64,000 nt of DNA from Escherichia coli (GTDB lineage: Bacteria; Pseudomonadota; Gammaproteobacteria; Enterobacterales; Enterobacteriaceae), in NCBI RefSeq assembly GCF_050920415.1, contig NZ_CP169309.1; one strand, written 5' to 3'. How positions within the stretch are numbered: position 1 is the first letter of the stretch; every line of letters begins with the position of its first letter. Both the position numbers and the translations under genes were made by a program. Positions 1 to 64,000 of the stretch are shown piece by piece. The notes beneath the pieces are model-generated. The model ran no database searches. It saw only the letters and a program-made list of their open reading frames with translations, and was not told the origin of the DNA.

Positions 1-798
1 TTTACCAGAGAATGCACCACCACCGTGACGTGCCATGCCGCCGTAGGTATCAACGATAATTTTACGACCAGTCAGACCGCAGTCACCCATCGGGCCGCCA
101 ATAACAAAACGACCGGTCGGGTTGATGAAGAATTTGGTGGCAGAAGTCAGCCATTCTGCGGGCAGAATCGGCTTGATGATCTCTTCCATTACCGCTTCTT
201 GCAGCGATTTCTGGTCGATCTCTTCAGAGTGCTGAGTGGAAAGTACTACAGCATCGATACCAACGATTTTGCCGTCGTCATACTGGAAAGTCACCTGGCT
301 TTTCGCGTCCGGGCGCAGCCACGGTAGAGTGCCGTTTTTACGTACTTCAGCCTGACGCTGAACCAGACGGTGTGCATAGGTGATAGGTGCTGGCATCAGC
401 ACGTCGGTTTCATTGGTTGCGTAGCCAAACATCAGACCCTGGTCACCCGCGCCCTGTTCCAGCGGATCGGCACGGTCGACGCCCTGGTTGATGTCAGGAG
501 ACTGTTTGCCGATAGCGCTCAGGACCGCACAGGAGTTAGCGTCAAAGCCCATGTCGGAATGTACATAGCCAATTTCGCGAACGGTGTTACGGGTGATCTC
601 TTCGATGTCTACCCAGGCGCTGGTGGTGATTTCACCGCCAACTAAAACCATGCCGGTTTTTACGTAGGTTTCGCAAGCAACACGTGCTTTCGGATCCTGT
701 TCGAGGATCGCGTCTAAAACGGCATCAGAGATTTGGTCAGCAATTTTGTCAGGATGCCCTTCAGAGACGGACTCGGACGTAAAAAGGTGTTTTGCCAT
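1..798 (-). CDS. metK: S-adenosylmethionine synthetase, N-terminal ~266 codons; 3' end lies beyond window start
   Basis: Reverse complement of 721-798 translates [26 protein letters not shown]; not in ORF track because the gene is truncated by the window edge. Confidence 0.9.
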
Positions 799-838
799 AT
801 TTAATATCACCTAAAGAGAATTTGGTTAGCTCAAACTG

Positions 839-1105
839 TTGTGTGGATTTTCTGTGGTAGCGGATCCTACCACGACTCTGCAGGTTAAAAACACTGGCAG
901 TCTGAGTGTTAATCGGTATGGATGGATTAACATCTGGATGGCTATTTTAGGTCAGTTCTTCACCCAATTTCCACTTTTTTTTGAATCGTGTCTCATTCTG
1001 TTAAAAACGTGGCTGGAAATTTTTCCTGACAATGCTGGCATTCTGCGTATTTATCTTTTGCAATTTTCTGCCATTGTGGGGTATAAAACGCGGCGCGCGG
1101 CTTAA
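839..1105 (+). CDS. yqgD: small hypothetical protein in metK upstream region (position of K-12 yqgD)
   Basis: ORF track 88 aa with non-ATG start; position recalled only; overlaps metK promoter. Confidence 0.25.
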
Positions 1106-1317
1106 ATAAAAAGCACACGACGTTTCTTTCGTGTTGCCACTTCCAGCCGGGTTGAAATCAGAGTTTTGGCTTGTGGGTTCGTCTTAACAGGCGGCCGTGG
1201 AGGTGATACGAAATAATGAACCGTTGTCTGCTGCTTAACCTGTCTCACCGTTCTGGTGAAGATTCGTTCCCCGCACTCTGCATCTCTGCTTTGCATACCT
1301 GCCGATGTTATACCCAT
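1102..1317 (-). CDS. yqgC: small protein YqgC-like (71 aa)
   Basis: ORF track; size and position between metK and speA match recollection of K-12. Confidence 0.4.
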
Positions 1318-1452
1318 CTCGGCGCTTCTCAGGATTCAAGAGCTGGTTACAGTTACTGAGGACTGAACAAGGGCGCTCTTGTAAAAACAAGAGTTTTCTC
1401 GTGGTTTCGCCGAACTGTCACACTTACGTTCGGTTATGTGTTTAATAATGTT

Positions 1453-1584
1453 ATGAAAAAGAAACCGGTTGCGCAGTCGGAGCGTCAGCATACTTTGCTG
1501 GAAAATCCGTGTGCTTATGGGTTGTTATCGCAGTCCCAGGCTGCGATAGTCGTTAACTGTTTTACACTTAATAAAATAATTTGA
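1453..1584 (+). CDS. yqgB: small protein YqgB (43 aa)
   Basis: Manual translation [43 protein letters not shown]; immediately upstream of speA. Confidence 0.5.
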
Positions 1585-1592
1585 GGTTCGCT

Positions 1593-3569
1593 ATGTCTGA
1601 CGACATGTCTATGGGTTTGCCTTCGTCAGCGGGCGAACACGGTGTACTACGCTCCATGCAGGAGGTTGCAATGAGCTCCCAGGAAGCCAGCAAGATGCTG
1701 CGTACTTACAATATTGCCTGGTGGGGCAATAACTATTATGACGTTAACGAGCTGGGCCACATTAGCGTGTGCCCGGACCCGGACGTCCCGGAAGCTCGCG
1801 TCGATCTCGCGCAGTTAGTGAAAACTCGTGAAGCACAGGGTCAGCGTCTGCCTGCACTGTTCTGTTTCCCACAGATCCTGCAGCACCGTTTGCGTTCCAT
1901 TAACGCCGCGTTCAAACGTGCGCGGGAATCCTACGGCTATAACGGCGATTACTTCCTCGTTTATCCGATCAAAGTTAACCAGCACCGCCGCGTGATTGAA
2001 TCCCTGATTCATTCAGGCGAACCGCTGGGCCTGGAAGCCGGTTCCAAAGCTGAGTTGATGGCGGTACTGGCGCATGCTGGCATGACCCGTAGCGTCATCG
2101 TCTGCAATGGTTATAAAGACCGAGAATATATCCGCCTGGCATTAATTGGCGAGAAGATGGGCCATAAGGTCTATCTGGTCATTGAGAAGATGTCAGAAAT
2201 CGCCATTGTGCTGGATGAAGCAGAACGTCTGAATGTCGTTCCTCGTCTGGGCGTGCGCGCGCGTCTGGCGTCTCAAGGTTCTGGCAAATGGCAGTCTTCT
2301 GGCGGGGAAAAATCGAAGTTCGGCCTGGCGGCGACTCAGGTACTGCAACTGGTTGAAACCCTGCGTGAAGCCGGACGTCTCGACAGCCTGCAACTGCTGC
2401 ACTTCCACCTCGGTTCGCAGATGGCGAATATTCGCGATATCGCCACGGGCGTTCGTGAATCCGCGCGTTTCTATGTGGAACTGCACAAGCTGGGCGTCAA
2501 TATTCAGTGCTTTGATGTCGGCGGCGGTCTGGGTGTGGACTATGAAGGTACTCGTTCGCAGTCCGACTGTTCAGTGAATTACGGCCTCAATGAATACGCC
2601 AACAACATCATTTGGGCGATTGGCGATGCGTGTGAAGAAAATGGTCTGCCGCATCCGACAGTAATCACCGAATCAGGTCGTGCGGTGACTGCGCATCACA
2701 CCGTGCTGGTGTCGAATATCATCGGCGTGGAACGTAACGAATACACGATGCCGACCGCGCCAGCAGAAGACGCGCCGCGCGCGCTGCAAAGCATGTGGGA
2801 AACCTGGCAGGAGATGCACGAACCGGGAACTCGCCGTTCTCTGCGTGAGTGGTTACATGACAGCCAGATGGACTTGCACGACATTCATATCGGCTATTCT
2901 TCGGGCACTTACAACCTGCAAGAACGCGCGTGGGCTGAGCAGCTTTATCTGAGCATGTGTCATGAAGTGCAAAAGCAGCTGGATCCGCAAAACCGCGCAC
3001 ATCGCCCGATTATCGACGAATTGCAGGAACGTATGGCGGACAAAATGTACGTCAACTTCTCGCTGTTCCAGTCGATGCCGGACGCATGGGGGATCGACCA
3101 GTTGTTCCCGGTTCTGCCGCTGGAAGGGCTGAATCAAGTTCCGGAGCGGCGCGCCGTGCTGCTGGATATTACCTGTGACTCTGACGGTGCCATCGACCAC
3201 TATATCGATGGTGATGGTATTGCCACGACAATGCCTATGCCGGAGTACGATCCAGAGAATCCGCCGATGCTCGGTTTCTTTATGGTCGGCGCATATCAGG
3301 AGATCCTCGGCAACATGCACAACCTGTTTGGTGATACCGAAGCGGTTGATGTGTTCGTCTTCCCTGACGGTAGCGTAGAAGTGGAACTGTCTGACGAAGG
3401 CGATACCGTGGCGGACATGCTGCAATATGTACAGCTCGATCCGAAAACGCTGTTAACCCAGTTCCGTGATCAAGTGAAGAAAACCGATCTTGATGCTGAA
3501 CTGCAACAACAGTTCCTGGAAGAGTTCGAGGCAGGTTTGTACGGTTATACCTATCTTGAAGATGAATAA
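1593..3569 (+). CDS. speA: biosynthetic arginine decarboxylase (658 aa)
   Basis: ORF 1581-3569; start moved to ATG giving [18 protein letters not shown]. Confidence 0.95.
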
Positions 3570-3584
3570 TTAAGATTATTCCGC

Positions 3585-3630
3585 TACCGGGTCGATTTAT
3601 TTACGTAAATCGGCCCGCTTTCTTTTTATA
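3585..3630 (+). terminator. imperfect stem-loop followed by T-rich tract downstream of speA
   Basis: ggtcgattta...taaatcggcc inverted repeat then ctttcttttt. Confidence 0.4.
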
Positions 3631-3714
3631 TATTCTTAAAAATAATTTAGCTGCTTTCCTTATTGAATAATCTCCCTACAATCGCTGCATTAATTAAATG
3701 CAGAGGGAACGGTT

Positions 3715-4446
3715 ATGAAAAAATGGAAAGTACGTAGCGCGTTGGTGGCATTAGTCGTGCTGCTGGCCGGTTGTTCCAGTAATGCGCAGTATAATAGCAG
3801 TGCATCGGGCAATGTCGGCACCGCCTGGGGTGGGGATGTGCACTCAACGGTACAGGGCGTAACTGCTGAACGAGCCTGGCGCGATCCGGCAGAGATGATC
3901 GTTATTAGTTATTCGACTAATGTTCCTTCCGGCTACGACCGCGTTTATAGCATTCGTATTAACGAACTTGAATATGCTATTCGCGATGGTAATTTTAATT
4001 CTCTACCTATTACGCGGGTTTATAATTCATCAGGTAAAGAACTACGCTATATAGTCCATGCCAGAGTAGGAATGAATTACCAATTATATGTCCGCAATTA
4101 CAGTCGTAACACCAACTACGAGATCGTTGCGACAGTTGATGGTCTGGATGTTCTCAATGGTAAACAAGGTTCCCTGAATAACAACGGCTATATTGTGAAT
4201 GCCGGGGATTCGTTGGCGATTAAAGGATTCCGCAAAGATAAACATACCGAAGCGGCTTTTCAGTTCGCCAACGTTGCGGATTCCTACGCAGCCAATTCGG
4301 CGCAAGGCGATGTGCGTAATACCGGTGTAATCGGCTTTGCCGCCTTTGAATTACAAGGCCCGGCGCAAAATGCGCTGCCACCGTGCTCTGGACAAGCGTT
4401 TCCGGCGGACAACAATGGCTATGCGCCGCCACCGTGTCGGAAATAG
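3715..4446 (+). CDS. hypothetical lipoprotein (243 aa)
   Basis: ORF track; N-terminal signal peptide MKKWKVRSALVALVVLLAGCSS with LAGC lipobox; slightly AT-biased codons; bracketed by terminator-like hairpins. Confidence 0.7.
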   Translation: MKKWKVRSALVALVVLLAGCSSNAQYNSSASGNVGTAWGGDVHSTVQGVTAERAWRDPAEMIVISYSTNVPSGYDRVYSIRINELEYAIRDGNFNSLPITRVYNSSGKELRYIVHARVGMNYQLYVRNYSRNTNYEIVATVDGLDVLNGKQGSLNNNGYIVNAGDSLAIKGFRKDKHTEAAFQFANVADSYAANSAQGDVRNTGVIGFAAFELQGPAQNALPPCSGQAFPADNNGYAPPPCRK

Positions 4447-4512
4447 TAACCTCGCTTGATGCCTCGCCCATTTAAGGCGATAATTAGCACAAAATTGTGT
4501 TTCGCAAATCCA

Positions 4513-4553
4513 ACCCTTCCTCGTCGGGCCTAACGACGCGGAAGGGTTTTTTT
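4513..4553 (+). terminator. rho-independent terminator after lipoprotein gene
   Basis: cccttcc-tcgtcg...cgacg-ggaaggg stem followed by TTTTTTT. Confidence 0.6.
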
Positions 4554-4581
4554 ATATCGACTTTGTAATAGGAGTCCATCC

Positions 4582-5502
4582 ATGAGCACCTTAGGTCATC
4601 AATACGATAACTCACTGGTTTCCAACGCCTTTGGTTTTTTACGCCTGCCGATGAACTTCCAGCCGTATGACAGCGATGCTGACTGGGTAATTACCGGCGT
4701 GCCGTTCGATATGGCTACTTCCGGTCGTGCGGGTGGACGCCACGGTCCGGCGGCGATCCGTCAGGTTTCAACAAATCTGGCCTGGGAACACAACCGCTTC
4801 CCGTGGAATTTCGACATGCGCGAGCGTCTGAACGTGGTGGACTGCGGCGATCTGGTGTATGCCTTCGGCGATGCTCGTGAGATGAGCGAGAAGCTGCAGG
4901 CGCATGCCGAAAAGCTGCTGGCTGCCGGTAAGCGTATGCTCTCCTTCGGTGGTGACCACTTTGTTACCCTGCCGCTGCTGCGTGCTCATGCGAAGCATTT
5001 CGGCAAAATGGCGCTGGTACACTTTGACGCCCACACCGATACCTATGCGAACGGTTGTGAATTTGACCACGGCACTATGTTCTATACCGCGCCGAAAGAA
5101 GGTCTGATCGACCCGAATCACTCCGTACAGATTGGTATTCGTACCGAGTTTGATAAAGACAACGGCTTTACCGTACTGGACGCCTGCCAGGTGAACGATC
5201 GCAGCGTGGATGACGTTATCGCCCAGGTGAAACAGATTGTAGGTGATATGCCAGTTTACCTGACCTTTGATATCGACTGCCTGGATCCTGCTTTCGCGCC
5301 GGGAACGGGTACACCGGTGATTGGCGGTCTGACCTCCGATCGCGCCATTAAACTGGTACGCGGCCTGAAAGATCTCAACATCGTTGGGATGGACGTAGTG
5401 GAAGTGGCTCCGGCATACGATCAGTCGGAAATCACCGCTCTGGCAGCAGCGACGCTGGCGCTGGAGATGCTGTATATTCAGGCGGCGAAAAAGGGCGAGT
5501 AA
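4582..5502 (+). CDS. speB: agmatinase (306 aa)
   Basis: ORF track; arginase-family protein at expected position after speA. Confidence 0.95.
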
Positions 5503-5511
5503 GCGCCAGAT

Positions 5512-5628
5512 GCGATGTCGCCCGTAGGCCGGATAAGATGCGTCAGCATCGCATCCGGCATTGCGGACAGGGTAACAAATGTGCCATTCAAGTCAGATGC
5601 GGCGTGAACGCCTTATCTGACCTACGTT
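5512..5628. repeat. BIME: two REP (palindromic unit) copies in opposite orientation
   Basis: gtaggccggataag...gcatccggc and gtcagatgcggcgtgaacgccttatctgacctac. Confidence 0.7.
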
Positions 5629-5643
5629 CGGCACCACCAGGCT

Positions 5644-6402
5644 TTACTTAACCCCATCCGCGCTCATACGATCGCGAATATGCTGGGCGCGTTCGGCGGA
5701 TGCCGGATGGTCGTCAAACATTGAGCTTTGGCGGCCTTCTTCCAGTTTCGCCAGTTTTTCAAAGCTGGTGGCAAGACCAGCCGGGCTGATGCCGCGTTGG
5801 CGCAGAAGATCGTAAGAATAATCATCGGCTTCTGCTTCCTGGCGCTGGGAGAATTGCGAATTGACTAATTTCTCGCCCAGATCACCAAGTTGCGATTGCG
5901 ATAAACTGCCGACAATCCCGCCCGCAGAGGCTGCCGCGACTCTCACGGCGTTGGTACCTAATGCAACTTGCATCCCTTTCTTCACATGGCCTAACGCGAC
6001 GTGCCCCATTTCGTGACCGATCACCGCTTCGACTTCGTTATCCGTCATCATATCCATCAGCCCGCTATAGACGCGGATACAGCCGTTTGCCATCGCAAAA
6101 GCATTCACATCCTTCGCCATATACACTTTGTAATTCACCGGCTGACCGTTGATATTGTTGCCTAGCGCATTGGCAATAGTTGTCAGACGTTTAGCGTATT
6201 CGCTATTGGCTGGCGCAATCGTCGCCTTGCTGTCCATCTCCTGACATGCCTGATCGCTCAGGGCTTTCACCTGCGCATCACTCAAACTGTAAGCCTGAAA
6301 AGCTTCCGCTCCTGATGAGAGCAGTCCGTTGGAGTCCATATTCTGGCAACCGGTCAGTACCGTTGCCACGCTCATTACTACCAATAAGGCGCGAATTTTC
6401 AT
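5644..6402 (-). CDS. loiP: M48-family metalloprotease lipoprotein LoiP/YggG (252 aa)
   Basis: ORF 5644-6636 trimmed to ATG giving MKIRALLVVMSVATVLTGC (lipobox); HEMGH zinc motif present. Confidence 0.9.
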   Translation of the reverse strand: MKIRALLVVMSVATVLTGCQNMDSNGLLSSGAEAFQAYSLSDAQVKALSDQACQEMDSKATIAPANSEYAKRLTTIANALGNNINGQPVNYKVYMAKDVNAFAMANGCIRVYSGLMDMMTDNEVEAVIGHEMGHVALGHVKKGMQVALGTNAVRVAAASAGGIVGSLSQSQLGDLGEKLVNSQFSQRQEAEADDYSYDLLRQRGISPAGLATSFEKLAKLEEGRQSSMFDDHPASAERAQHIRDRMSADGVK

Positions 6403-6678
6403 GTTTTCTCTTCCGCACAAGGTCAGGATTATTCTAAAAATGCGCCGTTTGCAGGTGAATCGACGCTCAGTCTCAGTATAAGGAAAAGCGCAGCGGACGG
6501 GCGAGCGTTTGCGCAACATGCGAGCATGATCCAGAGATTTCTGAAGCGGCAAAAGGATGTTCCATGTACATGACGCGCGGCTTGCGGTAAATTGTTGGCA
6601 AATTTTCCGGCGTAGCCCAAAACGCGCTGTCGTCAAGTCGTTAAGGGCGTGCCCTTCATCATCCGATCTGGAGTCAAA

Positions 6679-8670
6679 ATGTCCTCACGTAAAGAGCTTG
6701 CCAATGCTATTCGTGCGCTGAGCATGGACGCAGTACAGAAAGCCAAATCCGGTCACCCGGGTGCCCCTATGGGTATGGCTGACATTGCCGAAGTCCTGTG
6801 GCGTGATTTCCTGAAACACAACCCGCAGAATCCGTCTTGGGCTGACCGTGACCGCTTCGTGCTGTCCAACGGCCACGGCTCCATGCTGATCTACAGCCTG
6901 CTGCACCTCACCGGTTACGATCTGCCGATGGAAGAACTGAAAAACTTCCGTCAACTGCATTCCAAAACTCCGGGCCACCCGGAAGTGGGTTACACCGCTG
7001 GTGTGGAAACCACTACAGGTCCGCTGGGTCAGGGTATTGCCAATGCAGTCGGTATGGCGATTGCAGAAAAAACGCTGGCGGCGCAGTTTAACCGTCCGGG
7101 CCACGACATCGTCGACCACTACACCTACGCCTTCATGGGCGACGGCTGCATGATGGAAGGCATCTCCCATGAAGTTTGCTCTCTGGCGGGTACGCTGAAG
7201 CTGGGTAAACTGATTGCGTTCTACGATGACAACGGTATCTCTATCGATGGTCACGTTGAAGGCTGGTTCACCGACGACACCGCAATGCGTTTCGAAGCTT
7301 ACGGCTGGCACGTTATTCGCGGCATCGACGGTCATGACGCGGCATCCATCAAACGCGCAGTAGAAGAAGCGCGCGCAGTGACTGACAAACCGTCCCTGCT
7401 GATGTGCAAAACCATCATCGGTTTCGGTTCACCGAACAAAGCCGGTACGCACGACTCCCACGGTGCGCCGCTGGGCGACGCTGAAATTGCCCTGACCCGC
7501 GAACAGCTGGGCTGGAAATATGCACCGTTCGAAATCCCGTCTGAAATCTATGCTCAGTGGGATGCGAAAGAAGCAGGCCAGGCGAAAGAATCCGCATGGA
7601 ACGAGAAATTCGCTGCTTACGCCAAAGCTTATCCGCAGGAAGCCGCTGAATTTACCCGCCGTATGAAAGGCGAAATGCCGTCTGACTTCGATGCCAAAGC
7701 GAAAGAATTCATCGCTAAACTGCAGGCTAATCCGGCGAAAATCGCCAGCCGTAAAGCGTCTCAGAATGCGATTGAAGCGTTCGGCCCGCTGTTGCCGGAA
7801 TTCCTCGGTGGCTCTGCTGACCTGGCACCGTCTAACCTGACCCTGTGGTCTGGTTCTAAAGCAATCAACGAAGATGCTGCGGGTAACTACATCCACTACG
7901 GTGTTCGCGAGTTCGGTATGACCGCGATTGCTAACGGTATCTCCCTGCACGGTGGCTTCCTGCCGTACACCTCCACCTTCCTGATGTTCGTGGAATACGC
8001 ACGTAATGCCGTACGTATGGCTGCGCTGATGAAACAGCGTCAGGTGATGGTTTACACCCACGACTCCATCGGTCTGGGCGAAGATGGCCCGACTCACCAG
8101 CCGGTAGAGCAGGTCGCTTCTCTGCGCGTGACCCCGAACATGTCTACATGGCGTCCGTGTGACCAGGTTGAATCTGCAGTAGCGTGGAAATACGGCGTTG
8201 AGCGTCAGGACGGCCCGACTGCGCTTATCCTCTCCCGTCAGAATCTGGCGCAGCAGGAACGTACCGAAGAGCAGCTGGCAAACATCGCGCGCGGTGGTTA
8301 TGTGCTGAAAGACTGTGCCGGTCAGCCGGAACTGATCTTCATCGCTACCGGTTCTGAAGTTGAACTGGCGGTTGCTGCCTACGAAAAACTGACTGCCGAA
8401 GGCGTGAAAGCGCGCGTGGTTTCCATGCCATCTACTGACGCATTCGACAAGCAGGACGCGGCTTACCGTGAATCCGTACTGCCGAAAGCGGTTACTGCAC
8501 GCGTTGCTGTGGAAGCGGGCATTGCTGACTACTGGTACAAGTATGTTGGCCTGAACGGTGCCATCATCGGTATGAATACCTTCGGTGAATCTGCACCGGC
8601 AGAGCAGTTGTTCGAAGAGTTCGGCTTCACCGTTGACAACGTTGTTGCGAAAGCAAAAGAACTGCTGTAA
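6679..8670 (+). CDS. tktA: transketolase 1 (663 aa)
   Basis: ORF 6649-8670; start moved to ATG giving [19 protein letters not shown]. Confidence 0.95.
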
Positions 8671-8690
8671 TCGGTAAGATGCTTTGTGAG

Positions 8691-8710
8691 AAGGGCCGCG
8701 AAAGCGGCCC
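8691..8710 (+). repeat. GC-rich hairpin aagggccgcgaaagcggccc, copy 1 (identical copy at 10144-10163)
   Basis: Perfect 8-bp stem with GAAA loop just after tktA stop; no T run after this copy. Confidence 0.5.
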
Positions 8711-8741
8711 TTCAGATTATTGGCAAAGTGCGCGTTGTTCA

Positions 8742-8776
<35 letters not shown>

Positions 8777-8810
8777 AAGATCGTGCAAATTCAATATATT
8801 GCAGGAAGTA

Positions 8811-8841
<31 letters not shown>

Positions 8842-8871
8842 TCTACCCCGGTTTCCCAGATTGCAGGCATG

Positions 8872-10119
<1,248 letters not shown>

Positions 10120-10143
10120 AGTTTTGCCTTTGCTATCAGTCTC

Positions 10144-10170
10144 AAGGGCCGCGAAAGCGGCCCTTTTTTA
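10144..10170 (+). terminator. hairpin aagggccgcgaaagcggccc + T run (copy 2 of the tktA-proximal hairpin)
   Basis: Identical stem-loop to 8691-8710, here followed by TTTTTT; overlaps stop codon of the convergent SPFH gene. Confidence 0.5.
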
Positions 10171-11076
10171 CTTAGTAGAGATAAACGGAACTGTACTGCC
10201 GGGGATCATGGTATCGGGTAGCTTACCGTCCCAACGCTCAGCAGTGGTGAGGGCAACAAGTCCGGGATTATCCCGCAGAGCTTCACCGCGCAGGCGGATC
10301 GCTTCTGCTTCAGCCGCACTTTTTAAACGAATAGTTTCAGCCTCTGCCGCGCCTCTTACGCGAATAGTCTCAGCTTCTGCTTTGGCTGCCGCTAGTTTAC
10401 TGTCTGCTTCTGCCTGGGCCTGAGTTACCGCTATTTGCGCCTGGATTTTCTCTGTTTCCAGATTTTGCTTACGTGTGGCAATGGCGACTTCTGCTTTCAT
10501 TCGATCTTCAATCGATTTTTCATAAGCGTCAGAAAAATCAATATTTTCAATCTGGACACCATCAATCACCACCGGGCCAACAACGGCTTTACGCATTGCA
10601 TTTTGCAGATCCTGAACCAGTTTTGTACGATCCTGTACCGCGCTGATGGCGGTATATTGGCCGAAAACGTTCTCCAGTTGAGTTGGCAACTGACGGACAA
10701 TCAGACGATCTTTTAATGCTTCAATGGTGTTGTAGGTGGTATAAACCGCGCCTGCTTCTGAAGGTTTAATGTGGAAGCTGACTGATACTGTCATTTGTGC
10801 CGGTTGCTGGTCGCGGCTGTAGGCCTGTAATCCCTGATAAACCACAGCCTGATTACGCGTGGAAATTTTCTCTACGCTTTCCATAAAAGGGATCTTAAAA
10901 CCCAGACCCGGCTCGGCAACTTTTACGATTTTTCCGTAGCGCAGCAAAATGCCGCGTTCACCTTCATTAACGGTGTAATACGAGAGAAATGGCAGCACAA
11001 CCACGGTAAGCACGCCAATGGCGATAGCAATAGATTTTTGTGGGCGAAATGAGGTTATTGAAACAGGCGCTTTCAT
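10168..11076 (-). CDS. SPFH/band-7 (prohibitin/HflC-like) membrane protein (302 aa)
   Basis: ORF track; N-terminal hydrophobic segment, band-7 core, Ala/Glu-rich coiled-coil C-terminus; AT-rich 375-bp upstream region. Confidence 0.8.
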   Translation of the reverse strand: MKAPVSITSFRPQKSIAIAIGVLTVVVLPFLSYYTVNEGERGILLRYGKIVKVAEPGLGFKIPFMESVEKISTRNQAVVYQGLQAYSRDQQPAQMTVSVSFHIKPSEAGAVYTTYNTIEALKDRLIVRQLPTQLENVFGQYTAISAVQDRTKLVQDLQNAMRKAVVGPVVIDGVQIENIDFSDAYEKSIEDRMKAEVAIATRKQNLETEKIQAQIAVTQAQAEADSKLAAAKAEAETIRVRGAAEAETIRLKSAAEAEAIRLRGEALRDNPGLVALTTAERWDGKLPDTMIPGSTVPFISTK

Positions 11077-11451
11077 GAGAATCTTCCTTGAGTAAAGTGT
11101 GGGAATATGTCACATGAGGTGAGGAGAAAACAGCCAACAGGTGAGAATTCAGAATCTATAAAGGGGGAGAGCGAAAAACATCGGCTAAAAAAGTATGTTT
11201 TCGAACATTCAATAGATAAATAGAGATATGCATCACAAATACATAGGCAGATAAAACATTGGTTTTGTGATAAACATAACAAACACAAACTTGACTTTAT
11301 AAGTATAAATTTCATGTTGTTGTTATTTAACATTTTATTATTTTGGTTCATGTTTTTTTTCTTCTCGCGTGCCCAATTGCTTTCATTAAATCGCACGAGT
11401 ATTTTATTTTTACCGCCGGACGGTACCCTAAAAATAAAATAAGGATAATTT

Positions 11452-11895
11452 ATGCGGCTTATTGATTATTTTCCAGAATCATCAATCTCAGTTATACATT
11501 CAGCAAAAGATTGGCAGGAAGCTATCAATTTCTCGATGGCATCATTGCTGGATAAAAACTATATCAGCGAGAATTACATTCAGGCTATTAAAGATTCCAC
11601 CATTAACAATGGCCCTTATTATATTCTCGCACCAGGCGTGGCAATGCCTCATGCGCGACCGGAATGTGGGGCGCTTAAAACCGGGATGTCTTTGACGTTA
11701 CTTAAACAAGACGTTTATTTTCCGGGGAATGACGAACCGATTAAATTACTTATCGGTCTTTCTGCTGCTGATGCCGATTCGCACATTGGCGCTATTCAGG
11801 CGTTAAGTGAATTGCTGTGCGAAGAAGAAATACTTGAACAACTCTTAACTGCAACATCAGAAAAACAATTAGCGGACATTATCAGCCGCGAATAA
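11452..11895 (+). CDS. cmtB: PTS mannitol-type EIIA component (cryptic) (147 aa)
   Basis: ORF track; PTS EIIA-2 family. Confidence 0.85.
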   Translation: MRLIDYFPESSISVIHSAKDWQEAINFSMASLLDKNYISENYIQAIKDSTINNGPYYILAPGVAMPHARPECGALKTGMSLTLLKQDVYFPGNDEPIKLLIGLSAADADSHIGAIQALSELLCEEEILEQLLTATSEKQLADIISRE

Positions 11896-11922
11896 TGACT
11901 CTCTCCTCTACAGGATAATATT

Positions 11923-13311
11923 ATGGAAAACAAGTCTGCTCGTGCAAAGGTCCAGGCTTTTGGGGGCTTTTTGACGGCAATGGTCATCCCCAATATTGGT
12001 GCTTTTATTGCCTGGGGTTTTATTACTGCATTATTTATTCCTACTGGTTGGCTGCCTAACGAACATTTCGCCAAAATTGTCGGCCCGATGATTACCTATT
12101 TATTGCCCGTAATGATTGGTTCTACCGGTGGCCATTTAGTCGGCGGTAAACGCGGCGCAGTCATGGGCGGAATAGGGACAATTGGTGTAATCGTCGGCGC
12201 AGAGATTCCGATGTTCCTTGGCTCAATGATCATGGGACCGTTAGGTGGGCTGGTCATAAAATATGTCGATAAGGCACTGGAAAAACGCATACCTGCTGGT
12301 TTTGAGATGGTTATCAATAACTTCTCATTAGGTATCGCTGGGATGCTCCTTTGTCTGCTGGGTTTTGAAGTTATCGGCCCGGCGGTGTTAATTGCCAATA
12401 CTTTCGTCAAAGAGTGTATTGAGGCGCTGGTACATGCGGGCTATCTGCCTTTGCTGTCAGTCATCAATGAACCGGCGAAAGTGCTTTTCCTCAATAACGC
12501 GATAGATCAGGGCGTCTATTACCCGTTGGGGATGCAACAGGCTTCAGTTAACGGTAAATCCATCTTCTTTATGGTGGCGTCCAACCCTGGGCCTGGCTTA
12601 GGACTGCTGCTGGCGTTTACTTTGTTTGGTAAAGGGATGAGTAAACGTTCTGCGCCCGGGGCGATGATTATTCACTTCCTCGGTAGGATCCACGAACTGT
12701 ATTTCCCGTATGTGCTGATGAAGCCGCTGACCATTATTGCCATGATTGCCGGCGGTATGTCTGGCACCTGGATGTTTAACTTACTGGACGGTGGTCTGGT
12801 GGCTGGTCCAAGTCCGGGGTCTATCTTTGCTTACCTTGCACTGACGCCGAAAGGCTCGTTCCTGGCGACAATTGCCGGTGTTACGGTAGGTACCCTGGTG
12901 TCCTTTGCTATCACTTCCGTAATACTGAAGATGGAAAAAACGGTGGAAACGGAGAGCGAAGATGAGTTTGCGCAGTCCGCCAATGCGGTTAAGGCGATGA
13001 AACAAGAAGGTGCATTCTCGTTAAGCCGTGTTAAGCGTATTGCCTTTGTTTGCGATGCGGGAATGGGCTCCAGCGCGATGGGCGCAACCACCTTCCGTAA
13101 GCGCCTGGAAAAAGCGGGGCTGGCAATAGAAGTAAAACATTACGCGATAGAAAACGTGCCTGCGGATGTGGATATCGTCGTTACTCACGCTAGTCTGGAA
13201 GGGCGCGTGAAACGTGTGACGGATAAACCGCTGATATTGATTAATAACTATATTGGCGATCCCAAACTCGACACTTTATTTAATCAATTAACCGCTGAAC
13301 ATAAAAACTGA
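11923..13311 (+). CDS. cmtA: PTS mannitol-type EIICB component (cryptic) (462 aa)
   Basis: ORF track; multi-TM EIIC followed by EIIB domain. Confidence 0.9.
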   Translation: MENKSARAKVQAFGGFLTAMVIPNIGAFIAWGFITALFIPTGWLPNEHFAKIVGPMITYLLPVMIGSTGGHLVGGKRGAVMGGIGTIGVIVGAEIPMFLGSMIMGPLGGLVIKYVDKALEKRIPAGFEMVINNFSLGIAGMLLCLLGFEVIGPAVLIANTFVKECIEALVHAGYLPLLSVINEPAKVLFLNNAIDQGVYYPLGMQQASVNGKSIFFMVASNPGPGLGLLLAFTLFGKGMSKRSAPGAMIIHFLGRIHELYFPYVLMKPLTIIAMIAGGMSGTWMFNLLDGGLVAGPSPGSIFAYLALTPKGSFLATIAGVTVGTLVSFAITSVILKMEKTVETESEDEFAQSANAVKAMKQEGAFSLSRVKRIAFVCDAGMGSSAMGATTFRKRLEKAGLAIEVKHYAIENVPADVDIVVTHASLEGRVKRVTDKPLILINNYIGDPKLDTLFNQLTAEHKN

Positions 13312-13325
13312 TTGCCGAGGTAAAA

Positions 13326-14603
13326 ATGAAAACCAAAGTTGCTGCTATTTATGGCAAGCGGGATGTCCGTCTGCGCGAATTTGAACTGCCCGAAATTACC
13401 GATAATGAACTGCTGGTGAGTGTAATTTCTGACAGTGTGTGTTTATCGACCTGGAAAGCGGCGTTACTCGGTAGCGAACATAAACGGGTGCCCGACGATT
13501 TAGAAAATCATCCGGTCATTACCGGGCATGAATGTGCCGGGATTATTGTTGAAGTGGGGAAAAATCTTACCGACAAATATAAAAAAGGCCAACGTTTTGT
13601 ATTGCAACCGGCGATGGGGCTACCAAGCGGGTATTCTGCGGGATACAGCTACGAATATTTTGGCGGTAATGCTACCTATATGATTATTCCGGAGATCGCC
13701 ATTAACCTGGGCTGCGTATTACCGTATCACGGATCTTATTTTGCTGCGGCGTCTCTGGCAGAGCCGATGTGCTGCATTATTGGCGCTTATCATGCCAATT
13801 ATCACACCACGCAATATGTTTATGAGCATCGCATGGGCGTGAAACCTGGTGGCAATATTGCGCTGCTGGCGTGTGCGGGCCCGATGGGGATAGGCGCTAT
13901 CGATTACGCTATTCACGGCGGCATACAACCGTCGCGGGTAGTGGTGGTCGATATCGACGACAAACGCCTGGCACAGGTGCAGAAGCTGCTGCCGGTGGAG
14001 CTGGCGGCCAGCAAAGGCATTGAGCTGATATATGTGAATACCAAAGGAATGGCCGATCCGGTACAGAAGCTGCGGGCGCTGACAGGAGATGCTGGGTTCG
14101 ATGACATTTTTGTTTATGCGGCGGTGCCTGCTGTCGTTGAGATGGCTGACGAATTACTGGCGGAAGATGGCTGCCTGAACTTCTTTGCCGGGCCGACGGA
14201 TAAAAACTTCAAAGTGCCGTTTAATTTCTACAACGTCCATTACAATAGCACGCACGTCGTCGGTACATCGGGTGGTTCAACGGACGATATGAAAGAGGCG
14301 ATTGCCCTGAGCGCCACGGGGCAGTTGCAACCGTCGTTTATGGTGACGCATATCGGTGGCCTGGATGCAGTGCCAGAAACCGTTCTCAATTTACCGGATA
14401 TCCCCGGTGGTAAAAAACTCATTTACAACGGCGTTACCATGCCGCTCACCGCCATTGCCGATTTTGCCGAAAAAGGCAAAACAGATCCGCTGTTTAAAGA
14501 GCTTGCGCGGCTGGTTGAGGAAACGCACGGCATCTGGAATGAACAGGCCGAGAAATATCTGCTGGCGCAATTTGGCGTTGATATCGGGGAGGCCGCGCAA
14601 TGA
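13326..14603 (+). CDS. yggP: putative Zn-dependent alcohol/polyol dehydrogenase (425 aa)
   Basis: ORF track; MDR-family motifs. Confidence 0.8.
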   Translation: MKTKVAAIYGKRDVRLREFELPEITDNELLVSVISDSVCLSTWKAALLGSEHKRVPDDLENHPVITGHECAGIIVEVGKNLTDKYKKGQRFVLQPAMGLPSGYSAGYSYEYFGGNATYMIIPEIAINLGCVLPYHGSYFAAASLAEPMCCIIGAYHANYHTTQYVYEHRMGVKPGGNIALLACAGPMGIGAIDYAIHGGIQPSRVVVVDIDDKRLAQVQKLLPVELAASKGIELIYVNTKGMADPVQKLRALTGDAGFDDIFVYAAVPAVVEMADELLAEDGCLNFFAGPTDKNFKVPFNFYNVHYNSTHVVGTSGGSTDDMKEAIALSATGQLQPSFMVTHIGGLDAVPETVLNLPDIPGGKKLIYNGVTMPLTAIADFAEKGKTDPLFKELARLVEETHGIWNEQAEKYLLAQFGVDIGEAAQ

Positions 14604-15565
14604 TGTCCCTGGCGTGGCCATTATTTCGCGTTACGGAGCAGGCAGCGTTGGCTGCCTGGCCGCAAACCGGATGTGGCAACAAAAATAAAATTGATGGCCT
14701 GGCGGTCACCGCGATGCGCCAGGCATTAAACGATGTCGCTTTTCGTGGGCGAGTGGTTATCGGCGAGGGAGAAATTGACCATGCGCCGATGCTGTGGATT
14801 GGCGAAGAGGTGGGCAAAGGCGATGGGCCAGAAGTCGATATCGCGGTTGACCCGATTGAAGGCACGCGGATGGTGGCGATGGGGCAAAGCAATGCGCTGG
14901 CAGTCATGGCCTTCGCCCCACGAGGCAGCCTGTTACACGCGCCCGATATGTATATGAAAAAGCTGGTCGTTAATCGGCTTGCGGCGGGCGCGATTGATCT
15001 GGCGTTACCCCTGGCGGACAACTTGCGCAATGTGGCGAAAGCGTTAGGCAAACCGCTGGACCAGCTACGTATGGTTACGCTGGATAAACCGCGCCTGAGA
15101 GCCGCAATTGAGGAAGCGACACAACTGGGCGTGAAGGTTTTTGCCCTGCCGGATGGCGATGTCGCCGCCAGCGTGCTGACCTGCTGGCAGGATAATCCTT
15201 ACGATGTGATGTACACCATCGGCGGCGCGCCGGAAGGAGTTATTTCTGCCTGTGCTGTTAAAGCATTGAGCGGGGATATGCAGGCCGAGCTGATTGATTT
15301 TTGCCAGGCCAAAGGGGATTACACGGAAAATCGGCAGATTGCAGAACAGGAACGCCAGCGTTGCAAGGCAATGGGCGTTGACGTTAACCGTGTGTACTCG
15401 CTCGATGAGCTGGTGAAGGGGAACGATATCCTCTTTAGTGCTACGGGCGTGACGGGCGGCGAGTTGGTGAATGGTATCCAACAGACGGCGAATGGGGTGC
15501 GGACGCAGACATTACTGATCGGCGGCGCGGACCAAACGTGTAATATAATAGACTCCCTGCATTGA
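14600..15565 (+). CDS. yggF: fructose-1,6-bisphosphatase class II (GlpX family) (321 aa)
   Basis: ORF track; overlaps yggP stop by 4 nt. Confidence 0.85.
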   Translation: MMSLAWPLFRVTEQAALAAWPQTGCGNKNKIDGLAVTAMRQALNDVAFRGRVVIGEGEIDHAPMLWIGEEVGKGDGPEVDIAVDPIEGTRMVAMGQSNALAVMAFAPRGSLLHAPDMYMKKLVVNRLAAGAIDLALPLADNLRNVAKALGKPLDQLRMVTLDKPRLRAAIEEATQLGVKVFALPDGDVAASVLTCWQDNPYDVMYTIGGAPEGVISACAVKALSGDMQAELIDFCQAKGDYTENRQIAEQERQRCKAMGVDVNRVYSLDELVKGNDILFSATGVTGGELVNGIQQTANGVRTQTLLIGGADQTCNIIDSLH

Positions 15566-15586
15566 TGGTGATCTATCGGAAGACGA

Positions 15587-16096
15587 ATGGCGACGCTGAC
15601 AGAAGATGATGTGCTTGAGCAACTGGACGCACAGGACAATTTATTGTCATTTATGAAAACTGCGCATTCTATTTTGCTCCAGGGGATACGCCAGTTTCTG
15701 CCGTCGCTGTTTGTCGATAACGATGAAGAGATCGTCGAATATGCAGTGAAGCCGTTACTCGCCCAAAGCGGCCCGCTTAACGATATTGATGTTGCACTGC
15801 GTTTGATTTATGCGCTGGGGAAAATGGATAAATGGCTGTACGCCGATATCACGCATTTTTCCCAGTTCTGGCATTACCTGAACGAACAGGATGAAACGCC
15901 CGGATTTGCCGATGACATTACCTGGGATTTTATCAGCAACGTCAATAGCATAACCCGCAATGCGACGCTCTATGACGCGTTAAAAGCGATGAAGTTCGCT
16001 GATTTCGCCGTCTGGTCAGAGGTGCGTTTTAGTGGGATGGTCAAAACGGCGCTGACGCTGGCAGTAACGACCACCTTAAAGGAATTAACGCCGTGA
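15587..16096 (+). CDS. yggD: MtlR-like transcriptional regulator (169 aa)
   Basis: ORF track; position. Confidence 0.75.
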   Translation: MATLTEDDVLEQLDAQDNLLSFMKTAHSILLQGIRQFLPSLFVDNDEEIVEYAVKPLLAQSGPLNDIDVALRLIYALGKMDKWLYADITHFSQFWHYLNEQDETPGFADDITWDFISNVNSITRNATLYDALKAMKFADFAVWSEVRFSGMVKTALTLAVTTTLKELTP

Positions 16097-16806
16097 AAAT
16101 CGAACTGACGGTGAATGGATTGAAGGTACAGGCGCAGTACCCGAACGAAGAGATTGAAAATGTGCATAAACCGTTGCTGCGTATGCTGGCAGCCTTACAG
16201 ACGGTAAATCCGCAGCGGCGTACCGTGGTTTTTCTTTGCGCTCCGCCGGGGACGGGTAAATCTACCCTGGCCACTTTCTGGGAATATCTCGCGCAACAAG
16301 ACCCGGAACTACCCGCTATTCAGACGCTGCCGATGGATGGTTTTCACCATTACAATAGCTGGCTGGATGCGCATCAATTGCGCCCCTTTAAAGGCGCACC
16401 AGAGACATTCGATGTGGCAAAGCTGGCGGAAAATCTGCGCCAGGTAATGGAAGGGGATTGTACGTGGCCGCAGTACGATCGACAAAAGCATGATCCTGTT
16501 GAAGATGCGTTGCACGTTACCGCACCACTCGTCATCGTCGAAGGAAACTGGTTGTTGCTGGACGACGAGAAGTGGCGGGCGTTGGCATCTTTCTGCGATT
16601 TTTCTGTTTTTATTCATGCCCCCGTTCAAATTCTGCGGGAACGCTTGATTAGTCGTAAAATTGCGGGGGGATTATCGCGGGATGAAGCTGAAGCTTTTTA
16701 TGCCCGAACCGATGGTCCCAATGTCGAGCGTGTGCTGCTGAATAGTTGTCAGGCCAATCTGATATTAGAGATGACGGAAGAAGGCAGGTATCACTTCATA
16801 AGCTGA
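16093..16806 (+). CDS. yggC: P-loop NTPase / putative kinase (237 aa)
   Basis: ORF track; Walker A CAPPGTGKST. Confidence 0.8.
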   Translation: MKIELTVNGLKVQAQYPNEEIENVHKPLLRMLAALQTVNPQRRTVVFLCAPPGTGKSTLATFWEYLAQQDPELPAIQTLPMDGFHHYNSWLDAHQLRPFKGAPETFDVAKLAENLRQVMEGDCTWPQYDRQKHDPVEDALHVTAPLVIVEGNWLLLDDEKWRALASFCDFSVFIHAPVQILRERLISRKIAGGLSRDEAEAFYARTDGPNVERVLLNSCQANLILEMTEEGRYHFIS

Positions 16807-17090
16807 CAATTTATTCCAGTTATTGCGTGGTTATTATTACGCCAGTCTGGAATAAAGCCTCCTACAAGAAGGGAAGAAAATGTGACGTAAGTCAGATAAT
16901 TGTCTTCTTTGACTGGACAATCATTCCTTTTATTCCACGTTTCGCTTATCCTAGCTGAAGCGTTTCAGTCGATTAAATGTTCGACAATTAACCAATCAGT
17001 CGCAGTTTGCGACAGGTAAGGTTTCCCCGGACGATTTGCTGGATTACTCTGTTTGGCAAATTTGCTCAGGGAAAACCTTGCAGGAGATCT

Positions 17091-18110
17091 ATGACCGTAC
17101 GCGTAGCGATAAATGGCTTCGGTCGCATCGGGCGTAATGTGGTTCGTGCTTTGTATGAATCCGGACGCCGGGCGGAAATTACCGTGGTGGCAATCAACGA
17201 ACTGGCGGATGCTGCGGGCATGGCGCATTTGTTGAAATATGACACCAGTCATGGCCGTTTTGCATGGGAAGTACGACAGGAACGCGATCAACTTTTTGTT
17301 GGTGATGACGCCATCCGCGTATTGCACGAACGTTCACTGCAATCGCTCCCATGGCGTGAACTTGGCGTCGATGTGGTTCTTGACTGCACCGGCGTATATG
17401 GCTCCCGCGAGCATGGCGAAGCGCATATTGCCGCCGGGGCCAAAAAAGTGCTCTTTTCACATCCTGGTAGTAATGATCTCGACGCGACCGTGGTTTACGG
17501 CGTCAATCAGGATCAACTTCGTGCGGAACACCGCATCGTTTCTAACGCTTCCTGTACCACGAATTGCATAATTCCCGTCATCAAATTGTTAGATGATGCG
17601 TACGGTATTGAGTCCGGCACTGTGACCACAATTCACTCCGCCATGCACGATCAACAGGTTATTGATGCATATCATCCTGACCTGCGTCGCACCCGGGCAG
17701 CCAGCCAGTCGATCATTCCAGTCGATACTAAACTGGCCGCCGGTATCACACGATTTTTTCCGCAATTTAACGATCGCTTTGAAGCAATTGCGGTGCGTGT
17801 ACCAACCATAAATGTGACGGCAATCGATTTAAGCGTGACGGTGAAGAAACCTGTAAAAGCCAATGAAGTCAACCTGTTGCTGCAAAAAGCAGCACAAGGT
17901 GCATTTCATGGTATAGTTGACTATACGGAATTGCCGTTGGTCTCTGTAGATTTTAACCACGATCCGCACAGTGCCATTGTCGATGGCACCCAAACCCGGG
18001 TCAGTGGCGCACATCTGATCAAAACGTTGGTCTGGTGCGATAACGAATGGGGCTTTGCTAACCGAATGCTCGACACGACGTTAGCTATGGCTACTGTTGC
18101 TTTCAGGTAA
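17091..18110 (+). CDS. epd: erythrose-4-phosphate dehydrogenase (339 aa)
   Basis: ORF 17007-18110 trimmed to ATG giving [15 protein letters not shown]. Confidence 0.9.
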
Positions 18111-18159
18111 GACGCAAGCAGCGTCTGCAAAACTTTTAGAATCAACGAGAGGATTCACC

Positions 18160-19323
18160 ATGTCTGTAATTAAGATGACCGATCTGGATCTTGCTGGGAA
18201 ACGTGTATTTATCCGTGCGGATCTGAACGTACCAGTAAAAGACGGGAAAGTAACCAGCGACGCGCGTATCCGTGCTTCTCTGCCGACCATCGAACTGGCC
18301 CTGAAACAAGGCGCGAAAGTGATGGTAACTTCCCACCTGGGTCGTCCTACCGAAGGCGAGTACAACGAAGAATTCTCTCTGCTGCCGGTTGTTAACTACC
18401 TGAAAGACAAACTGTCTAACCCGGTTCGTCTGGTTAAAGATTACCTCGACGGCGTTGACGTTGCTGAAGGTGAACTGGTTGTTCTGGAAAACGTTCGCTT
18501 CAACAAAGGCGAGAAGAAAGACGACGAAACCCTGTCCAAAAAATACGCTGCACTGTGTGACGTGTTCGTAATGGACGCATTCGGTACTGCTCACCGCGCG
18601 CAGGCTTCTACTCACGGTATCGGTAAATTCGCTGATGTTGCGTGCGCAGGCCCGCTGCTGGCAGCTGAACTGGACGCGCTGGGTAAAGCACTGAAAGAAC
18701 CTGCTCGCCCGATGGTGGCTATCGTTGGTGGTTCTAAAGTATCTACCAAACTGACCGTTCTGGACTCCCTGTCAAAAATCGCTGACCAGCTGATCGTGGG
18801 TGGTGGTATCGCTAACACCTTTATCGCGGCACAAGGCCACGATGTGGGTAAATCCCTGTACGAAGCTGATCTGGTTGACGAAGCAAAACGTCTGCTGACC
18901 ACCTGCAACATTCCGGTTCCGTCTGACGTTCGCGTAGCAACTGAGTTCTCTGAAACTGCACCGGCTACCCTGAAATCTGTTAACGATGTGAAAGCTGACG
19001 AGCAGATCCTGGATATCGGCGATGCTTCTGCGCAGGAACTGGCTGAAATCCTGAAGAATGCGAAAACCATTCTGTGGAACGGCCCGGTTGGCGTGTTCGA
19101 ATTCCCGAACTTCCGCAAAGGTACTGAAATCGTGGCTAACGCTATCGCAGACAGCGAAGCGTTCTCCATCGCTGGCGGCGGCGACACTCTGGCAGCAATC
19201 GACCTGTTCGGCATTGCTGACAAAATCTCCTACATCTCCACTGGCGGCGGCGCATTCCTCGAATTCGTGGAAGGTAAAGTACTGCCTGCAGTAGCGATGC
19301 TCGAAGAGCGCGCTAAGAAGTAA
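18160..19323 (+). CDS. pgk: phosphoglycerate kinase (387 aa)
   Basis: ORF 18097-19323 trimmed to ATG giving [17 protein letters not shown]. Confidence 0.95.
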
Positions 19324-19331
19324 AAAATCAC

Positions 19332-19356
19332 AGGGCAGGGAAACCTGCCCTTGTTG
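19332..19356 (+). terminator. weak stem-loop after pgk (partial terminator within epd-pgk-fbaA unit)
   Basis: gggcagg-gaaa-cctgccc then ttgttg. Confidence 0.35.
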
Positions 19357-19386
19357 CAGCGCGCTTTTAGAGCACGCATTTTTTCA

Positions 19387-19513
19387 TACTCTAAATAATT
19401 CGAGTTGCAGGAAGGCGACAAGAGAGTGAATCCCCAGGAGCTTACATAAGTAAGTGACTGGGGTGAGCGAACGCAGACGCAGCACATGCAACTTGAAGTA
19501 TGACGAGTATAAG
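19387..19513 (+). repeat. ERIC/IRU repeat (~127 bp)
   Basis: Contains gtgaatccccaggagcttacataagtaagtgactggggtgagcg; inverted copy at ~31327-31453. Confidence 0.8.
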
Positions 19514-19537
19514 GCCCGACGATACAGGACAAGAGAC

Positions 19538-20617
19538 ATGTCTAAGATTTTTGATTTCGTAAAACCTGGCGTAATCACTGGTGATGACGTACAGAAAGTT
19601 TTCCAGGTAGCAAAAGAAAACAACTTCGCACTGCCAGCAGTAAACTGCGTCGGTACTGACTCCATCAACGCCGTACTGGAAACCGCTGCTAAAGTTAAAG
19701 CGCCGGTTATCGTTCAGTTCTCCAACGGTGGTGCTTCCTTTATCGCTGGTAAAGGCGTGAAATCTGACGTTCCGCAGGGCGCTGCTATCCTGGGTGCGAT
19801 CTCTGGTGCGCATCACGTTCATCAGATGGCTGAACATTATGGTGTTCCGGTTATCCTGCACACTGACCACTGCGCGAAGAAACTGCTGCCGTGGATCGAC
19901 GGTCTGCTGGACGCAGGTGAAAAACACTTCGCTGCTACCGGTAAGCCGCTGTTCTCTTCTCACATGATCGACCTGTCTGAAGAATCTCTGCAAGAGAACA
20001 TTGAAATCTGCTCTAAATACCTGGAGCGCATGTCCAAAATCGGCATGACTCTGGAAATCGAACTGGGTTGCACCGGTGGTGAAGAAGACGGCGTGGACAA
20101 CAGCCACATGGACGCTTCTGCACTGTACACCCAGCCGGAAGACGTTGATTACGCATACACCGAGCTGAGCAAAATCAGCCCGCGCTTCACCATCGCAGCG
20201 TCCTTCGGTAACGTACACGGCGTATACAAGCCGGGTAACGTTGTTCTGACTCCGACCATCCTGCGTGACTCTCAGGAATATGTTTCCAAGAAACACAACC
20301 TGCCGCACAACAGCCTGAACTTCGTATTCCACGGCGGTTCCGGTTCTACTGCTCAGGAAATCAAAGACTCCGTAAGCTACGGCGTAGTGAAAATGAACAT
20401 CGATACCGATACCCAATGGGCAACCTGGGAAGGTGTTCTGAACTACTACAAAGCGAACGAAGCTTATCTGCAGGGTCAGTTGGGCAACCCGAAAGGCGAA
20501 GATCAGCCGAACAAGAAATACTACGATCCGCGCGTATGGCTGCGTGCCGGTCAGACTTCGATGATCGCTCGTCTGGAAAAAGCATTCCAGGAACTGAACG
20601 CGATCGACGTTCTGTAA
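19538..20617 (+). CDS. fbaA: fructose-bisphosphate aldolase class II (359 aa)
   Basis: ORF 19454-20617 trimmed to ATG giving MSKIFDFVKPGVITGDD. Confidence 0.95.
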   Translation: MSKIFDFVKPGVITGDDVQKVFQVAKENNFALPAVNCVGTDSINAVLETAAKVKAPVIVQFSNGGASFIAGKGVKSDVPQGAAILGAISGAHHVHQMAEHYGVPVILHTDHCAKKLLPWIDGLLDAGEKHFAATGKPLFSSHMIDLSEESLQENIEICSKYLERMSKIGMTLEIELGCTGGEEDGVDNSHMDASALYTQPEDVDYAYTELSKISPRFTIAASFGNVHGVYKPGNVVLTPTILRDSQEYVSKKHNLPHNSLNFVFHGGSGSTAQEIKDSVSYGVVKMNIDTDTQWATWEGVLNYYKANEAYLQGQLGNPKGEDQPNKKYYDPRVWLRAGQTSMIARLEKAFQELNAIDVL

Positions 20618-20640
20618 GTCATTCCTTTCTGCTTATCTCA

Positions 20641-20667
20641 AGGCCCGCTCTGCGGGTCTTTTTTTCG
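20641..20667 (+). terminator. fbaA terminator (hairpin + T7), copy 1
   Basis: aggcccgctctgcgggtc followed by ttttttt. Confidence 0.6.
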
Positions 20668-20681
20668 CCAAAAGAAAAAAT

Positions 20682-20779
20682 GCCTGATGCGCTACGCTTA
20701 TCAGGCCTACACGTATCCTGCAATATATTGAATTTGCAGGTTTTTGTAGGCTGGATAAGGCGTTAAAGCCGCATCCAGT
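20682..20779. repeat. BIME: REP - L motif - inverted REP; contains an unoccupied IS621-type target ATCAGGC-CT-AC at ~20700-20710
   Basis: gcctgatgcgctacgcttatcaggcctac + cctgcaatatattgaatttgcagg + tgtaggctggataaggcg...; same arrangement as the site occupied by the IS at 8814-10094. Confidence 0.75.
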
Positions 20780-20807
20780 ATGACAAATCGCACATTGCTA
20801 TCTGTCT

Positions 20808-20832
20808 GAGGCCCGCTCTGCGGATCTTTTTT
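20808..20832 (+). terminator. near-identical second copy of fbaA terminator hairpin + T run
   Basis: aggcccgctctgcggatc + tttttt; ~48-bp direct repeat flanking the BIME. Confidence 0.5.
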
Positions 20833-20974
20833 CACCAAAAGCAAGGTGATGCAGATGAGAAATCTGTGATCTATTTGGCAAAATTATGCTTTATTGTTTA
20901 CCCTTGTCAGACTGCCCGTCATAAGGCGGCGGAGTGTATTTCTCCATTTTGAGTCAGTTGAAAAGGAATATTGA

Positions 20975-21835
<861 letters not shown>

Positions 21836-21973
21836 TCAACGCTGAGGCCAGATAATACTCTCTGGCCTCTCTCTTATTAGTTTTTCTGATTACCAATTAA
21901 TATTATCAATTTCCGCTAATAACAATCCCGCGATATAGTCTCTGCATCAGATACTTAATTCGGAATATCCAAC

Positions 21974-22609
21974 GTGTTTTCTTATTACTTTCAAGGTCTT
22001 GCTCTTGGGGCGGCTATGATCCTGCCGCTCGGTCCACAAAATGCTTTTGTGATGAATCAGGGCATTCGTCGTCAGTACCACATTATGATTGCCTTACTTT
22101 GTGCTATCAGCGATTTGGTCCTGATTTGCGCCGGGATTTTTGGTGGCAGCGCGTTATTGATGCAGTCGCCGTGGTTGCTGGCGCTGGTCACCTGGGGCGG
22201 CGTAGCCTTCTTGCTGTGGTATGGTTTTGGCGCTTTTAAAACCGCAATGAGCAGTAATATTGAGTTAGCCAGTGCCGAAGTCCTGAAGCAAGGAAGATGG
22301 AAAATTATCGCCACCATGCTGGCAGTGACCTGGCTGAATCCGCATGTTTACCTGGATACTTTTGTGGTGCTGGGTAGCCTTGGGGGGCAGCTTGATGTTG
22401 AACCAAAACGTTGGTTTGCGCTCGGGACAATTAGCGCCTCTTTCCTCTGGTTCTTTGGTCTGGCTCTTCTCGCAGCCTGGCTGGCACCGCGTCTGCGTAC
22501 GGCAAAAGCACAGCGCATTATCAATCTGGTAGTGGGATGTGTTATGTGGTTTATTGCCTTGCAGCTGGCGAGAGACGGTATTGCTCATGCACAAGCCTTG
22601 TTCAGTTAG
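21974..22609 (+). CDS. argO: arginine exporter, LysE family (211 aa)
   Basis: ORF track; GTG start. Confidence 0.9.
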
Positions 22610-22701
22610 GCGCTATCTGATGGAAAAATAAAACAGAGGCGCTAAGCTTGCCTCCAGAGGTCCTGAATTTTGGGCAAGTCAATTAACACGGAGAGACTAA
22701 C

Positions 22702-23442
22702 GTGAAGTTCAAAGTTATCGCCCTGGCGGCATTAATGGGTATTAGCGGGATGGCAGCGCAGGCTAACGAATTGCCGGATGGACCGCATATTGTCACCTCC
22801 GGTACGGCAAGCGTGGATGCGGTGCCAGACATTGCCACTCTTGCGATTGAAGTCAACGTGGCCGCGAAGGATGCCGCTACTGCCAAGAAACAGGCGGATG
22901 AGCGCGTCGCACAATACATTTCCTTCCTTGAACTCAATCAGATCGCGAAAAAAGATATCAGCTCAGCGAACTTACGCACCCAGCCAGATTATGATTATCA
23001 GGATGGTAAAAGTATCCTGAAAGGCTACCGCGCAGTGAGAACGGTGGAAGTCACGCTCCGTCAGTTAGACAAACTGAATTCCTTGCTGGATGGTGCGCTG
23101 AAGGCGGGTCTTAACGAAATTCGTTCTGTATCGCTGGGCGTGGCGCAGCCGGATGCCTATAAAGACAAAGCGCGTAAGGCAGCGATTGATAACGCGATTC
23201 ATCAGGCGCAGGAACTGGCGAACGGCTTTCATCGTAAACTAGGGCCGGTATATAGCGTGCGCTACCATGTTTCCAACTATCAGCCCAGCCCAATGGTGCG
23301 GATGATGAAAGCCGATGCCGCGCCGGTCTCAGCCCAGGAAACTTACGAGCAGGCTGCTATTCAGTTTGATGATCAGGTCGATGTGGTCTTCCAGTTAGAA
23401 CCTGTGGATCAACAACCCGCTAAAACACCTGCCGCACAATAA
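22702..23442 (+). CDS. yggE: periplasmic oxidative-stress protein, DUF541/SIMPL family (246 aa)
   Basis: ORF track; signal peptide. Confidence 0.85.
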   Translation: MKFKVIALAALMGISGMAAQANELPDGPHIVTSGTASVDAVPDIATLAIEVNVAAKDAATAKKQADERVAQYISFLELNQIAKKDISSANLRTQPDYDYQDGKSILKGYRAVRTVEVTLRQLDKLNSLLDGALKAGLNEIRSVSLGVAQPDAYKDKARKAAIDNAIHQAQELANGFHRKLGPVYSVRYHVSNYQPSPMVRMMKADAAPVSAQETYEQAAIQFDDQVDVVFQLEPVDQQPAKTPAAQ

Positions 23443-23609
23443 TACTTGTAGCCCGACGTATTGGTCGGGCTAATGCCTTTACCCGATATTGCCTCCTTTT
23501 TCTGTAATTTTCTGTAAAACCATGACGTAATCACCTATCTTTGCTCGCGGTTTCATCAAGGATAGGCTGACTGAAACGGTTAAGCGGACAAGGATGCGGG
23601 GGAGCGGGG

Positions 23610-24506
23610 ATGGACATTTTTATTTCGAAAAAGATGCGCAATTTCATTTTATTAGCGCAAACCAATAATATTGCCCGGGCGGCAGAAAAAATCCATATGA
23701 CGGCTTCGCCATTTGGCAAAAGCATTGCCGCGCTGGAAGAACAAATTGGCTATACGCTATTTACCCGCAAAGATAATAATATCAGCCTCAATAAAGCCGG
23801 GCAGGAACTGTATCAAAAACTGTTCCCGGTTTATCAACGGCTTTCTGCGATTGATAATGAAATCCATAACTCAGGACGTCGTTCACGAGAAATTGTGATA
23901 GGCATAGATAATACTTATCCGACCATTATTTTTGATCAGTTGATTAGTCTCGGAGATAAGTACGAAGGCGTGACCGCTCAGCCAGTTGAGTTCAGCGAAA
24001 ACGGCGTTATCGATAATCTTTTTGACCGTCAGTTAGATTTTATAATCTCCCCACAGCATGTATCTGCACGAGTTCAGGAACTGGAAAACCTGACTATCAG
24101 TGAACTACCACCGCTGCGATTGGGCTTTCTCGTTTCTCGCCGTTATGAAGAGCGACAAGAGCAAGAGTTGCTTCAGGAGCTACCCTGGCTACAAATGCGC
24201 TTTCAGAACCGGGCCAACTTCGAAGCAATGATTGATGCGAATATGCGTCCTTGTGGGATCAATCCCACCATTATTTATCGACCTTACAGTTTTATGGCCA
24301 AAATCAGCGCCGTGGAGCGCGGACATTTTCTGACGGTGATCCCGCATTTTGCCTGGCGACTGGTGAATCCGGCAACGCTGAAATATTTTGATGCGCCGCA
24401 CAGGCCGATGTATATGCAGGAATATCTTTATTCAATCAGAAATCATCGTTATACCGCCACGATGCTTCAGCATATTGCTGAAGATCGTGACGGGACGAGT
24501 CATTAA
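23610..24506 (+). CDS. ygfI: LysR-family transcriptional regulator (298 aa)
   Basis: ORF track; convergent with scpC, stop codons overlap. Confidence 0.8.
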   Translation: MDIFISKKMRNFILLAQTNNIARAAEKIHMTASPFGKSIAALEEQIGYTLFTRKDNNISLNKAGQELYQKLFPVYQRLSAIDNEIHNSGRRSREIVIGIDNTYPTIIFDQLISLGDKYEGVTAQPVEFSENGVIDNLFDRQLDFIISPQHVSARVQELENLTISELPPLRLGFLVSRRYEERQEQELLQELPWLQMRFQNRANFEAMIDANMRPCGINPTIIYRPYSFMAKISAVERGHFLTVIPHFAWRLVNPATLKYFDAPHRPMYMQEYLYSIRNHRYTATMLQHIAEDRDGTSH

Positions 24507-25981
24507 CCCAGCATCGAGCCGGTTGCAATTAAATTACGGTGTAAATCGAAGACGTGGCTAAGATCGTGGTGAATATGTCCGCCGGGCGCATTTTCCAGAT
24601 AGCGATGCAGATAATCCCGATACATAGGATGTGCACAATTATCAATGATGGTGCGGGCGCGTTGAAGCGGGGAAAGACCACGCAGATCGGCGATCCCTTG
24701 TTCGGTGATGATCACTTTGACGCTGTGTTCGCTGTGATCAACATGGCTGCACATTGGCACGACGGTTGAGATCTTGCCTTCTTTAGCAATCGACGGGGCC
24801 ATAAAGATCGACAGATACGCGTTGCGTTCAAAATCACCGCTGCCACCGATGCCGTTCATCAGATCGACCCCGGCTACGTGCGTTGAGTTGGCATGCCCGT
24901 AAATATCAAACTCCAGGCCGACGTTCAGAGCGATGACGCCCAGACGACGGATGATTTCCGGGTTATTGGAAATCTCCTGCGGACGCAACACAATGCGGCT
25001 GGCAAAGTAATCCATATTGTCGTAAATCTTGCGCAGGGAATCGGCCGAGATAGTCAGGCTGGAGGCGCTGGCCCCGCTGATTTTGCCCGTTTCCAGTAAA
25101 TGCACCACCGATTCCTGTAGCACTTCCGAATACATCATGAACGGAGGAATTTCCGGGTTTTCCCCTAGTCGCGCCATGACTGCATTATTGATATTGCCCA
25201 CGCCACTTTGCAGCGGCAGAAATTCCGGCGGAATACGCCCATGCGCCATTTCCTGCAACAAGAACGTGACCACGTTATCGGCAATCTGCTGGCACATGGG
25301 ATTTTGCTTATCCAGCATATTACCGGCGTCGGGCAAGTTGGTTTCCACGACGGCGACAATCTTTTTCGGATCGATTTGCACATAGCGGGTACCGACGCGA
25401 TCCATTGCATGGAAGATCGACACGCTATTGCGCCGCGGTGGCGCGCCAGGAATCACAATATCCGCCAGTTCTGCAACGCGCGGATCGTGATAGTGATTGA
25501 GTTCAATGATCACTTTCTTCGCCCGCAGCAGCCAGGTCGGCGCATTACCGATCCCGCTGGTTAACCAGACTCGACCATCCGGTGCCAGTGCCGATGCTTC
25601 AATGACGGCAACATCAATTTCGCCGAAGAAACCGTAATTGACCATTTGCGCCACTTCGCTCAAATGCAGGTCAACGAAACTCACCGCGCCCTGATTGATC
25701 TTTTTACGTAAACCGGACGATGTTTGATATGGCGCACGCCAGGAAACAGCATCGGCGTCAGAAAGTACATCGTCAGCGGCGGCGCTGATTGACGCCCCCG
25801 TCAGTAGGCGGATTTGATACGGCTTTTTGGCCTCATGCTGTTCGTTAGCTCTGCGGGCAATGGCGGTGGGAAGGGCTTTCGGCGAACCCGCCGGGGTAAA
25901 GCCGCTAAATGCCACCATGTCGTTATGCTGGATAATTTCTGCCGCTTCATCGGCGGTCATCCTTGTCCACTGAGTTTCCAT
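24503..25981 (-). CDS. scpC: propionyl-CoA:succinate CoA transferase (492 aa)
   Basis: ORF track; acetyl-CoA hydrolase/transferase family. Confidence 0.9.
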   Translation of the reverse strand: METQWTRMTADEAAEIIQHNDMVAFSGFTPAGSPKALPTAIARRANEQHEAKKPYQIRLLTGASISAAADDVLSDADAVSWRAPYQTSSGLRKKINQGAVSFVDLHLSEVAQMVNYGFFGEIDVAVIEASALAPDGRVWLTSGIGNAPTWLLRAKKVIIELNHYHDPRVAELADIVIPGAPPRRNSVSIFHAMDRVGTRYVQIDPKKIVAVVETNLPDAGNMLDKQNPMCQQIADNVVTFLLQEMAHGRIPPEFLPLQSGVGNINNAVMARLGENPEIPPFMMYSEVLQESVVHLLETGKISGASASSLTISADSLRKIYDNMDYFASRIVLRPQEISNNPEIIRRLGVIALNVGLEFDIYGHANSTHVAGVDLMNGIGGSGDFERNAYLSIFMAPSIAKEGKISTVVPMCSHVDHSEHSVKVIITEQGIADLRGLSPLQRARTIIDNCAHPMYRDYLHRYLENAPGGHIHHDLSHVFDLHRNLIATGSMLG

Positions 25982-26004
25982 TTTTACTCCTTCGTTCGCA
26001 GGGA

Positions 26005-26790
26005 TTAATGACCAACGAAATTAGGTTTACGTTTTTCGAGGAAAGCGTTCATCCCTTCCTGGTAATCTTCGCTGTCATAAACCGCGCGGCGCATCCCCTG
26101 AATACGTTCAAATTCATCGGAGTTCATGGTGTGTGCTTCGCCCAGTACACGCAGTTCTTCTTTGATAACGGCAATGGCTAACGGCGCTTTCTCAGAGATG
26201 TGATGCGCCATTTGTAAGGTGAAATCTTCCAGTTCTTCCACTTCCACAACATGGTTGAGGATGCCGACAGCCAGCGCGCGCTGGGCTGTGATTGGCGAAG
26301 CGGTAAAAATCAGCTCTTTGACAATGTGGAAGCCCGCGTCGCGGGTCAGGTTGTGAATGCCGACCAGGTTATACGGGACGCCGAGGTTTACAGGCGTCAT
26401 TGAGAAGGTTGAGGTACTGGCGGCGATGATCAGATCGGAACTCATGATCATTTCAAATGCGCCCCCCCAAACACTACCTTCCACCATCGAAATGATCGGT
26501 TTCGGGAATTTTTGGATCATGCGGGTGATTTGACGCAACGGATCATCATAGGAGAGCGGATCGCGACCGCCAGACGGCAGTTCGTGAATATCGTGACCTG
26601 CGGAGAAGACTTTGGATCCACTCGGCGTGCGCAAAATGATACAGCGAATTTCCGGCCGGTTGAGATCGCTTAATGCCTGCATAAGATCATCAATAAAAAC
26701 TTTACTTAAGGCATTAAGTTTTCGGCCATAGTTAAACTCAATGACCGCCACTTTGTTGATAGTGACAACGTTCACATACTGATAAGACAT
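26005..26790 (-). CDS. scpB: methylmalonyl-CoA decarboxylase, crotonase fold (261 aa)
   Basis: ORF 26005-26832 trimmed to ATG giving MSYQYVNVVTINKV. Confidence 0.9.
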   Translation of the reverse strand: MSYQYVNVVTINKVAVIEFNYGRKLNALSKVFIDDLMQALSDLNRPEIRCIILRTPSGSKVFSAGHDIHELPSGGRDPLSYDDPLRQITRMIQKFPKPIISMVEGSVWGGAFEMIMSSDLIIAASTSTFSMTPVNLGVPYNLVGIHNLTRDAGFHIVKELIFTASPITAQRALAVGILNHVVEVEELEDFTLQMAHHISEKAPLAIAVIKEELRVLGEAHTMNSDEFERIQGMRRAVYDSEDYQEGMNAFLEKRKPNFVGH

Positions 26791-26800
26791 AAAAATTCCT

Positions 26801-27796
26801 TTAATCAAAATATTGCGTCTGGATAAATTCACTGAGCTGTCGCAGGCCGGTGCGCGGTGAGAGCGTATTGTTTTTGACCGCTAAAAGCGTCTGGCGGTAA
26901 TAACGATCGAAATCTTCATTCGCGAACAGGTGATTCAGTACTTCTTCTTCGGTTTGTTTACGCAGCCATTCCACCGATTGTTGTTGCCGCACTTGCTGTA
27001 AACGACCACTGGCAGTTAGCGCGGTTTTGAAGTCGATGATGGCGTGCCAGATCTCATCGATTCCACGTTTTTCCAGTGCGCTACAAGTCAGAACTCGTGG
27101 CTGCCATTCGTCGTATTTACGTCGCAGAATATGCAGGGCACTCTCGTACATATGCCGGGCAATGGCGACATTGGTATGGTTATCGCCATCGTCTTTGTTG
27201 ATAACGATCAGATCTGCCACTTCCATCAGCCCCTTTTTAATCCCCTGCAGATCATCGCCGCCACCGGCAATTTGCAACGAGATAAAACAGTCCACCATGC
27301 GGGCGACTTCCGTTTCCGACTGTCCGACGCCAACCGTTTCGACAATCACTACGTCATAACCCGCCGCTTCGCATAACAGCATTAATTCCCGCGCTCGCTG
27401 ACTGGCACCGCCCAGATGGCCGGAGGATGGTACCGGGCGAATAAACGCCGCCTCGGCACGCGCCAGGTCATTCATGCGGGTTTTATCCCCGAGAATGCTA
27501 CCGCCAGTGACCGGGCTGCTGGGATCGACCGCAATAACCGCAACCTTTAGTCCCTCACGAATCAACAACATGCCAAAGGCTTCAAGAAAGGTACTTTTCC
27601 CCGCGCCGGGTGTGCCGGTAACACCCAGTCGCAGGGCGTTACCACAGAACGGCATAATGGCATCAAGCAGTTGCGTACTTAGCGCCTGATGACGCGGGTG
27701 ACGGCTTTCCACCAGCGTCATGGCCTGGGCGAGCGTGGCACGCTCACCCTGACGTAAGCGGCGAATACTTTCTGCCAGCGTGGCTTCATTAATCAT
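26801..27796 (-). CDS. argK: MeaB/ArgK-type GTPase, methylmalonyl-CoA mutase chaperone (331 aa)
   Basis: ORF track; P-loop GTPGAGKST. Confidence 0.9.
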
Positions 27797-29933
27797 GATG
27801 CTGGCTTATCAGATTCAGTACGTCGCGCACGCTGTCGAGCATAGGCGTACCTGGACCATAAATCGCCACCACGCCGCGCTCCTGCAGGAAGGCGTAATCC
27901 TGCGGCGGAATGACGCCACCCGCGACCACGCAGATATCTTCGCGTCCCCATTTTTTCAGCGCTTCGACCAGTTCCGGGATCAGCGTTTTATGACCGGCAG
28001 CCAGTGAAGATGCGCCCACTACGTGAACGTCGTTTTCTACTGCCAGGCGGGCGATCTCTTCAGGTGTAGAGAACATCGGGCTTAAATCTACGTCGAAACC
28101 GAGATCGGAATAGGCGCTGGCGATCACTTTCGCGCCGCGATCGTGCCCATCCTGGCCCATTTTGGCGATCAGAATGCGCGGGCGACGACCATTGTCGGCA
28201 AGGAACTGCTCCGTTTGCGCAACAATGGCATCGAACTCGGAGGCCGATTTCTCAGACTGATGATAGCTTTGCGCAATCACGCCGGTAACACACTGGCTTG
28301 GCACCAGATAACGGTCGAAAGCGGCTTCCAGCGCATCGGAAATTTCACCCAGGGTGGCGCGAACGCGAGCGGCATTAACAGCGGCAGCCAGCAGGTTTTC
28401 GTTATGCTGTGCGGCGTGAGTCAGGGCGTTCAACGCGGCGGTTACGGCGGCATCATCACGGGTGGCGCGAATGCGTTCCAGCGAAGCAATTTGCTCGTTA
28501 CGCACCATCACGTTGTCGATCTCAAGTACATCGGTTTCGTCTTCGTGATCCAGTTTGTACTTGTTGACACCAACGATGACACGCTTGCCCTGGTCGATCA
28601 ACGACTGTTCGCGCGCGGAGGCCTCTTCGATCATTCGTTTTGGCAGACCTGCTTCGATCGCTTTCGCCATACCTCCGGCTTCGTCGATCTGTTGGATAAT
28701 GGCTCTGGCTTGTTTGACGATTTGATCGGTCAGCGATTCAACGTAATAGGATCCGGCCAGTGGATCGACGGTGCGGCAGAGTTCTGATTCTTCCTGAATG
28801 ATGATCTGGGTATTGCGGGCAATGCGTGCTGAGAAATCGGTAGGCAAACCAAGCGCTTCATCAAAGGCGTTGGTATGCAGTGACTGAGTACCGCCCAGCG
28901 TTGCAGCCAGTGCTTCAATGGTGGTGCGGATAACGTTGTTATACGGATCCTGTTCAGTCAGGCTCCAGCCTGAGGTCTGGCAGTGGGTACGCAGCGCCAG
29001 TGATTTCGGATCCTGTGCGCCAAATCCACTGACCGCTTCGCTCCATAAATAACGTGCCGCACGCAACATGGCGACGTTCATAAACAGATCCATGCCAATG
29101 CCGAAGAAAAACGACAGGCGAGGAGCGAAGTCATCAATTTTCAGCCCAGCGGAGATTGCTGCTTTGATGTACTCAATCCCATCAGCGAGCGTAAATGCTA
29201 CCTGCTGCACGCAGTTGGCACCCGCTTCACCCATATGGTAACCGCTGATACTGATGGTATTAAAGCGAGGCATGTTGCCAGAACACCAGGCAATGATGTC
29301 AGCAATAATGCGCATTGACGGTTTCGGCGGGTAAATATAGGTGTTGCGGCAGAGATACTCTTTGAGGATATCGTTCTGAATGGTGCCTGTCAGTTTATCG
29401 GGCGTAACTCCTTGCTCTTCTGCGGCGACGATATAAAACGCCAGTACGGGTAACACTGCGCCATTCATGGTCATCGAAACCGACATTTTATCCAGCGGGA
29501 TCTGGTCGAACAGGACTTTCATATCTTCCACGGTGTCGATAGCAACGCCCGCTTTGCCGACGTCGCCCGCCACGCGCGGGTTATCGGAGTCGTAGCCACG
29601 GTGGGTGGCAAGGTCAAACGCAACGGAAAGACCTTTTTGCCCGGCGGCCAGGTTACGGCGATAAAAAGCGTTAGACTCTTTTGCTGTCGAGAAACCGGCA
29701 TACTGACGGATAGTCCACGGTTGGGCGGTATACATAGTGGCACGCGGGCCACGAACGTAGGGTGGCAAACCAGGAAGGGTACCGGTCACTTCCAGATTAT
29801 CGAGATCGGCTTCAGTATACAGCGGCTTGATGGCGATCCCTTCTGCGGTTTGCTGAACCAGCGAGTCGACAGTTTTCTCCCGACGGCTCAATTCCTTGTT
29901 GGCAAGCTGTTGCCACTCCTGCACGTTAGACAT
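27789..29933 (-). CDS. scpA: methylmalonyl-CoA mutase (714 aa)
   Basis: ORF 27789-29954 trimmed to ATG giving [14 protein letters not shown]. Confidence 0.9.
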
Positions 29934-30136
29934 TATTTGCTCCATAAAACGCAATCAAAATGAGGGTATTTGCGCTTACGGTGAGCTTTTTACGTGGGTT
30001 TGTCGCCAGCAAAAAAAATGCATTCAGACGTCGTTTTTTGCCGCCTGAGATTTGTCTATTTTGTGATGTGATTCAAGGAATACAAAAAGAACTGGAGGTG
30101 ATGCCTGGTATGTATTACCAGGCATTATTTGATGGA

Positions 30137-31030
30137 TTATTCCTGACGAAGAACTTTGTGACCATAATCGAGCAACGCATCAGTGACTTTACGCATCATG
30201 CGGCTTTCAGGAGCAAAGCGGTGCCAGTAGAGCATCCGGCGTTGAAATAGCCCTGGCGTTAAGTCAATCAGTTCGCCGCTGGCCAGTTCTTTCTCGATTT
30301 GCAGATGTGGGATCATACAGCAGGTGGTCCCCTGACGAGCAAGTTGCACGAACGCTTCTGAAGAATTAACGATATGGCAGGGTACGCTGCCTGGAGGCAG
30401 ATCAAAGTTTTGCTGCAAAAAGGCCTGGTGCATATCATCAAGATGGTCAAACGCGACCACTGGCGCTTTCAGTAATGCCGAACGCGTTACGCCGTTAGGG
30501 AAATATTTTTCGGCGAACGGTTTTGAGCTGACGAACAGATAGTCGAGCGCACCGAGCTTATCGACAAGACAACTCGGTAGCGCCTGATGTTGAATACTCA
30601 CCGCGCCGACCACTTCGCCGCGACGCAGACGTTCCTGAGTGCGGGTTTCATCTTCTACCTGCAAGTTGAGGCGGATAGGCGAATCAGCTAACACAGGAGC
30701 CAGCGCCGGAAGCAACCACGTCGCCAGACTGTCAGCGTTGACCGCCAGTGAAAGCAGCAGCGGAGTTGAACCGGTTTGTTCATCGCCCAGCCACTCTTCT
30801 TCCAGTAACTCCACCTGGCGTAGCAGTGCCAGCAGTTTTTGCCCTTGTTCCGTCGGGCGCGGCGGTACGGTACGCACCAACAGCGGCTGCCCGAACATAT
30901 TTTCCAGTTGCTTAATGCGCTGTGAGACGGCTGATTGTGTAATGCACAGCTTTTGTGCCGCGCGCTCAAATCCTCGTTCACGTATCACCGCATCCAGTGC
31001 CTGTAATGTTCTGTAGTCCGGGCGTTTCAT
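30137..31030 (-). CDS. argP: LysR-family regulator ArgP/IciA (297 aa)
   Basis: ORF 30137-31096 trimmed to ATG giving [21 protein letters not shown]. Confidence 0.9.
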
Positions 31031-31326
31031 TGCTGTTGTCTGCTCCTGGTAAATGCTTTTTCCTGCACTATGACACAATTTTGCGTCAGGTTGCATATAC
31101 CGAAGCCGTCGGCGGGTACATTTGTATCAGTGGTTAAACACGCAGCTTAAAAGATCAGGGATTTGCGCTATTGCATTTCGCTCAGCGAGTTCGCGCCCTG
31201 GAGCGGCATACCCAGACCTTTATATGCTTTGTTTGCGGGGCGAAAGGGGATGCCCGCTATTGCACGATATTTTATGGATGAGGTAACCACGCGACTTGCC
31301 AACGGGGTCTGAATCGCTTTTTTTGT

Positions 31327-31453
31327 ATATACTCGTCATACTTCAAGTTGCATGTGCTGCGTCTGCGTTCGCTCACCCCAGTCACTTACTTCTGTAAGCT
31401 CCTGGGGATTCACTCTCTTGTCGCCTTCCTGCAACTCGAATTATTTAGAGTAT
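31327..31453 (-). repeat. ERIC/IRU repeat, inverted relative to copy at 19387-19513
   Basis: Reverse complement matches the 19.4-kb copy over ~125 bp. Confidence 0.8.
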
Positions 31454-31490
31454 AATGCGTGTGAAATTTCATACCACAGGCGAAACGATC

Positions 31491-32150
31491 ATGACGCAGG
31501 ATGAATTGAAAAAAGCAGTAGGATGGGCGGCACTTCAGTATGTTCAGCCCGGCACCATTGTTGGTGTAGGTACAGGTTCCACCGCCGCACACTTTATTGA
31601 TGCGCTTGGCACGATGAAAGGCCAGATTGAAGGGGCTGTTTCCAGTTCGGATGCGTCCACTGAAAAACTGAAAAGCCTCGGCATTCACGTTTTTGATCTC
31701 AACGAAGTCGACAGCCTTGGCATCTACGTTGATGGCGCAGATGAAATCAACGGCCACATGCAAATGATCAAAGGCGGCGGCGCAGCGCTGACCCGTGAAA
31801 AAATCATTGCTTCGGTTGCGGAAAAATTTATCTGTATTGCAGACGCTTCTAAGCAGGTTGATATTCTGGGCAAATTCCCGCTGCCAGTAGAAGTTATCCC
31901 GATGGCACGTAGTGCAGTGGCGCGCCAGCTGGTGAAACTGGGCGGTCGTCCGGAATACCGTCAGGGCGTGGTGACCGATAACGGCAACGTGATCCTCGAC
32001 GTCCACGGCATGGAAATCCTGGACCCAATAGCGATGGAAAACGCCATAAATGCGATTCCGGGCGTGGTGACTGTTGGCTTATTTGCTAACCGTGGCGCGG
32101 ACGTTGCGCTGATTGGCACACCTGACGGTGTCAAAACCATTGTGAAATGA
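31491..32150 (+). CDS. rpiA: ribose-5-phosphate isomerase A (219 aa)
   Basis: ORF 31455-32150 trimmed to ATG giving [18 protein letters not shown]. Confidence 0.95.
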
Positions 32151-32405
32151 TCTGACGGGGGAATCTCCCCCGTTAAAAAAATTCTCTTCGTTAAATTTGG
32201 TGACATGTGTCACGTTTTTACCTGGCTATTGTCGATTGCTCTAAATAAATCCTCTAATCCAGCATATTCATCCAAGAAAAACCTTTGCGTGATATTTCCT
32301 CAACATCGCGACGCAAACGTTCATATTGCCGCAATATTATTTTTTGATATGTTGAAAGGCGGATGCAAATCCGCACACAACATTTCAAAAGACAGGATTG
32401 GGTAA

Positions 32406-33638
32406 ATGGCAAAGGTATCGCTGGAGAAAGACAAGATTAAGTTTCTGCTGGTAGAAGGCGTGCACCAAAAGGCGCTTGAAAGCCTTCGTGCAGCGGGTTA
32501 CACCAACATCGAATTTCACAAAGGCGCGCTGGATGATGAACAATTAAAAGAATCCATCCGCGATGCCCACTTCATCGGCCTGCGATCCCGTACCCATCTG
32601 ACTGAAGACGTGATCAACGCCGCAGAAAAACTGGTCGCTATTGGCTGTTTCTGTATCGGAACAAACCAGGTTGATCTGGATGCAGCTGCAAAACGCGGGA
32701 TCCCGGTATTTAACGCACCGTTCTCTAATACGCGCTCTGTTGCGGAGCTGGTAATTGGCGAACTTCTGCTGCTATTGCGCGGCGTACCGGAAGCCAACGC
32801 TAAAGCGCACCGTGGTGTCTGGAACAAGCTGGCAGCTGGCTCTTTTGAAGCGCGCGGCAAAAAGCTGGGTATCATCGGCTATGGTCATATTGGTACACAG
32901 TTGGGCATTCTGGCTGAATCGCTGGGAATGTATGTTTACTTTTATGATATTGAAAACAAACTACCGCTGGGCAACGCCACTCAGGTACAGCATCTTTCTG
33001 ATCTGCTGAATATGAGCGATGTGGTGAGTTTGCATGTGCCAGAGAATCCGTCCACCAAAAATATGATGGGCGCGAAAGAGATTTCGCTAATGAAGCCCGG
33101 CTCGTTGCTGATTAATGCCTCGCGCGGAACGGTGGTGGATATTCCGGCGCTGTGTGACGCGCTGGCGAGCAAACACCTGGCAGGTGCGGCAATCGATGTC
33201 TTTCCGACGGAACCGGCGACCAACAGCGATCCGTTTACTTCGCCGCTTTGCGAGTTCGACAACGTCCTTCTGACGCCACATATTGGCGGTTCGACTCAGG
33301 AAGCACAGGAGAATATCGGCCTGGAAGTTGCGGGTAAATTGATCAAGTATTCTGACAATGGCTCAACGCTCTCTGCGGTGAACTTCCCGGAAGTCTCGCT
33401 GCCACTGCACGGTGGGCGTCGTCTGATGCACATCCACGAAAACCGTCCGGGCGTGCTGACTGCGCTGAACAAAATCTTTGCCGAGCAGGGCGTTAACATC
33501 GCCGCGCAATATCTGCAAACTTCCGCCCAGATGGGTTATGTGGTTATCGATATTGAAGCTGATGAAGACGTTGCCGAAAAAGCGCTGCAGGCAATGAAAG
33601 TTATTCCGGGCACCATTCGCGCCCGTCTGCTGTACTAA
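32406..33638 (+). CDS. serA: D-3-phosphoglycerate dehydrogenase (410 aa)
   Basis: ORF track. Confidence 0.95.
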   Translation: MAKVSLEKDKIKFLLVEGVHQKALESLRAAGYTNIEFHKGALDDEQLKESIRDAHFIGLRSRTHLTEDVINAAEKLVAIGCFCIGTNQVDLDAAAKRGIPVFNAPFSNTRSVAELVIGELLLLLRGVPEANAKAHRGVWNKLAAGSFEARGKKLGIIGYGHIGTQLGILAESLGMYVYFYDIENKLPLGNATQVQHLSDLLNMSDVVSLHVPENPSTKNMMGAKEISLMKPGSLLINASRGTVVDIPALCDALASKHLAGAAIDVFPTEPATNSDPFTSPLCEFDNVLLTPHIGGSTQEAQENIGLEVAGKLIKYSDNGSTLSAVNFPEVSLPLHGGRRLMHIHENRPGVLTALNKIFAEQGVNIAAQYLQTSAQMGYVVIDIEADEDVAEKALQAMKVIPGTIRARLLY

Positions 33639-33657
33639 TTCCCCTTCTCTGAAAATT

Positions 33658-33690
33658 AACGGGCAGGTCACTGACTTGCCCGTTTTTTTA
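33658..33690 (+). terminator. serA rho-independent terminator
   Basis: gggcaggtca...tgacttgccc stem + TTTTTTT. Confidence 0.7.
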
Positions 33691-33839
33691 TCCCTTTTCC
33701 CGCGCATGTCACTGCCATTTGTAGTGCGCTGCAATTGCCTTTGCGAGTCTGCTCGAAGAAATAAATTAAAGCCAGATCAATGCGTTGTGCTTATTTAAAG
33801 AGAGTTTACGATGGCAGGGCAGCATGGGGCTGTAACGGT

Positions 33840-33990
33840 AAAGCCCTCACCGAAGCGAGGGCTTGAAGGAGAAGGGTTATGATGCGACTCGTCATCATAC
33901 TGATTGTACTGTTACTCATAAGTTTCCCAGCTTATTAACAGTCAGTCACAGGGGAGGAGCAATCCTCCCTTACCCTTACTCACTAAATTA
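33840..33990 (-). ncRNA. sibC: Sib-type antisense sRNA (antitoxin) overlapping ibsC; ends approximate
   Basis: Established arrangement for Ibs/Sib loci; hairpins flank the ibs ORF on both sides. Confidence 0.45.
33879..33938 (+). CDS. ibsC: type I toxin Ibs, 19-aa hydrophobic peptide
   Basis: Manual translation MMRLVIILIVLLLISFPAY; below ORF-track size cut-off. Confidence 0.65.
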   Translation: MMRLVIILIVLLLISFPAY

Positions 33991-34038
33991 GGTCAAAGAA
34001 TCAACGATGTCAATCAGGGCGATGCAGGTGTGTCGCCC

Positions 34039-34587
34039 TCACCACTCCCAGACTTTCGACGGCGTAACTACTGCAGGAAGTGGAATATCCCACTCTTCAA
34101 CGGGGAGTTTTTCTACCAACTGACAATCATGCGCATAACCCACCGGTTGCATTTGATAGCGCTGCCAGTTTTGTAAGGTCCGATCATAAAAACCACCGCC
34201 CATTCCCAGGCGCTGACCGTACTCATCAAAGGCGACCAGCGGTGTGATCAACACGTCTAATCGGGAAAGGGGTAGCACGTCACGCACATCCAGTTTTGGC
34301 TCATGGATCTTCAACCTGTTCATCACCAGTTCGCTTTGCGGATGGTAATTCAGGAACAGCAAATTACCGGCACTAAAGGGATGCAAAACTGGAAGATATA
34401 CGCGCTTACCGGCGCGCCAGAGTTGTTCTATGAGTGGCTGGGTGTCGAGTTCGCCATCAAAAGAGAGGAATACAGCGACCGTATGCGCCATCACCACCGG
34501 GGGATACGTCATCATCCGGGTAGCAGCTTGTTGACCCATTTCTTGCTGTTGTTTCGGCGTTAACGCACGACGACGTTGCCGAATCAT
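34039..34587 (-). CDS. fau: 5-formyltetrahydrofolate cyclo-ligase (182 aa)
   Basis: ORF 34039-34641 trimmed to ATG giving MIRQRRRALTP; downstream of ssrS in same orientation. Confidence 0.85.
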   Translation of the reverse strand: MIRQRRRALTPKQQQEMGQQAATRMMTYPPVVMAHTVAVFLSFDGELDTQPLIEQLWRAGKRVYLPVLHPFSAGNLLFLNYHPQSELVMNRLKIHEPKLDVRDVLPLSRLDVLITPLVAFDEYGQRLGMGGGFYDRTLQNWQRYQMQPVGYAHDCQLVEKLPVEEWDIPLPAVVTPSKVWEW

Positions 34588-34659
34588 TTTGCGGATTTCT
34601 TGTCGAGATAATGTCAGTGGGATTTCTGGTAGTTGCGTCATGGCTGGTGCCAGATAAGA

Positions 34660-34845
34660 AGGGAATCTCCGAGATGCCGCCGCAGGCTGTAACCCTTGAA
34701 CCCTTGGTTCAAGGTGAATGTGTCGTCACAGTTTTAAGGCTTCTCGGACGGACCGAGCATGCTCACCAACCGCGGAGCGCCACATTCTTGTGGTATGAAA
34801 TATCGGCTCAGGGGACTGGCCCGCTTGCGAACATCTCAGAGAAAT
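34660..34845 (-). ncRNA. ssrS: 6S RNA
   Basis: Reverse complement reads atttctctgagatgttcgcaagcgggccagtcccctgagccgatatttcatacc...ggagattccct, matching my recollection of E. coli 6S RNA. Confidence 0.9.
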
Positions 34846-34886
34846 TTTGTCTTCACGGTTACTCTACCACAGTAAACCGAAAAGTG

Positions 34887-35282
<396 letters not shown>

Positions 35283-35383
35283 CTATAGCTACCCTGATGA
35301 GAAGAGACAAGCCCTTTTCTGGTCCACCAGGGCCCAAAGTGGTAGCATATCATGAATATTCCTCCCTTTGACGACGAATGCTT

Positions 35384-35962
35384 ATGTCTATACAGAACGA
35401 AATGCCTGGTTACAACGAAATGAACCAGTATCTGAACCAACAAGGGACGGGTCTGACCCCTGCTGAGATGCATGGTTTAATCAGTGGGATGATATGTGGT
35501 GGTAACGATGACAGCTCATGGCTGCCACTGCTTCACGACCTGACGAACGAAGGCATGGCTTTCGGTCATGAGCTGGCACAGGCATTGCGCAAAATGCACT
35601 CTGCTACCAGCGATGCCCTGCAGGATGACGGCTTCCTTTTTCAGCTTTATCTGCCTGATGGCGATGATGTCAGCGTTTTCGATCGGGCTGATGCGCTGGC
35701 AGGTTGGGTTAATCACTTCCTGCTTGGTCTTGGCGTTACGCAACCGAAGCTGGACAAGGTGACCGGCGAAACCGGTGAAGCCATCGACGATCTGCGTAAC
35801 ATCGCGCAGCTGGGCTACGACGAAGACGAAGATCAGGAAGAGCTGGAAATGTCGCTTGAAGAGATCATCGAGTACGTCCGTGTTGCCGCGCTGTTATGCC
35901 ACGACACCTTTACTCATCCGCAACCGACCGCGCCAGAAGTACAAAAACCGACTCTACACTAA
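35384..35962 (+). CDS. ygfB: UPF0149-family protein YgfB (192 aa)
   Basis: ORF 35378-35962; start at [10 protein letters not shown]. Confidence 0.8.
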
Positions 35963-35987
35963 AAACAAAAAACGTAAGGAGAGTGTT

Positions 35988-37313
35988 ATGAGTGAGATAT
36001 CCCGGCAAGAGTTTCAGCGTCGCCGTCAGGCCCTGGTGGAGCAAATGCAACCCGGCAGCGCCGCGCTGATTTTTGCTGCACCAGAAGTAACACGTAGCGC
36101 CGACAGCGAATACCCCTATCGTCAGAACAGTGACTTCTGGTACTTCACCGGCTTTAACGAACCGGAAGCGGTGCTGGTGCTGATTAAAAGCGACGACACT
36201 CATAACCACAGCGTTTTGTTTAACCGCGTTCGCGACCTGACGGCAGAGATCTGGTTTGGTCGTCGCCTAGGCCAGGATGCCGCGCCAGAGAAACTGGGCG
36301 TTGACCGCGCACTGGCATTCAGCGAAATCAATCAGCAACTTTATCAACTACTTAATGGTCTGGATGTGGTGTACCACGCCCAGGGCGAATATGCATATGC
36401 TGATGAAATCGTGAACAGCGCGCTGGAAAAACTGCGTAAAGGTTCGCGACAAAATCTCACCGCACCGGCAACGATGATCGACTGGCGTCCCATTGTTCAT
36501 GAAATGCGCCTGTTCAAATCACCAGAAGAGATTGCCGTACTTCGCCGCGCGGGGGAAATCACCGCCCTGGCGCATACCCGGGCGATGGAAAAATGCCGTC
36601 CGGGAATGTTCGAGTACCACCTGGAAGGCGAAATTCACCACGAATTTAACCGCCACGGTGCGCGCTATCCTTCCTATAACACCATTGTCGGCAGCGGTGA
36701 AAACGGCTGCATTCTGCACTACACCGAAAACGAGTGTGAACTGCGTGACGGTGACCTGGTGTTGATTGACGCGGGTTGTGAATACAAAGGTTACGCTGGC
36801 GATATTACCCGCACCTTCCCGGTTAACGGTAAATTCACTCAGGCTCAGCGTGAAATCTACGACATTGTGCTGGAGTCTCTTGAAACCAGCCTGCGCCTGT
36901 ATCGTCCGGGAACGTCCATTCAGGAAGTCACCGGTGAAGTGGTGCGCATCATGGTTAGCGGCCTGGTAAAAATCGGCATCCTGAAAGGTGATGTTGAAGA
37001 ACTGATCGCCCAAAACGCCCATCGTCCTTTCTTTATGCATGGCCTTAGCCACTGGTTAGGTCTGGATGTCCATGATGTTGGCATTTATGGTCAGGATCGC
37101 TCGCGCATTCTGGAACCGGGCATGGTACTGACCGTAGAGCCGGGGCTGTACATTGCGCCGGATGCGGATGTACCAGAACAATATCGCGGTATCGGCATTC
37201 GTATCGAAGACGACATTGTGATTACCGAAACCGGCAATGAAAACCTCACCGCCAGCGTAGTGAAAAAGCCGGGAGAAATTGAAGCGTTGATGGCTGCTGC
37301 GAGAAAGCAATGA
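35988..37313 (+). CDS. pepP: Xaa-Pro aminopeptidase (441 aa)
   Basis: ORF 35775-37313 trimmed to ATG (after GGAG) giving MSEISRQEFQRRRQ. Confidence 0.9.
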   Translation: MSEISRQEFQRRRQALVEQMQPGSAALIFAAPEVTRSADSEYPYRQNSDFWYFTGFNEPEAVLVLIKSDDTHNHSVLFNRVRDLTAEIWFGRRLGQDAAPEKLGVDRALAFSEINQQLYQLLNGLDVVYHAQGEYAYADEIVNSALEKLRKGSRQNLTAPATMIDWRPIVHEMRLFKSPEEIAVLRRAGEITALAHTRAMEKCRPGMFEYHLEGEIHHEFNRHGARYPSYNTIVGSGENGCILHYTENECELRDGDLVLIDAGCEYKGYAGDITRTFPVNGKFTQAQREIYDIVLESLETSLRLYRPGTSIQEVTGEVVRIMVSGLVKIGILKGDVEELIAQNAHRPFFMHGLSHWLGLDVHDVGIYGQDRSRILEPGMVLTVEPGLYIAPDADVPEQYRGIGIRIEDDIVITETGNENLTASVVKKPGEIEALMAAARKQ

Positions 37314-38488
37314 GCGTAATCATCGTCGGTGGCGGCATGGCGGGCGCGACGCTGGCGCTGGCTATTTCCCGGTTAAGTCACGGGGCGCTGCCGGTACATT
37401 TGATTGAAGCGACCGCGCCAGAGTCTCATGCTCATCCGGGCTTTGATGGACGAGCGATAGCGCTGGCGGCGGGCACCTGTCAGCAACTGGCGCGCATCGG
37501 CGTCTGGCAATCTCTGGCAGATTGCGCAACCAACATCACTACCGTTCATGTCAGCGATCGTGGTCATGCCGGATTCGTCACCCTCGCCGCAGAAGATTAC
37601 CAACTGGCGGCGTTGGGGCAGGTTGTCGAATTGCATAATGTCGGGCAACGGCTGTTTGCGCTATTGCGCAAAGCGCCTGGCGTAACGCTGCATTGTCCGG
37701 ATCGCGTGGCTAACGTTGCCCGTACTCAGAGTCACGTTGAAGTGACGCTGGAGAGTGGCGAGACGCTGACGGGCTGCGTGCTGGTAGCCGCTGATGGCAC
37801 CCATTCCGCGTTAGCCACCGCGTGCGGTGTTGACTGGCAGCAGGAGCCTTACGAACAACTGGCCGTGATTGCGAACGTTGCGACTTCCGTTGCGCACGAA
37901 GGCCGGGCGTTTGAGCGTTTCACACAATATGGCCCGTTGGCGATGTTGCCGATGTCTGACGGACGCTGTTCGCTGGTCTGGTGTCATCCACTGGAACGGC
38001 GCGAAGAGGTGCTGTCGTGGAGCGACGAGACGTTTTGCCGTGAACTCCAGTCGGCCTTTGGTTGGCGACTTGGGAAAATTACCCACGCTGGTAAACGCAG
38101 TGCTTACCCGCTGGCGTTAACCCGCGCCGCCAGACCTGTTACCCATCGTACCGTGCTGGTGGGCAATGCGGCGCAAACTCTGCACCCGATTGCCGGGCAA
38201 GGGTTCAACCTCGGTATGCGGGATGTGATGAGCCTTGCGGAAACCCTGACTCAGGCGCAAGAGCGCGGAGAAGACATAGGTGATTACGGCGTCTTGTGCC
38301 GTTATCAGCAGCGTCGACAGAGCGATCGAGAAGCAACCATCGGCGTCACTGACAGCCTTGTACATCTTTTTGCCAACCGTTGGACGCCGCTGGTTGTCGG
38401 GCGCAACATCGGGCTGATGGCAATGGAATTATTCACTCCGGCACGCGATGTGCTGGCGCAGCGCACCCTCGGTTGGGTGGCGCGTTAA
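37310..38488 (+). CDS. ubiH: 2-octaprenyl-6-methoxyphenol hydroxylase (392 aa)
   Basis: ORF track; FAD-binding IIVGGGMAGATLA; ATGA overlap with pepP. Confidence 0.9.
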   Translation: MSVIIVGGGMAGATLALAISRLSHGALPVHLIEATAPESHAHPGFDGRAIALAAGTCQQLARIGVWQSLADCATNITTVHVSDRGHAGFVTLAAEDYQLAALGQVVELHNVGQRLFALLRKAPGVTLHCPDRVANVARTQSHVEVTLESGETLTGCVLVAADGTHSALATACGVDWQQEPYEQLAVIANVATSVAHEGRAFERFTQYGPLAMLPMSDGRCSLVWCHPLERREEVLSWSDETFCRELQSAFGWRLGKITHAGKRSAYPLALTRAARPVTHRTVLVGNAAQTLHPIAGQGFNLGMRDVMSLAETLTQAQERGEDIGDYGVLCRYQQRRQSDREATIGVTDSLVHLFANRWTPLVVGRNIGLMAMELFTPARDVLAQRTLGWVAR

Positions 38489-38510
38489 AGGCGGCTTTAA
38501 GGAATAAACA

Positions 38511-39713
38511 ATGCAAAGTGTTGATGTAGCCATTGTTGGCGGCGGCATGGTGGGGCTGGCGGTTGCCTGCGGCTTGCAGGGCAGCGGCTTACGCGTTGCC
38601 GTACTGGAGCAGCGCGTACCGGAACCCCTGGCGGCGGATGCACCACCACAACTGCGCGTTTCGGCTATCAATGCCGCCAGCGAAAAATTACTCACCCGTC
38701 TTGGCGTCTGGCAGGAGATTCTCTCCCGCAGAGCCAGTTGCTATCACGGCATGGATGTGTGGGACAAAGACAGTTTTGGTCACATTTCGTTTGACGATCA
38801 AAGCATGGGCTATAGCCATCTTGGGCATATCGTTGAAAATTCAGTCATTCACTACGCGCTGTGGAACAAAGCACAGCAGTCCTCAGATATCAGCCTGTTA
38901 GCCCCTGCAGAATTACAGCAGGTCGCCTGGGGAGAGAACGAAACCTTCCTGACGCTGAAAGACGGCAGCATGTTAACGGCGCGTCTGGTGATTGGCGCAG
39001 ACGGCGCTAATTCCTGGTTGCGCAACAAAGCCGATATTCCGCTGACTTTCTGGGATTATCAGCATCACGCGCTGGTGGCGACCATTCGCACGGAAGAACC
39101 GCATGATGCGGTGGCGCGACAGGTTTTCCATGGCGAAGGCATTCTGGCCTTTTTGCCGCTTAGCGATCCGCATCTTTGCTCAATTGTCTGGTCACTGTCG
39201 CCAGAGGAAGCACAGCGGATGCAGCAGGCAGGCGAAGACGAATTTAACCGCGAGTTAAATATCGCTTTTGATAATCGCCTGGGCTTATGCAGGGTTGAGA
39301 GTGAACGTCTGGTGTTCCCGCTGACTGGGCGTTATGCGCGCCAGTTTGCCGCGCACCGTCTGGCGCTGGTGGGCGACGCCGCGCATACCATTCACCCGTT
39401 GGCGGGGCAGGGGGTGAATCTCGGCTTTATGGATGCTGCAGAGCTGATTGCTGAACTGAAACGGTTGCATCGTCAGGGTAAAGACATCGGGCAGTACATT
39501 TACCTGCGTCGCTATGAGCGTAGCCGCAAGCACAGTGCGGCGCTGATGCTGGCAGGTATGCAGGGATTCCGCGATCTGTTTTCCGGGGCTCATCCGGCGA
39601 AAAAACTGCTGCGTGATATTGGCCTGAAACTGGCCGACACGCTTCCTGGCGTTAAACCACAACTTATCCGTCAGGCAATGGGATTAAACGATTTGCCTGA
39701 ATGGCTGCGCTAA
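38511..39713 (+). CDS. ubiI: 2-octaprenylphenol hydroxylase (400 aa)
   Basis: ORF track; FAD motif AIVGGGMVGLAVA. Confidence 0.9.
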   Translation: MQSVDVAIVGGGMVGLAVACGLQGSGLRVAVLEQRVPEPLAADAPPQLRVSAINAASEKLLTRLGVWQEILSRRASCYHGMDVWDKDSFGHISFDDQSMGYSHLGHIVENSVIHYALWNKAQQSSDISLLAPAELQQVAWGENETFLTLKDGSMLTARLVIGADGANSWLRNKADIPLTFWDYQHHALVATIRTEEPHDAVARQVFHGEGILAFLPLSDPHLCSIVWSLSPEEAQRMQQAGEDEFNRELNIAFDNRLGLCRVESERLVFPLTGRYARQFAAHRLALVGDAAHTIHPLAGQGVNLGFMDAAELIAELKRLHRQGKDIGQYIYLRRYERSRKHSAALMLAGMQGFRDLFSGAHPAKKLLRDIGLKLADTLPGVKPQLIRQAMGLNDLPEWLR

Positions 39714-39756
39714 AAATTTCTCTTCTGCTGTTTATTTGATACCCATCACACTTTCA

Positions 39757-39786
39757 TCTCCCGGTTTTTTCGCCGGGAGATTTTCC
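39757..39786 (+). terminator. terminator after ubiI
   Basis: tctcccgg-ttttttcg-ccgggaga hairpin then tttt. Confidence 0.65.
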
Positions 39787-40160
39787 TCATTTGAAATAAA
39801 CTAATTTCACCTCCGTTTTCGCATTATATTTTCTAATGTCACGAATTTTTGATTTGGTGTTTTTTGACATTTTTTCAGTTCTTAATGTTGCCTTATTCAA
39901 ATTAACTTTCTCATCTAATTATCTTTGTATAGAGATTGGTTCTTTTTTTGGTTTTTTATTCTGTTGCGATTTTGGCGTTTTTTAACCATAAGCTAATGTG
40001 ATGATCAATTTTACCTTATGGTTAACAGGCTGTTTCGGTGGTAAGTTCAGGGAAAAGAGAACGATTGCGTTGGGGACCGGGAGTGGCTCCGATGCTGGGT
40101 TTCGTGGTGATAATTTCACCATGAAAAAGTTGTCAGCCCCGCTTATTCAATGAGGACAAG

Positions 40161-41255
40161 ATGGCACAACAGACTCCTTTGTACGAACAACACACGCTTT
40201 GCGGCGCTCGCATGGTGGATTTCCACGGCTGGATGATGCCGCTGCATTACGGTTCGCAAATCGACGAACATCATGCGGTACGTACCGATGCCGGAATGTT
40301 TGATGTGTCACATATGACCATCGTCGATCTTCGCGGTAGTCGCACCCGGGAGTTTCTGCGTTATCTGCTGGCGAACGATGTGGCGAAGCTCACCAAAAGC
40401 GGCAAAGCCCTCTACTCGGGGATGTTGAATGCCTCTGGCGGTGTGATAGATGACCTCATCGTCTACTACTTTACTGAAGATTTCTTCCGCCTCGTTGTTA
40501 ACTCCGCCACCCGCGAAAAAGACCTCTCCTGGATTACCCAACACGCTGAACCTTTCGGCATTGAAATTACCGTTCGTGATGACCTCTCCATGATTGCCGT
40601 ACAAGGGCCGAATGCGCAGGCAAAAGCTGCCACACTGTTTAATGATGCTCAGCGTCAGGCGGTGGAAGGGATGAAACCCTTCTTTGGCGTGCAGGCGGGC
40701 GATCTGTTTATTGCCACCACCGGTTATACCGGTGAAGGGGGCTACGAAATTGCGCTGCCCAATGAAAAAGCGGCGGATTTCTGGCGAGCGCTGGTGGAAG
40801 CGGGCGTTAAGCCCTGCGGTCTGGGCGCGCGTGACACGCTGCGTCTGGAAGCGGGTATGAATCTTTATGGTCAGGAGATGGACGAAACCATTTCTCCTTT
40901 AGCAGCCAACATGGGCTGGACCATCGCCTGGGAACCGACTGATCGTGACTTTATCGGTCGTGAAGCTCTGGAAGCGCAGCGTGAACATGGCACAGAAAAA
41001 CTGGTTGGTCTGGTGATGACCGAAAAAGGCGTGCTGCGTAATGAACTGCCGGTACGTTTTACCGATGCGCAGGGCAATCAGCATGAAGGCATTATCACCA
41101 GCGGTACTTTCTCCCCGACGTTGGGTTACAGCATTGCGCTGGCACGCGTGCCGGAAGGTATTGGCGAAACGGCGATTGTGCAAATTCGCAACCGTGAAAT
41201 GCCGGTAAAAGTGACGAAACCTGTTTTTGTGCGTAACGGCAAAGCCGTCGCGTGA
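40161..41255 (+). CDS. gcvT: glycine cleavage system T protein (364 aa)
   Basis: ORF track; preceded by long AT-rich regulatory region. Confidence 0.95.
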
Positions 41256-41278
41256 TTTACTTTTTTGGAGATTAATTG

Positions 41279-41668
41279 ATGAGCAACGTACCAGCAGAAC
41301 TGAAATACAGCAAAGAACACGAATGGCTGCGTAAAGAAGCCGACGGCACTTACACTGTTGGCATCACTGAGCACGCTCAGGAGCTGTTAGGCGATATGGT
41401 GTTTGTTGACCTGCCGGAAGTGGGCGCTACGGTAAGCGCGGGCGATGACTGCGCGGTTGCCGAATCGGTAAAAGCGGCGTCAGACATTTATGCGCCAGTA
41501 AGCGGTGAAATCGTGGCGGTAAACGACGCACTGAGCGATTCTCCGGAACTGGTGAACAGCGAACCGTATGCAGGCGGCTGGATCTTTAAAATAAAAGCCA
41601 GCGATGAAAGCGAACTGGAATCACTGCTGGATGCGACCGCATACGAAGCATTGTTAGAAGACGAGTAA
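41279..41668 (+). CDS. gcvH: glycine cleavage system H protein (129 aa)
   Basis: ORF 41276-41668; start at [10 protein letters not shown]. Confidence 0.95.
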
Positions 41669-41786
41669 CGGCTTTATTCCTCTTCTGCGGAAGAGGATTA
41701 GGGTGAGGAACATTTACGCCTCACCCTCACTCTCTTCGCAAGGAGAGAGGTTCACAATTCACTGCACGTTTCAGGAACCATCGCTC

Positions 41787-44660
41787 ATGACACAGACGTT
41801 AAGCCAGCTTGAAAACAGCGGCGCTTTTATTGAACGCCATATCGGACCGGACGCCGCGCAACAGCAAGAAATGCTGAATGCCGTTGGCGCACAATCGTTA
41901 AACGCGCTGACCGGCCAGATTGTGCCGAAAGATATTCAGCTTGCGACCCCGCCGCAGGTTGGCGCACCGGCGACCGAATACGCCGCGCTGGCGGAACTCA
42001 AGGCTATTGCCAGTCGCAATAAACGCTTCACGTCTTACATCGGCATGGGTTACACCGCCGTGCAGCTACCGCCGGTTATCCTGCGTAACATGCTGGAAAA
42101 TCCGGGCTGGTATACCGCGTATACTCCGTATCAACCTGAAGTCTCCCAGGGCCGCCTTGAAGCACTGCTTAACTTCCAGCAGGTAACGCTGGATTTGACC
42201 GGGCTGGATATGGCCTCTGCTTCTTTGTTGGATGAAGCCACCGCTGCCGCCGAAGCAATGGCGATGGCAAAACGCGTCAGTAAACTGAAAAATGCCAACC
42301 GCTTCTTCGTTGCTTCTGACGTGCATCCGCAAACCTTAGATGTAGTACGTACACGCGCAGAAACCTTTGGTTTTGAAGTGATTGTCGACGATGCGCAAAA
42401 AGTTCTCGATCACCAGGACGTCTTCGGCGTGCTGTTACAGCAGGTTGGCACTACCGGTGAAATTCACGACTACACTGCGCTTATCAGCGAACTGAAATCA
42501 CGCAAAATTGTAGTCAGCGTCGCCGCCGATATTATGGCGCTGGTGCTGTTAACTGCACCGGGTAAACAGGGCGCGGATATTGTCTTTGGTTCGGCGCAAC
42601 GCTTTGGCGTACCGATGGGCTACGGTGGCCCACATGCGGCATTCTTTGCGGCGAAAGATGAATACAAACGCTCAATGCCGGGCCGTATTATTGGTGTATC
42701 GAAAGATGCAGCTGGCAATACCGCGCTGCGCATGGCGATGCAGACTCGCGAGCAACATATTCGCCGTGAGAAAGCGAACTCCAACATTTGTACTTCGCAG
42801 GTACTGCTGGCAAACATCGCCAGCCTGTATGCCGTTTATCACGGCCCGGTTGGCCTGAAACGTATCGCTAATCGCATTCACCGTCTGACCGATATCCTGG
42901 CAGCGGGCCTGCAACAAAAAGGTCTGAAGCTGCGCCATGCGCACTATTTCGATACTTTGTGTGTGGAAGTGGCCGACAAAGCGGGCGTGCTGGCGCGTGC
43001 CGAAGCGGCTGAAATCAACCTGCGTAGCGATATTCTGAATGCGGTTGGGATCACCCTTGATGAAACCACCACGCGCGAAAACGTGATGCAGCTTTTCAGC
43101 GTACTGCTGGGCGATAATCACGGACTGGACATCGACACGCTGGACAAAGACGTGGCTCACGACAGCCGTTCTATTCAGCCTGCAATGCTGCGCGATGACG
43201 AAATTCTCACCCATCCGGTGTTTAATCGCTACCACAGCGAAACCGAAATGATGCGCTATATGCACTCGCTGGAGCGTAAAGATCTGGCGCTGAATCAGGC
43301 GATGATCCCGCTGGGTTCCTGCACCATGAAACTGAACGCCGCCGCCGAGATGATCCCAATCACCTGGCCGGAATTTGCCGAACTGCACCCGTTCTGCCCG
43401 CCGGAACAGGCCGAAGGTTATCAGCAGATGATCGCCCAACTGGCTGACTGGCTGGTGAAACTGACCGGTTACGACGCCGTCTGTATGCAGCCGAACTCTG
43501 GCGCTCAGGGCGAATACGCGGGGCTGCTGGCGATTCGTCATTATCATGAAAGCCGCAACGAAGGGCATCGCGATATCTGCCTGATCCCGGCTTCTGCGCA
43601 CGGCACTAACCCGGCTTCCGCGCATATGGCAGGAATGCAGGTGGTGGTTGTGGCGTGTGATAAAAACGGCAACATCGATCTGACTGACCTGCGCGCGAAA
43701 GCGGAGCAGGCGGGCGATAATCTCTCCTGCATTATGGTGACCTATCCTTCCACCCACGGCGTGTACGAAGAAACGATCCGTGAAGTGTGTGAAATCGTGC
43801 ATCAGTTCGGCGGTCAGGTTTACCTTGATGGCGCGAACATGAACGCCCAGGTTGGTATCACTTCGCCGGGTTTTATTGGTGCGGACGTTTCGCACCTTAA
43901 CCTGCATAAAACTTTCTGCATTCCGCACGGCGGTGGTGGTCCGGGTATGGGACCGATCGGCGTGAAAGCGCATTTGGCACCGTTTGTTCCGGGTCATAGT
44001 GTGGTGCAAATCGAAGGCATGTTAACCCGTCAGGGCGCGGTTTCTGCGGCACCGTTCGGTAGCGCTTCTATTCTGCCAATTAGCTGGATGTACATCCGCA
44101 TGATGGGCGCAGAAGGGCTGAAAAAAGCAAGCCAGGTGGCAATCCTCAACGCCAACTATATTGCCAGCCGCCTGCAGGATGCCTTCCCGGTGCTGTATAC
44201 CGGTCGCGACGGCCGCGTGGCGCACGAATGTATTCTCGATATTCGCCCGCTGAAAGAAGAAACCGGCATCAGCGAGCTGGATATTGCCAAGCGCCTGATC
44301 GACTATGGTTTCCACGCGCCGACTATGTCGTTCCCGGTGGCGGGGACGCTGATGGTTGAACCGACTGAATCTGAAAGCAAAGTGGAACTGGATCGTTTTA
44401 TCGATGCGATGCTGTCTATCCGCGCAGAAATCGACCAGGTGAAAGCCGGTGTTTGGCCGCTGGAAGATAACCCGCTGGTGAACGCGCCGCACATTCAGAG
44501 CGAACTGGTCGCCGAGTGGGCGCATCCGTACAGCCGTGAAGTTGCAGTATTCCCGGCAGGCGTGGCAGACAAATACTGGCCGACAGTGAAACGTCTGGAT
44601 GATGTTTACGGGGACCGTAACCTGTTCTGCTCCTGCGTACCGATTAGCGAATACCAGTAA
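41787..44660 (+). CDS. gcvP: glycine dehydrogenase, P protein (957 aa)
   Basis: ORF 41703-44660 trimmed to ATG giving [22 protein letters not shown]. Confidence 0.95.
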
Positions 44661-44682
44661 TTTACTGATTCGACTATCTTCT

Positions 44683-44710
44683 AAAGGCGCTTCGGCGCCT
44701 TTATTTTTTT
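44683..44710 (+). terminator. gcvTHP terminator
   Basis: aaaggcgc-ttcg-gcgccttt hairpin + T run. Confidence 0.75.
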
Positions 44711-44720
44711 AGGAAAACAA

Positions 44721-45464
44721 ATGACTATAGCACTTGTGACCGGTGGCAGTCGCGGCATCGGGCGGGCAACTGCATTACTGTTGGCGCAAGAAGGGTATAC
44801 GGTGGCGGTTAATTATCAGCAAAACCTCCACGCGGCGCAGGAAGTGGTGAAGTTAATCACGCAAGCCGGTGGCAAGGCATTCGTGCTTCAGGCGGATATC
44901 AGCGACGAAAATCAGGTCATCGCAATGTTTACAGCAATCGATCAGCACGATGAACCGCTAGCCGCGCTGGTCAATAACGCCGGGATCTTGTTTACCCAGT
45001 GCACCGTAGAAAACCTTACCGCAGAGCGAATCAACCGGGTACTTTCCACCAATGTGACGGGATATTTTCTCTGTTGCCGCGAGGCGGTAAAACGCATGGC
45101 GCTTAAAAATGGCGGTAATGGCGGTGCTATCGTCAACGTCTCTTCAGTGGCCTCACGGCTGGGATCTCCGGGGGAATACGTTGATTATGCGGCCTCGAAA
45201 GGGGCGATTGATACGTTAACCACAGGGCTGTCGCTGGAAGTCGCCGCGCAGGGGATCCGCGTTAACGGCGTGCGGCCAGGGTTTATTTATACCGAAATGC
45301 ACGCCAGCGGTGGCGAACCTGGACGCGTTGATCGCGTTAAGTCGAACATCCCCATGCAGCGTGGCGGACAGGCGGAAGAGGTCGCGCAGGCCATCGTCTG
45401 GCTGTTAAGTGATAAAGCCTCTTATGTCACGGGAAGTTTTATCGATTTGGCGGGTGGAAAATAA
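44721..45464 (+). CDS. ygfF: SDR-family oxidoreductase (247 aa)
   Basis: ORF track; TGGSRGIG Rossmann motif. Confidence 0.85.
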   Translation: MTIALVTGGSRGIGRATALLLAQEGYTVAVNYQQNLHAAQEVVKLITQAGGKAFVLQADISDENQVIAMFTAIDQHDEPLAALVNNAGILFTQCTVENLTAERINRVLSTNVTGYFLCCREAVKRMALKNGGNGGAIVNVSSVASRLGSPGEYVDYAASKGAIDTLTTGLSLEVAAQGIRVNGVRPGFIYTEMHASGGEPGRVDRVKSNIPMQRGGQAEEVAQAIVWLLSDKASYVTGSFIDLAGGK

Positions 45465-45520
45465 AACAGGAAAGTTATCTGACCGGATGCAACGAGTATT
45501 GCATCCGGTACTTCATCGAC

Positions 45521-46981
<1,461 letters not shown>

Positions 46982-46998
46982 TTACAGGAAATAGTACC

Positions 46999-47310
46999 AT
47001 GCAGCCAAACGACATCACTTTTTTTCAACGTTTCCAGGATGACATTCTGGCTGGGCGTAAAACCATCACCATCCGCGACGAGTCTGAATCGCACTTCAAA
47101 ACGGGGGATGTGCTTCGTGTCGGGCGCTTTGAAGATGACGGTTATTTTTGCACGATTGAAGTCACTGCAACATCAACCGTAACGCTGGATACGTTGACGG
47201 AAAAACATGCACAACAGGAAAATATGACCCTGCCTGAACTGAAAAAGGTCATTGCCGACATCTATCCTGGGCAGACACAGTTTTATGTAATTGAATTTAA
47301 ATACCTTTAA
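46999..47310 (+). CDS. yqfB: ASCH-domain protein (103 aa)
   Basis: ORF track. Confidence 0.8.
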
Positions 47311-47470
47311 ATTGAACTCACGCCTGTTAGTTGAAATTTCGCATTTAATTTCATGATTTTTCGGAGATTAGTCTCAAATCAGAATTTATTTTAGCTAACA
47401 GGTGTTCACTGGAACTATTCTCAGTTACGCTGGAGGAGTATACATGTGCGTGTACGTTTCTCCGGAGTAA

Positions 47471-48133
<663 letters not shown>

Positions 48134-48144
48134 TTGGTGCGCCG

Positions 48145-48310
<166 letters not shown>

Positions 48311-48328
48311 CTGATGCGATACAGAGAT

Positions 48329-49309
48329 TTACTCTTCGAGCGAATAGGGCAGCGGCTCGATATGCAATGTATTCGCATCGTCACGCACGCGGAAGATGCT
48401 GTCCGGTTCCATATCGTTATTCATGACGACCTGTACCACGACCTGACCATCTTCCAGTTTTACCGCAGCCAGCACCGTACCGGTACGACGCCAGTTCTCG
48501 CCCATTTTCAGCTCTAAATCTTCACCCGCTTCCGGCAGTCGGCTGGCGCTACCTGCCAGCAGCCAGAGGGCACGTTTGTTGGCACCGCGGAATTTAGCCC
48601 GTGCCACCATCTCTTGTCCGGTATAGCAGCCTTTTTTAAAGCTGATGCCGCCCAACGCCTGGAGGTTGGTCGCCTGTGGGATAAACTGCCCGCTGTTGGC
48701 GGCATCAATCACCGGAAAACCCGCTTCAATGTTTAATGCCAGCCACTGTTGGCTATTGTTCAGTTCCGCTTCACCGCGCAGTTTATCGGTCAGCGTATTG
48801 GCGGTAGCTTCATCGGTTACGATCAGGAAACGTTCTGCCGGGTGTTCAAACCATAGCAAAGTGGTCGCGCCTTCTTTAACTACCTGTTTTTCTTTCGTAG
48901 GCAGTTCACTAAAGAGATTTGCCAGCGCGGCGCGTGCCTGAAAACCGGCAACACCAAGCAGCACACGTTCATCGTCTGGCGCGATGGTCACTTTAGAGAA
49001 CACCGCATATTTTTTCAGTTCAGTCAGTTGCGACTCGCGCACGCTGCGCCGTTCAATCCACGCAAAGCCGTCGCCGTCGCGGAACAGACGTAAATTGCTC
49101 CACATTTTACCTTTGGCGTCGCAATGGGCGGCGAGCAGGTGCTGATCTTCTGTCATCTGGCTGACATCTGCTGTCACCTGACCCTGCATATATTTTTCGC
49201 TGTCCGTGCCAGTAATGGTGGCAAGCGCCCAGTCATCAAGCGTCATCAGCGTCAGCGGTAAACGGGCAGAAGCCGTAGGCTGACGGGGAGGAAAAGGTGT
49301 AAAAGCCAT
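48329..49309 (-). CDS. ygfZ: tRNA-modifying / Fe-S cluster repair folate-binding protein (326 aa)
   Basis: ORF 48329-49375 trimmed to ATG giving [19 protein letters not shown]. Confidence 0.85.
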
Positions 49310-49548
49310 AATGGAGTCCTGTTTTACAAACGGCGTATTTATGACTAATGGTAAAAGAGCTATGAGGCAATGCAAGTGCTTTCACTACGCGATCTGTGCC
49401 TTCTGATATGCTTTGCGAGGCGACTTCCAAAAAAATGAAGCCCTTGAAATATTGTGGGTTAATTTCGCGATCGCGATTGTGTTTACTGATATTCCCGCAA
49501 AAGAAGTCGAAAAACACGTTACAATAGCCTGGTACTGGATTTTCGTGA

Positions 49549-50215
<667 letters not shown>

Positions 50216-50254
50216 AGATGACGGCAAAGCCTGTGTGCTAAGCCGTCAGTGACA

Positions 50255-50776
50255 TCAGGCGTAATGCTCTGCCATTTCGTTGAGGATTTGCTCGCACCAG
50301 TTCTGAATACGCTCGTCGCTAAGGTCATACTGGTTAGTTTCGTCCAGCGCCAGACCCACGAACAGTTGCCCGTCAGCAATCACCGGTTTCGGGCTGGTAA
50401 ACTCATATCCTTCCGTTGGCCAGTAGCCGACGAACTTCACGCCTTTGGTCGAGAGTTTGTCATGCAGCATGCCGAGCGCATCGAGGAACCACTCGCCATA
50501 CCCCAGTTGATCGCCAAGCCCATACAGCGCAACAATTTTACCTTCGAGGTTCAGGTCGTCGAGCTGATCCCAGACGGCTTCCCAGTCTTCCTGGATTTCG
50601 CCAAAATCCCAGGTCGGGATGCCCAGAATGAGCACATCGTACTGCTCCATTAATTTCGGGGAATCGTCCTTGAGGTTATGTAAGGTCACCAGTTCTGGGC
50701 CGATAATATCGCGGATTTTTTCTGCCGCCATTTCGGTGTAACAGGTGCTGGAACCGTAAAAAAGACCCATATTCAT
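50255..50776 (-). CDS. fldB: flavodoxin 2 (173 aa)
   Basis: ORF track. Confidence 0.9.
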
Positions 50777-50887
50777 AACGTAAGCTTCTCGATTCTGCTG
50801 TGGCTTTTGCGGCTAGTGTATCAGAATCGCTTTAGTCACGGCACAATAAGGCATAATGGATCAAATGAGTGACCATAAGGGGCGCAA

Positions 50888-51784
50888 GTGAAACAGGATC
50901 TGGCACGCATCGAGCAGTTTCTTGATGCTCTGTGGCTGGAAAAAAATCTGGCTGAAAATACGTTGAACGCATACCGTCGCGATCTGTCAATGATGGTGGA
51001 GTGGTTGCATCACCGCGGGTTGACGCTGGCGACGGCGCAAAGTGACGATTTGCAGGCATTACTGGCAGAACGGCTGGAGGGTGGGTATAAAGCCACCAGC
51101 TCAGCGCGTTTGCTGAGCGCAGTGCGCCGATTGTTCCAGTATCTTTATCGCGAAAAGTTTCGTGAAGACGATCCCAGCGCGCATCTCGCTTCGCCGAAAT
51201 TGCCCCAGCGTTTGCCAAAAGATTTAAGCGAAGCGCAGGTCGAACGATTATTACAGGCACCATTAATTGATCAGCCACTGGAGCTGCGCGATAAAGCCAT
51301 GCTTGAAGTGTTGTATGCTACCGGGCTGCGAGTCTCTGAACTGGTCGGGCTGACAATGAGTGATATCAGCCTGCGTCAGGGCGTAGTGCGGGTCATTGGT
51401 AAAGGCAACAAAGAACGCCTTGTGCCGTTAGGTGAAGAGGCGGTTTACTGGCTGGAAACTTATCTGGAACACGGGCGACCGTGGTTGCTAAACGGTGTGT
51501 CAATTGACGTGTTGTTTCCCAGTCAGCGCGCGCAGCAGATGACGAGACAAACCTTCTGGCACCGCATTAAACATTATGCTGTGCTGGCGGGTATCGACAG
51601 CGAAAAGCTGTCACCGCATGTGTTGCGTCACGCTTTTGCCACTCATTTATTAAATCATGGTGCGGATTTACGCGTGGTGCAGATGCTACTGGGCCACAGC
51701 GATCTCTCCACCACGCAAATTTATACGCATGTCGCTACCGAGCGTCTGCGGCAACTTCATCAACAGCATCACCCGCGGGCGTGA
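50888..51784 (+). CDS. xerD: site-specific tyrosine recombinase XerD (298 aa)
   Basis: ORF track; GTG start. Confidence 0.95.
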   Translation: MKQDLARIEQFLDALWLEKNLAENTLNAYRRDLSMMVEWLHHRGLTLATAQSDDLQALLAERLEGGYKATSSARLLSAVRRLFQYLYREKFREDDPSAHLASPKLPQRLPKDLSEAQVERLLQAPLIDQPLELRDKAMLEVLYATGLRVSELVGLTMSDISLRQGVVRVIGKGNKERLVPLGEEAVYWLETYLEHGRPWLLNGVSIDVLFPSQRAQQMTRQTFWHRIKHYAVLAGIDSEKLSPHVLRHAFATHLLNHGADLRVVQMLLGHSDLSTTQIYTHVATERLRQLHQQHHPRA

Positions 51785-51808
51785 TGTCTGAAAAGAACGG
51801 GAAGATTT

Positions 51809-52519
51809 ATGAAGAAAGGTTTTATGTTATTTACGTTGTTGGCGGCGTTTTCTGGTTTTGCTCAGGCTGATGACGCGGCAATTCAACAAACGTTAGCCAA
51901 AATGGGCATCAAAAGCAGTGATATTCAGCCTGCGCCCGTGGCTGGTATGAAGACAGTTCTGACTAACAGCGGTGTGTTGTACATCACTGATGATGGTAAA
52001 CATATCATTCAGGGACCAATGTATGACGTTAGCGGAACGACTCCGGTCAATGTCACTAATAAGATGTTGTTAAAGCAGCTGAACGCGCTTGAAAACGAGA
52101 TGATCGTTTATAAAGCGCCGCAGGAAAAACACGTCATTACCGTGTTTACTGATATTACCTGTGGTTACTGCCACAAACTGCATGAGCAAATGGCAGACTA
52201 CAACGCGCTGGGGATCACCGTGCGTTATCTTGCTTTCCCTCGCCAGGGGCTGGAGAGCCAGGCTGAGCAACAAATGAAAGCCATCTGGTGTGCGAAAGAT
52301 AAAAAGAAAGCGTTTGATGATGTGATGGCGGGTAAAGCTGCCACTCCGGCAAGTTGCGATATCGATATTGCCGATCATTACGCACTTGGCGTCCAGCTTG
52401 GCGTTAGTGGCACTCCGGCAATTGTGCTGAGCAATGGCACACTTGTTCCGGGTTACCAGCCGCCGAAAGAGATGAAAGAATTCCTCGACGAACACCAAAA
52501 AATGACCAGCGGTAAATAA
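51809..52519 (+). CDS. dsbC: thiol:disulfide interchange protein DsbC (236 aa)
   Basis: ORF track; CGYC active site. Confidence 0.95.
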   Translation: MKKGFMLFTLLAAFSGFAQADDAAIQQTLAKMGIKSSDIQPAPVAGMKTVLTNSGVLYITDDGKHIIQGPMYDVSGTTPVNVTNKMLLKQLNALENEMIVYKAPQEKHVITVFTDITCGYCHKLHEQMADYNALGITVRYLAFPRQGLESQAEQQMKAIWCAKDKKKAFDDVMAGKAATPASCDIDIADHYALGVQLGVSGTPAIVLSNGTLVPGYQPPKEMKEFLDEHQKMTSGK

Positions 52520-52524
52520 TTCGC

Positions 52525-54258
52525 GTGAAACAACAGATACAACTTCGTCGCCGTGAAGTCGATGAAACGGCAGACTTGCCCGCTGAATTGCCTCCCTTGC
52601 TGCGCCGTTTATATGCCAGCCGGGGAGTACGCAGTGCGCAAGAACTGGAACGTAGTGTAAAAGGTATGCTGCCCTGGCAGCAACTGAGCGGCGTCGAAAA
52701 GGCCGTTGAGATCCTTTACAACGCTTTTCGCGAAGGAACGCGGATTATGGTGGTCGGTGACTTCGACGCCGACGGTGCCACCAGCACGGCTCTAAGCGTG
52801 CTGGCGATGCGCTCGCTTGGTTGCAGCAATATCGACTACCTGGTACCAAACCGTTTCGAAGACGGTTACGGCTTAAGCCCGGAAGTGGTCGATCAGGCCC
52901 ATGCCCGTGGCGCGCAGTTAATTGTCACGGTGGATAACGGCATTTCCTCCCATGCGGGGGTTGAACATGCTCGATCGTTGGGCATTCCGGTTATTGTTAC
53001 CGATCACCATTTGCCGGGCGAAACATTACCCGCGGCGGAAGCGATCATTAACCCTAACTTGCGCGACTGCAATTTCCCGTCGAAATCACTGGCAGGCGTG
53101 GGGGTGGCGTTTTATCTGATGCTGGCGCTGCGCACCTTTTTGCGCGATCAGGGCTGGTTTGATGAGCGCGGCATCGCAATTCCTAACCTGGCAGAACTGC
53201 TGGATCTGGTCGCGTTGGGGACAGTGGCGGACGTCGTGCCGCTGGATGCTAATAATCGCATTCTGACCTGGCAGGGGATGAGTCGCATCCGTGCCGGAAA
53301 GTGCCGTCCAGGGATTAAAGCGTTGCTGGAAGTGGCCAACCGCGATGCGCAAAAACTCGCCGCCAGCGATTTAGGTTTTGCGCTGGGGCCACGTCTCAAT
53401 GCAGCCGGGAGACTGGATGATATGTCCGTTGGTGTGGCGCTGTTGCTGTGCGACAACATCGGCGAAGCGCGAGTACTGGCAAATGAACTCGATGCGCTAA
53501 ACCAGACGCGAAAAGAGATCGAACAGGGAATGCAGGTTGAAGCCCTGACCCTGTGCGAGAAACTGGAGCGCAGCCGCGACACGCTACCCGGCGGGCTGGC
53601 AATGTATCACCCGGAATGGCATCAGGGCGTTGTCGGTATTCTGGCTTCGCGTATTAAAGAGCGTTTTCACCGTCCGGTTATCGCTTTTGCGCCTGCGGGT
53701 GACGGTACGCTGAAAGGTTCCGGTCGCTCCATTCAGGGGCTGCATATGCGTGATGCGCTGGAGCGGCTAGACACACTCTACCCCGGCATGATGCTGAAGT
53801 TTGGCGGTCATGCGATGGCGGCAGGCCTGTCGCTGGAAGAGGATAAATTCGAACTCTTTCAGCAACGGTTTGGCGAACTGGTTACTGAGTGGCTGGACCC
53901 TTCGCTATTGCAAGGCGAAGTGGTGTCAGACGGTCCGCTAAGCCCAGCCGAAATGACCATGGAAGTGGCGCAGCTGCTGCGCGATGCTGGCCCGTGGGGG
54001 CAGATGTTCCCGGAGCCGCTGTTTGACGGTCATTTCCGTCTGCTGCAACAGCGACTGGTGGGTGAACGTCATTTGAAAGTCATGGTCGAACCGGTCGGCG
54101 GCGGTCCGCTGCTGGACGGTATTGCTTTTAATGTCGATACCGCCCTCTGGCCGGATAACGGCGTGCGCGAAGTGCAACTGGCTTACAAGCTGGATATCAA
54201 CGAGTTTCGTGGCAACCGAAGCCTGCAAATTATCATCGACAATATCTGGCCAATTTAG
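52525..54258 (+). CDS. recJ: single-stranded-DNA-specific exonuclease RecJ (577 aa)
   Basis: ORF track; GTG start. Confidence 0.95.
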   Translation: MKQQIQLRRREVDETADLPAELPPLLRRLYASRGVRSAQELERSVKGMLPWQQLSGVEKAVEILYNAFREGTRIMVVGDFDADGATSTALSVLAMRSLGCSNIDYLVPNRFEDGYGLSPEVVDQAHARGAQLIVTVDNGISSHAGVEHARSLGIPVIVTDHHLPGETLPAAEAIINPNLRDCNFPSKSLAGVGVAFYLMLALRTFLRDQGWFDERGIAIPNLAELLDLVALGTVADVVPLDANNRILTWQGMSRIRAGKCRPGIKALLEVANRDAQKLAASDLGFALGPRLNAAGRLDDMSVGVALLLCDNIGEARVLANELDALNQTRKEIEQGMQVEALTLCEKLERSRDTLPGGLAMYHPEWHQGVVGILASRIKERFHRPVIAFAPAGDGTLKGSGRSIQGLHMRDALERLDTLYPGMMLKFGGHAMAAGLSLEEDKFELFQQRFGELVTEWLDPSLLQGEVVSDGPLSPAEMTMEVAQLLRDAGPWGQMFPEPLFDGHFRLLQQRLVGERHLKVMVEPVGGGPLLDGIAFNVDTALWPDNGVREVQLAYKLDINEFRGNRSLQIIIDNIWPI

Positions 54259-54348
54259 CGTCATATTATCTATAAAAAAGAGCGTGGATTCGGTACAATC
54301 CCGCTCTTATCACCGCATTTTGACTAGCTCAATAAAAGAAATCAGACC

Positions 54349-55447
54349 ATGTTTGAAATTAATCCGGTAAATAATCGCATTCAGGACCTCACGGAACGCT
54401 CCGACGTTCTTAGGGGGTATCTTTGACTACGACGCCAAGAAAGAGCGTCTGGAAGAAGTAAACGCCGAGCTGGAACAGCCGGATGTCTGGAACGAACCCG
54501 AACGCGCACAGGCGCTGGGTAAAGAGCGTTCCTCCCTCGAAGCCGTTGTCGACACCCTCGACCAAATGAAACAGGGGCTGGAAGATGTTTCTGGTCTGCT
54601 GGAGCTGGCTGTAGAAGCTGACGACGAAGAAACCTTTAACGAAGCCGTTGCTGAACTCGACGCCCTGGAAGAAAAACTGGCGCAGCTTGAGTTCCGTCGT
54701 ATGTTCTCTGGCGAATATGATAGCGCCGACTGCTACCTCGATATTCAGGCAGGTTCTGGCGGTACGGAAGCACAGGACTGGGCGAGCATGCTTGAGCGTA
54801 TGTATCTGCGCTGGGCTGAATCGCGTGGTTTCAAAACTGAAATCATCGAAGAGTCGGAAGGTGAAGTGGCGGGTATTAAATCCGTGACTATCAAAATCTC
54901 CGGCGATTACGCTTACGGCTGGCTGCGTACAGAAACCGGCGTTCACCGCCTGGTGCGCAAGAGCCCGTTTGACTCCGGCGGTCGTCGCCACACGTCGTTC
55001 AGCTCCGCGTTTGTTTACCCGGAAGTCGATGATGATATCGATATCGAAATCAATCCGGCGGATCTGCGCATCGACGTTTATCGCGCATCCGGCGCGGGTG
55101 GTCAGCACGTTAACCGTACCGAATCTGCGGTGCGTATTACTCACATCCCAACCGGGATTGTGACCCAATGCCAGAACGACCGTTCCCAGCACAAGAACAA
55201 AGACCAGGCCATGAAGCAGATGAAAGCGAAGCTTTATGAACTGGAGATGCAGAAGAAAAATGCCGAGAAACAGGCGATGGAAGATAACAAATCTGATATC
55301 GGCTGGGGCAGCCAGATTCGTTCTTATGTCCTTGATGACTCCCGCATTAAAGATCTGCGCACCGGGGTAGAAACCCGCAACACGCAGGCAGTGCTGGACG
55401 GCAGCCTGGATCAATTTATCGAAGCAAGTTTGAAAGCAGGGTTATGA
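54349..55447 (+). CDS. prfB: peptide chain release factor 2, expressed via programmed +1 ribosomal frameshift
   Basis: Frame 1 from ATG 54349 runs 25 codons to in-frame UGA at 54424-54426; body ORF 54566-55447 is in the +1 frame; SPSGGR and GGQ motifs. Confidence 0.95.
54412..54427 (+). promoter_or_regulatory. prfB: prfB frameshift site: SD-like AGGGGG + slippery CUU UGA C
   Basis: tagggggtatctttgac read directly. Confidence 0.9.
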
Positions 55448-55456
55448 GGAACCAAC

Positions 55457-56974
55457 ATGTCTGAACAACACGCACAGGGCGCTGACGCGGTAGTCGATCT
55501 TAATAATGAGCTGAAAACGCGTCGTGAGAAGCTGACGAACCTGCGTGAGCAGGGGATTGCCTTCCCGAACGATTTTCGTCGCGATCATACCTCTGACCAA
55601 TTGCACGCAGAATTCGACGGCAAAGAAAACGAAGAACTGGAAGCGCTGAACATCGAAGTTGCCGTTGCTGGCCGCATGATGACCCGTCGTATTATGGGTA
55701 AAGCCTCCTTCGTTACTCTGCAGGATGTCGGTGGTCGCATTCAGCTGTATGTGGCTCGTGACGATCTGCCGGAAGGTGTTTATAACGATCAATTCAAAAA
55801 ATGGGATCTCGGCGATATCCTCGGCGCGAAAGGTAAACTGTTCAAAACCAAAACTGGCGAACTGTCGATCCATTGCACCGAGCTGCGTCTGCTGACCAAA
55901 GCACTGCGTCCGCTGCCGGACAAATTCCACGGTTTGCAGGATCAGGAAGCGCGCTATCGTCAGCGTTATCTGGATCTCATTTCTAACGATGAATCCCGCA
56001 ACACCTTTAAAGTGCGTTCGCAGATCCTCTCTGGCATTCGCCAGTTCATGGTGAATCGTGGCTTTATGGAAGTTGAAACGCCGATGATGCAGGTGATCCC
56101 AGGCGGCGCGGCGGCGCGTCCGTTTATCACCCATCACAATGCGCTGGATCTCGACATGTACCTGCGTATCGCGCCGGAACTGTACCTCAAGCGCCTGGTG
56201 GTTGGTGGCTTCGAGCGTGTATTCGAAATCAACCGTAACTTCCGTAACGAAGGTATCTCCGTACGTCATAACCCAGAGTTCACCATGATGGAACTCTATA
56301 TGGCTTACGCGGATTACAAAGATCTGATCGAGCTGACCGAATCGCTGTTCCGTACTCTGGCACAGGATATTCTCGGTAAGACCGAAGTGACCTACGGCGA
56401 CGTGACGCTGGACTTCGGTAAACCGTTCGAAAAACTGACCATGCGTGAAGCGATCAAGAAATATCGCCCGGAAACCGACATGGCGGATCTGGACAACTTC
56501 GACTCTGCGAAAGCGATTGCTGAATCTATCGGCATCCATGTTGAGAAGAGCTGGGGTCTGGGCCGTATCGTTACCGAGATCTTCGAAGAAGTGGCAGAAG
56601 CACATCTGATTCAGCCGACCTTCATTACTGAATATCCGGCAGAAGTTTCTCCGCTGGCGCGTCGTAATGACGTTAACCCGGAAATCACTGACCGCTTTGA
56701 GTTCTTCATTGGTGGTCGTGAAATCGGTAACGGTTTTAGCGAGCTGAATGACGCGGAAGATCAGGCGCAGCGCTTCCTGGATCAGGTTGCCGCGAAAGAC
56801 GCAGGCGACGACGAAGCGATGTTCTACGACGAAGATTACGTCACCGCACTGGAACACGGCTTACCGCCGACAGCAGGTCTGGGAATTGGTATCGACCGTA
56901 TGGTAATGCTGTTCACCAACAGCCATACCATCCGTGACGTTATTCTGTTCCCGGCGATGCGTCCGGTGAAATAA
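55457..56974 (+). CDS. lysS: lysyl-tRNA synthetase (505 aa)
   Basis: ORF track; starts 10 nt after prfB stop. Confidence 0.95.
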
Positions 56975-56993
56975 GCATTACGTTATGCTCACA

Positions 56994-57019
56994 ACCCCGG
57001 CAAATGTCGGGGTTTTTTA
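56994..57019. terminator. bidirectional terminator between lysS and convergent idi
   Basis: ccccggcaaatgtcgggg hairpin + tttttt; overlaps idi stop. Confidence 0.7.
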
Positions 57020-57565
57020 ATTGTGCTGCGCGAAAGCAGACAACAATTTTCTTGCTTCACTATTGGCTGCCTGCATCACCATCCACGGGCTGAACGCCCA
57101 CGGCGTGGCATCAATACCGTGTAATACATCTGCTAAATCACACCATTGATAATCCATCACTTCATCATCATTGATCTGTAACGCACTGGTCGTGCGTGCG
57201 GCAAATACCGGACACACTTCATTTTCCACAATGCCACTCGGATCGGTGGCGCGGTAGCGAAAGTCAGGATAGATAGATTCAGGAGGCGTAATTTCCACGC
57301 CAAGCTCATAACGGCAACGGCGGATCACTGCGTCTTCGTTGCTTTCTCCCTGTTGTGGGTGCCCACAAACCGAGTTAGTCCACACGCCAGGCCATGCTTT
57401 TTTGCTCAGTGCGCGGCGGGTAACTAATAATTGCCCCTTGGCATTAAACAGCCAACTGGAGAACGCGAGATGTAAGAGGGTGTCTGCCGTGTGTGCGGCA
57501 TACTTTTCCAGCGTACCCGTGGGAACTCCCTGTGCATTCAATAAAATGACGTGTTCCGTTTGCAT
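57017..57565 (-). CDS. idi: isopentenyl-diphosphate delta-isomerase (182 aa)
   Basis: ORF track; Nudix-like fold motifs. Confidence 0.9.
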
Positions 57566-57813
57566 AATTTCTCACATGTAATTCTAATCACTCATCATTA
57601 TAGATAATTGAAGAGTGAAATGATTAACCAAGTGAGCGTTTATCGACAACCGCCCGTTTTGAGCGGATGTCGACAGGTAAAACCATTTAAAAAAGCAGCA
57701 TCATATATTTGAAGCGACTTTCAATGGCCATTGCAACACAGTCAGAAATGACAGGAATAGAGAGAGTAAAAAGCAACAACAGACTGAATATAGCGCGCAT
57801 TAAAAGATTCATA

Positions 57814-59262
57814 TTATTCTCCATGCTCATTTTTCTTCAGCTTGCGCATCAGAAGCCACATACGTACTGTCCTGACTTTTAAATCTTTATCAGAGACGGA
57901 TTCCTTCACCAGATCAGCATGATGCTGATAGCCATTAAAGAAGACGTTCAGCACAACGGCGCTAAGGGTTGCGAGCATAATGCCGCTATGCAGCAACGGT
58001 TGCAGTACGGCCGGTAACTTAGAAAAGAAATCGTGAGAGAGCGTCGGAGTCATGCCAACGCCGAGACTGATCGCCACAATATAGAGGTTGTAACGGTTAG
58101 TGGTGTAGTTACAGCGCGACAGAATTCGAATCCCCGTCGCCAGTACCATGCCGAACATCACCAGCCCTGCGCCGCCAAGCACAAATTGCGGAATCGAGGC
58201 TACCAGCACCGCCATTTTGGGCACCATGCCAAACATGATTAATATGATCCCCGAAGAAATACACACCCAGCGACTATGAACGCGCGTCACGCTAACCAGG
58301 CCAACGTTTTGAGAAAATGACGTGTGGGGGAAGCTGTTAAACGTTCCGCCTATCATTGTCCCTACACCATCGACACGCAGCCCGCGAATAATATCGTGCG
58401 AAGAGAGTTTACGACCGACTATTTCACCCAGTGCCAGGAACATCCCCATCGACTCGATAAACACGATGATTAACACAGCGGTCATGGTTAGAATAGAAAC
58501 GGGGTCAAATACCGGCATACCAAACGACATTGGGGTGACAATCGCAAACCACGAAGCATCATGTAGCCCGGACAAATTGACTTCATTCATCATCCACGAA
58601 AGTAAAAAGCCAAATACAATCCCCAGTAATACGGCGACGTTGGACATAAATCCTTTCGCATAGCGAGTAATGAGCAAGATAAAAATTAAGACGGCAAAGG
58701 AGATACCTAAATAAACGGGATTACCATATTGCGGATTCCCTTTACCTCCAGCGGCCCAGTCAATACCGACCTGAATAATGCTAAGCCCGATAGAAGTAAT
58801 AACCACACCGGTAACCAGTGGCGGGAATAAAGGCATTAAGCGACCGATAAGTGGTGCTAATAATGTGGTGATAAATCCCGCGGCGATAGTGGCACCAAAT
58901 ATCCCCAGCAGGCCGATATCCGGGTTCATGCCAATGGCTATCATTGGTGTTACAGCAGCAAAGGTTACCGACATAATCACCGGCAGACGGATCCCCATAA
59001 AGCGGCCGATACCGATACATTGTAATAATGTGACGATCCCGCAGCAAAAGAGATCCGAGCTAATGAGCATCGCAATAGCTTCTTTTGAGAGGCCCAGTCG
59101 GTCACCAATCATAAGAGGAACAGCGACTGCACCTGCGTACATTACAAGGACGTGTTGCAGACCGAGTATGATCAGCTTTCCTGGTGATAATATGCGGTCA
59201 ACCTCATCAGTTGGGCGGTCTTGCCCTGAAGATGAGGGAAGTTGGGAATCTATGGCGCTCAT
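57814..59262 (-). CDS. uacT: uric acid/xanthine permease, NCS2 family (482 aa)
   Basis: ORF 57814-59391 trimmed to ATG giving MSAIDSQLPSSSGQ. Confidence 0.85.
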   Translation of the reverse strand: MSAIDSQLPSSSGQDRPTDEVDRILSPGKLIILGLQHVLVMYAGAVAVPLMIGDRLGLSKEAIAMLISSDLFCCGIVTLLQCIGIGRFMGIRLPVIMSVTFAAVTPMIAIGMNPDIGLLGIFGATIAAGFITTLLAPLIGRLMPLFPPLVTGVVITSIGLSIIQVGIDWAAGGKGNPQYGNPVYLGISFAVLIFILLITRYAKGFMSNVAVLLGIVFGFLLSWMMNEVNLSGLHDASWFAIVTPMSFGMPVFDPVSILTMTAVLIIVFIESMGMFLALGEIVGRKLSSHDIIRGLRVDGVGTMIGGTFNSFPHTSFSQNVGLVSVTRVHSRWVCISSGIILIMFGMVPKMAVLVASIPQFVLGGAGLVMFGMVLATGIRILSRCNYTTNRYNLYIVAISLGVGMTPTLSHDFFSKLPAVLQPLLHSGIMLATLSAVVLNVFFNGYQHHADLVKESVSDKDLKVRTVRMWLLMRKLKKNEHGE

Positions 59263-59696
59263 CAGTGTTTCTCCTTTCGCCCGCCAGAGTAAAAAGCAAC
59301 CGTTTACGTTATTGAAACTGTCTAAACATATGCTCGTGGAGTGCCAGTTTTTGCGAGGAAGGGGAGTTAGAGACAGGAATTGCGGAGGCAATCACATAAT
59401 CGTGGTTAAACCACGAAAATGAGAAGAGAACCTGACAATGGAATTATCTGTAATTTTCTCATATTGATATTTCATTAATCATTCTGGCATGTCGCACTCT
59501 CGCATTTAATCGTTTTTATCTGGATAGCGCTCTTTTGGTCGGCAATGTTGAAATAATGAAAGCGGCACAGATTGAGGGGTAATAATTTGAACTTAGTCAC
59601 AAACTTATAATTAAAAAGTCATTCTACCTAATATATGCCCGTTTATTGCATCGCGAACTTTGAGAAGACATAACTCATTAAATGAAAGGGATGCAA

Positions 59697-61616
59697 ATGA
59701 ATAAGTTTATCGCTGCTGAAGCTGCGGAATGTATAGGCTGTCATGCTTGTGAAATTGCCTGTGCGGTGGCACACAATCAAGAAAACTGGCCGCTGAGTCA
59801 CAGTGACTTTCGACCGCGTATCCACGTTGTAGGGAAAGGCCAGGCTGCGAATCCGGTGGCCTGTCATCACTGCAACAATGCTCCTTGCGTTACGGCTTGT
59901 CCGGTTAATGCTCTGACTTTCCAGCCCGATAGCGTACAACTGGACGAGCAAAAATGTATTGGTTGTAAAAGATGCGCAATCGCTTGCCCCTTTGGCGTCG
60001 TTGAGATGGTCGATACGATTGCGCAGAAATGCGACCTTTGTAACCAGCGCAGTTCCGGCACGCAAGCCTGTATTGACGTATGCCCAACACAGGCGTTACG
60101 GCTGATGGACGATAAAGGGTTGCAGCAGATAAAGGTGGCCCGCCAGCGCAAAACGGCAGCAGGAAAAGCGTCATCAGACGCTCAGCCATCTCGCAGTGCA
60201 GCGTTGCTCCCCGTTAACTCGCGTAAAGGCGCAGATAAAATTTCAGCGAGTGAACGGAAAACCCACTTTGGCGAAATTTATTGCGGGCTGGATCCACAAC
60301 AAGCGACTTATGAGAGTGACCGCTGTGTTTATTGCGCCGAAAAAGCTAACTGCAACTGGCATTGCCCGCTGCATAACGCTATTCCGGATTACATCCGTCT
60401 GGTGCAGGAAGGAAAGATTATTGAAGCGGCAGAACTTTGCCACCAGACCAGTTCCTTACCAGAAATCTGCGGCAGGGTATGTCCACAGGACCGTCTTTGT
60501 GAAGGCGCATGTACTTTGAAAGATCACTCTGGCGCAGTCTCTATCGGTAATCTGGAGCGCTACATCACCGATACTGCGTTGGCGATGGGCTGGCGTCCCG
60601 ATGTCAGCATGGTGGTTCCCCGTATCGAAAAAGTGGCGGTGATTGGCGCTGGGCCTGCAGGATTAGGGTGTGCTGATATCTTGGCGCGCGCGGGAGTTCA
60701 GGTTGATGTCTTTGATCGCCATCCAGAAATTGGCGGTATGCTGACTTTTGGCATTCCTCCTTTCAAACTCGATAAAACAGTCTTAAGCCAGCGGCGAGAG
60801 ATATTCACCGCAATGGGAATCGACTTTCATCTCAACTGTGAGATTGGCCGCGATATTACCTTTAGCGATTTAACTTCTGAATATGATGCCGTTTTCATCG
60901 GCGTGGGGACTTACGGGATGATGCGAGCAGATTTGCCGCATGAAGATGCGCCCGGTGTCATTCAGGCTCTACCGTTCCTGACTGCCCATACCCGCCAGCT
61001 CATGGGGTTGCCGGAGTCTGAAGAGTATCCGCTGACGGATGTGGAAGGTAAGCGAGTCGTGGTATTGGGCGGTGGCGATACGACCATGGATTGTTTGCGG
61101 ACTTCCATCCGCCTCAATGCCGCCAGCGTGACCTGCGCGTATCGTCGTGATGAAGTCAGTATGCCGGGCTCGCGCAAAGAGGTGGTCAATGCGCGCGAGG
61201 AAGGTGTCGAGTTTCAGTTCAATGTTCAGCCGCAATATATCGCTTGTGACGAAGATGGGCGTTTAACTGCGGTGGGCCTGATTCGTACAGCCATGGGTGA
61301 GCCGGGGCCGGATGGTCGCCGTCGTCCTCGTCCGGTAGCGGGTTCAGAGTTTGAGCTGCCCGCCGATGTTCTGATTATGGCCTTTGGTTTCCAGGCGCAT
61401 GCCATGCCGTGGTTGCAAGGCAGCGGAATTAAGCTCGATAAATGGGGCCTGATTCAAACCGGGGACGTCGGGTATTTACCCACCCAGACGCATCTGAAAA
61501 AAGTCTTTGCTGGTGGGGATGCAGTTCATGGCGCGGATCTGGTTGTCACTGCAATGGCCGCAGGAAGGCAGGCGGCGCGCGATATGTTAACTCTGTTTGA
61601 TACGAAGGCATCGTGA
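59697..61616 (+). CDS. ygfT: Fe-S/FAD oxidoreductase (GltD-like with N-terminal 4Fe-4S ferredoxin domains) (639 aa)
   Basis: ORF 59682-61616; start at [22 protein letters not shown]; multiple CxxCxxCxxxCP motifs. Confidence 0.85.
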
Positions 61617-62104
61617 TGAAATCGTTAATTATCGTTAATCCGGCTGACTGTATTGGCTGCCGTACTTGTGAAGTGGCCTGTGTGGTCGCTCACCCTTCAG
61701 AACAGGCGTTGAATGCCGATGTCTTTTTGCCTCGGCTGAAGGTACAGCGACTGGACAGCATCAGTGCGCCGGTGATGTGCCATCAGTGTGAAAACGCCCC
61801 TTGTGTTGGCGCTTGCCCCGTGGGAGCGCTGACGATGGGCGAGCAGGTGGTGCAGGCCAATTCTGCCCGTTGTATTGGCTGTCAGAGTTGCGTCAGTGCG
61901 TGCCCGTTTGGGATGATAACCATTCAGTCGTTGCCGGGGGATACCCGGCAACAAATTGTGAAATGCGATCTCTGTGAACAGCGGGAAGAGGGGCCTGCCT
62001 GCGTTGAATCTTGCCCGACACAGGCGCTGCAGTTGCTTACTGAAAGAGAACTCAGGCGAGTCCGCCAGCAGCGTATTGTTGCCAGCGGTGAGAATCCTCT
62101 CTGA
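61613..62104 (+). CDS. ygfS: 4Fe-4S ferredoxin-type protein (163 aa)
   Basis: ORF track; four Cys clusters; overlaps ygfT stop. Confidence 0.85.
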
Positions 62105-62139
62105 AAGAATTCTCCGCGCTGAAAGGCGCGGAGAATCTA

Positions 62140-63507
62140 TTAGATAGCCCATCCACCCGCGTAAAATGCGACCAGTGCGGCAGTAATGATTACCGTACCA
62201 ATATTCAGCTTTTGCCATTCGCGTGCAAAGACGCGGCCTACGACCAGTGTCACAAAGCCCAGCATAATACCGGTAACGATATTACAAGTCAGAACGATAA
62301 ACACGGCACACACCAGGCCAGCCATTGCGTCAATAAAATCGTTGAAATCCAGCTTCGAGACGTTACTTAACATCAGCAAACCTACGTACATCAGAGCGGG
62401 TGCAGTGGCGTAACCAGGGATCAAAAATGACAGTGGTGATAAAAACAGAATCAACAGGAATAACGCCCCCACTACGGTTGCGGTCAACCCTGTTTTACCC
62501 CCGGCGGCGGTTCCTGCCGCTGATTCGATATAAACCGCTGCGGGCGCAGCACCCACCAGGCCGGAGAATATTGAACTTACTGAGTCACTGGTCAGGGCTT
62601 TACCGCCGTTGATGATCTGGTTGTCTTTATCTAACAAATTCGCCTGACCGGCGACGGCACGGATGGTACCGGTGGCGTCGAACACTGCGGTCATCACCAA
62701 TGCCAGTACACTCGGAAGTACAGTTGGCTGGAGTGCCCCCATAATATCGAGGCTGAAAATCAGAGACTTACCATCTTCGCCAGTCAGACTGGGCATCGCC
62801 ACCAGACCGTGGTACTTCACCGCTGGATCAAAGATTAAGCCGATGATCGAAATTGCAATAATCACCAACAAGATCCCGCCAGGTACGCGGCACTTTTCCA
62901 GACCGAAGATGACCGCCAGACCCAGTAAGCTCATCATCACCGGGAAGGAGGTAAACGCACCGAGCGCCACCGGCAAGCCTTCAATCGGGTTTTTGATAAC
63001 CATTCCCACACCGTTAGCAGCAATCAGCAGCAGAAACAGGCCGATACCGATACCTGTGCCGTGAGCGATACCCATCGGTAAATTACGTAATATCCAGGTT
63101 CGCACACCGGTTACAGAAATGGCGGTGAAGATGACGCCCATCAGAAAGACCGCACCCAGTGCGACAGGAACGCTAATTTGTTGCCCGAGTACCAGACTGA
63201 ATGCGGTAAATGCCGTTAAGGAAATAGCGCAACCAATCGCCATTGGCAAGTTGGCCCACAAGCCCATCAGCAACGAGCCGAAGCCCGCGACCAGACAGGT
63301 GGCAACAAACACAGCTGCGGGAGGAAAACCTGCTTTGCCCAGCATTCCCGGAACGACGATAACGGAATAAACCATGGCCAGAAAGGTCGTTAAGCCAGCC
63401 AGTACTTCCTGACGAACGGTACTGCCACGAGCGGTAATTTTAAAATAATTATCCAGCGCGCCTTGTGGCTTTGGTGCGTCCGGTGTTTGTAGGATGTCTC
63501 CAGACAT
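62140..63507 (-). CDS. ghxQ: guanine/hypoxanthine permease, NCS2/AzgA family (455 aa)
   Basis: ORF track. Confidence 0.85.
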
Positions 63508-63542
63508 AATGATGTCCTCACGAGGATGTTAAAGTTTTATTA

Positions 63543-64000
63543 TTAGTTGCGTTCGTACACCAGACGACCATCAACGTAGGTGCGGTAGATCGAACGGTCA
63601 TCGCCCAACGTCATCATCACGAACAATTTGTCGACTAAAGAAACAGAGTTGTCATAGCGCAGCTGCTGTAGCGGGGTGGCGGTGGGTTCCATCACCACGA
63701 AATCAGCCTCTTTGCCAGGTAAAAAGTTGCCAATCAAATCGTCAAGGCCCAGAGATTTCGCCCCGCCGAGCGTGGCAAGGTAAAACGCTTCATATGCCGA
63801 GAGGCGATAGCCTTGTAATTGCAACACTTTGTAGGCTTCGTTCAGCGTTTGCAGCATGTTGAAAGTTGTTCCTGCGCCAATGTCAGTCCCCATGCCCACT
63901 TTGACTTTCTTCTGCCATGCTTTTTTCAAGTTGAATAAGCCACTGCCGAGGTAAAGGTTGGAGGTAGGACAGAAAGCAATGCTGGATTTGGTTTCGCTGA
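63543..64000 (-). CDS. guaD: guanine deaminase, C-terminal part; 5' end beyond window end
   Basis: ORF 63543-63929 continues in frame to window edge; amidohydrolase C-terminal motifs. Confidence 0.8.
   Translation of the reverse strand, partial: SETKSSIAFCPTSNLYLGSGLFNLKKAWQKKVKVGMGTDIGAGTTFNMLQTLNEAYKVLQLQGYRLSAYEAFYLATLGGAKSLGLDDLIGNFLPGKEADFVVMEPTATPLQQLRYDNSVSLVDKLFVMMTLGDDRSIYRTYVDGRLVYERN

Follow-up and report, generated by a model that had tools for sequence, protein, structure and literature searches.

The closest described counterparts of the gene considered here are its annotated enteric orthologues (WP_000758903, WP_000758914, WP_000758906, and WP_000758926), which represent the same gene at the same position after speA and from which it differs in nothing structural. 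In the O157 Sakai and Salmonella LT2 genomes, we take the gene to be most likely ECs3813 and STM3085, respectively, an assignment made by gene order and tag numbering (ECs3810 is tktA and ECs3815 is yqgB in O157). It is an ordinary, already catalogued, and uncharacterized gene, whose product is named in databases only as a hypothetical protein, lipoprotein, membrane protein, or outer membrane lipoprotein, and a literature search by topic and by the inferred locus tags found no paper or experiment on this protein.

Two groups of better-known proteins offer a frame for comparison. Like the classical Lol-sorted lipoproteins of Enterobacteriaceae, the encoded protein has a basic n-region, a hydrophobic h-region, an LAGC lipobox, and a Ser instead of an Asp at position +2, but its mature domain has no match among the named families of lipoproteins. 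It also resembles the inhibitors MliC/PliC, PliG, and PliI and the type VI secretion system (T6SS) proteins Tai, Rap, and Tli, in that all are small, beta-rich, predicted to be periplasmic, often lipid-anchored, non-enzymatic, and encoded by stand-alone genes. However, no homology or fold match links it to this second group, no cognate effector lies nearby, and its conservation is much stronger, such that the likeness is one of lifestyle only; one clade of the lipoprotein family does have a Rap1a-like neighbor.

We analyzed the interval between speA and speB within a window, that is, the whole stretch of 64,000 nucleotides of Escherichia coli DNA under study. The explanation that best accounts for the locus as a whole, to which we assign a probability of roughly 0.7, combines an ancestral chromosomal cassette, a speB-proximal region shared by all alleles, and a lipoprotein that would be anchored in the outer membrane and act in binding.

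Layout, distribution, and age of the cassette

The initial annotation had described a predicted lipoprotein of 243 aa between speA and speB, with an AT-rich upstream region of its own, a hairpin after speA, and a strong terminator before speB, and all four features were recovered (Table 1). The open reading frame encodes a protein with an LAGC lipobox, rich in Asn and Tyr and ending in PPC and PPPC motifs, and the spacer upstream has a GC content of only 34.5%. The hairpin after speA comprises 13 pairs (ΔG of -18.6 kcal/mol, z-score of -4.35 against shuffled sequences) and is followed by CTTTCTTTTT, while the terminator-like hairpin before speB, also detected as inverted repeat I1, comprises 14 pairs between positions 4512 and 4548 and is followed by a run of seven T (ΔG of -24.4 kcal/mol, z-score of -4.61 against shuffled sequences). 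The statement of the initial annotation that speA and speB are adjacent in K-12 also proved accurate, as the two genes are separated by 137 bp in MG1655 with no gene between them, and alignment to K-12 confirmed that the lipoprotein gene is absent from this locus.

Table 1. Positions of genes and predicted signals in the speA-speB interval, counted from the first nucleotide of the window.
Feature	Position	Strand	Basis or remark
speA (biosynthetic arginine decarboxylase), upstream neighbor	1593..3569	+	ORF; RefSeq speA in the 100%-identical NZ_CP169399
Predicted speA intrinsic terminator	3588..3627	+	Stem-loop 3588-3617 and T-tract 3618-3627; terminator scan and fold; K-12 allele lacks it
Predicted -10 box TACAAT (preceded by C) of the lipoprotein gene's promoter	3677..3682	+	Cross-taxon comparison
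Small hairpin CTGCATT-aatta-AATGCAG in the predicted 5' UTR	3685..3703	+	Read from sequence
Shine-Dalgarno GAGGGAA	3703-3709		Adjoins the 3685-3703 hairpin
Lipoprotein gene, 243 aa, 732-nt ORF	3715..4446	+	ORF; RefSeq WP_000758926.1 "hypothetical protein"; homologues; dN/dS; AlphaFold2
Lipoprotein gene: signal peptide	3715-3771
Lipoprotein gene: lipobox LAGC	3763-3774
Lipoprotein gene: mature beta-rich domain, then C-terminal AFPAD..GYAPPPC tail			Follows the lipobox
Promoter-like box TTGATG-N17-GATAAT	4456..4484	+	Promoter scan; outside the K-12 deletion; kept with and without the gene
speB-proximal hairpin and T7 run	4512..4555	+	27 nt 5' of the speB ATG; fold, inverted repeat, K-12 match, cross-taxon pairing
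speB (agmatinase), downstream neighbor	4582..5502	+	ORF; RefSeq WP_000105566.1, equal to the K-12 protein

The distribution of the gene was evaluated in 5426 complete E. coli genomes, in which the segment was scored as carried when at least 80% of positions 3400-4750 was present. By this measure, 3542 of 5426 genomes carry the lipoprotein segment, whereas 1863 display a K-12-type junction, nearly all of them with 100% identity across 180 nt. The few remaining genomes are rearranged, with, for example, truncation of the gene by IS1 in one strain or loss of speA. The window itself is 100% identical to the chromosome of E. coli MFDS1022581 (NZ_CP169399), and its genome of origin represents a divergent E. 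coli lineage, the core genes tkt and argP-rpiA being 95-99% identical to those of almost all other strains. The 96% identity of the window allele to common alleles (dS of 0.15-0.20) is thus explained by the divergence of the whole source genome.

Beyond E. coli, speA is likewise followed immediately by an orthologue in E. whittamii, E. albertii, two cryptic Escherichia, several Citrobacter and Klebsiella species, Salmonella, Kluyvera, Kosakonia, Phytobacter, Intestinirhabdus, Entomohabitans, and Enterobacter. Protein identity ranges from 58 to 94% in these taxa (74% for Salmonella) and reaches 96-100% within E. coli. The order speA-X-speB, where X denotes the lipoprotein gene, was found in 15 or more species of Enterobacteriaceae and is confined to this family; in Salmonella, the gene also follows speA, and a 7.4-kb island encoding a GntR regulator, a mannitol dehydrogenase, and other products parts it from speB. 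Because orthologues hold the same slot in other Escherichia and in related genera, its presence is, as judged from these comparisons, the ancestral state in Escherichia and its sister genera, from which the arrangement seen in K-12 is derived.

A different history would make the interval a recent strain-specific islet that was acquired horizontally, came to lie between the adjacent genes speA and speB, and gave speB a new insulation against transcription reading through from speA. The absence of the gene from K-12 and 34% of E. coli fits such a history, as does its base composition, although the GC content is reduced only slightly (GC of 48.8% and GC3 of 46%, compared to 54-55% and 61-62% for the neighboring genes), but every other Escherichia species sampled, along with Salmonella, Citrobacter, Klebsiella, and Kluyvera, has the gene in the same slot, no IS element, integrase, or long flanking repeat was found at the locus, and the supposedly insulating hairpin exists in K-12 itself. 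Separate insertions in the other genera are likewise disfavored, as these genera share both the terminator of speA and the spacer downstream of the gene with its promoter box. What remains in favor of an insertion is that speA is followed directly by the speB control region in many distant Enterobacterales, which points to an event that occurred once, deep in the past. A recent arrival is therefore highly improbable, and of the strain-variable insertion proposed in the initial annotation, the variability stands while the insertion largely does not. We consider it very likely that positions 3570-4450 constitute an old chromosomal cassette, made of a speA terminator, a promoter, and the lipoprotein gene, that predates the split of Escherichia, Salmonella, Citrobacter, and Klebsiella and that is missing from a single derived short allele found in K-12 and ~34% of E. 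coli.

The deeper history of this cassette was approached by a scan of metagenomes, which revealed many Enterobacterales lineages whose speA 3' end is 70-87% identical to that of K-12 and which, without the gene, present the speB-proximal hairpin within 50-75 nt of the speA stop codon. Since these deeper lineages are gene-less, the cassette would either have entered the site once, in the ancestor of the core Enterobacteriaceae, or have been lost several times at the depth of the order.

The odd 69-nt spacer of the K-12 allele deserves attention as a side lead. It keeps the functional-looking landmarks CTTGAA and GATAAT, 17 nt apart, along with a small palindrome, and it is only 68-70% identical to the matching stretch of gene-bearing Escherichia. 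Over the same stretch, gene-bearing Escherichia are 93-100% identical among themselves, and O111 is 73% identical to Citrobacter. Within the last 20 nt of speA, K-12 has two substitutions that no gene-bearing Escherichia shows and that recur in Salmonella and K. aerogenes, and the flanking speA and speB genes diverge by only 2-3% between the two alleles. A clean deletion or microhomology junction was considered for K-12 and rejected, as the spacer is homologous but ~30% diverged, and because of this divergence the K-12 allele cannot be read as the result of plain excision. The K-12 spacer would be accounted for if a short stretch of a foreign allele had replaced the resident one, with one crossover falling in the ultra-conserved hairpin. 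No donor was found among the gene-less enteric lineages in metagenomes, where the best match reached 68%, and a search of a plasmid collection returned only mislabelled E. coli chromosomes.

Hairpins and promoter-like boxes flanking the gene

Positions 3588-3627 and 4512-4555 both display the hallmarks of an intrinsic terminator, namely, a stable GC-rich hairpin, a T-tract directly 3' of it, and base pairs that are kept across taxa. The hairpin that follows speA recurs after this gene in Salmonella, Citrobacter, Klebsiella, and Kosakonia with different letters in its stem, as expected for a covarying structure. This extra speA terminator and ~0.9 kb of spacing are the only features specific to the gene-bearing allele.

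Downstream of this terminator, a -10 box lies at the same distance from the ATG in each taxon compared, reading TACAAT in Escherichia and Salmonella, TACACT in K. aerogenes, TACTAT in C. freundii, and TACCAT in Citrobacter FP75, whereas the bases that flank it diverge. The -35 element is weak, and a consensus promoter scan missed the site. From the conserved position of the box, we infer that the lipoprotein gene probably has its own promoter. In Salmonella, a different hairpin (CCCCCT...AGGGGG) is found where Escherichia has the small hairpin of the predicted 5' UTR.

The hairpin next to speB behaves differently from the cassette. The stretch from 4505 to 4650 matches K-12 at 145 of 146 positions, and the hairpin with its loop GGGCCTAAC hardly varies among Klebsiella, Citrobacter, Kluyvera, Enterobacter, Entomohabitans, and distant gene-less lineages. 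In Salmonella, it lies immediately 5' of speB and does not follow the lipoprotein gene, from which 7.4 kb separate it. An alignment of 14 hairpin variants had 98% of its cells paired, with compensatory changes at two pairs, the metagenome variants having been chosen by a pattern that fixes the 5' arm. A TTGAxx-N17-GATAAT box is also present ~28 nt upstream of the hairpin in K-12, Citrobacter, Kluyvera, Klebsiella, Intestinirhabdus, and gene-less lineages.

These observations run against two earlier proposals, that a strong terminator was brought in with the gene and that the insertion uncouples speB from speA read-through. The first is contradicted by the hairpin of K-12, of gene-less lineages, and of Salmonella, where it sits beside speB, and the second by its presence in K-12; because the hairpin is common to K-12 and all other alleles, any uncoupling of speB that it might cause would be universal. 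The hairpin and the promoter-like box thus likely form a speB-proximal region belonging to all alleles, to which the gene adds a second terminator and 0.9 kb, and not the barrier before speB. By its sequence, the 4512-4555 element is the predicted terminator of the lipoprotein gene in this genome and of speA in K-12.

The conserved hairpin in the speB leader also constitutes a side lead of its own. As in the polyamine leader attenuators speFL and mdtU-mdtJI, and in Rho-independent terminators, a GC-rich stem followed by a U-run precedes a polyamine-pathway gene and lies 3' of a conserved promoter-like box. Unlike the speFL and mdtU-mdtJI leaders, the 4512-4555 element shows neither an upstream ORF nor an evident alternative antiterminator pairing, and in contrast with ordinary terminators, such as the covarying one after speA, its primary sequence is far more conserved, loop included. 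The conserved box and the near-invariant hairpin and U-run could represent a dedicated Enterobacterales regulatory RNA module, acting either as a leader attenuator or as a small RNA of ~65-70 nt, an idea that we regard as doubtful. Inspection of the predicted speB leader of ~20 nt revealed no antiterminator pairing, uORF, or Rfam family, and an Rfam search of the spacers gave no family, the sole match being a sub-threshold REP/naRNA4 element after speB.

A predicted envelope lipoprotein and its family

The precursor begins with MKKWKVRSALVALVVLLAGC, in which a basic n-region and a hydrophobic core precede the lipobox and Cys20 is followed by two Ser residues. The signal peptide proper reads MKKWKVR followed by SALVALVVLLAG, as is typical of lipoproteins. 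Residues 17-20 (L-A-G-C) agree with the lipobox pattern [LVI][ASTVI][GAS]C, all 61 aligned homologues retain the Cys, and distant homologues also bear lipoboxes. With Ser at both +2 and +3, the protein is devoid of the Asp at +2 that confers inner-membrane retention. The mature protein is ~24 kDa, with 10.3% Asn and 6.2% Tyr, and the precursor has Cys residues at positions 20, 224, and 241. The latter two lie in the PPC and PPPC motifs, and the DNA encoding the two PPC motifs forms a 15-of-16 repeat. Cys224 and Cys241 are both present in 24 of the 61 homologues, both absent in 36, and split in one, and their co-occurrence in 60 of 61 cases suggests that they may form a disulfide. Invariant positions among the aligned homologues are occupied by Trp, Arg, Tyr, Asn, Glu, and Asp, and no conserved set of His, Cys, Ser, or Met residues of a catalytic or metal-binding kind was found in this alignment. 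GC-rich members of the family have long Pro/Ala-rich tethers C-terminal to the lipobox, and one member is circularly permuted.

The gene is maintained as a coding sequence. Comparison with orthologues gave dN/dS values of 0.05-0.12 for dS up to ~3, indicative of strong purifying selection, and the length of 243 aa is constant from Escherichia to Enterobacter. These data, together with the size of the family and the confident structure model described below, refute the view that the ORF is a chance or decaying frame and that the non-coding spacer is the only real feature of the interval. The frameshifted or truncated copies seen in some lineages and the RefSeq product name "hypothetical protein" are the points that could be raised for this view, which has next to no chance of being correct. 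Frameshifted alleles are nevertheless common (P0030 with 448 members, and P0025, P0032, and P0051 in Salmonella), and because of these alleles and of the loss in K-12, the gene is considered dispensable.

The structure prediction and HMM search suggested by the initial annotation were both performed, and they returned a confident model and a large family that matches no named one. A first search retrieved 285 homologues at E ≤ 1e-3, and a profile search extended this number to 4241 clusters (50% identity) at the same threshold, 3281 of which were retained at E ≤ 1e-10. A genome scan confirmed 271 matching stretches, from which 80 loci were kept in Enterobacterales, Neisseriaceae, Comamonadaceae, Burkholderia, Ralstonia, P. 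aeruginosa PA7, Paracoccus, and Inquilinus. Pfam yielded zero families for the protein and nothing consistent across 61 homologues or 10 long homologues. NCBIfam returned only signal-peptide matches (E ≥ 0.0037, far below cut-offs), PADLOC had no match for the protein, PHROGs gave E values of at least 0.011, and the PDB contained no sequence match.

The AlphaFold2 model (pLDDT of 83.5, pTM of 0.79) is all-beta with 15 strands and is confident for residues 31-219, which are followed by a disordered linker (residues 220-233) and by the conserved AFPAD..GYAPPP tail. Comparison of this fold with MATH/TRAF-type and Ig-like beta-sandwich domains, such as those of USP7 and SPOP, produced noise-level scores, with TM values of ~0.2 and 2-10% identity, and because the scores are at noise level, they provide no evidence of common descent with MATH/TRAF domains. 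Better matches were obtained with unnamed viral proteins, namely, A0A7S5RDU0 (E of 1e-5, 28% identity) and uncharacterized giant-virus proteins. This lipoprotein may represent the first member of a very widespread periplasmic family with a new structure, overlooked since K-12 lost it.

As a tentative proposal drawn from the sequence and the model, the protein could be an accessory, outer-membrane-anchored, periplasmic beta-sandwich lipoprotein of a binding or inhibitor type. After export through Sec, the precursor would receive its lipid on Cys20 and be cut by signal peptidase II, and under the +2 rule, its Ser would direct Lol sorting to the inner leaflet of the outer membrane. It would there be displayed as a compact, all-beta, non-enzymatic binding module extended by a flexible proline-rich C-terminal tail, which in enterics would probably be stapled by a Cys224-Cys241 disulfide. 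Its likely role would be to bind another envelope component or an incoming periplasmic protein, a function that would be dispensable to the cell yet kept under purifying selection where the gene is present.

Genomic neighborhoods and candidate functions

The location of the gene between speA and speB raises the possibility that the lipoprotein serves the arginine-to-putrescine pathway, for instance, as an envelope factor for agmatine or putrescine handling that is co-regulated with speA and speB. The stability of the speA-X-speB order over many genera of Enterobacteriaceae is compatible with this role, and so is the embedding of the homologue in another amino acid operon in Comamonadaceae, where it lies within the histidine operon (hisD-X-hisC) with tight spacing. 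However, the gene does not behave as a member of a speAB operon, being bracketed by its own predicted terminator and promoter (the upstream speA terminator and the -10 box), and outside Enterobacteriaceae its neighbors are unrelated housekeeping genes (metJ, thrS/recO, bioD, mltG, ahcY, and ctpA), as seen in Providencia, Proteus, Gilliamella, Neisseria, Kingella, Ralstonia, Iodobacter, and Saezia, and also in Trabulsiella. The island that parts the gene from speB in Salmonella further argues against this role, as does K-12, which makes putrescine via SpeA and SpeB without the lipoprotein gene. A polyamine role is thus improbable, and the link was rejected since the speA-speB placement is lineage-specific.

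Neighborhoods of ~20 distant homologues revealed no shared gene partner, the his-operon placement in Comamonadaceae being the sole recurring pattern. In this group, the homologue is usually followed by a gene for a secreted protein of 115 aa, with a match to Rap1a (PF18602, E of 8.5e-5, 23.4 bits) that falls under the curated cut-off of 27.7. This neighbor is the sole link to another candidate function, that of a periplasmic inhibitor or "orphan immunity" lipoprotein directed against an incoming wall-degrading enzyme (for example, a lysozyme or an amidase effector of type VI secretion), in the manner of MliC/Pli or Tai/Rap. A stand-alone, variably present, and dispensable gene found in scattered contexts, and a product predicted to be periplasmic, lipid-anchored, all-beta, and without conserved residues of a catalytic type, would suit this function well. 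Nonetheless, known inhibitor and immunity families provide neither a sequence nor a fold match, no effector or T6SS gene adjoins the homologue in the ~20 neighborhoods inspected, and the gene, strongly conserved in enterics and fixed in its place on the chromosome, does not resemble the typical fast-evolving immunity genes. We regard inhibition or immunity of this kind as unlikely and retain, tentatively, the broader proposal of an accessory binding lipoprotein.

Taken together, these results indicate that the adjacency of speA and speB in K-12 is the exception and not the rule, and that biology based on K-12 never examined the intervening gene. Models of speA-speB coupling should count the near-invariant hairpin, which accompanies speB throughout Enterobacterales, as part of the speB control region. 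We know of no mechanism that explains the long-known control of agmatinase expression, and the RNA module, if real, could underlie it. Finally, as a large family for which there is neither a Pfam model nor a solved structure, these proteins are a reasonable target for work on envelope lipoproteins in non-K-12 strains.

Origin of the K-12 short allele and lineage of the source genome

The K-12 short allele, which lacks the lipoprotein gene, has a 69-nt spacer that shares only 68-70% identity with its counterpart in gene-bearing Escherichia. Two 'foreign' substitutions lie in the final 20 nt of K-12 speA. The flanking genes differ by just 2-3%, and the comparison suggests a short allelic replacement, with a gene-less enteric as the putative donor, rather than a simple deletion. 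The source genome of the window belongs to a divergent E. coli lineage. Its core genes tkt and argP-rpiA are 95-99% identical to those of nearly all 5426 complete genomes compared, of which only 1-7 records reach at least 99% identity at these loci.

Variable junctions around speB

In Salmonella, a 7.4-kb island encoding a GntR regulator, mannitol dehydrogenase, Zn-dependent alcohol dehydrogenase, Ldh_2, DUF386 and an alpha/beta hydrolase separates the lipoprotein gene from the speB hairpin. In strain 23CRST038 the lipoprotein gene has lost its N-terminus at an IS1 element and rearrangement breakpoint, and in HT-948 (L016) yqgA-yqgH lies upstream of speB, with speA absent nearby. The site downstream of speB is a second variable junction of the locus, occupied by the regulator gene dagR in O111:H- 11128 and 23CRST038 and by loiP in K-12 and the window. 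Between speB and loiP, the window also holds a sub-threshold Rfam match to naRNA4, a REP-type element (48 bits vs a gathering score of 59.5).

Lipoprotein variants and homologues

Within the lipoprotein gene, the two Pro-Pro-Cys motifs are encoded by the copies of a 16-nt direct repeat (15/16 identical). Both motif cysteines are present in 24 of 61 homologues and both are missing in 36. Frameshift variants are common in some lineages (P0030, P0025, P0032 and P0051), several occur in Salmonella, and an E. coli variant cut at approximately residue 167 comprises 448 member sequences. The distant homologue P0278 is circularly permuted, its VATVDG half preceding the LGTxWGE half. In Comamonadaceae, the homologue (X) sits within the histidine operon, hisG-hisD-X-hisC-hisB-hisH-hisA, and usually precedes a gene for a secreted protein of 115 aa whose match to Rap1a immunity proteins is sub-threshold.

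A conserved hairpin and promoter-like box upstream of speB

Coordinates of features at the locus and in comparison genomes
Feature	Window	Other loci
Hairpin and U-run directly upstream of speB	4512-4555	Salmonella L017 ~18250-18295; L101-L148
Promoter-like box TTGATG-N17-GATAAT, ~28 nt upstream of the hairpin	4456-4484	
Spacer compared	4447-4511	K-12 L100 2651-2738
16-nt direct repeat	4370-4385, 4421-4436	
naRNA4 match	5527-5622	
tkt, argP-rpiA	6700-8600, 30000-31500	
7.4-kb island		Salmonella L017 10886-18113
dagR after speB		O111:H- 11128 L098 4862-6351; 23CRST038 L003 4748-6738
IS1 and breakpoint		23CRST038 L003 2248-3434
Homologue in histidine operon		Variovorax L010 6001-7187; L048-L096

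The primary sequence of the speB hairpin and U-run, loop included, is near-invariant in Escherichia, Salmonella, Klebsiella, Citrobacter, Kluyvera and Enterobacter, and also in lineages where the speA 3' end is just 73% identical. The speA terminator covaries, and its sequence is far less conserved than that of the speB hairpin, for which Rfam holds no family. The promoter-like box is likewise kept across genera, with or without the lipoprotein gene. The layout of putative promoter, short leader and terminator is similar to that of an attenuator or of a gene for a small RNA.

Follow-up and report, generated by a model that had tools for sequence, protein, structure and literature searches.

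Two nearly identical ERIC repeats stand in opposite orientation 12 kb apart in this Escherichia coli chromosome, one upstream of fbaA and the other upstream of rpiA. ERIC, also called IRU, is the 127-bp enterobacterial MITE reportedly described by Sharples and Lloyd in 1990 and by Hulton et al. in 1991. Do the two copies form a pair able to invert the segment that they bracket, and how did they come to be so alike? The reading that we regard as likely is that they are separate insertions, copy A old and fixed in the species, copy B young, rare and placed in the rpiA promoter, and that the pair is not an inversion switch.

Two ERIC elements in inverted orientation

Copies A and B are the only ERIC elements in the window (the whole 64-kb stretch of DNA that was analysed). 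They and the neighboring genes are arranged as follows; gene names within the segment were transferred from annotated colinear genomes that are 98.6–99% identical to the window.

[quoted passage not shown]
19386–19511, plus strand: ERIC copy A, inverted-repeat arm in the intercistronic pgk-fbaA spacer
19447, plus strand: position of the single mismatch, in the apical loop: T in A, G at the equivalent position of B, 31392
19512–31327: segment between the arms, 11,816 bp (open reading frames, names from colinear genomes)
within 19512–31327, plus strand: fbaA, mscS, argO, yggE, and srsR/ygfI (open reading frames)
within 19512–31327, minus strand, after the plus-strand genes: scpC, scpB, argK/meaB, scpA, and argP (open reading frames)
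within 19512–31327: yqfE' pseudogene remnant (from colinear annotated genomes)
19538–20617, plus strand: fbaA, with its ATG 26 nt downstream of copy A
31328–31454, minus strand (reverse relative to A): ERIC copy B, 127-bp short form, inverted-repeat arm upstream of rpiA
31491–32150, plus strand: rpiA; 36 nt separate the end of copy B from its ATG

A repeat search recovers the arms as 19386–19511 and 31328–31453, each of 126 nt, 99% complementary and 11,816 nt apart; the second-best inverted repeat of the 15-kb region has 42 nt at 71%. On alignment the arms agree at 125 of 126 positions, with a single internal difference. The ERIC-PCR primers ERIC1R and ERIC2 (sequences from PMC3696847) match copy A at 22/22 and 22/22 positions and copy B at 21/22 and 22/22, where no match is expected by chance. 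Copy A is predicted to fold into an RNA hairpin of −48.8 kcal/mol (z −7.9), which is still predicted when the element is folded within the pgk-fbaA spacer, and the plus strand of copy B has a predicted fold of −37.8 kcal/mol (z −4.8). The ends of copy B form the terminal inverted repeat TATACTC...GAGTATA. Because a scan of Rfam 15 at the gathering threshold gave zero matches over A or B (the collection apparently has no ERIC model), membership in the family is shown by primers, fold, and terminal repeats. In conclusion, A and B are real, ordinary ERIC elements. E. coli genomes have a median of five ERIC places each by megablast, and further copies lie at ettA-sltY, chpB-ppa, and preT-yeiS, upstream of gyrA, and near ybhM.

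The original prediction of two near-identical ERIC/IRU copies in opposite orientation upstream of fbaA and rpiA thus agrees with repeat search, primers, and alignment, and the positions that it gave (about 19387–19513 and 31327–31453) are good to within 1–2 nt. Its list of bracketed genes, from mscS to argP, was correct for the genes named and omitted fbaA itself and the yqfE' remnant.

Copy A is fixed in E. coli

Of 5,426 complete E. coli genomes, 5,414 contain the junction that joins copy A to the fbaA leader. We read it as an old element, fixed in the species. The only promoters mapped for fbaA are those of the upstream operon, epd/pgk, with no start site within the pgk-fbaA spacer, and epd-pgk-fbaA is transcribed as a polycistronic mRNA (PMC2759082). 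Since copy A is intercistronic in this mRNA, it is plausible, by analogy with work in Yersinia, that it influences mRNA stability. The suggestion that ERICs in 5′ UTRs affect mRNA stability is thus plausible for copy A, as an intercistronic element, and not for copy B, which lies upstream of the likely start of rpiA transcription.

An insertion of three lengths upstream of rpiA

Copy B, as judged from its junction with the rpiA leader, occurs in 66 of the 5,426 genomes (1.2%), and the widely used EPEC strain E2348/69 is one of the carriers. In K-12 and most strains the site is empty and clean, GTA being directly followed by TATAATGCG; K-12, O45:H2, and 2017-02-2CC all have this clean empty site without copy B. 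The empty site GTA-TATA-ATGCG becomes GTA-TATACTC...GAGTATA-ATGCG when filled, so that the allele is longer by 123 bp. Each end of B has a TATA where the empty site has just one, and the target-site duplication has 2 or 4 bp, its exact length being ambiguous. At preT-yeiS, compared between A25 and K-12, the sequences on either side have diverged too far for a duplication to be read.

The insertion junctions are the same in every B allele examined, and between them the element has 127 bp (as in the window), 197 bp (06-00048), or 275 bp (E2348/69, AST215, and VCSW5/7). The longer forms carry hairpin-rich modules at two symmetric internal positions. In one pair of a long and a short allele, 2,179 bp of left flank and 855 bp of right flank are identical. 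A simple deletion of the long form as the source of the short one was rejected at the module-1 site, where the sequence is GCG-TT-CGCTC in the short form and GCG-GGTTA...TTTGT-CGCTC in the long one, so that no single contiguous deletion yields TT. Either templated conversion among ERIC elements or a dedicated mechanism of insertion and excision may be responsible.

Origin of the two copies

The likeness of A and B would be explained without descent of one from the other. The window has the A allele that is met most often among the 12 E. coli loci compared, and B is this sequence with one loop change, whence the identity of 126/127; the two would have arrived by separate insertion events, with their inverted arrangement incidental. 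The strongest competitor derives B directly from its neighbor A, 12 kb away, through transposition or gene conversion. It accounts for the single base difference, and where B is missing, in K-12-type genomes, its outer arms match copy A best, at 100% identity. However, the loop base is G in all B alleles and T in all A alleles examined, the 197- and 275-bp forms have internal modules that A lacks, and long ERICs elsewhere have arms as similar to B as those of A. Strain-specific variants of A, such as CCCATGAGC in E2348/69, AST215, and VCSW7 and CCCCTGGAGC in 2013C-4282, were never carried into the B of the same genome. A local copy is thus unlikely. Concerted evolution of A and B was also considered, and was rejected because these strain-specific changes of A are missing from B.

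The T/G loop polymorphism is also seen at other ERIC loci. The loop G was rejected as a marker specific to B, the same G core being found in 305 genomes, including the ERICs of ettA-sltY and chpB-ppa.

Age of copy B

Separate insertion leaves the question of when B arrived. It is carried on at least six distinct flanking haplotypes, among them an ancestral-looking arrangement with an intact LysR gene, so a single recent insertion would need later spread by recombination, or else insertion would have been repeated at a hotspot. The same breadth of divergent haplotypes could be taken to mean that B is ancestral in E. coli and was precisely excised in about 99% of genomes. Filled and empty alleles do occur on near-identical flanks (99.9% identity over 1,040 nt between VCSW7 and PCN033), and 2013C-4282 (filled) and 2017-02-2CC (empty) have a common local haplotype. 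Nevertheless, this is improbable on three counts. No ERIC is found upstream of rpiA in the 80 other Enterobacteriaceae species listed (the matches of a scan of genome contigs for RpiA, with no other Escherichia species among them) nor in the GTDB representative of E. coli. Empty sites are the majority in every haplotype class sampled. Finally, among 11 carriers the mean pairwise diversity is 0.0054 in B, 0.034 in its left flank, and 0.017 in its right flank, so that B alleles are 3–6 times less diverse than their flanks, whereas the diversity of A (0.012) is close to that of its own flanks. We take copy B to be a young insertion and a rare allele.

Copy B and the rpiA promoter

TATAAT stands 36–51 nt upstream of the rpiA ATG in 80 of the 80 Enterobacteriaceae species listed, nearly always within the motif given above for the empty site. 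Such conservation makes it the probable −10 hexamer of rpiA; no experimental transcription start site for the gene was found in the literature searched. The elements of the site are as follows.

31305–31310, plus strand: GGGTCT, putative native −35-position hexamer, from alignment of K-12 with the window
31328–31331: TATA at the left edge of the insertion; B has one at each end, the empty site one in all
31429–31434, plus strand: CTGCAA inside B, a speculative candidate for a replacement −35, 16 nt upstream of TATAAT, matching TTGACA at 3/6 positions and scoring under the cutoff of the consensus scan
31451–31456, plus strand: TATAAT, probable rpiA −10 hexamer, which the right end of B restores together with the flank

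As copy B directly adjoins the conserved motif, it probably lies in the core promoter of rpiA and not in its 5′ UTR, a placement that follows the conservation of the hexamer; since it ends at that hexamer, it would be upstream of the likely transcription start. The GGGTCT hexamer matches in position a GGGACA motif conserved in many other genera; its distance from the −10, 17 nt in empty alleles, has grown by 123 bp in the window. B would have inserted into the TATA directly upstream of, and overlapping, the −10 hexamer, rebuilding TATAAT and putting an ERIC terminus in place of the native −35 region. Transcription of rpiA here would most likely start from a hybrid promoter or come from upstream read-through. 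A scan for sigma-70 consensus promoters makes no call in either the empty or the filled allele because both −35 hexamers are weak, and consensus scans therefore cannot rank the two alleles.

A broader proposal can be advanced only tentatively, and we hold it to be rather doubtful as a whole: that ERICs have moved recently in E. coli, that B splits the −35 and −10 of rpiA, supplies the −10 anew with its own TA end and has a measurable effect on rpiA expression, and that the long-ERIC modules of about 70 bp are gained and lost in place.

No inverted arrangement among complete genomes

Separate insertions may still have created a substrate for inversion, as the original prediction proposed, with comparison of related genomes as the check. 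The arms are inverted, have 126 nt with one mismatch, and exceed the minimal homology for RecA recombination. A synthetic probe joining the pgk 3′ end, the ERIC, and the reverse complement of the argP side found the inverted junction, at a threshold of at least 80% coverage, in 0 of 5,426 complete E. coli genomes, a count of majority arrangements that low-frequency inversion within cultures would escape. The substrate itself is rare, because only 66 of the 5,426 genomes have both arms. Against RecA-dependent inversion of the 12-kb segment as a source of structural variants among related strains stands this absence despite the 66 genomes with both arms, as does the predicted product: inversion would cut the essential fbaA from the epd/pgk promoters, its sole mapped ones (PMC2759082), and would flip several genes relative to their present orientation. 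Moreover, A and B hold separate allele-specific variants, with no trace of exchange. We give a working substrate very little credence, slightly less than the ancestral origin of B, and an operating inversion switch is not supported.

A joint action of the two RNAs deserves hardly any. Since fbaA and rpiA are both on the plus strand and the ERICs are opposed, transcripts running in the same direction would contain 126 nt of complementary sequence and might pair in trans, coupling glycolytic and pentose-phosphate gene expression; but B is upstream of the conserved −10 hexamer and probably outside the rpiA transcript, each ERIC folds stably on itself at the energies given above, and any such coupling is dispensable, given that B is missing from about 99% of E. 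coli genomes.

What remains of interest

As an inversion substrate the pair matters little, ERICs being textbook repeats and inversion being unobserved. Copy B, a rare ERIC insertion in a probable promoter, adds a modest further case to a kind already known. It is also a natural experiment: in about 1% of strains a MITE breaks up the deeply conserved probable core promoter of rpiA, a gene of an essential pathway. The natural empty, short, medium, and long alleles allow ERIC termini to be tested as promoter parts, and they bear on the gain and loss of the internal modules of long ERICs, a question standing since the 1990s. The two copies also carry a caution: near-identical MITEs in one genome need not derive from each other.

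Comparison with known systems

Like inversions between IS elements, rrn operons, or prophages, the pair consists of homologous inverted repeats flanking a chromosomal segment; it differs from them in that its arms have only 126 bp, none of 5,426 genomes is inverted, and the predicted product orphans an essential gene. Copy B resembles the hybrid promoters that arise where IS elements or MITEs insert beside a −10 box, of which the Correia elements are a promoter-bearing example (PMC3184786), in keeping a −10 hexamer intact and supplying new upstream sequence, whereas its candidate −35 matches at 3/6 positions and promoter activity of the ERIC terminus is putative.

In Yersinia, ERICs that are transcribed together with a gene alter the stability of the mRNA by way of an RNase E site (work of De Gregorio et al. 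2005, as summarized in PMC2229807, PMC3184786, and PMC10969869). Copy A is similar as an intercistronic ERIC hairpin in a polycistronic mRNA; the effect in Yersinia, where it is known, is however orientation-dependent, and B is probably not transcribed with rpiA. Long ERICs with internal insertions of roughly 70 bp at fixed positions were reportedly described by Sharp in 1997 and by Cromie et al. in 1997. The 197- and 275-bp forms of site B, with modules at two symmetric internal positions, are of this kind; three sizes at one orthologous site is an arrangement of which no description was found.

Strain-specific ERIC insertions are known in E. coli, 14 extra ones in non-K-12 strains according to a summary in PMC10969869 of Wilson & Sharp 2006. 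Copy B is like them in its presence/absence polymorphism at an otherwise conserved intergenic site. Wilson and Sharp are said to have compared K-12, O157:H7, CFT073, and Shigella, and these genomes are not among the carriers of B found here. Finally, the ERIC MITE as published ends in TA, has a terminal inverted repeat of 7 bp, and duplicates its target site (PMC2229807; PMC3184786). A and B share with this family size, imperfect palindrome, primer core, the 7-bp TATACTC/GAGTATA repeat, TA(TA) ends, intergenic location, and multiple copies. Copy A shows no difference from the family, and copy B differs from it only as a rare allele that abuts a core-promoter −10 hexamer.

The Inverted ERIC Pair

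The two ERICs are indeed inverted and near-identical, as the original prediction held: pairwise alignment gives 126-nt arms with one difference. In a repeat search of the 15-kb region, the inverted arms 19386-19511 and 31328-31453 are 99% complementary, with 11,816 nt between them, and the runner-up inverted repeat has 42 nt at only 71%. The single internal mismatch, found by alignment and by direct comparison, lies in the apical loop, which reads CATAAG in the fbaA copy (copy A) and CAGAAG in the rpiA copy (copy B). Both standard ERIC-PCR primers (sequences from PMC3696847) match A and B with 0 or 1 mismatch, no match being expected by chance. The copies are predicted to fold into the long hairpin expected of an ERIC (-48.8 kcal/mol, z -7.9, for the + strand of A; -37.8 kcal/mol, z -4.8, for B), and that of A is still predicted on folding the entire pgk-fbaA spacer. 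Rfam has no match over either copy, so ERIC membership rests on repeat, primers, and fold; both elements are ordinary ERICs. A looser core-motif search found no third copy in the 64-kb window.

Features of the window
8777-8820: second ES036/CssrF copy (Rfam)
19386-19511 (+): copy A, ERIC in the pgk-fbaA spacer
20618-20974: fbaA-mscS spacer, with a duplicated unit of ~168 bp
20703-20745 (-): ES036/CssrF match (Rfam) in the fbaA-mscS spacer
31090-31327: yqfE' remnant, a LysR-fragment pseudogene between argP and copy B
31305-31310: GGGTCT, native hexamer of the rpiA -35 position
31328-31454 (-): copy B, ERIC upstream of rpiA, 127-bp form
31429-31434: CTGCAA, ERIC sequence now at the -35 position
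31451-31456: TATAAT, putative rpiA -10 hexamer
33863-34013: Sib RNA, with ibsC (Rfam)
34662-34845: 6S RNA (Rfam)
48150-48227: naRNA4/CssrE (Rfam)

Gene order in the window follows that of annotated E. coli chromosomes (98.6-99% identity): pgk, copy A, fbaA, mscS, argO, yggE, srsR/ygfI, scpC, scpB, argK/meaB, scpA, argP, yqfE' remnant, copy B, rpiA. The genes predicted to be bracketed by the pair are so, and fbaA itself also lies inside the bracket. Over 17761-44857, identity is only ~97-98% to K-12 and 96-97.5% to E2348/69. The latter (locus L004, 10098-12006) lacks scpC, scpB, argK, and most of scpA, so that its two ERIC copies are only ~7.3 kb apart. The fbaA-mscS spacer has 357 nt in the window versus 190 nt in other strains; the marker of its duplicated unit, AGGCCCGCTCTGCGG(G/A)TCTTTTTT, occurs at 20641 and 20809, and in RMDEC465 an IS621 is inserted in this spacer.

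Population Distribution and Inversion

Junction queries of 86 nt, half ERIC arm and half unique flank (43 nt each), were searched in 5,426 complete E. coli genomes. Of these, 5,414 have the junction of A with the fbaA leader, and only 66 that of B with the rpiA leader; the population histories of A and B thus differ greatly. The left flank of B is the usual argP-yqfE' in 57 carriers, and in the remaining 9 an intact LysR-family gene occupies the place of the yqfE' fragment. At the rpiA junction, the window is closest to the complete genomes MFDS1022581 and N96 (100% over 926 nt). ERIC insertions confined to particular E. coli strains have been described before, as relayed in PMC10969869, citing Wilson & Sharp 2006.

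The pair had been proposed as a substrate for inversion of the 12-kb segment. The predicted inversion junction, in which the ERIC stands between the pgk 3' end and the reverse-complemented argP side (400 nt each), has no match at 80% query coverage or more in any of the 5,426 complete genomes, the largest test available; the top matches reach 57%, one for each native half. Only the 66 carriers of B could invert at all, and inversion would leave the essential glycolytic gene fbaA facing away from all its mapped promoters (PMC2759082). Hence, the inversion proposal is not supported, and no fixed structural variation stems from the pair. Rare inversion inside cultures may occur beyond what assemblies can exclude.

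Copy A in the pgk-fbaA Transcript

No start site was found by 5'-RACE within the 214-nt pgk-fbaA spacer, and the authors attributed transcription of fbaA to the epd and pgk promoters farther upstream (PMC2759082). Copy A is thus an intercistronic element of a polycistronic mRNA. ERICs of Yersinia affect mRNA stability (De Gregorio 2005, as summarised in PMC2229807, PMC3184786, and PMC10969869), and by analogy an effect of this type is plausible for A in E. coli. The predicted influence on mRNA stability would hold at most for this copy, and not for B, which is probably in a promoter (see following).

An ERIC, 71-79% identical, is also found in the pgk-fbaA spacer of Kosakonia, Raoultella, Enterobacter sp. 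10-1, and Entomohabitans (loci L055, L060, L062, L063, L073). In most genera this spacer has 90-100 nt and no ERIC. This distribution means that either an old insertion was later lost in places or the spacer was used more than once.

Copy B and the Probable rpiA Promoter

Beyond what had been predicted, B proves to be an uncommon and apparently young insertion adjoining the conserved putative -10 hexamer of rpiA, with three size forms that interconvert. A clean empty site, in which ...TTTTTTTGTA is directly followed by TATAATGCG..., is found in K-12, one O45:H2 strain, and 2017-02-2CC. The filled allele reads GTA-[TATACTCG...AGAGTATA]-ATGCG, a net gain of 123 bp, and the single TATA of the target is found at both ends of B. 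This structure is consistent with insertion of a MITE that targets TA or TATA and ends in the inverted repeats TATACTC/GAGTATA, and the ERIC family is of MITE type (PMC2229807, PMC3184786).

The rpiA loci of 80 Enterobacteriaceae species were taken among the matches listed, and none of these 80 has an ERIC upstream of rpiA. All 80 have TATAAT 36-51 nt upstream of the rpiA ATG, nearly always as TATAATGCG, and many share a GGGACA motif 17-18 nt farther upstream. This conservation is strong comparative evidence that TATAAT is the -10 hexamer of rpiA. No experimentally mapped rpiA start site was found in the literature searched, and a simple consensus scan called no promoter in either the filled or the empty allele. 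The terminus of B coincides exactly with the hexamer, the -10 being rebuilt from the ERIC end and the flank; the native GGGTCT is moved 123 bp away, and the -35 position is now ERIC sequence, including CTGCAA at a 16-nt spacing. Since B ends at the putative -10, it probably lies in the rpiA promoter rather than in the 5' UTR, where it had been placed.

The yqfE' remnant next to B is indel-variable: the missing sequence amounts to 89 bp in the window (relative to K-12), 45 bp in O45:H2, and a further 24 bp in 2013C-4282. An intact LysR gene is kept in strains such as VCSW7, SMS-3-5, and PCN033; in VCSW7 the argP-rpiA interval also contains azoreductase, BhsA-like, and ferredoxin-reductase genes. 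Many genera have an ERIC ~10 kb downstream of rpiA (L016, L021, L023, L026, L027, L035, L051, L066, L078, L083, L087; ~18.7-20.5 kb in these loci), with no counterpart in the 64-kb window.

Origin and Age of Copy B

The data are best fitted by gain of B, either once with subsequent recombinational spread or repeatedly at a TATA hotspot. It is absent from the 80 other species (among the matches listed) and from the GTDB E. coli representative, and empty alleles are the majority within every flank class sampled. Its diversity is also low: in 11 carriers, B has a mean pairwise diversity of 0.0054, against 0.012 for A, 0.034 for the 135 nt left of B, and 0.017 for the 700 nt right of it. Because B is less diverse than its flanks, it looks young, and younger than the haplotypes carrying it; A evolves at about the same pace as its own flanks. 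Loss of B, or at minimum a complex history, would accord with its presence on at least six local haplotypes, including an ancestral-looking one with the intact LysR gene, and with filled and empty alleles on near-identical local flanks (VCSW7 versus PCN033, 99.9% over 1,040 nt), but the lack of counterparts in the 80 species and the GTDB representative, the low diversity, and the predominance of empty alleles weigh against it.

B is the window's A sequence plus one loop change, and this A is the commonest allele of the sample, shared by 4 of the 12 E. coli loci compared. A and B show no homogenisation: the strain-specific changes of A (CCCATGAGC in E2348/69, AST215, and VCSW7; CCCCTGGAGC in 2013C-4282; two changes in EC42405) are in no case carried by the B of the same genome, and the loop base is G in all B alleles and T in all A alleles compared. 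The G-loop core was matched in 305 genomes, with the ERICs of ettA-sltY and chpB-ppa among its sites. Loop G therefore also occurs outside B and, as a polymorphism that recurs, does not prove a single origin.

Size Forms at the rpiA Site

B occurs in three sizes with identical junctions and loop G in all. The window shares the 127-bp form with 57 other assemblies (MFDS1022581 and the swine strain ETEC1748 among the short-form carriers), strain 06-00048 has 197 bp, and four E2348/69 assemblies, AST215, VCSW5, and VCSW7 have 275 bp. To the left of the element, AST215 (long B) and C4 (short B) are identical over 2,179 bp, and to its right over 855 bp; hence, locally at least, size appears to switch rapidly in comparison with point mutation. 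Derivation of the short form from the long one by one contiguous deletion is excluded at the first module site (GCG-TT-CGCTC versus GCG-GGTTA...TTTGT-CGCTC), which suggests templated conversion from one ERIC copy to another, or a dedicated mechanism, operating in one direction or the other.

Long ERICs that nearly match the long B allele and have loop T are also known here as polymorphic insertions elsewhere: upstream of gyrA (in SMS-3-5 and ~30 other genomes), in preT-yeiS (A25), and near ybhM (PT62), which suggests that the long form, too, has been mobile within E. coli. These 275-bp-type elements lie at 1501-1775 in L096 and L097 and at 1501-1746 in L098. What the longer forms of B have in addition is a pair of hairpin-rich modules (~71 and ~78 bp) at symmetric internal positions. 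In this they resemble the "long ERICs" described in the 1990s.

Follow-up and report, generated by a model that had tools for sequence, protein, structure and literature searches.

Stem-loops duplicated around BIME-1 elements of Escherichia coli as probable target-site duplications

The stem-loops that occur in two copies around BIME-1 elements are probably target-site duplications, left when BIME-1 integrated into a GC-rich palindrome, usually the stem of an intrinsic or bidirectional terminator. We put the probability of this reading at about 0.7. Two examples lie downstream of fbaA and tktA in a 64,000-nucleotide stretch of Escherichia coli DNA (NZ_CP169309.1), which we call the window. According to an original prediction from the sequence alone, a terminator hairpin is repeated on both sides of a BIME at each of these loci. 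Both repeat pairs are indeed present, in direct orientation and with two occurrences each in the 64-kb window. Shuffled sequences contained no match to either pair (22 nt, exact, at tktA; 24 nt, 96% identical, at fbaA).

The hairpins are locus-specific and single in alleles without a BIME; hence they are target sequence and not part of the element. When a locus-specific repeat abuts fixed ends at many loci, duplication at insertion is its simplest origin. We infer this origin from the recurrence across loci, and we infer likewise the geometry of the breaks, one at each foot of the hairpin, that would produce it. Insertion of BIMEs with duplication of the target, as the prediction had suggested, thus agrees with all three observations: locus-specific hairpins, single-copy empty alleles at three loci, and fixed ends that recur at many loci.

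By sequence, each of the two elements in the window is an ordinary BIME-1 (other names are RIP and RIB). A BIME-1 consists of a Y and a Z-type REP in inverted orientation around a long L linker; it occurs singly, in extragenic positions at the 3' ends of genes, and is about 140-150 bp long (PMC3333891, PMC1187871). At fbaA and at tktA we find inverted (convergent) Y and Z1 REPs and a long conserved L linker with a predicted IHF-type site. The 20-mer at the core of this linker, TGCAATATATTGAATTTGCA, is identical in both window elements and at more than 60 BIME-1 loci of Escherichia and Pseudocitrobacter. Both elements lie downstream of a gene, and the presence of both varies among E. coli. Conserved external flanks of 24 nt and 31 nt accompany BIME-1; the published flanking motifs are named A and B. 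Table 1 lists the features of the two loci.

Table 1. Features of the two BIME-1 loci in the window, in order of position.
Feature	Position	Strand	Basis or remark
tktA direct-repeat copy 1, perfect palindrome AAGGGCCGC-GAAA-GCGGCCCTT, 22 nt	8691-8712	+	T-run absent 3' on the + strand
Y-side terminal motif, tktA BIME-1 (element reversed)	8713-8742	-	8712-8727 matches TTTGTCAGCAATCTGA with 3 mismatches
Y REP, tktA BIME-1	8743-8776	-	Sequence comparison
L linker (core 8784-8803), then GTAG (8812-8815) of the interrupted Z REP	8777-8815	-	Uninterrupted allele of ATCC 25922
IS110-family element, 1279 bp, frameshifted transposase	8816-10094	-	By-eye alignment with ATCC 25922
Z-type (Z1) REP stem-loop, tktA BIME-1	10095-10119	-	Sequence comparison
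Z-side terminal motif (reverse complement GAGACTGATAGCAAAGGCAAAACT), containing ttgctatcagtct of the original prediction	10120-10143	-	Consensus GAGACTGATGACAAACGCAAAATT
tktA direct-repeat copy 2, 22-nt palindrome followed by a T-run	10144-10165	+	Called as terminator
fbaA direct-repeat copy 1 (stem-loop, T7, CGCCAAAAG(A/C)AA)	20641-20677	+	Single copy kept in BIME-free E. coli
Z-side (left) BIME-1 flank remnant aaat	20678-20681	+	Compared with consensus ...GCAAAATT, 52-locus comparison
Z-type REP, 29 nt, ending in CTAC (Z1 by the published BIME-1 definition, PMC3333891)	20682-20710	+	Exact match
L linker, IHF-site-type core TGCAATATATTGAATTTGCA at 20719-20738	20711-20745	+	Rfam ES036/CssrF match at 20703-20745
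Y REP (GTAG and imperfect palindrome), fbaA BIME-1	20746-20779	+
Y-side terminal motif atgacaaatcgcacattgctatctgtctg, containing ttgctatctgtct of the original prediction	20780-20808	+	Cross-locus consensus ATGAACAAAGCGCACTTTGTCAGCAATCTGA
fbaA direct-repeat copy 2: decayed hairpin, T6, CACCAAAAGCAA	20809-20844	+	-7.4 kcal/mol, z -0.7

At tktA, which ends at 8670, the repeat is the exact 22-nt palindrome AAGGGCCGCGAAAGCGGCCCTT. Since both copies have the identical GAAA loop, they are direct and not inverted repeats. Copy 1 forms a hairpin but has no U-tract, the next letters on the + strand being CAGATTA, and does not qualify as an intrinsic terminator. Copy 2 ends 2 nt from the stop codon of a convergent Band_7 gene (10168-11076, - strand). 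This Band_7/SPFH (prohibitin-family) gene and a 107-aa ORF without a Pfam match lie between tktA and cmtB (10168-11396, - strand). Both are absent from K-12-type strains, where the tktA terminator is unrelated.

The tktA element also hosts an IS110-family element, which separates the GTAG of the Z REP from its stem and is no part of the hairpin duplication. We set its boundaries by eye, and the junction is ambiguous by 2 nt (AG). The transposase reading frame is broken into two ORFs (9253-9900 and 8921-9169), which carry the Pfam domains DEDD_Tnp_IS110 and Transposase_20 separately; hence the element is probably inactive. By its length and N-terminal sequence we take it to resemble IS621.

At fbaA, which ends at 20617, the direct repeat is longer than originally described: two copies are present, as predicted, with lengths of 37 and 36 nt and a spacing of 167-168 nt around the BIME-1. 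The repeat reads hairpin, T-run, CGCCAAAAG(A/C)AA. Its first 24 nt are 96% identical between the copies and its next 18 nt 89% identical, copy 2 lacking one T. Copy 1 consists of AGGCCCGCTCTGCGGGTC, T7, CGCCAAAAG and AAA; it was called as an intrinsic terminator (20640-20660 plus T-run, 9 pairs, -14.1 kcal/mol, z -3.6) and is the predicted working terminator of fbaA. Copy 2 differs at three points: G>A in the stem, which disrupts the pairing, one T fewer, and G>A in CGCC. With its stem broken it does not qualify as an intrinsic terminator, and none was called there. In E. whittamii copy 2 has diverged further than in the window. The label terminator therefore suits fbaA copy 1 and tktA copy 2, not fbaA copy 2 or tktA copy 1.

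The fbaA BIME-1 is an atypical copy: the T-run is duplicated too, and the left terminal motif lacks its outer 16-20 nt. MG1655 and E. whittamii have the same structure. Past the hairpin, the fbaA repeat continues for 20 nt up to CGCCAAAAGCAA, a sequence similar to ACAAACGCAA of the element itself. The left junction could be an alternative left end, a junction guided by microhomology or the product of later gene conversion from copy 2. Such a conversion would restore a full T-tract behind the highly expressed fbaA. BIME-1 copies with a short left end recur: in the window copy at fbaA, in L036/L044 and in L013 only about 12 nt of the element precede the Z REP (AAACGCAAAATT), in place of 24 nt. 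This form may be an alternative end, or it may derive from units of tandem arrays.

To see BIME-1 at many loci, we scanned one genome per species for the exact 20-mer of the L linker and obtained 69 stretches, nearly all from Escherichia and Pseudocitrobacter. Many copies, read from Z to Y, consist of a hairpin, GAGACTGATGACAAACGCAAAATT, a 98-bp stretch from Z1 through L to Y, ATGAACAAAGCGCACTTTGTCAGCAATCTGA and the same hairpin again. Column conservation is high up to the ends of the element and at background level beyond. Hence the unit is 153 bp long in the consensus: a Z-side flank of 24 nt, the Z1-L-Y core of 98 bp and a Y-side flank of 31 nt. The distance between repeat and REP is constant, about 24 nt on the left of Z and about 30 nt on the right of Y.

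The ends of BIME-1 form imperfect terminal inverted repeats, GAGACTGATGACAAA and TTTGTCAGCAATCTGA. In the consensus, GAGACTGATGACAAA matches the reverse complement of the right end, CAGATTGCTGACAAA, at 12 of 15 positions; the corresponding sites at tktA are 10128-10143 and 8712-8727. These repeats account for another feature of the original prediction, the motif ttgctatc(a/t)gtct ahead of both downstream hairpin copies. We find it at 20795-20807 and 10130-10142. The shared sequence ttgctatcNgtct is the terminal inverted repeat of BIME-1, being the Y-side end at fbaA and the reverse-complemented Z-side end at tktA. The 64-kb window contains no further copies of the BIME-1 end motifs.

After orthologues had been collapsed, 41 independent loci remained in Escherichia and Pseudocitrobacter. 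Both ends are recognisable in 22 of them, and in the other 19 one end is truncated or divergent. We counted a direct repeat as abutting if its left copy ends, and its right copy starts, within a few nucleotides of the element ends. An ungapped repeat of this kind with a score of at least 8 occurs at 11 of the 22 loci. The same test gave 1.5% in 462 mismatched-flank controls, in which the left and right flanks came from different loci (p about 1e-14 by our own binomial estimate). Three more loci (L039, L052 and L050) carry repeats that differ by loop indels or by the choice of the representative, which raises the count to 11-14 of 22. The figure of 11 is conservative because ungapped scoring misses copies with loop indels (L039, L052).

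The repeats measure 13-37 nt (median 22), and each locus has a sequence of its own. Folding turns them into stem-loops that leave, at each end, a median of 0 nucleotides unpaired, and their length tracks the size of the hairpin. The duplication takes in the whole stem-loop, foot to foot, normally with 0-3 nt of the flanking A/T tracts and without the T-tract. For repeats of at least 17 nt, the ends of the element shift by only -4 to +1 on the left and -6 to 0 on the right. About a third to a half of the copies with intact ends have no repeat or one of 3-7 nt (L008, L035, L026; 7 nt in L017 and L028). Targets other than hairpins have short repeats, of 7 nt in L017/L024; the 7-nt repeat of L028 is, however, the 3' arm of a hairpin abutting the left end. 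The original prediction had placed the insertions next to the terminator, with about 25-50 bp duplicated. Duplication there is, but the insertion is at the hairpin itself and the repeat is 13-37 nt long.

Alleles without the element were compared at three loci. The full fbaA-mscS region is present in 3,724 of 5,425 E. coli genomes, and the remainder match it as two pieces, spanning 434 instead of 601 bp. BIME-1 is thus missing at fbaA from about 31% of the genomes (about 1,700 of 5,425). The two BIME-free fbaA alleles that we compared are shorter by exactly 167 bp; what they retain is a single hairpin with T7 and CGCCAAAAGCAAGG. At tktA, strain WP4-S18-ESBL-09 has a single hairpin, common to tkt and the convergent Band_7/prohibitin-family gene. 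ATCC 25922 has BIME-1 without the IS, two hairpins and 173 bp more than WP4-S18-ESBL-09. The third locus, agp/yccJ, came from the survey: most E. coli carry its 27-nt hairpin once, and in E. coli 1919D3 and E. whittamii a copy stands on each side of a BIME-1. The suggested comparison with BIME-free regions therefore gave one hairpin copy at each of the three loci in E. coli, but it is not a clean test of ancestry at fbaA. A BIME-free region that already carries two hairpins, which would speak against duplication at insertion, was not seen at fbaA, tktA or agp/yccJ.

The difficulty at fbaA is that the element can also be lost. Empty alleles occur there on at least four flanking haplotypes. One of them, from E. 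coli PI6 (L080), equals the filled allele of APEC O78 E19025 (L083) at all 26 variable columns of the flanks (about 900 bp), and the 167-bp BIME segment is the sole difference. Judged by these flanks, PI6 lost the segment very recently and precisely, between the two repeats. The filled alleles have in common an insertion that is old, with a copy 2 that has diverged, and E. whittamii has it as well. Because empty alleles lie on several haplotypes, one of which matches a filled one, and because the insertion is found in E. whittamii too, the fbaA sequences are read most parsimoniously as the outcome of recurrent precise deletion, with at least some empty alleles secondary. Hence the single copy at fbaA cannot stand as ancestral. 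The deletion probably falls within an 18-nt identical stretch, TTTTTTCGCCAAAAGCAA. Loss of the element has reportedly been noticed before, in a 1990s study that is said to mention 'excisions of a whole BIME-1'.

A protein search with MscS, meant to find an outgroup, returned E. coli variants only, and mscS DNA among genomes labelled E. coli is at least 95% identical, with no divergent lineage. A 44-nt query representing the empty site had no BLAST match, probably owing to low-complexity masking. L059 of E. whittamii has a perfect 19-nt repeat, and E. coli is not syntenic there. At the three loci checked, the BIME is either polymorphic or as old as the split between E. coli and E. whittamii, so all single-copy alleles could be deletions.

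Gain between the repeats is seen as well as loss. In L040 (1695-2065) and L042 (2310-2695), three copies of the locus hairpin alternate with two BIME-1 units, which is the reciprocal product expected from unequal exchange between the flanking repeats. A different array occurs in L074 (about 380-1000) and L068 (about 2800-3100) of Escherichia sp. MOD1-EC7003, where at least five BIME-1 cores follow each other head to tail. A 17-nt junction in which Y-side and Z-side flanks are fused, AAGAACAACGCCAAATT, links these cores, and no hairpins separate them; BIME-1 is usually described as single-copy.

At some loci both hairpin copies seem to be maintained. In L010 and L057 (E. albertii, E. whittamii) and in fbaA copy 2 of MG1655 (L003), the copies differ by paired substitutions that preserve base pairing, for example GAGCCGC/GCGGCTC against GGGCCGC/GCGGCCC. 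Since these changes are compensatory, they suggest that both copies are kept under selection as hairpins at some loci.

How could an insertion double a whole hairpin? We tentatively propose that BIME-1 spreads by structure-directed integration at the feet of an extruded hairpin or cruciform, so that the length of the duplication is that of the palindrome, and that the process is reversible and amplifiable; we consider this model possible, though we would not bet on it. The two strands would be opened on opposite sides of the palindrome, with one break at each foot of the stem-loop. The duplication runs from foot to foot regardless of its length, which indicates that the breaks are placed by structure. 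In B-DNA the two feet would be 13-37 bp apart, and extrusion as a hairpin or cruciform would bring them side by side at its base. Joining of the element and gap filling would then yield hairpin, element, hairpin.

From then on the two hairpins would be direct repeats like any others. Precise loss of the element between them would create presence/absence polymorphism, and unequal exchange would create arrays in which three hairpins alternate with two elements. Each hairpin copy would either be selected as a hairpin, with compensatory changes, or decay like fbaA copy 2 of the window. The upstream gene would keep a hairpin and lose most of its U-tract, and the T-tract would be displaced beyond the element, as at tktA.

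Among other explanations, the strongest is that a nascent strand stalled at the terminator hairpin copies a BIME-1 located elsewhere, returns upstream of the hairpin and copies it again, a copy-choice process that needs no element-specific enzyme. Palindromes are established obstacles to replication, and slippage-type deletion is demonstrably supported by the fbaA repeats. The atypical fbaA copy is the main support for this explanation: its left junction lacks the terminal motif, target and element share microhomology there (CCAAAAGCAA against ACAAACGCAA), and such microhomology fits copy-choice or gene conversion better than clean transposition. The recurrence of short left ends in L036/L044 and L013 points the same way. 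However, template switching would predict ragged junctions that depend on homology, whereas most repeat-flanked copies have ends that are constant within a few nucleotides (-4 to +1 and -6 to 0). Microhomology to the very different target hairpins is also not obvious. We therefore regard copy-choice as unlikely, if still worth keeping in mind.

Two further explanations dispense with duplication of a target, and we consider both extremely improbable. The original prediction offered as an alternative that terminator and BIME form a composite repeat, in which the hairpins travel as part of a dispersed element. A hairpin at one or both ends of most loci, and the same motif ahead of the downstream copy at both window loci, would fit this idea. 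Yet the hairpin is different at every locus and single in alleles without a BIME, conservation between copies ends exactly at the ends of the element, and the common motif is the element's own terminal inverted repeat; the alternative was thus abandoned. It is just as hard to believe that a BIME landed between tandem terminators that were there already, or that the two hairpins match by chance or convergence. Repeats of 22 nt (exact) and 24 nt (96% identical) never arose in shuffled sequences, abutting repeats occur at 11 of 22 loci against 1.5% in the controls, and none of the BIME-free alleles seen at three loci has two copies. The same coincidence would moreover be needed at at least 14 independent loci.

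If target-site duplication is the right reading, an enzyme has to be found for it, and TnpA_REP, the REP-associated Y1 nuclease, is a candidate. TnpA_REP binds single-stranded REP hairpins and cuts C↓T (the arrow marks the cut), including TGCC↓TGAT beside Z-type iREPs (PMC3333891). Both ends of BIME-1 read C↓TGA on the same strand, similar to this in-vitro iREP-I site, TGCC↓TGAT. On the other side, TnpA_REP requires in cis a REP with GTAG and a stem mismatch (PMC3333891), and the related IS200/IS605 family transposes without target duplication (PMC3333891, PMC2817692). The absence of duplication in this family, the need for a REP in cis and target breaks that are not C↓T all argue against TnpA_REP.

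Two specific schemes with this enzyme were rejected. A TnpA_REP cut at C↓T at the 3' foot of the target stem does not agree with the real ends, which are not C↓T (for example CCCTT↓, on both strands, at tktA). Excision from the same strand at the two C↓TGA sites, as in IS608, would leave hairpin-GAGAC↓TGA-hairpin, which the empty alleles do not show. We saw no transposase or IS with ends matching BIME-1 in the window, and a comparison of the BIME-1 ends with those of IS10 and IS50 gave no convincing match. We know of no parent IS with BIME-1 ends. The published E. coli RAYT locus, yafL-fhiA, is outside the window.

BIME-1 shares features with several known systems. Like the MITEs ERIC/IRU and Correia, it is short and non-coding, has terminal inverted repeats, is flanked by direct repeats of the target and is polymorphic among strains. 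In MITEs, however, the duplications are short, of fixed length and set by the transposase (PMC3184786), whereas those of BIME-1 measure 13-37 nt and are set by the secondary structure of the target. Of the two MITE features, BIME-1 thus has the terminal inverted repeats and not the short duplication of fixed length. A review describes REPs as lacking MITE signatures (PMC3184786). In REPINs, which depend on RAYT/TnpA_REP proteins (HUH Y1 enzymes related to IS200/IS605), a REP doublet is the proposed mobile unit, as in BIME-1. Two inverted REPs with GTAG are found in BIME-1 too, but insertion without duplication is not what we see at 11-14 of the 22 loci.

Other mobile elements show one half of the pattern each. 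The autonomous, DDE-type elements of the IS1549/IS1634 group and IS1630 duplicate tens of base pairs of target, with a length that varies per insertion; to our knowledge, no report makes these duplications match a stem-loop, foot to foot. Group IIC introns, elements of the IS110 family such as the one at 8816-10094, and IS1397 (in REPs) land on intergenic stem-loops and so avoid genes. As far as we know, such palindrome-seeking elements insert beside or inside the hairpin with a duplication of none or 2-4 bp, and none of them doubles the whole hairpin. A list of IS elements that target REPs is available (PMC1525189).

REPs and BIMEs are the most abundant repeats of E. coli, and the question of how they reach new sites goes back to the 1980s. 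The principal biochemical study of the nuclease calls the mechanism for REPs unknown and asks for bioinformatic clues (PMC3333891). The footprint described here constrains the models, for it combines fixed ends of the element with a duplication that equals the stem-loop of the target. A peel-and-paste reaction on a single strand alone cannot give a duplicated hairpin. Structure-directed integration, if true, would be the first sequence footprint of a REP or BIME colonising new sites and would imply either that the REP-associated Y1 nuclease acts on two strands or that another enzyme is at work. Targeting of hairpins would explain why BIME-1 is found at the 3' ends of genes and why its presence or absence among strains is so precise. 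Insertion shifts the T-tract of the upstream gene's terminator past the element, and 3' UTRs should therefore change.

That BIME-1 is present in some isolates and absent from others was known already (PMC3333891, PMC1187871). The papers on REPs, RAYTs and REPINs and the repeat surveys that we consulted do not mention a duplication of the flanking stem-loop. As far as we checked, a duplication defined by structure is an undescribed property of BIME-1, although the literature of the 1990s may hold a prior notice. If flanking repeats were reported there, the value of our analysis would lie in the large-scale confirmation and in the link to hairpins.

Some features of the window stand apart from the duplication. 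Two other REP clusters (48147-48330 and 5524-5626) combine a 36-nt Z-type REP with a Y REP over a short linker, and Rfam naRNA4 matches at 48150-48227; no hairpin duplication around either cluster was obvious by eye. Rfam ES036/CssrF (RF02751) scores above its gathering threshold precisely at both L linkers, at 20703-20745 (- strand) for fbaA and at 8777-8820 (+ strand) for tktA. This 'sRNA' family appears to model the linker of BIME-1. Unrelated to BIME-1, a SIB RNA (33863-34013) and 6S RNA (34662-34845) lie on the - strand, both at the Rfam gathering threshold.

What the first reader, a model, noticed from the sequence alone, without database searches (positions are those of the whole stretch)
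20700..20710. Additional REP copies in the window are candidate IS621-type target sites
ATCAGGC-CT-AC, identical to the occupied target, is present in the fbaA-mscS BIME (~20700-20710). One-mismatch variants occur in REPs at ~5515-5535 (ATCCGGCCTAC on the minus strand) and ~48150-48165 (ATCATGCCTAC on the minus strand). These are natural landing sites if the element or a repaired copy is active.
Basis: inference. Interest (0 to 1): 0.3.

Follow-up and report, generated by a model that had tools for sequence, protein, structure and literature searches.

The report
Free IS621 landing site in REP
The 11-base motif between fbaA and mscS is a genuine, unoccupied landing site for the bridge-RNA-guided insertion sequence IS621, and 52 other E. 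coli genomes carry IS621 at exactly that spot, but this is already-known biology.

Summary
ATCAGGCCTAC lies at 20700-20710 (+) in the tail of a REP in the fbaA-mscS BIME. One-mismatch copies lie in REPs at 5524-5534 (-) and 48147-48157 (-). The IS621 copy in the window (8814-10092, -) sits in a target that reconstructs to the same 11-mer, and its bridge RNA still encodes that target.

- fbaA-mscS site: occupied in 52 genomes, at the predicted base and in the predicted orientation. At least two IS621 variants are involved.
- trhA-ygfZ site: occupied in 33 genomes. All five I sampled carry the perfect ATCAGGCCT, not the window's ATCATGCCT.
- speB REP (ATCCGGCCTAC): never occupied.
- The window's own occupied tkt-prohibitin site: only 8 genomes.

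The resident copy has a one-base homopolymer frameshift, which may be an assembly error. The nearest complete genome holds an otherwise identical intact copy.

IS621 targeting of REPs at this 11-mer was published by Choi et al. 2003 and Durrant et al. 2024. The finding is correct but ordinary.

The parts
20700..20710 (+). Unoccupied perfect IS621 target ATCAGGC-CT-AC. Predicted insertion is after the CT core, between 20708 and 20709, with the IS left end towards fbaA.
   Evidence: Exact match. Orthologous site occupied in 52 genomes. Junction sequences read in RMDEC465 and SE11.
20682..20712 (+). REP (palindromic unit) carrying the target in its tail: GCCTGATGCGCTACGCTTATCAGGCCTACA.
   Evidence: Sequence and REP census. 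Matches the REP query GCCTGATGCGCTACGCTTATCAGGCCTACG used by Durrant et al..
20703..20745 (-). BIME linker between the two inverted REPs.
   Evidence: Rfam RF02751 ES036, 47.3 bits against a gathering score of 37.6.
20745..20778 (-). Partner REP of the BIME in inverted orientation. Its tail ATCCAGCCTAC (20746-20756) has two mismatches to the IS621 target.
   Evidence: Inverted repeats. Two-mismatch scan.
8814..10092 (-). Resident IS621 copy, 1279 bp including one CT core. It has a one-base deletion in a CCC run at about 9298.
   Evidence: Ends read. Annotated as a frameshifted IS110-like IS621 family transposase in the near-identical record. Alignment to intact copies. Pfam DEDD_Tnp_IS110 only in the 215-aa ORF; the intact sibling also has Transposase_20.
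9901..10078 (-). Bridge RNA gene in the IS621 left end. Left target guide AUCGGGCCU at 10029-10021; right target guide GUAG at 10001-9998.
   Evidence: Sequence compared with the published 177-nt bridge RNA. It differs only at the first and last base and inside the inner stem-loop of the target-binding loop. Predicted fold -64.2 kcal/mol, z = -4.0.
10093..10101 (-). Left half plus core (ATCAGGCCT) of the occupied target.
8812..8813 (-). Right half (AC) of the occupied target.
48147..48157 (-). One-mismatch REP tail ATCATGCCTAC (position 5 G>T) between trhA and ygfZ. The locus is a natural IS621 site in its G allele.
   Evidence: naRNA4 Rfam hit at 48150-48227. 33 genomes occupied. 5 of 5 sampled have ATCAGGCCT.
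5524..5534 (-). One-mismatch REP tail ATCCGGCCTAC (position 4 A>C) downstream of speB. No evidence of use by IS621.
   Evidence: 0 of 5,426 genomes hold the predicted junction.
61272..61282 (-). ATCAGGCCCAC inside a coding ORF. The CT core is broken, it is not a REP and it is not a target.

Best explanation
**What it is.** Positions 20700-20710 are the tail of a REP in the fbaA-mscS BIME. They are a bona fide, currently empty attachment site for IS621.

**How it works.** IS621 is an IS110-family element. It excises as a circle and expresses a bridge RNA from its left end.
[quoted passage not shown] - A second loop holds the element's own joined ends (ACAGTAT-CT-TG).
- The DEDD/serine recombinase exchanges strands at the CT core. 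The element therefore lands between 20708 and 20709, with its left end facing fbaA.

**Shown here.**
- The motif, its REP context and the intact guides in the resident copy.
- Natural occupancy of the orthologous site in 52 genomes.

**Taken from the literature.** The pairing and strand-exchange mechanism (Durrant et al. 2024).

**Inferred.** That an insertion could happen in this strain. The nearest genome has an intact sibling copy that could supply recombinase and bridge RNA in trans.

**The one-mismatch REPs are much poorer substrates.** The trhA-ygfZ locus is used elsewhere only in its perfect allele among those sampled. The speB REP is not used at all.
For: - Exact motif at the stated coordinates.
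- REP/BIME anatomy.
- The occupied target reconstructs to the same 11-mer.
- Bridge-RNA guides are intact in the resident copy and the region folds into the expected three-domain shape.
- A synthetic left-junction query matches full-length in 52 of 5,426 genomes. The right-junction query matches the same 52, about 1,280 bp away.
- Annotated intact IS621 lies between fbaA and mscS in RMDEC465, SE11 and strain H3. Exact junctions ATCAGGCCT|TGTATT and ACAGTATCT|ACACG were read.
- The RMDEC465 and SE11 copies differ at 32 positions, and their flanks also differ, so there were at least two independent insertions.
- Durrant et al. 2024: wild-type IS621 hit 173 sites in BL21(DE3), of which 144 were in REPs and 129 were ATCAGGCCTAC. 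Position-4 tolerance is explained by rG:dT pairing. The bridge RNA works in trans.
- A BL21-lineage genome has the same motif at this locus.
- An intact sibling copy sits next to glpD in the nearest genome, which shows 10 IS621 matches.
Against: - No experiment was done in this strain.
- The resident copy is frameshifted as assembled.
- The window is 99.98% identical, not identical, to the nearest complete genome. The presence of an intact sibling in the true source strain is therefore by proxy.
- The 52 occupied genomes are not phylogenetically independent; only two or more events are demonstrated.
- 52 of roughly 3,770 BIME-bearing genomes is about what a uniform spread of copies over some 130 sites would give, so the site is not a hotspot.
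- The exact 50-mer in Durrant's natural-target list (seq214) cannot be assigned uniquely. The tkt site of RMDEC465 has the same 25+25 nt flanks.
Confidence: 0.9

Rival explanations
1. The motif is only the REP consensus tail, kept for REP/BIME functions such as RNA stability, gyrase or IHF binding, or RAYT-mediated spread. Its match to the IS621 target has no practical consequence at this locus.
For: - The 11-mer is the consensus tail of one REP class (REP query sequences quoted).
- The whole BIME is a presence/absence polymorphism unrelated to IS621.
Against: - IS621 is found at exactly this base in 52 genomes.
- The two views are compatible: the IS evolved to exploit the REP.
Confidence: 0.05
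2. All three REPs, the perfect one and both one-mismatch ones, are comparably good landing sites.
For: - Durrant's natural-target list for the IS621 guide includes a few ATCATGCCTAC and ATCCGGCCTAC sites (seq53, 54, 395, 519, 520, 658, 834).
- The trhA-ygfZ locus is occupied in 33 genomes.
Against: - The speB REP junction is found in 0 of 5,426 genomes.
- All 5 sampled trhA-ygfZ insertions sit in the perfect G allele.
- In the experiment, 96.2% of insertions went to ATCAGGCCTAC or ATCGGGCCTAC, and mismatch tolerance is described as low.
- About 575 of 834 natural IS621-guide targets contain TATCAGGCCTAC. ATCCGGCCTAC sites belong overwhelmingly to a different element whose guide encodes that sequence. 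That element has no match in the E. coli genomes searched.
Confidence: 0.07
3. The sites are moot in this strain because its IS621 is dead: the recombinase is frameshifted.
For: - The ORF is cut to 215 aa and loses the Transposase_20 domain.
- It is annotated as a pseudogene in the nearest record.
Against: - The window and the 99.98%-identical record carry different single-base homopolymer deletions in the same copy (CCC at about 9298 versus GGGG at about 9163). Each is intact where the other is broken. This pattern is typical of assembly error.
- The nearest genome has an intact, otherwise identical copy next to glpD and 10 IS621 matches in all.
- Recombinase and bridge RNA act in trans.
Confidence: 0.1
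4. The 52 occupied fbaA-mscS sites descend from one ancient insertion, so they do not show repeated targeting.
For: Many of the 52 share identical junction identities and similar chromosomal positions, which suggests clonal groups.
Against: - RMDEC465 carries the window-type IS621 variant and SE11 the canonical one, with 32 differences.
- The flank haplotypes also differ.
- The three RMDEC465 copies are identical to each other, which indicates a recent burst in that genome.
Confidence: 0.1

Closest known systems
IS621 (IS110 family) REP target site, as defined by Choi, Ohta and Ohtsubo 2003 (J Bacteriol 185:4891) and Durrant et al. 2024 (Nature 630:984)
   Same: - Identical 11-nt target ATCAGGCCTAC with a CT core, located in a REP tail.
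- The same bridge-RNA guides are present in the resident element.
- Natural insertions occur at the predicted base and in the predicted orientation.
   Different: Nothing of substance. This is one more instance among the 272 natural target clusters and 129 experimental sites already catalogued. The resident element is a sequence variant: 32 differences from the SE11 copy, and a different inner stem-loop in the target-binding loop.
IS1397 / ISKpn1 (IS3 family), which also insert specifically into REP/BIME palindromic units
   Same: REP/BIME sequences serve as specific insertion targets.
   Different: That is a protein-directed DDE transposase that inserts in the REP loop. It has no bridge RNA, and no such element was seen in the window.
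IS110-family element whose bridge RNA encodes ATCCGGCCTAC (245 natural targets in Durrant et al., Supplementary Data 2)
   Same: Its programmed target equals the speB REP tail at 5524-5534.
   Different: It is a different element with a different bridge RNA. No megablast match was found in 5,426 E. coli genomes, so it is not a realistic invader here.

Membership tests
IS621 natural target site | 11-nt match to ATCAGGCCTAC (or ATCGGGCCTAC) with an intact CT core at positions 8-9 | tested here: met
   Exact match at 20700-20710. The 5524 and 48147 sites each have one non-core mismatch. The 61272 site has a broken core.
IS621 natural target site | Complementarity to the left and right target guides of the bridge RNA of an IS621 present in the genome | tested here: met
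   The resident copy encodes AUCGGGCCU and GUAG unchanged. Position 4 forms rG:dT according to Durrant et al..
IS621 natural target site | Located in a REP element | tested here: met
   REP head and tail plus an inverted partner. Rfam ES036 hit on the linker.
IS621 natural target site | IS621 found inserted at the orthologous position in other genomes | tested here: met
   fbaA-mscS: 52 genomes. trhA-ygfZ: 33 genomes, with the G allele in 5 of 5 sampled. speB REP: 0 genomes.
IS621 natural target site | Experimental insertion by wild-type IS621 recombinase and bridge RNA | not testable with these tools
   The 'WT Genomic Insertion Sites' sheet of Durrant's Supplementary Table 3 is truncated in the held copy. 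A BL21-lineage genome does carry the motif at this locus.
REP / BIME | Imperfect palindromic unit of about 35 nt, extragenic, in inverted pairs separated by a conserved linker | tested here: met
   It lies between the fbaA terminator-like hairpin and mscS.
IS621 (the resident element) | About 1,279-bp element with no terminal inverted repeats, flanked by CT, with a left end encoding the bridge RNA and a 326-aa DEDD plus Transposase_20 recombinase | tested here: inconclusive
   Length, ends, CT cores and bridge RNA are met. The recombinase ORF is interrupted by a one-base deletion (215 aa, DEDD domain only). The deletion may be an assembly artefact.

The most novel reading that the evidence does not exclude
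IS621 may reinsert preferentially near its donor copy.
- In strain RMDEC465, all three perfect targets in the orthologous 45-kb stretch (tkt-prohibitin, fbaA-mscS, trhA-ygfZ) are filled by sequence-identical copies.
- With 26 copies spread over roughly 130-150 sites, the chance that the other two are filled, given one is, is about 3%.
- If this is real, the free fbaA-mscS site, 10.6 kb from the resident copy, would be at elevated risk. A regional bias has not been described for bridge recombinases.
- The evidence is a single post-hoc case. It is confounded by ancestry and by my rough estimate of the number of sites.
Probability: 0.08. Interest if true: 0.35.

Novelty: already known. Interest (0 to 1): 0.1.

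Why it matters
It matters little beyond annotation. It shows that a sequence-only reader can correctly predict where a bridge-RNA-guided element will land, and that the prediction checks out in public genomes. It adds a practical nuance: only the perfect (or position-4 A/G) REP tails are realistic targets, and the Z-type REP tail ATCCGGCCTAC is not used by IS621 in E. coli. It also shows that the target sits in a BIME absent from about a third of E. coli genomes, so site availability is lineage-dependent.

Tried and rejected
- **Rfam scan of the IS621 region**. No bridge-RNA family is reported, only REP-derived families (ES036, naRNA4).
- **Choi et al. 2003** (PMC166490) is not held in the library.
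- **Durrant Supplementary Table 3.** The sheet with the BL21(DE3) insertion list is truncated in the held copy, and the bioRxiv/PMC preprint has no held supplements. I could not check whether this exact site was hit experimentally.
- **Durrant natural-target list.**
  - The exact 50-mer of the fbaA-mscS site is present (seq214). I rejected it as locus-specific proof because the tkt site of RMDEC465 has the same 25+25 nt flanks.
  - The 50-mer contexts of the speB, trhA-ygfZ and two-mismatch REPs are absent from that list.
- **T-allele frequency at trhA-ygfZ.** A 66-nt query was uninformative because partial REP matches dominate the identity bands. It showed only that the exact T haplotype exists in other strains, and that at most 438 genomes share the flank haplotype.
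- **The best partial hit of the speB junction query** turned out to be an IS621 in a perfect ATCAGGCCT site between gsk and ybaL, not a Z-type REP.
- **The ATCCGGCCTAC-guided element.** A search with its bridge RNA in E. coli genomes gave no match.

Full report
**Observation**

The 11-mer ATCAGGCCTAC occurs once in the window, at 20700-20710 on the + strand. One-mismatch copies lie at 5524-5534 (-, ATCCGGCCTAC), 48147-48157 (-, ATCATGCCTAC) and 61272-61282 (-, ATCAGGCCCAC). That is four matches at up to one mismatch, against 0.58 expected from dinucleotide shuffles. The last one has a broken CT core and lies inside an ORF, so it can be ignored.

The 20700 copy is the tail of a palindromic unit, GCCTGATGCGCTACGCTTATCAGGCCTACA, that starts at 20682.
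- It has an inverted partner REP (arms 20697-20711 / 20745-20759).
- The linker between the two REPs matches Rfam ES036 above its gathering score.
- It lies downstream of a terminator-like hairpin after fbaA.

The nearest public record (99.98% identical over 23.9 kb) annotates fbaA and mscS on either side.

**The occupied target**

On the minus strand an IS621 copy spans 10092 down to 8814, which is 1,279 bp. Its flanks read ...GCTTATCAGGCCT | TGTATTATCC... and ...ACAGTATCT | ACATACTT....

The left end encodes the bridge RNA.
- Compared with the published 177-nt sequence (quoted), it differs only at its first and last base and inside the inner stem-loop of the target-binding loop.
- The left target guide AUCGGGCCU and the right target guide GUAG are unchanged.
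- The region folds into a 5' hairpin plus two multi-loop domains (-64.2 kcal/mol, z = -4.0).

The recombinase ORF stops after 215 aa and keeps only the DEDD_Tnp_IS110 domain. An intact 326-aa sibling also has Transposase_20.

**Is the resident copy really dead?**

The window copy lacks one C of a CCC run (about 9298). The 99.98%-identical genome NZ_CP169399.1 has that run intact at the same locus but lacks one G of a GGGG run (about 9163). Two near-identical genomes with different homopolymer deletions in the same copy point to assembly error rather than two real mutations. I cannot prove this without reads.

Independently, NZ_CP169399.1 has an intact copy next to glpD. It differs from the window copy only by that one base. 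That genome holds 10 IS621 matches in all. Recombinase and bridge RNA work in trans. The 'if active' proviso is therefore probably satisfied in this lineage.

I built 300-nt synthetic junctions, each with 150 nt of unique flank ending in the CT core plus the first 150 nt of the IS621 left end. I searched them against 5,426 complete E. coli genomes.

| Site | 11-mer in window | Genomes occupied |
|---|---|---|
| fbaA-mscS | ATCAGGCCTAC | 52 |
| trhA-ygfZ | ATCATGCCTAC | 33 |
| speB REP | ATCCGGCCTAC | 0 |
| tkt-prohibitin (occupied in the window) | ATCAGGCCTAC | 8 |

*fbaA-mscS*
- 52 genomes have a single contiguous full-length match to the left junction.
- The mirror-image right junction (IS right end plus 150 nt of flank) matches at 98-100% coverage in 52 genomes. 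Every genome also listed for the left junction shows the right junction about 1,280 bp away.
- Annotation shows an intact IS621 transposase gene between fbaA and mscS in RMDEC465, SE11 and strain H3.
- The junctions read ATCAGGCCT|TGTATT and ACAGTATCT|ACACGTATCC.
- The RMDEC465 and SE11 copies differ at 32 positions and sit in different flank haplotypes, so the site has been hit at least twice.

*trhA-ygfZ*
- 33 genomes are occupied.
- All five that I read carry ATCAGGCCT at the junction, whereas the window has ATCATGCCT.

*speB REP*
- No genome is occupied.
- The best partial hit was an insertion in a perfect site elsewhere.

**Baseline**
- IS621-like sequence at 80% or more of full length is present in 1,635 genomes. 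The median is 5 matches per genome and the maximum is 28.
- About 13,000 matches spread over roughly 130 perfect sites per genome would give on the order of 100 occupied genomes per site. The site number is my estimate, taken from the 129 sites hit in BL21(DE3).
- The fbaA-mscS site is therefore an average target, not a hotspot.

**Availability of the site**

The BIME itself is polymorphic.
- 3,718 genomes have the full-length region.
- About 1,700, including ST131, lack exactly 168 bp. That segment is the BIME plus one copy of a duplicated terminator.
- Those genomes therefore have no target at this locus.

**Mechanism**

The mechanism is established knowledge from Durrant et al. 2024.
- The excised circle joins the right and left ends and creates a promoter for the bridge RNA.
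- The target-binding loop pairs its left guide with the bottom strand of ATCAGGC+CT and its right guide with the top strand of CTAC. Position 4 forms rG:dT.
- The donor-binding loop holds ACAGTAT-CT-TG.
- The recombinase exchanges strands at CT.

In their genome-wide assay, 129 of 173 sites were ATCAGGCCTAC and two were ATCGGGCCTAC. Together these took 96.2% of insertions, and mismatch tolerance elsewhere was low.

This fits what I see. G to T at position 5 (trhA-ygfZ in the window) and A to C at position 4 (speB REP) both give non-wobble mismatches with the guide.

In their list of natural targets, 834 sequences belong to the IS621 guide, and about 575 of them contain TATCAGGCCTAC. A further 245 belong to another element whose guide is ATCCGGCCTAC. 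That element is absent from the E. coli genomes searched.

**Comparison and novelty**

REP targeting by IS621 was reported in 2003 (Choi et al., cited). The 11-nt code, its RNA basis and genome-wide site lists were published in 2024. This finding is a correct application of that knowledge to one window. It is already known, and I rate its interest as low.

**Caveats**
- The window is not identical to any record I fetched.
- The independence of the 52 and 33 occupied genomes was tested only to the level of two or more events.
- The experimental BL21(DE3) site list could not be read. A BL21-lineage genome does have the same motif at this locus.

Noticed in passing
window 20641-20664 and 20809-20832; also ~10163-10142 (-) and ~8713-8692 (-): Both BIMEs (fbaA-mscS and tkt-prohibitin) are bracketed by a direct duplication of the neighbouring GC-rich terminator hairpin.
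- At fbaA-mscS the two copies are 96% identical and 168 bp apart.
- Genomes without the BIME (ST131 for fbaA-mscS; strain 2013C-4282 for tkt-prohibitin) have a single hairpin and are shorter by the BIME-plus-hairpin segment (exactly 168 bp at fbaA-mscS).
- The BIME cassette therefore looks like an insertion with a long (about 22-40 bp) target duplication, or a deletion between the repeats.
-.
   Followed up: partly
window ~9298 (CCC run) versus ~9163 (GGGG run) inside IS621: The window and the 99.98%-identical record NZ_CP169399.1 carry different one-base homopolymer deletions in the same IS621 copy. Each is intact where the other is broken. The 'frameshifted' status may therefore be an assembly artefact.
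   Followed up: partly
L002 (NZ_CM177019.1, strain RMDEC465), locus 3.9-5.2 kb, 15.8-17.1 kb and 44.8-46.0 kb: This strain has intact, mutually identical IS621 copies at all three perfect sites orthologous to the window (tkt-prohibitin, fbaA-mscS, trhA-ygfZ) and 26 matches genome-wide. This looks like a recent burst and may hint at regional clustering.
   Followed up: partly
L003 (NZ_CP169399.1, glpD-adjacent IS621), left junction at locus ~1480-1489: The left flank reads ATCAGGCTT|TGTATT, that is a TT rather than CT core on the target side, while the right junction has the normal ...ACAGTATCT|AC. This could be a post-insertion C>T change or an insertion into a non-CT core. Durrant's list entry seq1 for this locus looks mis-bounded, probably for this reason.
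   Followed up: no
L002 locus ~3.9 kb versus window 8803-8813: The right flank of the tkt-site insertion starts ACACGTATCC in RMDEC465 but ACATACTTCC in the window. The RMDEC465 version is identical to the fbaA-mscS right flank, so 50-nt target reconstructions cannot tell the two loci apart. This may reflect recombination between BIMEs or IS copies.
   Followed up: no
window 48149-48182 and 48268-48301: The trhA-ygfZ intergenic region holds two 97%-identical copies of the same REP, both with the ATCATGCC variant tail, 119 bp apart. Another REP lies between them, forming a composite BIME that matches Rfam naRNA4 above its gathering score.
   Followed up: no
window 33863-34013 (-) and 34662-34845 (-): A Sib antitoxin RNA (RF00113) and the 6S RNA gene ssrS (RF00013) are present, as expected for this E. 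coli region. They are unrelated to the finding.
   Followed up: no

Follow-up and report, generated by a model that had tools for sequence, protein, structure and literature searches.

The scpA-argK-scpB-scpC operon of Escherichia coli, also called the "sleeping beauty mutase" or sbm-ygfDGH operon, is a well-studied textbook locus. With adenosylcobalamin as cofactor, ScpA catalyses the reversible conversion of succinyl-CoA into (R)-methylmalonyl-CoA. ArgK (YgfD), a GTPase of the MeaB type, attaches to the mutase and protects the loading of its cofactor; the old name is misleading, as the protein is no kinase of arginine transport. The decarboxylase ScpB, which has a crotonase fold and needs no biotin, forms propionyl-CoA from methylmalonyl-CoA, and ScpC moves CoA from propionyl-CoA to succinate such that propionate is released and succinyl-CoA is regenerated. 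E. coli has no de novo B12 synthesis, and the operon is dependent on imported B12. The K-12 operon is reportedly associated with the work of Haller et al. 2000 and Froese et al. 2009. A description of the pathway, together with its caveats, is available (PMC3850637, PMC5512728).

The locus considered here lies in a 64-kb window (the whole stretch of DNA that was analysed) and is almost certainly the chromosomal E. coli scpA-argK-scpB-scpC operon, intact and at its usual site between argP and srsR. The operon of K-12 MG1655 (b2917–b2920; sbm-ygfD-ygfG-ygfH) has the same genes in the same order, with equal lengths, identical start and stop codons, and the same overlaps and gaps, and it has the same neighbours, with argP upstream and a convergent srsR downstream. 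The first-pass annotation had regarded the block as known biology, which the usual chromosomal context and near-identity to the K-12 operon bear out.

Organization and Integrity of the Operon

Four open reading frames occupy positions 24503-29933 on the minus strand, in exact agreement with the outer limits proposed earlier:

27789-29933, minus strand: scpA (sbm), adenosylcobalamin-dependent methylmalonyl-CoA mutase, 714 aa from the annotated ATG
26801-27796, minus strand: argK/ygfD/meaB, MeaB-type G3E GTPase chaperone of the mutase, 331 aa
26005-26790, minus strand: scpB (ygfG), biotin-independent crotonase-fold methylmalonyl-CoA decarboxylase, 261 aa from the annotated ATG
24503-25981, minus strand: scpC (ygfH), propionyl-CoA:succinate CoA-transferase, 492 aa

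All four genes start with ATG, end with TAA, and contain no internal stops. Mechanically called frames extend further upstream for scpA (to a TTG at 29954) and scpB (to a GTG at 26832). From argP to srsR the genes follow one another on one strand with minimal spacing: the start of argK overlaps the stop of scpA by 8 nt (ATGATTAA), 10 nt separate argK from scpB, 23 nt separate scpB from scpC, and the scpC stop overlaps that of the convergent srsR by 4 nt. The order, strand, and tight spacing claimed for these genes are thus as described. Owing to the overlaps, the 10-23 nt gaps, and the lack of an internal terminator or promoter signal convincingly above chance, the four genes are probably co-transcribed as one mRNA, and their spacing is compatible with translational coupling.

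Every one of the four proteins passes its curated NCBIfam cut-off, and the family models are matched over full length with E-values from 1e-146 down to 0, too low for the pattern to be due to chance. The exact sequences of all four are already in public collections and are named accordingly. The assigned identities (mutase, MeaB-type GTPase, decarboxylase, and CoA transferase) are upheld by the family models, the motifs, and the K-12 comparison; a check against K-12 detected no frameshift or truncation in any of the four genes. Hidden genes on the opposite strand were considered and rejected: none of the six longest plus-strand ORFs there, the largest of 214 aa, matches Pfam at E ≤ 0.01, and they are for this reason treated as antisense artefacts of the coding frames.

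The Mutase and Its Chaperone

ScpA scores 1252.1 bits against the NCBIfam equivalog NF006944 (cut-off 876) over residues 10-720 of its 721-aa ORF and matches human MMUT (4.8e-278) and Propionibacterium shermanii MutB (1REQ_A, 8e-271) in the PDB. Tyr78, Arg196, and His233 fall in the same aligned columns as MutB Tyr89, Arg207, and His244 (1REQ numbering), its substrate-site residues. The cobalamin-binding DGHDRG sequence at 595-600, a DxHxxG motif with the cobalt-ligating histidine, aligns with the motif in 1REQ_A and human MMUT. Relative to b2917 of K-12, the protein has equal length and four substitutions (H27Q, I398V, V537A, and A689V). With only 4 of 714 residues different, ScpA would be expected to carry out the B12-dependent conversion of succinyl-CoA to (R)-methylmalonyl-CoA known for the K-12 protein.

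ArgK is encoded next to the gene of its client mutase. It exceeds the NF006958 equivalog cut-off (494.5 bits versus 329), matches the E. coli YgfD structure 2P67 across residues 1-331 (2.5e-218), and differs from its K-12 counterpart by two residues. Its GTPase motifs comprise a P-loop (GTPGAGKS, 61-68), switch II (ETVGVGQ at 153), and the NKxD motif for GTP specificity (NKDD at 200).

The Decarboxylase and the CoA-Transferase

ScpB is assigned by NCBIfam equivalog NF008506 (485.3 bits, cut-off 257) and by matches of ~1e-172 to the E. coli structures 1EF8/1EF9 and 6N92 over residues 1-261 (5e-172 for 1EF8). Residue 66 is a histidine and residue 140 a tyrosine; His66 and Tyr140 are the known active-site residues, reportedly described by Benning et al. 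2000.

ScpC passes both TIGR03458 (YgfH_subfam, 754.7 bits, cut-off 658.7) and NF053853 (ScpC, 602.3 bits, cut-off 500), and its score of 709.5 against the butyryl-CoA:acetate equivalog lies below that model's cut-off of 740. The catalytic Glu286 is found in the sequence SEVLQ, and the GxGGxxD motif is present as GIGGSGD at 377-383. Its PDB relatives include 2NVV and the succinyl-CoA:acetate CoA-transferase AarC (4EU3). Three residues differ from the K-12 protein.

Divergence from K-12 and the Nearest Genome

Compared with K-12, the window operon carries allelic differences only, among them Ala55Thr in ScpB, with a compensatory change in a hairpin stem upstream (see below). Nucleotide identity is 97.3-98.6%, with 58, 26, 11, and 22 nucleotide differences in scpA, argK, scpB, and scpC and 4, 2, 1, and 3 amino acid differences, respectively, for a total of 10 in 1798 residues. 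The dN/dS values of the four genes are 0.022, 0.025, 0.028, and 0.047, not more than a few-fold from the range (0-0.016) of the housekeeping genes that flank them. The operon is under strong purifying selection.

The closest complete genome is that of E. coli MFDS1022581 (NZ_CP169399.1), in which positions 833961-897960 are collinear with the whole window. Its annotation holds the same four-gene block at matching coordinates, and its operon (858463-863893) is identical save for a single SNP. Outside the operon, the two sequences differ by eight synonymous or intergenic SNPs and by a +1/-1 indel pair in IS621. The SNP within the operon is the following:

26628, minus strand: scpB codon 55, GCG (Ala) to ACG (Thr), a rare nonsynonymous SNP

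The Upstream Spacer

Two features precede scpA:

29934-30136, minus strand: argP-scpA spacer, 203 nt, presumed operon promoter and leader, with the scpA ribosome-binding site (GGAG) at its end
30101-30125, minus strand: 10-bp hairpin (RNA fold) just past the argP stop, between argP and the operon

K-12 has a spacer of equal length, from which that of the window departs at 13 positions, 11 of which are in the argP-proximal 50 nt and 2 in the scpA-proximal ~150 nt. The operon promoter presumably lies here. A promoter consensus scan returned no site inside the spacer, the nearest being at 30164-30136 in the end of argP; the scan as a whole is uninformative, with 5 promoter-like sites observed and 7.9 ± 2.7 expected by chance, as is that for terminator-like sites (13 observed, 9.6 ± 3.3 expected). 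The argP-proximal hairpin folds with -15.7 kcal/mol (z = -4.68), a value reached by none of 200 shuffles, and its stem shows a compensatory G:C to A:T change relative to K-12. This hairpin is a putative terminator.

Neither a cobalamin riboswitch nor any other known RNA was matched ahead of scpA; at the gathering threshold, Rfam returned nothing in the region or close to it, and its matches in the window are limited to SibC, 6S, naRNA4, and two copies of ES036. Regulation by the adjacent LysR regulator SrsR (YgfI) is unsupported, since the SrsR paper makes no mention of scpA, scpC, sbm, or methylmalonyl (PMC9181523).

Functional Status of the Operon

Intact frames leave room for a functional defect, and the candidate is ScpB Ala55Thr, the single ScpB difference from K-12. 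Of the 9 SNPs between the window and the closest complete genome, no other is nonsynonymous. Position 55 is Ala in 87 of 88 full-length orthologue cluster representatives (53-99% identity), Ser in one, and Thr in none, and the exact 61-mer around the SNP occurs in 0 of 4282 complete E. coli genomes holding scpB. If the substitution disabled the decarboxylase, the operon of this strain would be intact in frame and broken at step 2, a reading to which this near-invariance, the absence of the allele from complete genomes, and its standing as the sole coding change all lend some weight. Nevertheless, it is very unlikely: the exchange of Ala for Thr is modest, one orthologue tolerates Ser, and residue 55 is not among the known catalytic residues, His66 and Tyr140, both of which are intact. 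The allele, moreover, persists on at least 7 public contigs that carry the exact protein, which also rejects a sequencing error as its source. There is a very small chance that, within a small E. coli clade, Ala55Thr could alter decarboxylase activity or the preference for (R)- or (S)-methylmalonyl-CoA; the operon would then be broken at step 2, or its need for an epimerase changed. The earlier statement that the genes are intact therefore holds with the qualification that the near-invariant position 55 is altered, which is not a truncation, and that an intact frame does not by itself prove full ScpB activity.

A complete operon does not mean a complete pathway. The first-pass annotation had credited the locus with all four genes of the succinate-to-propionate pathway; the four genes are present, and the pathway part follows the model of Haller et al. 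2000, in which the matter of an epimerase is disputed. One study argues that the operon lacks a methylmalonyl-CoA epimerase (PMC5512728). On that account the genes are rightly named, and the operon is not a self-sufficient route from succinate to propionate, serving instead other propionyl-CoA/methylmalonyl-CoA metabolism such as amino-acid degradation. The cycle would not close because the mutase yields (R)-methylmalonyl-CoA, and the (S) form is reportedly the one that the decarboxylase uses. Propionate formed from glucose only once a heterologous epimerase from P. acidipropionici had been supplied, and expressing the operon raised amino-acid degradation (PMC5512728); in addition, no epimerase gene is annotated within the 64-kb window. 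Against this stand the in vitro coupling of ScpA and ScpB by Haller et al., from succinyl-CoA to propionyl-CoA (recounted in PMC5512728), and several engineering studies that obtained propionate or 1-propanol from the operon alone (PMC3850637 among the sources). The epimerase count, furthermore, covers the window, and a gene elsewhere in the genome is possible. Taken together, lack of self-sufficiency is a tentative reading with a real, if less than even, chance of being correct. The operon might also be an evolutionary relic that is silent, useless without B12 synthesis, and in the process of being lost. The literature portrays it as silent or barely expressed natively (PMC3850637), and most of it is gone from 1152 of 5425 complete E. 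coli genomes (~21%), CFT073 among them, which keep only a 5′ fragment of scpA joined to the final ~150 nt of scpC; strain MB51 has undergone an independent, IS1-associated loss. Because about a fifth of genomes keep only such deletion remnants, intactness is a lineage trait. A relic is nonetheless unlikely, as dN/dS stays at 0.02-0.05 with a synonymous divergence of about 0.06-0.11 per site, which is unlike neutral decay, all four frames keep their exact length across lineages, and the scpA-proximal 150 nt of the spacer are nearly unchanged from K-12.

The locus matters little as a discovery, being a textbook operon whose every protein sequence is already deposited. It provides a clean annotation anchor that places the window on the E. 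coli chromosome, in collinearity with the part of K-12 near 3.06 Mb, and the operon is of some relevance to engineering metabolism toward propionate, 1-propanol, and odd-chain products. A small puzzle is that it is conserved under purifying selection in about four-fifths of complete E. coli genomes, yet is poorly expressed, B12-dependent, and possibly without an epimerase.

Comparison with Other Known Systems

Beyond K-12, the mutase and its chaperone can be set against P. shermanii MutAB (1REQ), human MMUT-MMAA (8GJU), and Methylobacterium extorquens MeaB (2QM7). ScpA aligns with MutB and MMUT over about 680-700 residues, with conservation of the DxHxxG motif and of the substrate-site Tyr, Arg, and His, and ArgK is homologous to MeaB and MMAA (about 1e-90 to 1e-77). 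Unlike P. shermanii MutAB, ScpA is a single chain of the large-subunit type, and no MutA-type small-subunit gene lies beside scpA. The context also differs from that of the MutAB and MMUT systems, in that the sbm operon is set for decarboxylation to propionyl-CoA rather than for anaplerosis or the Wood-Werkman cycle. Over its entire length, ScpC can be aligned with Acetobacter aceti AarC (4EU3) and related class I CoA-transferases (about 1e-130) and has the catalytic Glu and GxGGxxD in common with them. Its assigned substrate pair, propionyl-CoA and succinate, differs from that of AarC, and it passes the YgfH subfamily model.

Organization of the Operon

On all defining features tested at the sequence level, this is the known E. 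coli scpA-argK-scpB-scpC operon. The ORF list for window positions 22000-33000 contains four ORFs in a row on the minus strand, and together they span exactly the limits given in the first-pass annotation, which had placed a complete, tightly spaced methylmalonyl-CoA operon at 24503-29933.

Genes of the operon
24503-25981, minus strand, scpC, 492 aa
26005-26790, minus strand, scpB, 261 aa from the annotated ATG (longest ORF 26005-26832, opening at the earliest possible GTG, 275 aa)
26801-27796, minus strand, argK/meaB, 331 aa
27789-29933, minus strand, scpA, 714 aa from the annotated ATG (ORF from a TTG 27789-29954, 721 aa)

The spacing is indeed tight: the end of scpA runs 8 nt into the start of argK (ATGATTAA), followed by gaps of 10 nt (argK-scpB) and 23 nt (scpB-scpC). 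A Shine-Dalgarno-like AAGGA or GAAGGAG lies ahead of each downstream gene, and the spacing is compatible with translational coupling. Co-transcription of the operon, its promoter, and flux in vivo are presumed. A Pfam search of the longest plus-strand ORFs within the region gave no match.

Identity of the Encoded Proteins

The assigned gene identities are borne out by curated NCBIfam models, above whose cut-offs all four proteins score end to end.

NCBIfam matches of the four proteins
ScpA, methylmalonyl-CoA mutase, NF006944, 1252 bits (cut-off 876)
ArgK, MeaB GTPase, NF006958, 494.5 bits (cut-off 329)
ScpB, methylmalonyl-CoA decarboxylase, NF008506, 485 bits (cut-off 257)
ScpC, succinate CoA transferase, TIGR03458 (YgfH subfamily), 754.7 bits (cut-off 658.7)
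ScpC, succinate CoA transferase, NF053853 (ScpC), 602 bits (cut-off 500)

ArgK matches the E. coli YgfD structure 2P67 end to end (2.5e-218), as does ScpB the E. coli YgfG structures 1EF8 and 6N92 (~1e-172), while ScpA matches human MMUT and MutB (1e-278 to 1e-270) and ScpC matches 2NVV and AarC 4EU3. Two historical misnomers, "argK" and "LAO/AO transport kinase", remain attached to PDB 2P67. None of the functional residues checked in the four proteins is missing. ScpA Tyr78, Arg196, and His233 occupy the alignment columns of P. shermanii MutB Tyr89, Arg207, and His244, and its cobalamin-binding DGHDRG lies at 595-600. ArgK carries the P-loop GTPGAGKS (61-68), ETVGVGQ (153), and NKDD (200), and ScpC carries SEVLQ with Glu286 and GIGGSGD at 377-383. 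ScpB has His at 66 and Tyr at 140, reported as functional residues of this enzyme (Benning et al. 2000).

The exact sequences of all four proteins are already public under the expected names, on 92 contigs for ScpA, at least 1000 each for ArgK and ScpC, and 7 for ScpB.

Pathway Chemistry

As established for these families (PMC3850637, PMC5512728), ScpA uses adenosylcobalamin to isomerize succinyl-CoA to (R)-methylmalonyl-CoA, ArgK/YgfD serves the mutase as its MeaB-type GTPase partner, ScpB decarboxylates methylmalonyl-CoA to propionyl-CoA without biotin, and ScpC transfers CoA from propionyl-CoA to succinate. The first-pass annotation had called the operon complete; the four genes are present and intact, but whether they make a complete pathway is contested over an epimerase. 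It is argued in PMC5512728 that the mutase produces (R)-methylmalonyl-CoA, whereas the (S) form is the one on which the decarboxylase is reported to act, and conversion of glucose to propionate in minimal medium was seen there only once a heterologous epimerase was added. The requirement is contested because Haller et al. saw coupled ScpA-ScpB conversion in vitro, as recounted in the same paper. According to PMC3850637, expression of the operon is very low, and cobalamin is neither synthesized nor required by E. coli.

Flanking Regions and Regulation

The 203-nt argP-scpA spacer equals that of K-12 in length and differs from it at 13 positions, 11 of which fall in the argP-proximal 50 nt and only 2 in the scpA-proximal ~150 nt. 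Conservation of the latter segment would fit a regulatory role. A consensus promoter scan found nothing in the scpA-proximal spacer, with an overall site count below chance, and Rfam detected no riboswitch or other family in or adjoining the operon. Within the argP-proximal 50 nt, directly after the argP stop, lies a 10-bp hairpin (30101-30125; ΔG -15.7 kcal/mol, z = -4.7), in whose stem a G:C pair of K-12 is replaced, by compensatory change, with A:T. Because the T-run comes only ~14 nt later, the hairpin does not qualify as a canonical intrinsic terminator.

At the other end, scpC and srsR converge and share 4 nt at their stop codons (24503-24506), as in K-12, so that a terminator cannot fit between them; transcription of either gene therefore runs antisense into the other unless terminated within coding sequence. 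The operon goes unmentioned in the SrsR paper.

Beyond argP, a 250-bp stretch between argP and rpiA (31201-31451) finds no counterpart by BLAST in K-12 or CFT073, both of which carry a yqfE (LysR-fragment) remnant at this site instead. It includes an ERIC/IRU core (31370-31413, minus strand, 1 mismatch to consensus); another ERIC core, this one perfect, is located between pgk and fbaA (19426-19469). Rfam matches elsewhere in the window are the known small RNAs and repeats SibC antitoxin (opposite ibsC), 6S RNA, naRNA4, and two ES036/CssrF elements (33863-34013, 34662-34845, 48150-48227, 20703-20745, and 8777-8820).

Distribution among E. coli Genomes

Megablast of 24000-30500 found matches in 5,425 of 5,426 complete E. 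coli genomes, and all full-length hits among the matches listed are annotated scpA, meaB, scpB, scpC, and srsR. At least 80% of the operon is covered in only 4,273/5,425 genomes, and scpB sequence occurs in 4,282. The intactness of the operon is a lineage property and not a given, because ~21% of complete genomes (1152/5425), including CFT073, keep only remnants and strain MB51 lost it separately. In the remnant, ~0.9 kb from the 5′ end of scpA, itself carrying small internal deletions, is joined to the final ~150 nt of scpC; the CFT073-type deletion spans roughly window 24657-28914. The MB51 loss is IS1-associated and also took most of srsR. Of the 5,435 places matched by the operon in this search, one lies on a record labelled plasmid.

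Comparison with the Nearest Genome and K-12

The closest complete genome, MFDS1022581 (NZ_CP169399.1, 833961-897960), is collinear with the whole 64-kb window, and its four genes map exactly onto the window coordinates. The two differ by 9 SNPs and one +1/-1 indel pair (~9163 and ~9296) inside a copy of IS621 (IS110 family; 8921-9900), whose transposase is frameshifted with a longest ORF of 215 aa. The pair could be homopolymer-length sequencing differences.

Of the 9 SNPs, one falls in the operon, at 26628; it gives ScpB Ala55Thr, and none of the other eight is nonsynonymous. Among 88 aligned full-length orthologue cluster representatives (53-99% identity), 87 have Ala at position 55, 1 has Ser, and none has Thr, and the exact 61-mer around 26628 is absent from all 4,282 complete genomes with scpB. 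Sequence error as its source is ruled out by the 7 public contigs that encode the identical protein; Ala55Thr is thus a real, rare allele. A functional effect of the substitution is given only a low probability.

K-12 MG1655 has the same layout: argP, scpA (b2917), argK (b2918), scpB (b2919), scpC (b2920), and convergent srsR/ygfI. The claim of intactness held up under the frameshift and truncation check against this reference, as each gene has equal nucleotide length and ATG and TAA in both genomes, with no internal stop in any of the four. Nucleotide differences number 58, 26, 11, and 22 for scpA, argK, scpB, and scpC, and amino acid differences 4, 2, 1, and 3, respectively. The corresponding dN/dS values (Nei-Gojobori) are 0.022, 0.025, 0.028, and 0.047, with dS of 0.06-0.11; those of flanking housekeeping genes are 0-0.016. 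Given these ratios, the four genes are under strong purifying selection in lineages that retain them. With its K-12 layout and already public proteins, the four-gene operon is, as first described, known biology.

What the first reader, a model, noticed from the sequence alone, without database searches (positions are those of the whole stretch)
33840..33990. Type I toxin-antitoxin locus (Ibs peptide / Sib antisense RNA) between serA and fau
A 19-codon ORF encoding MMRLVIILIVLLLISFPAY (Ibs-type membrane toxin) lies in the serA-fau intergenic region flanked by hairpins; Ibs genes are repressed by a fully overlapping antisense Sib RNA. Known system, but easily missed by ORF callers; this peptide has Pro where I recall Ser in the K-12 IbsC C-terminus.
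Basis: partly seen in the sequence, partly recalled or inferred. Interest (0 to 1): 0.35.

Follow-up and report, generated by a model that had tools for sequence, protein, structure and literature searches.

The report
Known IbsC/SibC toxin-antitoxin locus
This is the well-known E. coli ibsC/sibC pair (a 19-residue membrane toxin silenced by an overlapping antisense RNA) in its usual place between serA and fau. The Pro-for-Ser difference from K-12 is a common natural allele, and it falls on the three bases the antisense RNA uses to recognise its own toxin mRNA.

Summary
The finding is confirmed and the locus is ordinary. The 19-codon ORF MMRLVIILIVLLLISFPAY lies at 33879-33938 (+). Rfam SIB_RNA hits the opposite strand at 34013-33863 (140.5 bits, gathering score 56, E 5e-29). 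serA (32406-33638, +) and fau (34039-34641, -) flank it. A 16-kb stretch is 100% identical to E. coli MFDS1022581, where RefSeq annotates the same ORF as ibsC (WP_071525914.1). Transferring the MG1655 sibC annotation gives a 141-nt SibC RNA at 33977->33837. It covers the whole ORF and the Shine-Dalgarno sequence.

The Pro/Ser difference is real: codon 17 is CCA here and AGC in K-12, differing at all three bases. It is not rare. A CCA probe matches 2,789 of 5,426 complete E. coli genomes, AGC 2,165 and GGA (Gly, O157 type) 1,841. About 1,870 genomes carry a tandem pair in this spacer.

Codon 17 is the antisense of SibC nt 49-51. Han et al. 2010 mutated this P5-loop triplet to retarget recognition domain TRD1. 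Across Enterobacteriaceae, codons 4 and 17 (Sib P6 and P5 loops) are the hypervariable ones.

Everything matches the published system, so novelty is "already known" and interest is low.

The parts
33879..33938 (+). ibsC ORF: 19 codons plus TAA, MMRLVIILIVLLLISFPAY
   Evidence: Translation. The identical DNA is annotated ibsC, WP_071525914.1, in NZ_CP169399.1. It matches K-12 IbsC at 18 of 19 residues.
33927..33929 (+). Codon 17, CCA (Pro). Its antisense is SibC U49-G50-G51, in the P5 apical loop (core of TRD1). K-12 has AGC/GCU and O157 has GGA/UCC.
   Evidence: Han 2010 changed G49CU51 to UGC to retarget TRD1.
33866..33871 (+). Shine-Dalgarno AAGGAG of ibsC, 7 nt upstream of the ATG
   Evidence: Read. 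It is complementary to the SibC J1/7 segment C107UCCUUC113 (Han 2010).
33819..33977 (+). ibsC mRNA (inferred, 159 nt). The 5' end lies 18 nt beyond the Sib 3' end.
   Evidence: Inferred from Han 2010 (159-nt ibsC mRNA with an 18-nt 5' overhang in the duplex). The window is identical to K-12 over 33805-33889. Fold.
33785..33812 (+). Putative ibsC promoter: -35 TTGTGC (33785-33790), 16-nt spacer, -10 TACGAT (33807-33812)
   Evidence: Read relative to the inferred start site. It falls below the threshold of the consensus scan (one search found none). The -35 differs from K-12 at its last base (TTGTGC vs TTGTGT), the -10 is identical, and the spacer differs at 5 positions.
33837..33977 (-). SibC antitoxin RNA, 141 nt, fully antisense to the ibsC ORF and RBS
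   Evidence: MG1655 b4446 (141 nt) was mapped by its exact 14-nt end matches. Rfam SIB_RNA scores 140.5 bits. The fold gives -54.7 kcal/mol, z = -4.8.
33910..33932 (-). TRD1 (SibC +46 to +68), including the 8-nt P5 apical loop (+48 to +55 = 33930-33923)
   Evidence: Domain limits from Han 2010. The loop is predicted.
33863..33879 (-). TRD2 (SibC +99 to +115). The single-stranded J1/7 core, +107 to +113, is 33871-33865, opposite the SD.
   Evidence: Han 2010. It is unpaired in the predicted fold and identical to K-12.
33837..33864 (-). Sib terminator: hairpin GCCCUCGCUUCGGUGAGGGC (+114 to +137) followed by UUUACC
   Evidence: Fold. Han 2010 calls this stem the P7 transcription terminator.
33985..34013 (-). 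SibC promoter: -35 TTGACA (34013-34008), 17-nt spacer, -10 TAATTT (33990-33985), start at A33977
   Evidence: Read (the Rfam model includes this segment). Sigma-S RNA polymerase binds the sibC promoter in K-12 (PMC4447067).
33658..33692 (+). serA intrinsic terminator, the upstream boundary of the spacer
   Evidence: 12-bp stem followed by TTTTTTT.

Best explanation
The region is the chromosomal sibC/ibsC type I toxin-antitoxin locus of E. coli. The plus strand makes a roughly 159-nt mRNA encoding the 19-residue hydrophobic peptide IbsC. In published K-12 work, overproduced IbsC depolarises the inner membrane and stops growth. The minus strand makes the 141-nt SibC RNA from a near-consensus promoter. 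SibC is perfectly complementary to the ORF and the ribosome-binding site.

SibC first contacts the mRNA through two exposed elements. One is the P5 apical loop (TRD1), opposite codons 12-18. The other is the single-stranded J1/7 segment CUCCUUC (TRD2), opposite the Shine-Dalgarno sequence. Pairing then spreads, blocking ribosome binding and exposing the duplex to RNase III, so the toxin is not made while SibC is present.

The window carries the common Pro17 allele. Its only differences from K-12 inside the Sib RNA are nt 49-51 (UGG instead of GCU, in the P5 loop), nt 88 (P6 loop) and nt 30. Toxin and antitoxin are the two strands of one DNA segment, so they change together and stay matched.

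Shown here: the sequence features, family membership of the RNA, orthology, predicted folds and allele distribution. Inferred from published K-12 work: transcription, toxicity, repression and RNase III processing.
For: Rfam SIB_RNA hits full length at 140.5 bits against a gathering score of 56. The ORF and SD are intact. The DNA is 100% identical to a RefSeq genome where the ORF is annotated ibsC. The gene order rpiA-serA-ibsC-fau-ssrS-zapA matches K-12.

The MG1655 sibC ends map exactly onto 33977 and 33837. The window and K-12 SibC fold into the same architecture, with nt 48-55 in an apical loop and nt 107-113 unpaired. TRD2 is identical to K-12.

The mechanism comes from Han 2010 (PMC2943612), the review PMC4147584 (RNase III) and the review PMC8309996 (depolarisation; residues 6-19 needed for toxicity).

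The Pro17 peptide is the same RefSeq protein in Nissle 1917, O145 RM9872 and strain 2017-02-2CC. The CCA probe matches 2,789 of 5,426 genomes.
Against: Nothing in the sequence argues against it. Limits are as follows. No expression, toxicity or repression data exist for this strain. Transcript ends are transferred from K-12, not measured. The ibsC promoter hexamers are weak matches, and the consensus scan found no promoter on either strand. The 19-aa peptide could not be scored against Pfam or NCBIfam because the tool's minimum is 20 residues. Toxicity of the Pro17 form of IbsC itself was not found in the papers I could read, although K-12 IbsE, annotated as a toxic peptide, has Pro at that position.
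Confidence: 0.95

Rival explanations
1. The copy is a decayed, non-functional relic of a Sib/Ibs repeat. The ORF and RNA resemble the family but are no longer expressed or toxic, as happens with several chromosomal hok/sok copies.
For: The promoter scan found no sigma-70 consensus on either strand. The spacer upstream of the ibs promoter (33698-33740) diverges from K-12 and carries a 12-nt indel.
Against: The ORF length, start codon, SD, stop codon, Sib -35 TTGACA with 17-nt spacing, terminator hairpin and TRD2 are all intact, and from 33805 onward nearly identical to the experimentally active K-12 locus. The same peptide is conserved in thousands of genomes. The full-length covariance-model score is far above threshold.
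Confidence: 0.03
2. The Pro17/UGG allele relaxes specificity. SibC of this strain would then also repress, or its ibsC mRNA be repressed by, the other Sib/Ibs copies that carry Pro codons, so the pairs would work as a cross-talking network rather than insulated modules.
For: Pro at residue 17 is shared with IbsB and IbsE of K-12 and with one yqiK-hldE copy of this strain. ibsA is reported to be recognised by non-cognate Sibs (Han 2010).
Against: At the nucleotide level the copies stay distinct. Window SibC shares at most 10 contiguous nt at TRD1 with the strain's two yqiK-hldE copies. At TRD2 it shares at most 13, and that run ends before the J1/7 core. These values resemble K-12 SibC against ibsD (12 and 13), a pair shown not to interact at 37 degrees C. 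The sibA/sibB-type copies of this strain were not located, so this check is incomplete.
Confidence: 0.07
3. Variation at codon 17 is driven by selection on the peptide (different toxin potency or membrane behaviour of Pro, Ser, Gly, Ala, Gln or His), and not by RNA-RNA recognition.
For: The C-terminal residues 6-19 are reported to be needed for IbsC toxicity. All observed residues are small or polar (A, P, Q, H, S, T, G), which suggests some peptide-level constraint.
Against: All three codon positions vary, including the second (1.13 bits). The second position varies by 1 bit or more only at codons 3, 4 and 17, and these map to the apical loops of Sib P6 and P5. The same three nucleotides were shown experimentally to set TRD1 specificity. 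Neither observation excludes a peptide effect.
Confidence: 0.2

Closest known systems
sibC/ibsC of E. coli K-12 MG1655 (b4446/b4665)
   Same: It occupies the same serA-fau position and orientation. The Sib RNA is 141 nt in both, with 136 of 141 nt identical. TRD2, terminator, SD, promoter hexamers and predicted fold match. The peptide is identical at 18 of 19 residues.
   Different: Codon 17 is CCA (Pro) rather than AGC (Ser), which makes Sib nt 49-51 UGG rather than GCU. Leu4 is CTC rather than CTT (Sib G88 rather than A, P6 loop). Sib has U30 rather than A. The spacer upstream of the ibs promoter is divergent and 12 nt longer.
RefSeq IbsC WP_071525914.1 (for example E. coli Nissle 1917, O145 RM9872, MFDS1022581)
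   Same: The peptide is identical. Over the 401-nt spacer and the 16 kb compared, the DNA is 100% identical to MFDS1022581.
   Different: Most carriers have CTT at Leu4. The exact 60-nt ORF with CTC is present in only 3 of 5,426 genomes.
Tandem serA-fau Ibs/Sib pair of O157:H7 and many other E. coli (unit 1 IbsC Gly17, WP_071524576.1; unit 2 'Ibs family toxin')
   Same: It is the same repeat family in the same spacer. From about 33755 onward the window's single copy matches unit 2 at most diagnostic sites: the segment GCTCGAAGAAA, the ibs promoter spacer, the CCA codon and GTCACAGGGG.
   Different: The window has one unit, where about 1,870 genomes have two units roughly 392 nt apart. The window copy is a mosaic of unit 1-like, unit 2-like and private sites.
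SibD/IbsD, SibE/IbsE, SibA/IbsA and SibB/IbsB paralogs
   Same: They share the architecture, the peptide frame MM(K/R)x(V/L)II...SFx(A/T)Y, and a Sib RNA overlapping the whole ORF.
   Different: They have different TRD1 triplets (UGC, CGG, CUG, GGG) and a D/E-type TRD2 (CUUUCCUUAUAC...). They sit at other chromosomal sites, yqiK-hldE and yegL-mdtA.
Other type I toxin-antitoxin systems (hok/sok, ldr/rdl, tisB/istR-1, shoB/ohsC)
   Same: Each has a small hydrophobic membrane toxin whose mRNA is silenced by an antisense RNA.
   Different: In Ibs/Sib the antisense RNA spans the entire ORF and TIR, and it uses two independent recognition domains.

Membership tests
Sib antitoxin RNA (Rfam RF00113 SIB_RNA) | Covariance-model score at or above the curated gathering score | tested here: met
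   140.5 bits against 56, E = 5.4e-29, model positions 1-147 of 147, minus strand 34013-33863.
Sib antitoxin RNA (Rfam RF00113 SIB_RNA) | Encoded antisense to an ibs ORF, overlapping the ORF and its ribosome-binding site completely | tested here: met
   The Sib RNA spans 33977-33837 and the ORF with its SD spans 33866-33938.
Sib antitoxin RNA (Rfam RF00113 SIB_RNA) | RNA of about 140 nt with its own promoter and terminator | tested here: met
   Both K-12 sibC ends are found exactly, giving 141 nt. The promoter is -35 TTGACA, 17 nt, TAATTT. The terminator hairpin is followed by UUUACC. These are sequence features only, and no transcript was observed.
Sib antitoxin RNA (Rfam RF00113 SIB_RNA) | TRD1 in an exposed P5 loop, and TRD2 in single-stranded J1/7 next to the P1 stem and terminator | tested here: met
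   In the predicted MFE and centroid structures, nt 48-55 form the apical loop, nt 1-6 pair with 101-106 (P1), nt 107-113 are unpaired and nt 114-137 form the terminator. K-12 SibC gives the same structure, matching the description in Han 2010. This is prediction, not structure probing.
Sib antitoxin RNA (Rfam RF00113 SIB_RNA) | Represses the cognate ibs mRNA in vivo | not testable with these tools
   This needs co-expression or deletion experiments. It is inferred from K-12.
Ibs type I toxin | Hydrophobic peptide of 18-19 residues with the family frame MM(K/R)..II...SFx(A/T)Y | tested here: met
   MMRLVIILIVLLLISFPAY, compared with the five K-12 Ibs peptides and 36 enterobacterial Ibs ORFs.
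Ibs type I toxin | Match to a curated protein profile (Pfam or NCBIfam Ibs family) | not testable with these tools
   The tools refuse proteins under 20 residues. As a substitute, NCBI's pipeline names the identical sequence IbsC, WP_071525914.1.
Ibs type I toxin | Overexpression depolarises the membrane and stops growth | not testable with these tools
   This is published for K-12 IbsC with Ser17. I found no data for the Pro17 form of IbsC.
sibC/ibsC ortholog (as opposed to another Sib copy) | Located between serA and fau (ygfA), with C-type TRD2 | tested here: met
   The gene order is rpiA-serA-ibsC-fau-ssrS-zapA. TRD2 and the terminator are identical to K-12 SibC and differ from the D/E, A and B types.

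The most novel reading that the evidence does not exclude
The three nucleotides of ibs codon 17 (Sib nt 49-51, P5 kissing loop), and secondarily codons 3-4 (Sib P6 loop), may act as a fast-evolving address label. Selection would act on RNA-RNA recognition rather than on the peptide, keeping duplicated Sib/Ibs modules insulated from each other. Tandem duplication, unequal crossover and gene conversion in the serA-fau spacer would then generate the Pro, Ser and Gly alleles seen among E. coli strains, with the amino acid at residue 17 largely a by-product. Han et al. 2010 already proposed that the TRDs lie in regions that vary among the five K-12 paralogs. The new part would be showing that the same triplet varies between alleles of one locus in the population and across Enterobacteriaceae.
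Probability: 0.45. Interest if true: 0.35.

Novelty: already known. Interest (0 to 1): 0.1.

Why it matters
For annotation, it confirms a real 19-codon gene and an antisense RNA that generic ORF callers skip. Nothing new is needed to explain them. It falls exactly on the experimentally defined specificity triplet of the antitoxin RNA. That triplet, together with codon 4 in the neighbouring Sib loop, is the most variable part of the gene across strains and species. If followed up at population scale, this locus would be a compact natural example of how duplicated antisense-RNA modules diverge to avoid cross-talk.

Tried and rejected
- The ORF listing cannot show the ORF because it is 19 aa and the minimum is 20. 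I read it directly and translated it. My first guess of the start was one base off and was corrected.
- The consensus promoter scan found no promoter on either strand. I located the Sib promoter from the Rfam alignment and the K-12 transcript ends. The ibsC promoter remains putative.
- Fozo 2008 (PMC2597788) and Mok 2010 (PMC3009890, DOI 10.1074/jbc.M110.149179) are not held. What I state from them comes from reviews and from Han 2010.
About 27 of the 65 hits were chance matches in unrelated AT-rich genomes and were filtered out by requiring an Ibs-type ORF.
- My first extraction of tandem loci truncated them at the first repeat end and was redone.
- In one search, identity runs between C-type sequences are artificially broken at a shared alignment gap near nt 110. 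This does not affect the comparisons with the D/E-type copies.
- I did not locate the sibA/sibB-type copies of the window's strain, so the cross-talk check covers only the yqiK-hldE pair.
- I considered and rejected that the window comes from a non-coli Escherichia. The spacer is only about 90% identical to most E. coli, but 16 kb around it is about 98.4% identical to typical E. coli and 100% to one strain. The low spacer identity is local.

Full report
**1. The observation**

- The ORF runs from ATG at 33879 to TAA ending at 33938 and translates to MMRLVIILIVLLLISFPAY (my first attempt was one base out of register).
- A Shine-Dalgarno AAGGAG lies at 33866-33871.
- The generic ORF list does not include the ORF, because it is 19 codons and the tool's floor is 20.
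- The neighbours are a 410-aa ORF at 32406-33638 (+) and a 200-aa ORF at 34039-34641 (-). In an identical RefSeq record these are annotated serA and fau.
Rfam RF00113 SIB_RNA hits the minus strand at 34013-33863 over the full model, at 140.5 bits against a gathering score of 56, E = 5.4e-29.
- The same scan finds 6S RNA (ssrS) just beyond fau. This completes the K-12 gene order rpiA-serA-sibC/ibsC-fau-ssrS-zapA.

**2. Where the window comes from**

- The 401-nt spacer and a 16-kb stretch around it are 100% identical to E. coli strain MFDS1022581 (NZ_CP169399.1). The 16 kb is about 98.4% identical to typical E. coli.
- In that record NCBI's pipeline annotates the ORF as ibsC, protein WP_071525914.1.
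- The same protein accession is annotated in Nissle 1917, O145 RM9872 and strain 2017-02-2CC.

**3. Anatomy**

MG1655 annotates sibC as a 141-nt RNA. Its first and last 14 nt occur exactly in the window, which places SibC at 33977->33837 on the minus strand.
- Upstream lie a consensus -35 TTGACA (34013-34008), a 17-nt spacer and TAATTT (33990-33985). The Rfam model includes this promoter segment.
- The 3' end is a GC-rich hairpin at +114 to +137 (33864-33841) followed by UUUACC.

The predicted fold of the window's SibC is -54.7 kcal/mol with z = -4.8, and no shuffle of 200 folds as well. It has the same architecture as K-12 SibC (-55.3 kcal/mol, z = -5.5):
- P1: nt 1-6 paired with 101-106.
- P2: hairpin.
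- P5: hairpin with an 8-nt apical loop at nt 48-55.
- P6: hairpin at nt 79-100.
- J1/7: an unpaired stretch CUCCUUC at nt 107-113.
- P7: the terminator.

This matches the structure described by Han et al. 2010 (PMC2943612). They defined TRD1 as +46 to +68 (P5 loop, targeting the ORF) and TRD2 as +99 to +115 (J1/7, targeting the translation initiation region). In window coordinates the J1/7 core is 33871-33865, exactly opposite the Shine-Dalgarno sequence.

The ibsC mRNA is inferred to run from 33819 to 33977. Han et al. reported a 159-nt mRNA and an 18-nt 5' overhang in the duplex, and the window is identical to K-12 from 33805 to 33889. Weak promoter hexamers TTGTGC (33785-33790) and TACGAT (33807-33812) sit at the right distance. 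The consensus scan did not call them, so I mark them putative.

**4. Mechanism**

The following comes from published K-12 work, not from tests here.
- Sib RNAs repress the cognate ibs mRNA. Initial contacts at TRD1 and TRD2 spread into flanking sequence, and either domain suffices for repression.
- The duplex blocks ribosome binding and is probably processed by RNase III.
- Overproduced IbsC depolarises the membrane within minutes. Residues 6-19 are needed for toxicity.
- Sigma-S RNA polymerase binds the sibC promoter, with complex temperature-dependent effects, and two SibC transcripts are seen.

The window's locus keeps every sequence element these steps need, so I assign the same mechanism with high confidence.

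**5. The Pro/Ser difference**

K-12 IbsC is ...SFSAY with codon 17 AGC. The window has CCA, so all three bases differ. O157:H7 has GGA (Gly).

Counting along K-12 SibC shows that G49-C50-U51 is the antisense of this codon. Han et al. changed exactly G49CU51 to UGC to make TRD1 recognise ibsD. Both strands change together, so cognate pairing is preserved.

The other differences from K-12 within the Sib RNA are A88 to G (Leu4 CTT to CTC, P6 loop) and A30 to U. TRD2 is unchanged.

**6. How common the allele is**

I used allele-specific 33-mers with the triplet centred, so that any 28-nt megablast seed must span it.

| Triplet (residue 17) | Genomes matched, of 5,426 |
|---|---|
| CCA (Pro) | 2,789 |
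| AGC (Ser, K-12) | 2,165 |
| GGA (Gly, with its own flank) | 1,841 |

- The counts sum to more than 5,426 because about 1,870 genomes have two matching places in this spacer (7,298 places in 5,424 genomes, at most 2 per genome).
- In E2865 and O157:H7 OK1 the spacer holds a tandem pair about 392 nt apart. The order is serA, unit 1 (IbsC Gly17), unit 2 (an 'Ibs family toxin' with Pro17), fau.
- Fozo et al. 2010 already counted seven Ibs genes in O157:H7 Sakai.
- The Rfam SIB consensus at this codon is the Pro form.
- Among 43 distinct Ibs ORFs collected, AGC occurs once.
- The exact 60-nt ORF of the window, with the synonymous CTC at Leu4, is rare and occurs in 3 genomes.

So Pro17 is the commonest allele and K-12's Ser17 is a minority allele with an unusual codon.

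**7. Mosaic structure of the single copy**

I aligned the window with K-12 and with both units of the tandem loci.
- The window matches unit 2 at GCTCGAAGAAA, in the ibs promoter spacer (TTATTTAAAGAGAGTTTACG), at CCA and at GTCACAGGGG.
- It matches unit 1 or K-12 at some other sites.
- It has a private segment at 33698-33740 with a 12-nt length difference.
- Nissle's single copy is unit 1-like upstream and unit 2-like at CCA.

This suggests that single-copy alleles are different unequal-crossover or gene-conversion products of a tandem pair. That is an inference from a handful of sequences, not a demonstrated history.

**8. Insulation from other copies in the same strain**

The strain's yqiK-hldE spacer holds two more Sib/Ibs units (Rfam 149 and 144 bits). 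Their toxins are MMKFVIILIVLLLISFHAY and MMKFVIILIVLLLLSFPTY.
- Their TRD1 triplets are GUG and CGG, and their TRD2 is the D/E type.
- Contiguous complementarity between the window's SibC and these non-cognate mRNAs is at most 10 nt at TRD1.
- At TRD2 it is at most 13 nt, and that run ends before the J1/7 core.
- K-12 SibC against ibsD gives 12 and 13 nt, and that pair does not interact at 37 degrees C.

The Pro allele therefore does not obviously compromise discrimination. I did not locate the strain's sibA/sibB-type copies.

**9. Family-wide variability**

One scan of species-representative genomes, with the flanks fixed and the triplet free, gave 65 loci. Requiring an Ibs-type ORF left enterobacterial hits from Escherichia, Citrobacter, Salmonella, Hafnia, Kluyvera and others.
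- Among 36 distinct 19-codon ORFs, residue 17 is A, P, Q, H, S, T or G, encoded by 12 codons. Codon 4 has 13 codons. The hydrophobic core is much less variable.
- Second-position entropy reaches 1 bit or more only at codons 3, 4 and 17. These correspond to Sib nt 88-93 (P6 loop) and nt 49-51 (P5 loop).
- Caveat: my filters fixed codons 1-2, 5-7, 15-16 and 18-19. The comparison is valid only against codons 3-4, 8-14 and 17.

This agrees with Han et al.'s remark that the TRDs lie in regions that vary among the five K-12 Sib RNAs, and it extends the pattern to alleles and species.

**10. Verdict**

The locus is an already known and already annotated type I toxin-antitoxin pair in its canonical position. 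That is a small extension of published ideas, so interest is low.

Noticed in passing
Other E. coli genomes: L011 (NZ_AP018808.1), L012 (NZ_CP038313.1), L028 (GTDB E. coli representative): The serA-fau spacer varies in copy number. About 1,870 of 5,426 complete genomes carry a tandem Sib/Ibs pair about 392 nt apart (unit 1 Gly17, unit 2 Pro17). The window, K-12 and Nissle have one copy.
   Followed up: partly
window 33698-33740: This segment between the serA terminator and the ibs promoter matches neither K-12 nor either tandem unit, and it carries a 12-nt length difference. The whole 401-nt spacer is at least 99% identical in only 1 genome and 95-99% identical in 67. The single copy looks like a mosaic of unit 1-like, unit 2-like and private sites.
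   Followed up: partly
L013 11075-11630 (NZ_CP169399.1, yqiK-hldE spacer): The window's strain has two more Sib/Ibs units there. One encodes His at residue 17 (MMKFVIILIVLLLISFHAY), which is not among the five K-12 paralogs.
   Followed up: yes
L006 (NZ_CP028192.1, strain CFSAN018748): An IS200/IS605 tnpA lies immediately upstream of the Ibs gene in the serA-fau spacer. That strain's toxin is MMRFFIILIVLLLISFPAY, so the spacer is also an insertion site.
   Followed up: no
window 34662-34845 (-): 6S RNA (ssrS): Rfam RF00013, 138.1 bits, full length. It sits between zapA and fau as in K-12.
   Followed up: no
window 48150-48227 (-), 20703-20745 (-), 8777-8820 (+): Rfam hits to naRNA4 (69.8 bits) and ES036 (47.3 and 39.0 bits). 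By my recollection of these families, not tested here, they correspond to REP-type repeat elements.
   Followed up: no
window 34039-34641 (-): The fau ORF is 200 aa here and in PGAP-annotated genomes, but MG1655 annotates 182 aa (549 nt). The difference is start-codon choice. The fau stop lies only 25 nt from the Sib -35 element.
   Followed up: no
L012 (O157:H7 OK1), units 1 and 2: Within the Sib RNA, the two tandem units differ only at the TRD1 triplet plus one adjacent base, at one base of TRD2 (C113U) and at one base of the 3' tail. Whether the two SibC-type RNAs cross-repress through TRD2 is an open question.
   Followed up: no
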